From Octopus sinensis (taxonomy: Eukaryota): DNA of 21,562 nucleotides. Positions 1 through 21,562 of this stretch are shown piece by piece; the first letter of the stretch is position 1; every line of letters starts with the position of its first letter. The stretch spans positions 1 through 21,562 of the forward strand of contig NW_021823706.1 of the NCBI RefSeq assembly GCF_006345805.1, in the 5' to 3' direction. The position numbers were made by a program, and so were the translations under genes. A model generated the notes under the pieces. That model searched no databases. It saw nothing but the letters and a program-made list of their open reading frames with translations, and had not been told where the DNA came from.

Positions 1-27
1 ATCTAAATTAATTTTTATATGAACATT

Positions 28-65
28 CAGTACCGTTTTCGGTCATTTTGAGACCTTTTCAACTG
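28..65 (-). ncRNA. Type I hammerhead ribozyme motif, U3:A8 variant (mirror copy, one stem III mismatch)
   Basis: Minus strand: CAG-TTGAAAA-GGTC-tcaaaat-GACC-GAAA-ACG-GTA-CTG. Confidence 0.55.
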
Positions 66-286
66 TACGATTAAATAATTAAATTTAGAAAAAATTAGAA
101 GAAAAGTTTTTTTAAAGGAGATATTTCTATAGTAGTGTTCAGATATAAGTGGCATCATTCTGCCTTTCTTGACTCCCTGTTTGCACTTGACTGCCACTTA
201 TATCTGAACACTACTATAATTCCTTTAAAAAATTTTCTTCTAAAAATTTCTTTAATTTTCTCTATTTTAATTTAATTATATCGTTA

Positions 287-324
287 CAGTTGAAAAGGTC
301 TCAATATGACCGAAACCGGTACTG
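287..324 (+). ncRNA. Minimal type I hammerhead ribozyme, U3:A8 core variant
   Basis: Stem I CAG(287-289)/CTG(322-324); core TTGAAAA(290-296); stem II GGTC/GACC; GAAA(312-315); palindromic stem III ACCGGT; GUA cleavage triplet ending at 321. Confidence 0.7.
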
Positions 325-371
325 AAATGTTCACTATAAATTATTTTAGCATTTTCTATTTTGACTTATTT

Positions 372-385
<14 letters not shown>

Positions 386-409
<24 letters not shown>

Positions 410-440
410 TATATACATGTGTGTGTGTGTGTGTGTGTGG
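386..440. repeat. (TA)n + (GT)n microsatellite
   Basis: Direct sequence. Confidence 0.95.
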
Positions 441-454
441 TGGTAGAAGGTTGA

Positions 455-660
455 AAAAAACACGCGAGTTGTCATGTATAAGGAAAATATGACAAGGTAT
501 AAAATGCTAAAATAATTTCAATCATGAACATTTTAGTACCGTTTCAGGCTTTGCGACTTTTCAACTTAGAGTAAAGCATGAAAACAATTAAATTGTGGAA
601 AATTAAATGTAATGTTTTTTTTTAAATATTTCTATACTTTTCAAATGTAAGGAACATTTT
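455..660 (-). mobile_element. Diverged copy of the same PLE-like terminus as 192-385, with a decayed HHR at 534-566
   Basis: AAAATGCTAAAATAATTT...TGAACATTTTAGTACCGTTTC...CTTTTCAACT matches the reverse complement of 285-355; stem II of the HHR is damaged. Confidence 0.55.
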
Positions 661-687
661 CTTTTTTCCTGTCTGTCTCTATCTCCA

Positions 688-725
688 GACACACACACAC
701 CCAAACACACACACACACACACACA

Positions 726-770
<45 letters not shown>

Positions 771-800
771 ATATATATATATATATTATAGATATATACA
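688..800. repeat. (CA)n + (TA)n microsatellite
   Basis: Direct sequence. Confidence 0.95.
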
Positions 801-935
801 TACTTCTAATATAGGATAAGATGTTTTCCAAAAAAATCCGTCAACGTGACCAGCTTATTAATACCTTTAAAGGTGAAATTATAAACAATGGCAAAAGAAA
901 AAGATTTCTATGCCAATATGCTGAGAATAGACTTT

Positions 936-991
936 AATCCTATAGCAAGCTTCAGTACACGTGTGACTGTCACGAGGCTTGCTATAGGATT
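936..991. other. Hairpin: 15-bp perfect stem (18 bp including one G-U) with nested palindromes in the loop
   Basis: AATCCTATAGCAAGC(936-950)/GCTTGCTATAGGATT(977-991); loop holds ACACGTGT and GTGAC-T-GTCAC. Confidence 0.9.
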
Positions 992-1090
992 TTACATTTA
1001 GATATAACTGGGGTACTTATGTGTACACATGACTCTTGCTTCTGCTTTTTTTTTTCATGGGTGCTTGTAAGTATTTCATTTATTTCTTAT

Positions 1091-1159
1091 CGTATTCTCT
1101 ACTGAAGAGGGAAAATTCCGTGGGATTAATCCCGAAATTGATTCAATATAGAGATAACG
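1091..1159 (+). ncRNA. Complete type I hammerhead ribozyme
   Basis: Stem I CTCTA(1097-1101)/TAGAG(1149-1153), extendable with bulges to 1091/1159; core CTGAAGA(1102-1108); stem II GGGA/TCCC; GAAA(1134-1137); stem III ATTGA/TCAAT; AUA cleavage after 1148. Confidence 0.8.
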
Positions 1160-1313
1160 GATTTTTTAAAAGATTCTGTTCGCTTGCCTTCCTCGATTTC
1201 AGCACGACGTGTATTCATGGTGAATGTATATTGTAATGTGGTGATTGACGATTTAAAGTCTCTTCTCAGCGTATTGGCATAGAAATCTTTTTCTTTTGCC
1301 CTTGTTTATAATT

Positions 1314-1527
1314 GTGTGACCGCGTGTGCATCGTTGGCGATTTTCTTTCTGCGTCTTCCCTTCCTTGGACTTTTCCTTTTTCTGTTTCTGACGAGGAGCT
1401 CCGCTCGAAACGTTAAATCCTCCTTTCTTTCCTTTCCTGAGCGTCCAATAACACTATACTTGTTCCACGTCCTCGCGTTGTTGTGTTTTTTCTTTGTTCA
1501 TGTTTGGATTAACTATATATATATATG
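1314..1527 (+). mobile_element. Penelope-like element terminal (pLTR) fragment, family shared with 6490-6685 and 14938-15127
   Basis: Three homologous copies in the window (CTGAGCGTC..AATA..ACT..TTG..CCACGTCCTCG.GTT) carry the same HHR motif. This copy ends in (TA)n. The PLE assignment follows from the known association of minimal HHRs with PLE termini. Confidence 0.65.
1384..1418 (+). ncRNA. Minimal type I hammerhead ribozyme motif
   Basis: GTTT-CTGACGA-G-GAGC-tcc-GCTC-GAAAC-GTT-AAAT; extra residue after A9; palindromic ACGT stem III. Confidence 0.62.
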
Positions 1528-1649
1528 ACTGGAATGTCAAGGCTAGATTGCCTTTGATTATATAGTTCAATCCTTGCTGACCTGGGGTTAAATAACAAAA
1601 ATGCTAACTGCGACCCAGCTATTACGACTAAAATAACAATTATTACTAT

Positions 1650-1843
1650 AACACAAGGTCTGAAATTTTGGGGGAAAGGGCTTCTCGTTTACATCGATTC
1701 TAGTACTCAACTGGTATTTATTTTACCGAACCCCGAAAGCATGAAAGGCAAAGTCAGTCTCGGAGGCATTTGAACTCAGAATCGGAAGAACTGCCGCTAA
1801 ACATTTCGTGTAACGTGCTAACGACTCTACCAGCTCGCCACCT
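1650..1843 (-). mobile_element. tRNA-derived SINE family A, diverged
   Basis: Homologous to 19928-20157 (CCCCGAAAG.ATGAAAGGCAAAGTC...GAACTCAGAA...CCAGCTCGCC.CCT) but with a different tail. Confidence 0.75.
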
Positions 1844-1909
1844 ATAAATTATATAAAGACACGACGAATACAGATACAGCTACAACAACAGCAGCAACAA
1901 CACTGGGAA

Positions 1910-2600
1910 AAACATCATCATCGATACGAAAGAAGTCAAACGTTGCCAAAAGATGTAAGTGAGATCTATGGAAGCCAGATGTAACCAAGAAGTGAAAATA
2001 ACATCTGGAGAACTCAAACATGGTCAAGGTGTATAATTAAGATTTGGAAAAGTTTAACATAACCAATGGATGTAAGTAGCATCTGGAGAAGTTAGAAGCA
2101 GACAACAGCCGTTAACATCTGTTGAAGTCAAAATAGCCCTCAGCTTTAAATAACATCTGCAGACGCTAAGAATAATCAATAGATAGATGTCAATAGATCT
2201 GAAAAGGTCAACTGTATTCAAGATGTGAGAAAAGACAAAATGGAAGAGACAAAAGCAAATTTGGAGAAGACAGATACAGTCCGGAGGTCCGAATATTTTG
2301 TAGATTAGTGAAATAAAGCCAAGCGGTGTAGATTACATCCGGATTAAATAAAGCTGAAAGTTGTAAATTACACTGGATTAGATAAAGCCAATAGCTGCAG
2401 ATTAAATCTGGATTACTGAAATTAAGTCGAGATCTGTATGTTAAAACCGGATTAAATAAAACCAAGAACCATTGATTAAATCTGGATAAATGGCATTAAG
2501 CCAAGAGCTGTAAATTCCATCTGGATTAGTGAAATAAAACCAAGAATTGTAAATTATATCTATTGAAGTGAAACAAGCTGAAATTAAAAGTAAACACATT
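1910..2600 (-). repeat. Degenerate ~39-nt tandem repeat (roughly 17 units), reading as a 13-aa repeat on the minus strand
   Basis: Clear units start at 2263, 2302, 2341, 2375, 2410, 2449, 2484, 2523, 2562 (lengths 39,39,34,35,39,35,39,39). Minus-strand translation repeats xPDxxYxxWLxLT. Confidence 0.7.
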
Positions 2601-3290
2601 ATTTTTGCTTTTCCCACCGCATCGGGAAAAATTATATAAGCCAAACAGCAACATAATTAAAACAATATGGCCGCTAAAACTAACATCCACATTTCAAACC
2701 GGAAGTATACATGATAGAGATATGATGTGAAGCGCTTCCATATTGCAGTAATATCCTTTTAACATTTCCACTTCGTCTTCCATTTTCCTTTTTGTTTTTT
2801 GTTGTTTTTTGTCCCCACCCCACATCCTCCAATTTACCGTCTGTTCATCAAATTTTTACTTTTTTATTTGAGTATTTTATAATTTTTTGTTCGTTTTACC
2901 CCTTTTTCATTCTTTTTATTTATTACTTTCTTCTTGGACACTCTTTCCACGCTGTATTCTTCTTCCTGTAATCTATCGTTTATTTTTTCATTCTTGGTGT
3001 TATTATTTTTGTTGTTGCTTCTGTTGTTCTAATTGTTGTTGTTGTTCTTCACCTTGTTCCAGATGCCCTCAAATAAAAGGCAATCCACATATGACCATCT
3101 CGTCTGTTTTTATGTTAGAATGCACCATTGAATATGTCTCTCTTCCTTTTTGTTATTTTTTTTATTCGTAGATGATGATTGGTGGTAGGGGAGAATAGGG
3201 GCGATAGAAATGGTGGTGGAGGTGTTATGGAAGCGTTGGTAATGGTGTAGATGGTACGTATCGCACACACAAACATGTATATATATAAGT

Positions 3291-3623
3291 GAAGGTGCAT
3301 GGCTCAGTGGTTAGAGCATAGAGCTTACGATCGTGAGGTTGTGAGTTCGATTCCCGGACCGGGCTGCGTGTTGTGTGCTTGAGCAAGACACTTTATTTCA
3401 CCTTGCTCCAGTCAACTCAGCTGTAGAAATGAGTTGCGACATCACTGGTACCAAACTGTATCGGCCTTTGCCTTTCCCTTGGATAACATCAGTGGTGTGG
3501 AGAGGAGAGGCTGGTATGTATGGGCGACTGCTAGCCTTCCACAATCTTGCCCTGAGTTGTGCCTAGGAGGGTAACTTTCTCGGTGCAATCCCATGGTCAT
3601 TCATGACCGAAGGGGGTCTCCTC

Positions 3624-3626
<3 letters not shown>
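3291..3626 (+). mobile_element. tRNA-derived CORE-type SINE family B (octopus OR-like), full length
   Basis: A box TGGCTCAGTGGTTAGAGC, B box GAGTTCGATTCC, CORE-like TGTGTGCTTGAGCAAGACACTT...CTCAGCTGTAGAAATGAG, stem-loop tail; further copies in the window. Confidence 0.88.
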
Positions 3627-3655
<29 letters not shown>

Positions 3656-3760
3656 CGTACATGTTATATATGTTCGCATTTGTGTATACACGCATACATA
3701 TGTACACATATATATGTATGCATGTATGTATGTGCAATCACGTATGCACACACGCACGAT
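3627..3760. repeat. (TA)n and degenerate TA/TG low-complexity tract
   Basis: Direct sequence. Confidence 0.9.
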
Positions 3761-3884
3761 AGGTTTTCAGAAAAGTAACGCAGAAGGCAGCATAACTTTT
3801 ATTAACTAAAATAGGTTGTTCAAATTACTTATGTTGGTAGAGTAACACTTTTTCTAAAGTGACTCTGCTGTCTGTTCTTCATTA

Positions 3885-4315
3885 GGGACAAATATTGGGT
3901 TCCAAGCAGAAGTATTGTGCCGTCATTGAGTTCTCGATGAAAGAGATAAGCAAACTGTCTGACATTCACAGAGGGTTACAGGTTGTTTATGAAGACAGAC
4001 ACCATTGACAAGAGGAATGTGCACAAATGAAGTATTTTAAAATAGGGGGGGAAAAACTCCAGTATCAATGAAAAACCTCACGTTGTGGGAGACGACCAAT
4101 TGCGACCATCGACGCGAATTCTCAGCGAGTGGGTGAACTGATTTCTGCAGACAAATGAGTCACAATCCATAAGCTTGCTCTGTAACTGATCTGTGGTCAC
4201 TATTTATCAAAGGAAAGAGCGGCAGACTTTATGTATCGGTAATCCTGTACAAAGTGGGTTCTTCGGTTGTTCAGTTTGAATCATAGGAAGAAGTCGTGCA
4301 ATGTAGTCCTACGTA
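3885..4315 (+). pseudogene. Decayed mariner transposase, N-terminal DNA-binding region
   Basis: Across frameshifts reads QKYCAVIEF..SDIHRGLQVVYE..DTIDKRNV..GRPIAT...QRVGELISAD..VTIHKLA...YR*SCTKWVLRLFS, matching mariner RAVIEF / GRP / RKVCARWVP motifs. Confidence 0.72.
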
Positions 4316-4405
4316 GACAAAACGAGATGGCTTCGGTTGAATGTTCTTTGGTCATATATCTAATCGTAGTCAATCAGGCCTGGGACGAAAAGACAGCAGC
4401 CACGT

Positions 4406-4589
4406 GGAGGCGCAATGGCCCAGTGATTAGGGCAGTGGACCGGCGGTCGTAAGAACGCGGTTTCAATTCCCAGACCGAGCATTGTGTTTATTGAGCAAAA
4501 ACACCTAAGCTCCACGTGGCTCCAGCGGGGGTGGGTGGGTGAACCCCGCTGTACTCTTTCACCACAACTTTCTCTCACTCTTTCTTCCT
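4406..4589 (+). mobile_element. tRNA-derived SINE family C, 3'-truncated
   Basis: GGAGGCGCAATGGCCCAGTG.TTAGGGCAG...GGTTTCAATTCCCAGACC; homologous to the full copy at 20744-21131. Confidence 0.82.
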
Positions 4590-4681
4590 ACTTCTGCCAA
4601 AAACCAGAGGAACCATAGTGTAACCCACTATGGTGTGATAAACTTTCAGATCCTAATCTAGATTGCGAATCCTCTGTACCC

Positions 4682-4909
4682 TATTTCTTTACTACCCACA
4701 AGGGGCTAAACACAGAGAGGACAGACAAACGGATTAAGTCGATTACCTCGACCCCAGTGCGTAACTGGTACTTAATTTATCGACCCCGAAAGGATGAAAG
4801 GCAAAGTGGACCTCGGCGGAATTTGAACTCAGAACGTAACGGCAGACGAAATATGGCTACGCATTTCGCCCGGCCTGCTAACGTTTCTGCCAGCTCACCG
4901 CCTAAAATA
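4682..4909 (-). mobile_element. SINE family A, full length, 10-bp target-site duplication CTCTGTACCC
   Basis: Near-identical to 19928-20157 apart from a short tail deletion; CTCTGTACCC at 4672-4681 and 4910-4919. Confidence 0.9.
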
Positions 4910-5186
4910 CTCTGTACCCAAGGATGGTTCAGCTCTCCATCCGTTAAAAAGCCACCGTTTACGGGATGAGGATAACAATGTAGTTTTCTCGCCCGTGCAA
5001 CCGCCAATCTATCGCGTGTGGTGGGTGGATGTTCACGTTGCCACACTCATTCTTAGTAGCTTAGAGTAGGCTCGAATTAGAGATTATTCTTTGTGGCTAA
5101 TGGCGTGAGTCCTGATTGGAAGAAGAACAACAACAACAACAGCTACTGACTGTACTGAACTCATCTAAAATGGTGTCTATTTTTAA

Positions 5187-5335
5187 AGGCGGCAAGCTGG
5201 CAAAATCTTGAGCGCGCTGCAAAAAAATGTTAACAGCACTTCGATAAAACAAACACTAGTTGAACACCTGTGTTGATCAAATCAACTTACCCCATCCATC
5301 GAAATTGCTAGCCTTGTGCCAAAATTTGAAACTGC
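5187..5335 (+). mobile_element. SINE family A, degraded with internal deletion
   Basis: AGGCGGCAAGCTGGCAAAATC head; tail GAAATTGCTAGCCTTGTGCCAAAATTTGAAA matches the 11170-11380 copy. Confidence 0.6.
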
Positions 5336-5344
5336 TATTATAAT

Positions 5345-6160
5345 AATGATTATTATTTAAGACGTTGCATAGTATCCAATATCGTGACATTGATTGAAAA
5401 AAATTGTGTCTACCGTTGGTTTGTACTGTCTGTCAAGTCACAACAACAGTACTTTACGTAATATGTATGCTTGTTTCAAGTAATGCCGACTTTTGCAATA
5501 CGCTTAGATTGTAGGGTACTTCTAAAGTTTCCAGATGTTTCTTCAGATTGGATGGTATTGAACCCAATGCTCCGATGGCAATAGAGACAACCTTTAATAT
5601 TTGACTCTCGTAGCTGCCATATCTTGGCGATCTCAATTCTCAGGTCTCCATATTTATCGATCTTTTCTCTTTCTTTCATGATAATATGTTGATCTCCTGG
5701 CACTGCCACGTCGATTATTAGGTACTCTTGTTTGTCCCTCTTAAAAGTTACTATGTCCGGCTTTTGGTGCTCTAACACCTTGTCTGTCTGAAAGTCAAAA
5801 TCCCAGAGGGTTTTTGCCTTCCCCTTTTCGTCCATTATCTTTTCTGGTGTATGTTGATACGAAACACGCATTACCACCCATCCATACTTTCGGCATAGAA
5901 GCCATTGAAGGTTCTGCGTTACCTTGTGTCTGCGCTTCTACCTCTTTCTGCACAAGACTTTCACAAGCACTAACAATGTGAGCCCTCTTTCCACACATTC
6001 TGCAGAGGTTCGTTGCACTTGTGTGGTATCTATCTCATTTCACTACGTTGGTATTCAATGCCTGATCCTGGGCAGCGATAATTAGGCTTTTAGTTTTCTT
6101 TTTTAGGTCACCCTTGTTGCTGAGCCACCCCCATGATGCTTCCTGATCTTTTAAGTTGTT
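5345..6160 (-). mobile_element. 5'-truncated R4/Dong-clade non-LTR retrotransposon (zinc knuckle + restriction-like endonuclease), pseudogenised
   Basis: SWGWL..GDLKKKTKSLIIAAQDQALNTN; CRMC..HIVSAC; KTLWDFDFQTDKVLEHQKPDIV..IIDVAVPGD..KEREKIDKYGDL; IAIGALG; frameshifted; (TAA)-rich tail near 5345. Confidence 0.87.
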
Positions 6161-6489
6161 ATATATATATATATATTGGGTACAGGACGTCACCAACTGT
6201 GCAAATAACATGAAACGCGTAAACAAACGAGGAAAAAAACGAGTGAAATACGTAAACAACGAAAAAAAATTGGAAGACTGGGCAACTAAACACAGAGAAA
6301 GGACCCTTCATCAGTTGTCGGCTGTCTATCTACTGCTCATTTCGAGCATTCAATGACAATATGAGTCTTCAAAAACAGTTGCTCCCTTAAATTCTAAAAT
6401 AAAATTTAGGATTTTTGAGAACAAAAAAAAAATGACAGTAGAGACATACAAGGAAACTGAACACATTCCCAAACGTAACTACATGTGGA

Positions 6490-6685
6490 TTGTGAGCGAT
6501 TTTTTCCTCCGTCTTCCTTTTCTCTTGGACTTCCCTCTGCCTCCTGTTTCTGAAGAAGAGCTATGCTCGAAACGTAAAACACCCGTTCTTTCCTTCCCTG
6601 AGCGTCTTATTAATACTTTGCATGTGCCACGTCCTCGTGTTTTTTTTGTTGTCTTTTTTGTTTTCGTTTTTTTTTTATTAACTTT
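6490..6685 (+). mobile_element. PLE terminal fragment (same family as 1314-1527)
   Basis: Homology to 1330-1500 and 14950-15110. Confidence 0.65.
6545..6581 (+). ncRNA. Minimal type I hammerhead ribozyme, best-preserved copy of this family
   Basis: Stem I TGTTT(6545-6549)/AAACA(6577-6581); CTGAAGA(6550-6556); extra A; GAGC-tat-GCTC; GAAAC; GUA cleavage after 6576. Confidence 0.75.
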
Positions 6686-6967
6686 TTATCGCACGCTCAC
6701 ACGGACCCCCCGTCCTTCCGACTGGCTTTGGAGCACCTAGTTCTACCATTTCGAGTGACTCCTTTGATTGATTAATGAAAACTTTACATCTGAAAGAACC
6801 CGTTCTCGTCAGATGACCGCATAGAATTCAAATATAAAGGATACCACCACTGCTTTAACATATTCACTTCAATAATGGAACTCAAAATATTTACATTGTT
6901 TCTGTTGTTATATCTCTAACAGAAGTGCCTCAATTTAAGTACAACAGAATCCTATTATAATTATTGA

Positions 6968-6969
<2 letters not shown>

Positions 6970-7044
<75 letters not shown>

Positions 7045-7122
7045 GTATATATATGTATGTATGTATATATTTATATACATTTATTTATTTACTTATATAT
7101 TATATTATTATATATATAATAT
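6970..7122. repeat. (TA)n microsatellite and low-complexity tract
   Basis: Direct sequence. Confidence 0.95.
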
Positions 7123-7125
7123 GTA

Positions 7126-7463
7126 GGAGGAGGAGGAGACCCCCTTTGGTCATGAATGACCATGGGATTGCACCTAGAAAGTTACCCTCCCAGGTACAAG
7201 TCAGGGCAAGATTGTGGAAGGCTAGCAGTCGCCCATGCATACCAACCTCTCCTCTCCACACCATTGATGTTATCCAAGGGAAAGGCAAAGGCCGTTATAG
7301 CTTGGAACCTGTGACGTCGCAACTCATTTCTACAGCTGAGTTAACTGGAGCAAGGTGAAATAAAATGTCTTGCTCAAGAACAACACACAGACCGGTCCGG
7401 GAATCGAACTCACAACCTCACGATCGTAAGCTCTACGCTCTAACCAATAACCATGCTCTTCAC
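7126..7463 (-). mobile_element. SINE family B, full length
   Basis: Reverse complement closely matches 3291-3626, including the GGTCTCCTCCTC tail. Confidence 0.9.
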
Positions 7464-7469
7464 ACATAT

Positions 7470-7478
7470 GTATATTTG

Positions 7479-7531
<53 letters not shown>

Positions 7532-7540
7532 ATATATATA

Positions 7541-7608
<68 letters not shown>

Positions 7609-8035
7609 CTCAGAGTTTTATCTTGACTATTGAGTAATTGTAACATATTATTTTATAGATAAATTTTCCTCTATTTACATATATTGAGGTCTCTTCTCTT
7701 TCTTTGTTATCTTACGTGTTTTTACCAACATATATATAGATAATATATATATATATATATACAACATATATAAAATTTTAAATTGGCTAGTTTGCAATTT
7801 AATATATATATATCTATATATTTCATATATATTCAAATATATACATACACAAGCATGTATATACATAAATATATGCATCGCTCACTCTCTATTTATTTAA
7901 TCATACATACATACATACATACATACATCATACATACATACATCATACTGCATCATGCATACATACATACTACATACATACATACATACATACATACACA
8001 TACATACATACATACATACATACATACATCATACA
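7470..8035. repeat. Compound (TA)n / (CATA)n microsatellite region with short unique inserts
   Basis: Direct sequence. Confidence 0.85.
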
Positions 8036-8329
8036 TTGTCCTACTATATACACTGTAACAAAGACATTATGTGTATCACAAAACTGCAAACGGGACAAAC
8101 CATTACTCCGAAGGCCTCCTTTATTGATCTTCATATTATTCCCTAGCAACACATATTATTCCTTAGCAACGAAACAACACAGCTTTGTCTTCCATTTCCT
8201 CATAGAATCACATTTCTCCTATATTCTTCCTTACAATCCTCGAAGAAGCAATTGGGTCTTTTATGAATCGATAGACGCTATTTCCAGATTTCTGCTGCGA
8301 CGATTTTTAAAAATCCATCTTGGAGAACC

Positions 8330-8347
8330 TGTGTGTGTGTGTGTGTT

Positions 8348-8399
<52 letters not shown>

Positions 8400-8430
8400 G
8401 TGTGTGCTGTGTGTGTGTATTGTATGTGTG
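8330..8430. repeat. (GT)n microsatellite
   Basis: Direct sequence. Confidence 0.95.
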
Positions 8431-8540
8431 TGCTGCAGTAATAGGACCTGAATATACCTCTACACGTCATTGAACATCCTTTTCGAAGTCGTACTAACGC
8501 GCGCGAGCAGACACATACACGCACGCACACACGCACTCAG

Positions 8541-8660
8541 ATAAATACACTCACACGTATAACTATATATATAAATACACTCACACGTATAACTATCTAT
8601 ATAAATACACTCACACGTATAACTATATATATAAATACACTCACACGTATAACTATATAT
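8541..8660. repeat. 30-bp minisatellite, 4 copies
   Basis: ATAAATACACTCACACGTATAACTATATAT x4 with a single substitution at 8597. Confidence 0.95.
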
Positions 8661-8681
8661 ATATATATATGGGTCTATATA

Positions 8682-8768
8682 CGTTGTGTCCTTGAGCAAG
8701 ACACTTTATTTCACGTTGCTCCAGTTAACTCAGCTGTAGAAATGAGTTGCAACGTCACAGGTTCCAAG

Positions 8769-8772
<4 letters not shown>
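8682..8772 (+). mobile_element. SINE family B internal (CORE) fragment
   Basis: TGTGTCCTTGAGCAAGACACTTTATTTCAC...GGTTCCAAGCTATA, ending in (TA)n. Confidence 0.85.
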
Positions 8773-8805
<33 letters not shown>

Positions 8806-9236
8806 GTGTGGTGTGTGTTTGGTGGTGTTGTGTGTGTCTACCAACGATAAGGCGATGATGATGATATTGATAATGATGTGTTCTATTATTGGCCACTTGG
8901 AAACTTGTCATGGTATAGGCATACGATAAACAGTCGATAAACAGACCTGGGACTCTTGTCGAAGACACTTTTGTTGTCACCCATTTAACCCGGAGCCATG
9001 TGGCTGGGAATTCTCTTTTTCTCATCTATTATATTCTTGTCTGTTTATCGGTTGTTTATTGTGTACACCTACCATGGCAAGTTTTCCACCCATTTCTCTA
9101 TGGAATATTTCGTCTTTTAAGCGATGTGCGCCTCTGTGTTTTTTTTCAATTCTATTTTCATATATCGTTTGCTATGTTTTCATTTCGTTTTTGGATTTGG
9201 TTTGCAAGATTCTTTATGTGAGTTTGTGTGTCAAGA

Positions 9237-9276
9237 CTTACTGAAAAGGTTTGCAAGACGCAACGAAAATTTTAGG
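9237..9276 (+). ncRNA. Degenerate minimal hammerhead-like motif (C3/A8 mismatch, likely inactive)
   Basis: CTTA-CTGAAAA-G-GTTTGC-aagac-GCAAC-GAAA-ATTT-TAGG; stems I and II can pair but the core C3:G8 pair is broken. Confidence 0.35.
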
Positions 9277-9489
9277 AAAATAAAAATAAGGAATAAGTGG
9301 AAATTTTACCCTGTGAGTGTGTTACATTATGAGGTGCAAAAAGAAAATGAGTCTCCCCAGACACAACAGAATATGTTTTTATTGTTGTTAACTTTCTTTT
9401 GATCGAGGTTATCCGCCATATTTTTAGTTGTATGCTGTCTTTTGAAATTGTCCTCAAAGATTTGGATTCTTGTGGCCAATAATAGAACT

Positions 9490-9572
9490 CATCATCATTA
9501 ACATCATCATCATCATCATCATCGCCATCATCATTATCATCATCATCATAGTTGTTGTTGTTGCTGTTGTCA
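9490..9572. repeat. (ATC)n/(GTT)n microsatellite
   Basis: Direct sequence. Confidence 0.9.
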
Positions 9573-9578
9573 TTAATA

Positions 9579-9794
9579 AGGCGGCAAACTAGCAGAAACG
9601 TTAGCACACCGGGAAAGATGCTTAGCGGCATTTCGTCCGTCTTCACGTTCTGAGTTCAAATTCCGCCGAGGTTCACTTTGCTTTTCATCCATTTCGGGGT
9701 CGATAAATTAAGTACCAGTTGAACACTTGGGTCGATGTAATCGACTATCCCCCTCCCCATAATTTCAGGCTTTGTGCCTATAGTGGAAAGGATT
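9579..9794 (+). mobile_element. SINE family A, alternative-tail subfamily
   Basis: AGGCGGC...GTTCTGAGTTCAAATTCCGCCGAGG...CTTTTCATCC.TTTCGGGGTCGATAAATTAAGTACCAG; tail AATTTCAGGCTTTGTGCCTATAGTGGAAAGG. Confidence 0.88.
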
Positions 9795-9799
9795 TTCTT

Positions 9800-10560
9800 T
9801 TTGTTGTTGTTTTACTTCTCAGAGTGCTCGGCCTTGTTTGCTCGGGTTGATTTTTGTGTGAGCGGGCAGTAACCCGTTGTCAGAGGTCTCACAATTATAA
9901 GCTTTGGTACTTTGTTGTTAATTATCGTGGAAGACATTCAACATCCAAGTACCAATCTCAAAATCCTAGCTGTACCCAGCCGAGAGTCTCTTGGGCTTGC
10001 TCTGCTCTCATGTCAATTCCGATTTCCCTGACATATTTCTCGAACTTGGTTGTTAGTGCTCCGAATGCCCCTACAACTACTGGAATGACAGACACTCTCT
10101 TCATAGTCTACATTCTTGAAATTTCATCGTTTAATAGTCTGTACTATCTTTTCTAGTTCTTTGGCACTAATGCGTGCATCCCCAGTTATTGCAATATCTA
10201 TTGGTTTCCTTTTTCCTTTCATCTACCACAACAATGTCTGGTCTTCGAGCATCATCTAAGGAATGATATTAGATTGTAAAATCCCACAGTATCTTATATT
10301 CGTTGCTCTCGGCGACTCCTTCGGGTTCGTGTTCGTACCATTTCCTTACTCTGTCCAGGCCGTACTTCTCACAAAGCTTCCAATGACGAAACTTACCCAC
10401 GTCATCGTGTCTCCTTTTGTAGTGCTTTTCAGCCAGCTTCCTAAACTCGCTCATAATATATAAGATTGTTTCGCTTTTGCTGCCACACATCCTACAAAGG
10501 GGCAATTCGCTCCTCTTGTGTATTTGAAACTTAGTGTAAATAATTCCCAGAGCTTGTTCC
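9800..10560 (-). mobile_element. 5'-truncated R4/Dong-clade LINE (second, distinct family)
   Basis: EQAL..PLCRMCGSKSETILYIMSEFRKLAEKHYKRRHDDVGKF.HWKLCEKYG...KILWDFTI, then frameshifted RRPDIVV..DIAI.GDA, VVGAFG and GTARILRLVL; (AAC)n-like tail near 9800. Confidence 0.88.
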
Positions 10561-10562
10561 GG

Positions 10563-11147
10563 AGCGATAGGACGGATCCGGCTATCAGCTGAATCCATAG
10601 TGAAGATTGCCCCGCCGACCTCTTTTAACCGGGAGGGCAAGGCAGTTTTCCTTTGCCTAGTGGCTGTAGCGAAAGAGGTGGTATGGTGGACCCGTTTGAA
10701 AGTGCTATGGTCAGACACTTTCCTCTTTGGCCCAGGCCTCATCAACCTTTTCAAGTTTCACTTGAAAAGGAAGGTGAGAGTAGAGAGGGAAGTGCTGTCC
10801 GATAGCAAGTTTTCTGAAAGGGGGATAAATTTCGCAAGAATGGCTATTATGAAAGGAGCTACTCTGAGGTTACACCTGTGATTTAAAAAGGTAATATAAA
10901 AGGAGAAAGGGGCTCTCTACCCACCTTTTGACCAGGCTCCCGTTGGCTTTTATGGGTTTTTTCACCAGGAACCTTTCGTAACGCCTCCCCCTATTGGGAG
11001 TTTTTCGTTGTTAATTTTTTTTATTGTTACACTGTTTTTACTGGGTTTTTTTTTCACAAACGGACAAAACCCTTTGTAACCTTTCGTCCTGTTTTGTCTC
11101 TTTATGTAATAATTGATTTTTGTCAGCCCTTGTGGCCAATAAAAAAA
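10563..11147 (+). mobile_element. L1/Tx1-like LINE 3' fragment (ORF2 C-terminus to 10881, 3' UTR, poly-A)
   Basis: IGRIRLSAESIVKIAPP...FLCLVAVAKEVVWWTRLK resembles the AK.xIW..R motif of L1/Tx1 ORF2 C-termini; U-rich UTR ends AATAAAAAAA. Confidence 0.68.
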
Positions 11148-11169
11148 TTAATTATTATTATTATCATTA

Positions 11170-11380
11170 AGGCGACGAGCTAGCAAAATGGTTAGCATGT
11201 CAAGAAAAACGCTTTGTGGCATTTCGTCCATCTTTACATCATAAGTTCAAATGCTGTTGGGATCGACTTTTGACTTTCATCCTTCCGGAATCGATAAAAT
11301 AAATAACGCTGGAGTCAATGTAATCTACTTACCTACCCACTCTCCTGAAATTGCTGGCCTTGTGCCAAAATTTCAAATTA
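11170..11380 (+). mobile_element. SINE family A, old diverged copy
   Basis: AGGCGACGAGCTAGCAAAATGGTTAGCA...CTTTCATCCTTCCGGAATCGATAAAAT; tail GAAATTGCTGGCCTTGTGCCAAAATTT. Confidence 0.78.
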
Positions 11381-11739
11381 TTGTTGTTGTTGTTGTTGTT
11401 GTGATGATTGCGGTGGTGGTGACGGTGGCAGTGATATCAGTAATAACTAATAGCTTTCCATTTCCTGTTACCTTACCCCCAACCTCCGTACATCATTTTG
11501 AATGATGTCATGTGGTATTTCCTGAATTAATCATTAGTTTTCTTTGTAGGATCGCTGTTGTTGTTGTTGTTGCTGTTGTTGTTGCTAGTGTTGGTGTGTT
11601 TTGTTTGTTTCTCCCTTTTCGTTTCATCAGTATAAATTGCTTGTCGGTATGTTTGCTTCCTTTAAAACGAGATATCTATTTATCTGTCTGTTACCTGCCC
11701 GCCTATTTGTCTATCTTGCTAGCTAGCCATCTATGTATG

Positions 11740-11806
<67 letters not shown>

Positions 11807-11959
11807 GTATATATATCTGTATATATATATATATATATATTGTGTGTGTATGTGTATATGTATATATGTGTATATATATCTGTCTATACATACATGCATA
11901 ATATATTTACATTTATACACATTCATGCATACATGTATGCATGTATGTACGTATGTATG

Positions 11960-11992
<33 letters not shown>

Positions 11993-12059
11993 TATATATA
12001 TATAGAAAGATAGATAGATAGATCCCCTCTCTCTCTCTCTGTCTTATATATATATATAT

Positions 12060-12104
<45 letters not shown>

Positions 12105-12105
12105 G
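11380..12105. repeat. Compound (GTT)n, (ATCT)n, (TA)n, (CT)n microsatellite region
   Basis: Direct sequence. Confidence 0.88.
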
Positions 12106-12242
12106 AAATATGTTACGAAAAGAAAATATAAAATACACGTGGAAATGTAAGGGTAAAATATGAAAAATCAACGAAAATGCATATTGCAAATAGAAAAAGG
12201 CTCTTTATGACAGGTAGTGACAAATATATATATATATATATA

Positions 12243-12331
12243 TACGTGGGGTGTATGAAAAGTTTTGAGCCTTGAAGTCTTGTACCATGTTTTTTTTTTT
12301 TTTTTTTTGAGGCTCAAGACTTTTCATGCAC
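12243..12331. mobile_element. Tiny mariner-like foldback (MITE remnant)
   Basis: 22-bp inverted repeats GTGTATGAAAAGTTTTGAGCCT(12251-12272)/AGGCTCAAGACTTTTCATGCAC(12310-12331), 2 mismatches; left end TA|CGTGGGGTG resembles mariner termini. Confidence 0.55.
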
Positions 12332-12363
12332 ACATATACTCACACAGTACGACACACACACGA

Positions 12364-12401
<38 letters not shown>

Positions 12402-13388
12402 ACACCTGCATATCTGCTTCACATTAGATACTACTACGTTGATACAAATCACTTGACCATATGAAGTGTTTCACGTTGTATACTTTCTGACAACATTCAT
12501 TCATTCTAACCAACAATTCTCAATTCCCATTTCCGCTTGACATTCTTACACCCACGTCCTTTGAAGATGTCTGCCTTAAAAGTATTGCCTCTACGACTTT
12601 CATTTTCTTTTGAGTTCCAAAATACCAATCTATTTAGTGAGGCATCAATCATTACTTCCTCTCTCAGAGAAATTGTTTCGCAGAAATCTTGCAAGAAGCT
12701 ATCGTCCGTCCACCGTATTCATTTAAATCACTGGCTGACATCAAGTCGCCATTTTAGCTTTCTAAATATATGATTTGTGTCTTTTTTCTTTTTTTTATTT
12801 CCTAGTTTCGCTATTCTTTCTCAAAACCGAGAATTTGAAACGATAGGTATATACAGCCACAAGTATATAATATGAACATATGTATAATATGAATTTCTAC
12901 ACAACTACATGTGTGTGTGTGTGTGTGTGTGTATTCATATATAACTCTCTTACGGGTATGGCTTTAAACTGTATCCGGTAACGTGGCCCTATTTCGAAAG
13001 TTCTAGGATTCTGAGGAGAGTAAAACATATCTCTTAGATACTGTTGATTCCAGGTCTGCCCTGATTCCGAGTAAAAGCACCTATCAGTGCCCTCTCTATT
13101 GGTTATTTAGCATGTTATAGAAGAAACTCCAAGCACAAACCCTCACTGCTTTGTGAATGCCTTCGGGAAAAGAAAAGGGTAAGGAGAGTTAATGTCGACA
13201 ATAATTGAAGGAGTGAAGCACTCAGGCAGTCAAGTACCCTCTTTGGCACCCTTCTGACAACTCCAGGGTAGGTGGAATTTTCCAGCCCTGTAAAGCATTT
13301 GACTTAGAAGAAGGCTGCTCCGCCGCAAAACCTACAGCTTGATGGTCACTATCCGAGGCCGCGGATGCGAAGAAACTGCTATCGTCTT

Positions 13389-13431
<43 letters not shown>

Positions 13432-13700
13432 CGACGATGACGACGACGACGACGATGATGATGATGATGATGATAATGACGGTGATGATGATAACAATAA
13501 TGACGATGACGACGACGACGGTGATGATGATGATGATGACAGTGTTTGTAATGTTAGTATTGACGACGATGATTACGATCATGATGATGACGACGTCGAC
13601 GATGATAATGGTGATGACAACGTTGGTGATGATGATGACGAGGACGATGACATTGACGATGATGATGATTATGATGGGAACATCAACAAACGGGGATGAC
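13389..13700. repeat. (GAT/GAC)n compound trinucleotide microsatellite
   Basis: Direct sequence; explains the poly-M and poly-I ORFs. Confidence 0.95.
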
Positions 13701-14026
13701 AATCACAACTGTACGACCTTCCTTGTTTTATTAAATCAATGCGGAAACCTCAACGTGGTCGCTCGAACCTGCTTGAAACAATATCCAAATATGCCTGAAA
13801 TCACGATATTGTCTTATGAAAAGAATACATTGGATAATATTATCTCAGGTTGTTCACGGATAGAACGCCATCAATCTAAGGTTTAGTCGATCACGTGTTT
13901 GTGGTTTCTGCCAATACTAGAGCTGCTGTGTGTCATGCCCATTTTCCAGGTGTGGATGAGCAAGGATTTGCCTTAAACATTGTTTGGCGTGATTTTTTTC
14001 TTGGAGACAGTACAGTAGTGGTTTCT

Positions 14027-14252
14027 TATTTCTTTATTACCCACAAGGGGCTAAACATAGACGGGACAAACAAGGACAGACAAAGGGATTAAGTCGATTA
14101 CATCGACCCCAGTGCGTAAATGGTACTTAATTTATCGACCCCGAAAGGATGAAAGGCAAAGTCGACCTCAGCGGAATTTGAACTCAGAGCGTAAAGACAG
14201 ACGAAGTACCATTAAGCATTTCGCCCGGCGCGCTAACGTTTCTGCCAGCTCC
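14027..14252 (-). mobile_element. SINE family A, nearly full length
   Basis: High similarity to 19928-20157. Confidence 0.9.
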
Positions 14253-14732
14253 CCTGCTTGTCACCTACCTGCTCTCCTAAATTATGGTACAGAACCTGCT
14301 TAATCCTTAACAGGCGTATCGGTTCACGTGATATCAGGAATTGCCATACATAGTGGGTCTGTGTAACACATGTCTAAGGGCAGGCCCTCATCAGTGTCTT
14401 GGATGCCTTAATTACGGGACCCATCTTCTGCTGCTGGACCTTTAACTAGGTGCTCTGACAGGTACTACCACCCTTGGATCAGAGCGGACTTGGAAGTAGT
14501 ATAATGTAAAAAAGTTTTCAAAAGGAAAAAAAAAACAATCATTTAAAAATTACATTATTAACCTTAAATTTAGTATTAATTAAAAGAAAACAGAAGCGTA
14601 ATTACTTTCATTGTTAAATTCATGTGATATGACTTCATTATCGTCTCCACGTGACATAATTTCAATATTTTAATTGACAAAAGTTGAGTAAATAACAATT
14701 CTAAAAAAATTGTTTTGTTTAGAATATACTTT

Positions 14733-14883
14733 AGGCGCAGGAGTGGCTGTGTGATAAGTAGCTTGCTTACCAACCACATGGTTCTGAGTTCATTCCCACT
14801 GCGTAGCACCTTGGGCAAGTGTCTTCTACTATAGCCTTGTGAGTGGATTTGGTTGACGGAAACTGAAAGCAAGCCCGTCGTAG

Positions 14884-14887
<4 letters not shown>
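14733..14887 (+). mobile_element. tRNA-derived CORE-type SINE family D, 5' half
   Basis: AGGCGCAGGAGTGGCTGTGTG.TAAG A-box-like; GGTTCTGAGTTCATTCCC B-box-like; CORE-like ACCTTGGGCAAGTGTCTT. Confidence 0.7.
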
Positions 14888-14937
<50 letters not shown>

Positions 14938-14939
<2 letters not shown>

Positions 14940-15127
14940 CCTCGTGTGTACCGTTGACGATTTTTTTTCCTCTGTCTTCCCTTCTCTGGATCTTTCCGAC
15001 GAAGAGCTCCGCTCGAAACGTTGAACCCTCCTTCTTTCCTGAGCGTCCATATAATACTATATTTGTTCCACGTCCTCGCGTTGTTGTGTTTTTCTTTTTC
15101 TGTGTTTTTCTTGTTTTGGATTAACTA
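14938..15127 (+). mobile_element. PLE terminal fragment with damaged HHR (CCGACGA core at 14996-15002; stem I 5' strand deleted)
   Basis: Homologous to 1314-1527; AGAGCTCCGCTCGAAACGTT retained; flanked by (TA)n on both sides. Confidence 0.65.
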
Positions 15128-15469
15128 TATATATATATATATATATATCAACTTTTTATCCAAGGGGAGGCATAGGAGCAACAACCACAGAACACACAAA
15201 ATTCAAGATAGACCAAATACATGCAATCTTATATACTAGTTTATATCTATAACATTCCGACATATTAGAAATTTAAAATTCAGTAATATATAAGTATTAT
15301 ATACAAATAAAATATAAATACAAATATAAATATAAATGTTGCATATAACACGCTTAAAACTGTTAGAATAAGAGGAATAAATATTGTGATAATAAAATAA
15401 AAATATAGCATATCAAGACACGAGTAAAATTCCGGCGAATAGTACATAAAATATAATACACATACAAGT

Positions 15470-15509
15470 TTACAAAAATATAAGATATGTATATCTTATA
15501 TTTTTGTAA
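15470..15509. other. Perfect 19-bp inverted repeat with 2-nt spacer
   Basis: TTACAAAAATATAAGATAT-gt-ATATCTTATATTTTTGTAA. Confidence 0.9.
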
Positions 15510-15524
15510 GCTTATATTTTCTAA

Positions 15525-17040
15525 GCACTGTTGGAAAGGCCTCTGCTTGCATTATCCTGTCCAGGCTGCAACTGCTTGCTTTTCGAATTTATCCAGAATC
15601 GCAGTGTGGCTTTAGAAGAAGCATATCAACTATTGACATGATATTCTCCATACGCCAACTTCAGGAGAAGTCCAGAGAGCAGAAAATGCCATTATATATG
15701 GCCTTCATTGATCTGACAAAGTAGAAAACGCCTCTTCATCCTGCTCCAAAAAATCGGATGTCCACCAAAGCTGCTGAGGATCATCACATCTTTCCATGAT
15801 GAATATGCAAGGCACCATGCAGCACAATGGTTCAACATCAGCCGCCTTCCAAATAAAAAAATGGGGTAAAGCAAGGTTGTGTCCTTGCTCCTACATTATT
15901 TGGCATCTTCTTCTCGCTGCTGCTGTCACATGCCTTTGTGACATCAGATGATGGAGTGTTTCTGCACAGTAGAAGTGATGGGAAACTGTTCAATCTCTCG
16001 CGTCTGCGTGCCAAGACCAAAATCAGAAGCGTCCTGATCAAGGAGATGCTATTTGCTGATCATGCCGCTCTGGTATCACACACAGAAGAAGCCCTACAAA
16101 GGCTCATAAACTGTTTTGAGCAAGCATGTGGCAACTTTGGCTTAGTTATCAGCCTCAAGAAGACCAACATCATAGGTCAGGCTACATCGACCATCCCAAA
16201 CATACATATTGGAGACCACAGACTACAGGAGGTGGAGTAGTTTACCTATCTTGGCTCTACCGTCACCTACAACCTATCCCTTGATACTGAGCTCAAAATA
16301 CGCATTGGCAAGGCAGCTGCTGTGATGGCCCAACTCTCCAAACGAGCATGGGACAACAATAAGCTGACCAAGACCACAAAAATGAAGATTTACCAGGCAT
16401 ATGTACTTAGCACTCTACTGTATGGAAGTGAGACTTGAACGCCATACGTCGCCTAAATATCTTTCACCTGCGCTGCCTCCGGAAAATCCTTCGCATCAAA
16501 TGGCAGAATCATGTCCCTAACAAAGATGTCCTCAAGCAAGCAGGAATACCAAGCATGTTTACACTCCTCACGCAAAGACGTATGAGATGGCTTCGACATG
16601 TTAGCCGTATGGAAGATGGCAGAATTCCCAAAGACATACTCAACGGAGAGCTTGGTCTGTGGGAAGACTGTTCTTACGATACAAGGATGTTTGCAAAAGG
16701 GACATGAATGCCTGCAACATGAATATTACCAACTGGGAAGCAGTTGCCAGCAACCGTGGAGATTGGCGACGTACCGTAAAAGAGGGAACACAAAGGAGTG
16801 ACATAGAGGTAGAGGAGAAATGGAAAGACAAGAAAAGACGTCAACAAGAAAGTATGACATTACAACCAACCAGGCAACGTCTTCGCTTCATTTGCGGCAC
16901 CTGCCAGAGGGAGTGTTTGTCCAGGATAGGACTACACAGCCACAGCAGGAGATGTATTAGGACATGAAATGCAAAAGCCGAACTAGATTATTTTATGCGC
17001 AACTCCATTGTCTCCCGAGACAAAAAGGATGCCAACAACA
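15525..17040 (+). mobile_element. 5'-truncated RTE-clade LINE (RT domain to 3' end), pseudogenised
   Basis: YPESQCGFR..STIDMIFSIRQLQEK.REQ.MPLYMAFIDLTK; GVKQGCVLAPTLF; MLFADHA (catalytic ADD mutated); FTYLGS; STLLYGSET; C-terminal C..C..HSH..C zinc finger; tail CCATTGTCTCCCGAGACA..AGGATGCC(AAC)n; stops and deletions. Confidence 0.93.
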
Positions 17041-17046
17041 ATATAT

Positions 17047-17265
17047 ATGGATTTTGTAGACAGGAACTGAAACAAATCAATCGTATATATATGTAAGTGT
17101 ATGTGTGTGTGTCTTTGTGTCTGTGTTTCGCCCTCATCACTGCTTCACAACTGCAGTTCATTTATTTACATCCACAAAACTTACTGGTTTCACAAGAACA
17201 AACTAATAGAATAAGTACTAGGCCATCAACATAAAAAAGCACTAGGCTGGTCTCATAATTTTGTT
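17047..17265 (+). mobile_element. Degraded central/3' part of SINE family D
   Basis: TGGATTTTGTAGACAGGAACTGAAA overlaps 14845-14870 (GTGGATTTGGTTGACGGAAACTGAAA), followed by a (TA)/(TG) spacer and TAGAATAAGTACTAGGC. Confidence 0.5.
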
Positions 17266-17299
17266 GCCCACTCAGTTGTATCTATCAATTTATCTTGTG

Positions 17300-17374
17300 T
17301 GTGTGTGTATCTATCTATCTATCTATCTATCTATATCTATCTATCTATCTATCTATTCTATCTATCTCTCTCTC

Positions 17375-17413
<39 letters not shown>

Positions 17414-17425
17414 CTATATATATAA
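17300..17425. repeat. (ATCT)n/(CT)n/(TA)n microsatellite
   Basis: Direct sequence. Confidence 0.93.
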
Positions 17426-17679
17426 AAACCCCTAATGGGAATCTTAACTCCCAAATTTTAGTCATTTCTTTTATGATCCAAAGCTAGGTCAAATGTACTG
17501 AATGGACCTTTATAAAATTTGGAAATTATATTCTAAGCATAAGGGCTATAACCCCCATGACAATTCATATATTTTTGCTGTTGAATTTTTAACCATAGAT
17601 ATTAGACACAAATTAAGTAATATTTATAAAATTTCATCTTCTTACAAAGTTAGAAAGACCCCTCCATGGGGACTTACCA

Positions 17680-18060
17680 CCCACAATTTTGTCATTTTAT
17701 CTAAGCAAAAACGAATACAGTTGTGCTCTTGGAAGCTGTAGGGTTACCCGAGCATAAAAGTTGAGCATTATTTCTAATTCAATGATACAACAGTGTAACA
17801 GTTTGCTTTGACATACACTTACATTGTGATTTCTGCAATGTGGTGCGTAAATTGTTAAGTAAATGAGAGGCATCTTTTCTCCACTGATTCAGTTGCAAAG
17901 TGTTGAGTAAAGTTATTTGATTGCAGACCTCCTTTCAGTCTTTTTATTATCACTCGGTCACACATAGTACCCAGATGGTAACATTGATTACAAGGCCTTC
18001 CCAGATGAGTGACTGGTATTTTCAAAGACATTTATAGATTTTAAATTCATTCTGTCCAGT
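17680..18060 (-). pseudogene. Highly decayed Helitron Rep/Hel PIF1-helicase C-terminus
   Basis: Ordered, frameshifted motifs: GLVI; CDRVIIKRL (cf. CNGTRLVIKKL); QF..A.IT; TVVSLN; QL.CSGNP; FVFA.DKMTK (cf. LFVLAKDGLTKNIV). Confidence 0.5.
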
Positions 18061-18339
18061 TAGTATCAGTATAGTGGTCTTTGCAAACTCCAGAGGTGAC
18101 ACTTTAATTTCTCCTAAGCCCTCACGTCACACAGTGTTAATGTTGATTTCAGTTGGGTCCGACCTTCCAATTGCTATAGATTCGTAATGCATCTGACGGC
18201 TGTGCCTGTCACCTGGATGGTGAGGAATCCTACATTGGGAGTGGTAACGACTAGGGTAGGGTAACTGACTGCTTATTGTGATCATTCGTCTTTTGGTTTC
18301 CATGTGGCACGATTACAATTTTTTTAGGGTGTGTAAAGA

Positions 18340-18470
18340 GGGAAATAACCCTCATCTACAATTTTGATGAAATTCGAAACATAGATATTCCAGTTCATTC
18401 AGAAAATATAACAGAAAAGTCTAATTCTTCAATTGAATGTAACCGGGCAAACGCCGGGTCTTTCTGCTAG
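18340..18470 (+). mobile_element. Helitron 3' terminus
   Basis: ATTTTGATGAAATT motif; GC-rich hairpin-like CCGGGCAAACGCCGGG; CTAG end followed by T; same end architecture as 19561-19590. Confidence 0.68.
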
Positions 18471-18490
18471 TTACTTATAATTTACACCCT

Positions 18491-18549
18491 TACCACTTAT
18501 GAAATCAGCGTAAGACTTCTACGGTGATCTTATAATCTGACGAGGGTAG
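18491..18549 (+). ncRNA. Type II-ordered hammerhead-like motif with long stem III and irregular stems I/II
   Basis: GAAA(18501-18504)-TCA-gCGTA..TACGg-TGA-TC(18529)-TTATAAT-CTGACGA(18537-18543)-GGGTAG; TTACC(18490-18494) can pair with GGTAG. Confidence 0.35.
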
Positions 18550-18580
18550 TTGAGTTCAATACAAGGCGCCGGTGAGAGTT

Positions 18581-18621
18581 ACTGACGAGCGTTAATGTAA
18601 ACGCGAAATCACTGGTGATCT
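18581..18621 (+). ncRNA. Hammerhead core with perfect stems II and III but only 1 bp of stem I
   Basis: CTGACGA(18582-18588)-GCGTT-aatgta-AACGC-GAAA-TCAC-tg-GTGA-TC; AUC triplet ends at 18620. Confidence 0.6.
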
Positions 18622-19140
18622 CGGTATGCCCGGTACTTAGGGAACTCGCTTCCTTTGTCCGTAATTAAGACGGTGCGTAAATATGGCTATGAGGTGTTTT
18701 GACTCTTATTTCTAGCAATACTGGTGCTGAATAGCGCCCTCAGTCGCTTTAGTGAAGTGTATATATATATATATTAGAAGAAATGAGGTACTCAGAAAAT
18801 CGGATAGTTTGTATTTACAGATATTTGTTTGTATATTACATTTTTTATATATATCTCATATCACTTAGATCATTAGCGCTTTCTCCCATTCTAGTGGGGT
18901 TTTCAAATCAAATTAAGTTCCTGTGTGAGGAGTTTTGACTATTTTATAGTGGACTATTTTATAGAGTTTGTAGTGGTGGGGAGGAATATAAGACAGTACA
19001 TCCATCACCCTCTTGTACTGTCTTATATTCTCAAGAGGGTGATGGATGTACTGTCTTATATTCCTCCCCACCACTACAAACTCTATAAAATAGTCCACTA
19101 TAAAATAGTCAAAACTCCTCACACAGGAACTTAATTTGAT

Positions 19141-19177
19141 TTGAAAACCCCACTAGAATGGGAGAAAGCGCTAATGA
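19141..19177 (+). ncRNA. Degenerate U3:A8 hammerhead motif (mirror copy on minus strand at 18870-18906)
   Basis: TTGAAAA-C-CCCA-ctagaa-TGGG-A-GAAA-GCGC-TA; palindromic stem III AGCGCT; CUA triplet; 10.1/11.1 mismatch and weak stem I. Confidence 0.45.
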
Positions 19178-19206
19178 TCTACGTGATATGAGATATATAT
19201 AAAAAA

Positions 19207-19590
19207 TCTCTCTATATATAAACGGCAGTTTGTCTGTCTGCGTGTCTGTGTGTCTGTTAGGTTGTACCCTCACCCTGACCACGGCTTTCAACCGATTCTG
19301 ATGAAACTTGACACACACATAGCCCAATGTCATAATTCAAAACTAACGCAGCGAAAATTTTGAAAAATTCCCCCAGTTCTGAAAAAAATCGATAAATTCG
19401 ACATGGGGTCGAGAATCAGAAATACAAACCACAGACTGTCTAGGGGACGCAACTCGACCTTTTTAACTCTCAAAAAAAATTTACCATCATTTTTTTCCCA
19501 TTTTTTTGCTATTTTTTGGCTATAACTCTCTAAAAATGCTTTATAGTTATTTCCCTTACAAACCTGAGCAACGCCGGGCGATACTGCTAG
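19207..19590 (+). mobile_element. Non-autonomous Helitron (384 bp), complete
   Basis: 5' TCTCTCTATATATAAA; GTCTGT microsatellite; CCGATTCTGATGAAACTTG core; 3' GCAACGCCGGGCGATACTGCTAG; inserted between A(19206) and T(19591) with no TSD, shown by the opposite palindrome arm. Confidence 0.92.
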
Positions 19591-19927
19591 TATAATATAC
19601 AAATAAATATCTGTAAATATAAACCATCCGATTTTCTGAGTACCTCATTTCTTCTAATATATAATACCTGTACATCATCTCCAAACCTTCCAATATATAT
19701 ATATATATATATTCATGTTTGTTATTTTATAATAATTACTGGTATCCTTATATATTACTATATTTTATATCTTATATGTAGAGCATAATATGTTATATGT
19801 ATGTATATTATTGTAATTATCAGTTTAGTAAATAAATAAATAAGTTAATATAATATAATGTCTAAAAGTTGATGAACCACCTATTGGTCCGCTCCATTTT
19901 CTTATTGCTAAATATATATATATATAT

Positions 19928-20157
19928 ATTTCTTTACTACCCACAAGGGGCTAAACACAGAGGGGACAAACAAGGACAGACAAACGGTTTAAGTCGATTA
20001 CGTCGACCCCAGTGCGTAACTGGTAATTATTTATCGACCCCGAAAGGATGAAAGGCAAAGTCGACCTCGGCGGAATTTGAACTCGGAACGTAACGACAGA
20101 CGAAATACGGCTACGCATTTCGCCCGGCGTGCTAACGTTTCTGCCAGCTCGCCGCCT
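19928..20157 (-). mobile_element. SINE family A, full length, inserted in (TA)n
   Basis: Head AGGCGGCGAGCTGGCAGAAACGTTAGCAC; B-box-like GAGTTCAAATTCC; central GGTCGACTTTGCCTTTCATCCTTTCGGGGTCGATAAA (resembles conserved Deu/Nin-type SINE domains); tail GCCCCTTGTGGGTAGTAAAGAAA. Confidence 0.92.
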
Positions 20158-20228
20158 CTATATATATATATATACATGCACATTTACACAAACACATATA
20201 GATAAATAGAACAATACATACACATTGC

Positions 20229-20560
20229 GGTGACCCCCTTCGGTCAGACACTGACCATAGGTTTGCACCAGAGAGTTACCCTCTGAGGCACAAGTCTGGG
20301 CAAGGTTGTTTTATGGAAGACCAGCAGTCGCCCATGCATACCGGCCTCCCCTCTCCATGTCACCAATGTTGTCCAAGGGTAAGGCAAAGGGAGCGATACA
20401 GCTTGGCACCAGTGACGTCGCAACTCATTTCTACAGCTGAGTGAACAGGAGCAACGTGAAATAAAGTGTCTTGCTCAAGAACACAACACGCAGCCCGGTC
20501 CGGGATTCGAGCTCACAACCTCACGATCGTAAGCTCGACGCTCTAACCACTGAGCCACAC
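20229..20560 (-). mobile_element. SINE family B, full length, different subfamily
   Basis: Homologous to 3291-3626; variant tail GGTCAGTGTCTGACCGAAGGGGGTCACC. Confidence 0.9.
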
Positions 20561-20743
20561 ATACGTATGGATATTTAAACATAGCCGTGTATATACATGT
20601 ATGTGACTGCGTGCGTTTGTATGCAGGCGTGTTTGAGTGGGGGCATGTTTGGGCGGGACGAGGGTTGCGTGTGTGCGTGCGCATGCGTGTTTCTAGTTAC
20701 CAAATATAAACCGTCTTTTACTGGGTATTGTAGTGAATGATGT

Positions 20744-21131
20744 TTGGAAGCACTCCGTCGGTTACGACGACGTGGGTTCCGGTTGATCCGAATCAACGGA
20801 ACAGCCTGCTCGTGAAATTAACGTGTAAGCGGCTGAGCACTCCACAGACACGTGTACCCTTAACGTAGTTCTCGGGGATATTCAGCGTGACACAGAGAGT
20901 GACAAGGCCGGCCCTTTGAAATACAGGTACAACAGAAACTGGAAGTAAGAGTGGGAGAAAGTTGTGGTGAAAGAGTACAGCAGGGATTACCACCATCCCC
21001 TGCCGGAGCCTCGTGGAGCTTTAGGTGTTTTCGCTCAATAAACACTCACAACGCCCGGTCTGGGAATCGAAACTGCGATCCTATGACCGCGAGTCCGCTG
21101 CCCTAACCACTGGGCCATTGCGCCTCCATAC
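20744..21131 (-). mobile_element. SINE family C, full length, 12-bp TSD AGTGAATGATGT
   Basis: tRNA-like head GGAGGCGCAATGGCCCAGTGGTTAGGGC...GTTTCGATTCCCAGACC; TSD at 20732-20743 and 21132-21143. Confidence 0.92.
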
Positions 21132-21269
21132 AGTGAATGATGTAATTTGTTTCTGAAAGACAAAAACCACTGATGTTGTCTACAAAGTGTGTTTCCAGAT
21201 AGGAGAGACGAAACCATTATGGCTTACACCCTGAGGCATTCAATTTCTAAGCCTTTAGCCATATTCCTG

Positions 21270-21562
21270 TTCTGGTAGTGGTGGTGGTGAATGGGTTTAG
21301 TAGTGGCGGAGGAGGAGGAGGTGGTCGTTGAGATGACGGAGGTGGGGGAGGTGGTGGTCGTTGAGATGATGACGGTGGAGGATGTGGGCACCGGTTAACG
21401 ACGATAGAGGTGATGAAGGTGATGATGATGTTTATGACTGATGATGATAATGACGATGTTGGCAATGATGACGACGATGATGATGATGACGAAGGTGATT
21501 ACGATGATGATGACGATGTCGACGATGATAGTGGCGATGACAACGTTGGTGGTGGTGATGGT
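21270..21562. repeat. (GGT/GGA/GAT/GAC)n compound trinucleotide tract
   Basis: Direct sequence. Confidence 0.92.

What the first reader, a model, noticed from the sequence alone, without database searches (positions are those of the whole stretch)
877..1313. Inverted-repeat-bounded 437-bp element carrying a complete hammerhead ribozyme and a long hairpin
Seen: 61-bp terminal inverted repeats (3 mismatches) enclose an 18-bp hairpin with nested palindromes (936-991) and a type I HHR with every core base and all three stems intact (1091-1159). Its stem II looks tandemly duplicated (GGGAAAATTCCG / GGGATTAATCCC), allowing two alternative folds. Established: HHRs mark Penelope-like element (PLE) termini and retrozymes. 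Inference: a plus-strand transcript would fold into a rod-like, self-cleaving RNA, possibly an undescribed non-autonomous ribozyme-bearing retroelement.
Basis: partly seen in the sequence, partly recalled or inferred. Interest (0 to 1): 0.8.

Follow-up and report, generated by a model that had tools for sequence, protein, structure and literature searches.

The report
Inverted-repeat unit with hammerhead-like motif

Summary
The sequence features are real. The 61-nt arms at 877-937 and 1253-1313 differ at 3 positions. There is an inner hairpin at 936-991. A type I hammerhead descriptor match spans 1091-1159, with predicted cleavage after A1148.

The motif is unlikely for a single window: about 2e-4 to 2e-3 in shuffles, and it is the only hit among 540 permuted cores. 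But no Rfam hammerhead model scores on it, its active fold is a minor conformer, and no second copy could be found anywhere I could search.

No retrozyme hallmark is present: no tandem copies, no clear TSD, no family.

The new result is that the adjacent repeat A (1316-1526, three copies in the window) carries a Penelope-type minimal hammerhead at 1388-1414, so the genome hosts hammerhead-bearing retroelements.

Best reading (0.4): a Penelope-type head-to-head insertion, made of a 376-bp 5'-truncated copy plus a 61-bp inverted copy, with an inherited and probably weak ribozyme. Main rival (0.3): an ordinary MITE with a chance motif.

At most this is a new member of a known kind. Interest is modest.

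The parts
877..937 (+). Left arm of the 61-nt inverted repeat. In the preferred reading it is an inverted 5'-truncated copy of the 3' end of the unit.
   Evidence: 58/61 complementary to 1253-1313
1253..1313 (+). Right arm of the inverted repeat. In the preferred reading it is the 3' end of the + strand unit 938-1313.
936..991 (+). Internal hairpin, 18-nt arms (17/18 paired), 20-nt loop with short palindromes, directly abutting the left arm.
1091..1159 (+). Type I hammerhead-like motif: helix I 1096-1101/1149-1154, CTGAAGA 1102-1108, helix II 1109-1112/1130-1133 with 17-nt loop, GAAA 1134-1137, helix III 1137-1140/1144-1147, predicted cleavage 1148/1149.
   Evidence: motif and chance rates; no Rfam match; fold not favoured
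1122..1133 (+). Perfect 12-nt palindrome GGGATTAATCCC. This local hairpin competes with helix II of the motif.
   Evidence: (centroid structure)
1314..1315 (+). Two bases (GT) between the right arm and the 5' end of repeat A.
1316..1526 (+). Repeat A, copy A1: a ~210-bp SINE-like unit ending in (TA)n. Other copies at 6484-6689 and 14937-15138.
1383..1419 (+). Penelope-type minimal hammerhead in A1: helix I tgttt/aaatc, CTGACGA 1388-1394, bulged G1395, helix II GAGC/GCTC with loop TCC (1396-1406), GAAAC-GT 1407-1413, H17 = T1414.
   Evidence: 2 hits at homologous positions in A1 and A3 versus 1 in 6000 shuffled windows
686..802 (.). (CA)n then (TA)n microsatellites, ending 75 bp upstream of the unit.

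Best explanation
The 437-bp unit is most likely the footprint of one insertion of a short, non-coding, hammerhead-bearing retroelement of the Penelope-like / animal-retrozyme kind. Its layout is the head-to-head arrangement those elements often produce. A 376-bp 5'-truncated copy lies on the + strand (938-1313). A 61-bp 5'-truncated copy of the same 3' end lies inverted on its 5' side (877-937). Both outer ends are therefore 3' ends, and they read as terminal inverted repeats.

The hammerhead at 1091-1159 would be inherited from that family. In a + strand transcript it would cut after A1148, leaving a 2',3'-cyclic phosphate and a 5'-OH. With one ribozyme and no tandem copy, it could only trim a read-through transcript, not release a circle. 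With its long loop 2 and the competing local hairpin, it is probably weak or inactive as a monomer.

The neighbour, repeat A, is a second and unrelated hammerhead-bearing repeat in the same orientation. The 2-nt junction suggests either insertion at a shared TA-rich target or a template switch by the reverse transcriptase.

Shown: the anatomy, the statistics, and the hammerhead in repeat A. Inferred: the mode of insertion, the family membership, and any catalytic activity.
For: (1) The motif is too good for casual chance in one window. It occurs 1/6000 (strict) and 11/6000 (loose) in shuffles. It is the only hit among 540 permuted cores on the real sequence. The expected count inside the unit is 3e-6 to 5e-5. 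There were 0 hits in 131 kb of other DNA.

(2) The same window holds a Penelope-type minimal hammerhead in repeat A. It is intact in 2 of 3 copies that are only 74-78% identical to each other. [quoted passage not shown] Hammerhead retroelements are therefore resident here, and such genomes are reported to hold several families (PMC4209133).

(3) PLE insertions 'often' carry an inverted 5'-truncated copy that forms flanking inverted repeats, and they favour microsatellites (PMC8557442). Here (CA)n(TA)n lies 75 bp upstream, and repeat A ends in (TA)n.

(4) Another repeat family in the window, P, occurs both as an inverted dimer (1-372) and as a solo arm (~476-680). Head-to-head dimers of short repeats therefore recur locally.

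(5) Helix I is exactly 6 bp followed by an internal loop, and helix II is exactly 4 bp, which is the canonical animal type I geometry (PMC4209133).

(6) Both hammerheads are on the + strand, and the unit's 3' end meets repeat A's 5' end with only GT between them.
Against: - No other copy of the unit was found, so family membership, boundaries and covariation are untested.
- The unit shows no sequence similarity to repeat A.
- The motif does not have Penelope-type minimal architecture. There is no bulge after A9, helix III is 4 bp, and the 15.2-16.2 pair is U-A.
- It scores on no Rfam hammerhead model.
- The active fold is a minor conformer.
- No RT or GIY-YIG remnant of a PLE is in the window. 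Only LINE-type RVT_1 fragments were found.
- No target-site duplication flanks the unit. The best candidate is GTGA, offset by 2 nt.
- MITEs are far commoner than PLE mini-insertions as a source of 400-bp units bounded by inverted repeats (my own knowledge).
Confidence: 0.4

Rival explanations
1. An ordinary miniature inverted-repeat transposable element (a non-autonomous DNA transposon) with 61-bp terminal inverted repeats. The hammerhead-like motif is a chance match with no function.
For: The unit fits the MITE profile: 437 bp, 34.6% GC, no coding capacity, long and nearly identical terminal inverted repeats, and a subterminal hairpin. A palindromic TA inside the arm ends (AAT-TA-TAAAC ... 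GTTTA-TA-ATT) would fit a Tc1/mariner-type TA duplication in an AT-rich palindromic target (inference). No Rfam hammerhead match. The hammerhead fold is disfavoured. The published warning that descriptor-only hits are mostly false positives applies (PMC6155905). At genome scale, the loose descriptor rate implies of the order of 100 chance matches per Gb (extrapolation).
Against: The chance rate of such a motif is 2e-4 to 2e-3 per window and 3e-6 to 5e-5 within this unit. The window is demonstrably hammerhead-rich. No second copy is in the window. The arm termini match no transposon superfamily signature that I recognise (own knowledge). The TSD is ambiguous.
Confidence: 0.3
2. A one-off local rearrangement: an inverted duplication of 61 bp by template switching or hairpin repair in otherwise unique or decayed sequence. 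The hammerhead-like motif is chance.
For: The unit is unique in all data reachable. The interior is rich in short palindromes (ATGTGTACACAT 1019-1030, GGGATTAATCCC 1122-1133, and the hairpin 936-991), suggesting a template-switch-prone stretch.
Against: It needs the same improbable chance motif as the MITE reading. The arms are separated by 315 bp. The sharp boundary next to another mobile element looks insertional.
Confidence: 0.1
3. [quoted passage not shown] This includes a MITE-like element that carries or captured a ribozyme, or a hammerhead retroelement nested inside a MITE.
For: The inverted repeat and the statistically unusual motif coexist in one compact unit. No paper linking hammerheads with MITE-type elements was found, so it would be new. 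A 7-nt direct repeat, TTCATGG (1054 and 1214), brackets a 153-nt segment containing the motif.
Against: There is no family evidence. A 7-mer repeat in 315 nt is expected by chance (my estimate is 3-5 such pairs). There is no tandem organisation, no poly(A), and no clear TSD. The fold is a branched hairpin, and the ribozyme conformer is minor.
Confidence: 0.12

Closest known systems
Minimal hammerheads in the pseudo-LTRs of Penelope-like elements (Cervera & de la Pena 2014, PMC4209133)
   Same: Type I topology, an intact CUGANGA/GAAA core with G10.1-C11.1, location in short dispersed non-coding repeats of an animal-type genome, mostly as single motifs. Repeat A next door fits this description in every tested respect.
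   Different: [quoted passage not shown] Its helix II is 4 bp with a 17-nt loop, rather than 7-8 bp. Its helix III is 4 bp, rather than none. Its 15.2-16.2 pair is U-A. No PLE ORF is nearby.
Complex tandem/inverted insertions of Penelope-like elements (Craig et al. 2021, PMC8557442)
   Same: An inverted 5'-truncated copy next to the 5' end gives inverted repeats that bound the insertion. Microsatellites are nearby. The TSD is hard to discern.
   Different: Those are described for multi-kb autonomous elements and their pLTRs. Here the whole structure is 437 bp, and no related autonomous element is known.
Animal non-LTR retrozymes (Cervera & de la Pena 2020, PMC7229834; Li et al. 2026 preprint, 10.64898/2026.07.22.740005)
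   Same: Size range of 170-400 nt, low GC, a type I hammerhead, no LTR/PBS/PPT, and a proposed dependence on PLEs.
   Different: Retrozymes are tandem repeats, so two ribozymes flank each monomer and release circular RNA. This is a single copy with inverted, not direct, terminal repeats.
[quoted passage not shown]
   Same: Small, AT-rich, non-coding, with long terminal inverted repeats.
   Different: Copy number and TSD are unverified. MITEs are not known to carry hammerheads (one search found no such report).
Sm-alpha, the SINE-like hammerhead repeat of Schistosoma (as summarised in PMC6155905)
   Same: A short non-autonomous dispersed repeat with a type I hammerhead. This is the nearest analogue for repeat A and for a solo 938-1313 unit.
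   Different: Sm-alpha has canonical loop 1-loop 2 contacts and very fast cleavage. Nothing comparable can be shown here.

Membership tests
Hammerhead ribozyme, type I (flagged motif 1091-1159) | Conserved core: C3 U4 G5 A6 N7 G8 A9, G12 A13 A14, A15.1-U16.1, H17 not G | tested here: met
   CTGAAGA 1102-1108, GAAA 1134-1137, A1137-T1147, A1148
Hammerhead ribozyme, type I (flagged motif 1091-1159) | Three helices around the core, with a G10.1-C11.1 pair | tested here: met
   helices of 6, 4 and 4 bp; G1109-C1133
Hammerhead ribozyme, type I (flagged motif 1091-1159) | Match to a curated covariance model (Rfam hammerhead families) | tested here: not met
   no hammerhead hit even at E<=10 on 91 nt. 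Repeat A's minimal hammerhead is also missed, so this test is weak for atypical variants.
Hammerhead ribozyme, type I (flagged motif 1091-1159) | Loop 1-loop 2 tertiary contacts of canonical animal type I motifs | tested here: inconclusive
   The geometry fits: a 6-bp helix I followed by a 2x2 internal loop, and a 4-bp helix II. But loop 2 is 17 nt with its own 3-bp helix, and the conserved contact nucleotides are given only in figures I could not read (PMC6155905, PMC4209133).
Hammerhead ribozyme, type I (flagged motif 1091-1159) | Family of homologues with conserved core and compensatory changes in the helices | not testable with these tools
   No homologue found. The source genome is not in any searchable collection.
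Hammerhead ribozyme, type I (flagged motif 1091-1159) | Self-cleavage at the predicted site | not testable with these tools
   This is an experiment. In silico, the competent fold is about 1e-3 of the ensemble.
Penelope-type minimal hammerhead (repeat A, 1383-1419 and 6545-6581) | Core plus an extra nucleotide between 9 and 10.1, G10.1-C11.1, palindromic 15.2-16.2 with no helix III loop, helix I of 4-5 bp | tested here: met
   Helix II is 4 bp rather than the 7-8 bp described for Schistosoma. Copy A2 has U4->C.
Penelope-type minimal hammerhead (flagged motif) | The same features as the row above | tested here: not met
   no bulge, a 4-bp helix III with a loop, and U-A at 15.2-16.2. The minimal descriptor does not hit it.
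Animal non-LTR retrozyme | Tandem repeats of 150-450 bp, each with a type I hammerhead | tested here: not met
   a single copy, with no tandem array between 600 and 1900
Animal non-LTR retrozyme | Low GC (<45-50%) and no LTR/PBS/PPT | tested here: met
   GC 34.6%.: no long direct terminal repeats.
Penelope-like element insertion | RT plus GIY-YIG ORF, or homology to a known PLE/pLTR | tested here: not met
   only LINE-type RVT_1 fragments and no GIY-YIG signature. A non-autonomous derivative would not need the ORF in cis.
Penelope-like element insertion | Inverted 5'-truncated copy at the 5' side, giving flanking inverted repeats | tested here: inconclusive
   The anatomy is compatible, but it cannot be told apart from intrinsic TIRs without other copies.
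MITE | Terminal inverted repeats, small size, no coding capacity | tested here: met
MITE | Target-site duplication of fixed length | tested here: inconclusive
   no 2-10-bp direct repeat immediately outside 877/1313. Only a palindromic TA inside the arm ends is compatible.
MITE | Multi-copy family with shared boundaries | not testable with these tools
   Unique in the window. The source genome is unavailable.

The most novel reading that the evidence does not exclude
The inverted repeats and the ribozyme belong to one new kind of mobile element, a foldback or MITE-like unit whose transcript presents a working type I hammerhead. Alternatively, the two unrelated hammerheads on the + strand (cuts at 1148/1149 and 1414/1415, 266 nt apart) act together to release a retrozyme-sized RNA from a composite locus.
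Probability: 0.07. Interest if true: 0.65.

Novelty: new member of a known kind. Interest (0 to 1): 0.33.

Why it matters
If the motif is genuine, it adds a hammerhead variant to the already large and variable set carried by Penelope-related repeats in animal genomes. This variant has three helices, a long loop 2 and a U-A pair at 15.2-16.2. It would also give a compact example of the head-to-head insertions these elements make. That would interest people who catalogue ribozymes and transposable elements, but it would not change the picture of either.

It would matter more only if the inverted repeats proved to be an intrinsic part of a ribozyme-bearing family, because hammerheads have not been tied to inverted-repeat (class II-like) elements.

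The practical lesson is that descriptor-level hammerhead hits need family evidence. The better-supported ribozyme at this locus lay just outside the flagged coordinates.

Tried and rejected
(1) Looking for other copies.
- Exact-pattern scans of viral, metagenome and genome contigs with a 20-mer from the arm and with the 36-nt ribozyme core gave either nothing or seven loci that share only the seed.
- A scan for repeat A's hammerhead block in viral contigs gave nothing.

(2) The protein route.
- 16 ORFs from the window are not on record.
- The 66-aa ORF across the motif and the 70-aa ORF in repeat A have no homologues.
- A LINE fragment finds relatives at 58% identity or less on eukaryotic contigs of marine metagenome assemblies.
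- About 95 kb of those contigs contain none of the window's repeats.

(3) A shared 3' tail between the unit and repeat A. The resemblance is T-rich low complexity, with scores inside the shuffled null.

(4) A nested insertion inside a MITE. Only a 7-mer direct repeat was found, which is expected by chance.

(5) A palindrome-rich sequence inflating the hammerhead chance rate. The unit holds only 4 strict scaffolds, and the permuted-core test is clean.

(6) tRNA-derived SINE heads: none.

(7) Any other Rfam family in 800-1400: only sub-threshold noise.

It was replaced by 20 stop-free segments.

(9) A literature search for the sequences, and for hammerheads in MITEs: nothing.

Full report
CONTEXT. 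The window is eukaryotic, animal-type DNA. It has no long ORFs and many (CA)n, (TA)n and trinucleotide microsatellites. It holds decayed LINE reverse-transcriptase fragments (Pfam RVT_1 at 15443-16237+; C-terminal fragments at 5479-6034- and 10272-10757-) and several short interspersed repeat families. The source genome could not be identified. No ORF from the window is on record. The best LINE relatives, at 58% identity or less, lie on eukaryotic contigs of marine metagenome assemblies that share none of the window's repeats.

CHECKING THE OBSERVATION. The inverted repeat is exactly as described. Arms 877-937 and 1253-1313 are 61 nt with 3 mismatches and sharp outer ends. The hairpin 936-991 is present, with 17/18 bases paired. 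The hammerhead motif is also formally present, with helices of 6, 4 and 4 bp, every core base, G10.1-C11.1, and H17 = A1148.

I estimated the chance rate of the motif in three ways:
- In 6000 dinucleotide shuffles of the window, there was 1 motif as good as this one (any topology) and 11 under a looser descriptor.
- Counting three-way-junction scaffolds in the real unit (4 strict, 61 loose) and multiplying by the core probability of 7.6e-7 gives an expected count of 3e-6 to 5e-5 within the unit.
- Of 540 permuted cores of identical composition scored on the real window, only the true core hits.

In addition, 131 kb of other real DNA gave no hit. The motif is therefore not a by-product of local palindromes, and it is unlikely for a single window. 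Extrapolating the loose rate, a Gb-sized genome would still hold of the order of a hundred such matches.

Four points count against authenticity:
- No Rfam hammerhead model scores at any threshold, even on a 91-nt segment.
- The 69-nt segment folds no better than its shuffles, and the MFE pairs CUGA with UCAA.
- The hammerhead-competent ensemble fraction is about 1e-3 in isolation and 5e-5 in the full unit.
- The perfect local hairpin GGGATTAATCCC (1122-1133) competes for the 3' strand of helix II.

The transcript would form a long terminal stem closing a branched interior, not a rod.

WHAT LIES NEXT TO IT. The sequence starting 3 nt beyond the right arm (1316-1526) is a ~210-bp repeat, here called A. 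It has two further copies at 6484-6689 and 14937-15138, which are 74-78% identical, and each ends in TTAAC(TA)n.

- A1 (1388-1414): CTGACGA-G-GAGC-TCC-GCTC-GAAAC-GT-T.
- A3 (6550-6576): CTGAAGA-A-GAGC-TAT-GCTC-GAAAC-GT-A.
- A2 is damaged (CCGACGA, plus a 16-nt deletion upstream).

This motif shows the features that Cervera and de la Pena (PMC4209133) list as arguing against a random origin of Penelope-type minimal hammerheads. [quoted passage not shown] In helix I, position 1.4 changes from U to C opposite G, keeping the pair. A descriptor for this architecture hits A1 and A3 at homologous positions, against 1 hit in 6000 shuffled windows. Rfam misses it too, so Rfam's silence says little about atypical animal variants.

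The genome therefore hosts hammerhead-bearing retroelements at high local density. That raises the prior that a second family exists.

WHAT THE FLAGGED UNIT IS. It is unique in the window and unrelated in sequence to repeat A. It has no coding capacity and 34.6% GC. There is no tandem organisation and no direct repeat immediately outside the arms: the left flank is ...AAAGGTGA and the right flank is GTGTGACC.... The only TSD-like options are a palindromic TA inside the arm ends, or GTGA offset by 2 nt.

Two known mechanisms give such a structure.

(a) Penelope-like insertions. Craig et al. [quoted passage not shown] They also describe microsatellite insertion bias and TSDs that are hard to discern. 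On this reading:
- 938-1313 is a 376-bp 5'-truncated + strand copy.
- 877-937 is a 61-bp inverted copy of its 3' end.
- The hammerhead is inherited.
- The nearby (CA)n(TA)n, the neighbouring repeat A in the same orientation, and a second family (P) that occurs both as an inverted dimer and as a solo arm all fit.

(b) A MITE with intrinsic TIRs and a chance motif.

Weighing the two: MITEs are much commoner a priori (own knowledge), but reading (b) has to absorb the 1e-4 to 1e-3 coincidence in a window shown to be hammerhead-rich. Reading (a) has to accept an atypical ribozyme and an unseen family. I put (a) at 0.4 and (b) at 0.3. A one-off inverted duplication gets 0.1.

HOW IT WOULD WORK. If genuine, the ribozyme acts in cis on a + strand transcript. 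Helices I-III assemble around the core as the RNA emerges, before the right arm is made. The 2'-OH of A1148 attacks the adjacent phosphate, which gives a 5' fragment ending in a 2',3'-cyclic phosphate and a 3' fragment with a 5'-OH (established hammerhead chemistry, PMC6155905). In PLEs and retrozymes this trims unit-length RNA out of longer transcripts (PMC4209133, PMC7229834). With a single ribozyme and no tandem copy, it cannot yield a circle here. All of this is inference; nothing about activity is shown.

COMPARISON AND NOVELTY.
- The unit does not meet the definition of an animal retrozyme, because the tandem-repeat criterion was tested and not met.
- Its motif is not a Penelope-type minimal hammerhead; that architecture was tested and not met.
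- It may still work like, and derive from, that group.
- It meets the structural criteria for a MITE, but not the testable criteria of TSD and copy number.

Under the preferred reading it is a new member of a known kind. Under the main rival, the ribozyme is not a real feature.

The best-supported new fact from this work is repeat A's minimal hammerhead, which is itself an instance of a well-described phenomenon.

Noticed in passing
window 1316-1526, 6484-6689, 14937-15138 (+ strand): Repeat A is a ~210-bp SINE-like repeat ending in TTAAC(TA)n. It carries a Penelope-type minimal hammerhead that is intact in two copies (cores at 1388-1414 and 6550-6576) and mutated in the third (U4->C at about 14997). 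It is not detected by Rfam.
   Followed up: yes
window 18538-18625 (+ strand): A third hammerhead-like core: CTGACGA-GCGTT-AATGTA-AACGC-GAAA-TCAC-TG-GTGA-T-C. It has a 5-bp helix II and a helix III, but no convincing helix I. A second CTGACGAG lies 44 nt upstream. It may be a decayed ribozyme of another family. The region is not repeated in the window, apart from a (TA)-rich 33-mer.
   Followed up: partly
window 1-372 and ~476-680: Repeat family P occurs once as a near-complete head-to-head inverted dimer (arms of about 175-190 nt, about 75% identical, running off the window start) and once as a solo arm. Both abut (TA)n/(TG)n/(CA)n microsatellites. No hammerhead core is present.
   Followed up: partly
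window 1645-1861; also 4739-4907, 14082-14254, 19994-20176 (+) and 9579-9784 (-): Repeat B is the most abundant short repeat in the window, with five copies that are 72-74% identical. Its nature was not determined. ARAGORN finds no tRNA-like head.
   Followed up: no
window 3345-3571, ~7100-7358, ~8445-9025, ~20202-20474: Another multi-copy repeat, recognisable from recurring translated strings such as LEQDTLFH(L/V)APVNSAVEMSC in several places and on both strands. It is probably a SINE.
   Followed up: no
window 15443-16964 (+), 5479-6034 (-), 10272-10757 (-): Decayed non-LTR (LINE-type) retrotransposon remnants: RVT_1 hits, a weak CCHC zinc knuckle, and conserved C-terminal segments. The nearest relatives are at 58% identity or less on eukaryotic contigs in marine (TARA) and other ENA metagenome assemblies.
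   Followed up: partly
window ~13365-13700: A long ATG/ATC-type trinucleotide microsatellite gives poly-Met, poly-Asp and poly-Ile 'ORFs' of 107-192 aa (longest stop-to-stop frame 13308-13883). These are artefactual as genes.
   Followed up: no
window ~18916-19336 (- strand): Two stop-free segments begin with the same ~40 residues (WGFQIKLSSCVRSFDYFIVDYFIEFVVVGRNIRQYIHHPL), which suggests a local duplication. Neither segment has a Pfam hit.
   Followed up: no
L008 minus strand, 6972 and 7257 (ENA ERZ25878469 contig): Two nearby copies of CTGATGA-A-GGC-AATA-GCC-(G/A)AAA in an unrelated eukaryotic contig. This may be a minimal-hammerhead-like repeat in that genome.
   Followed up: no
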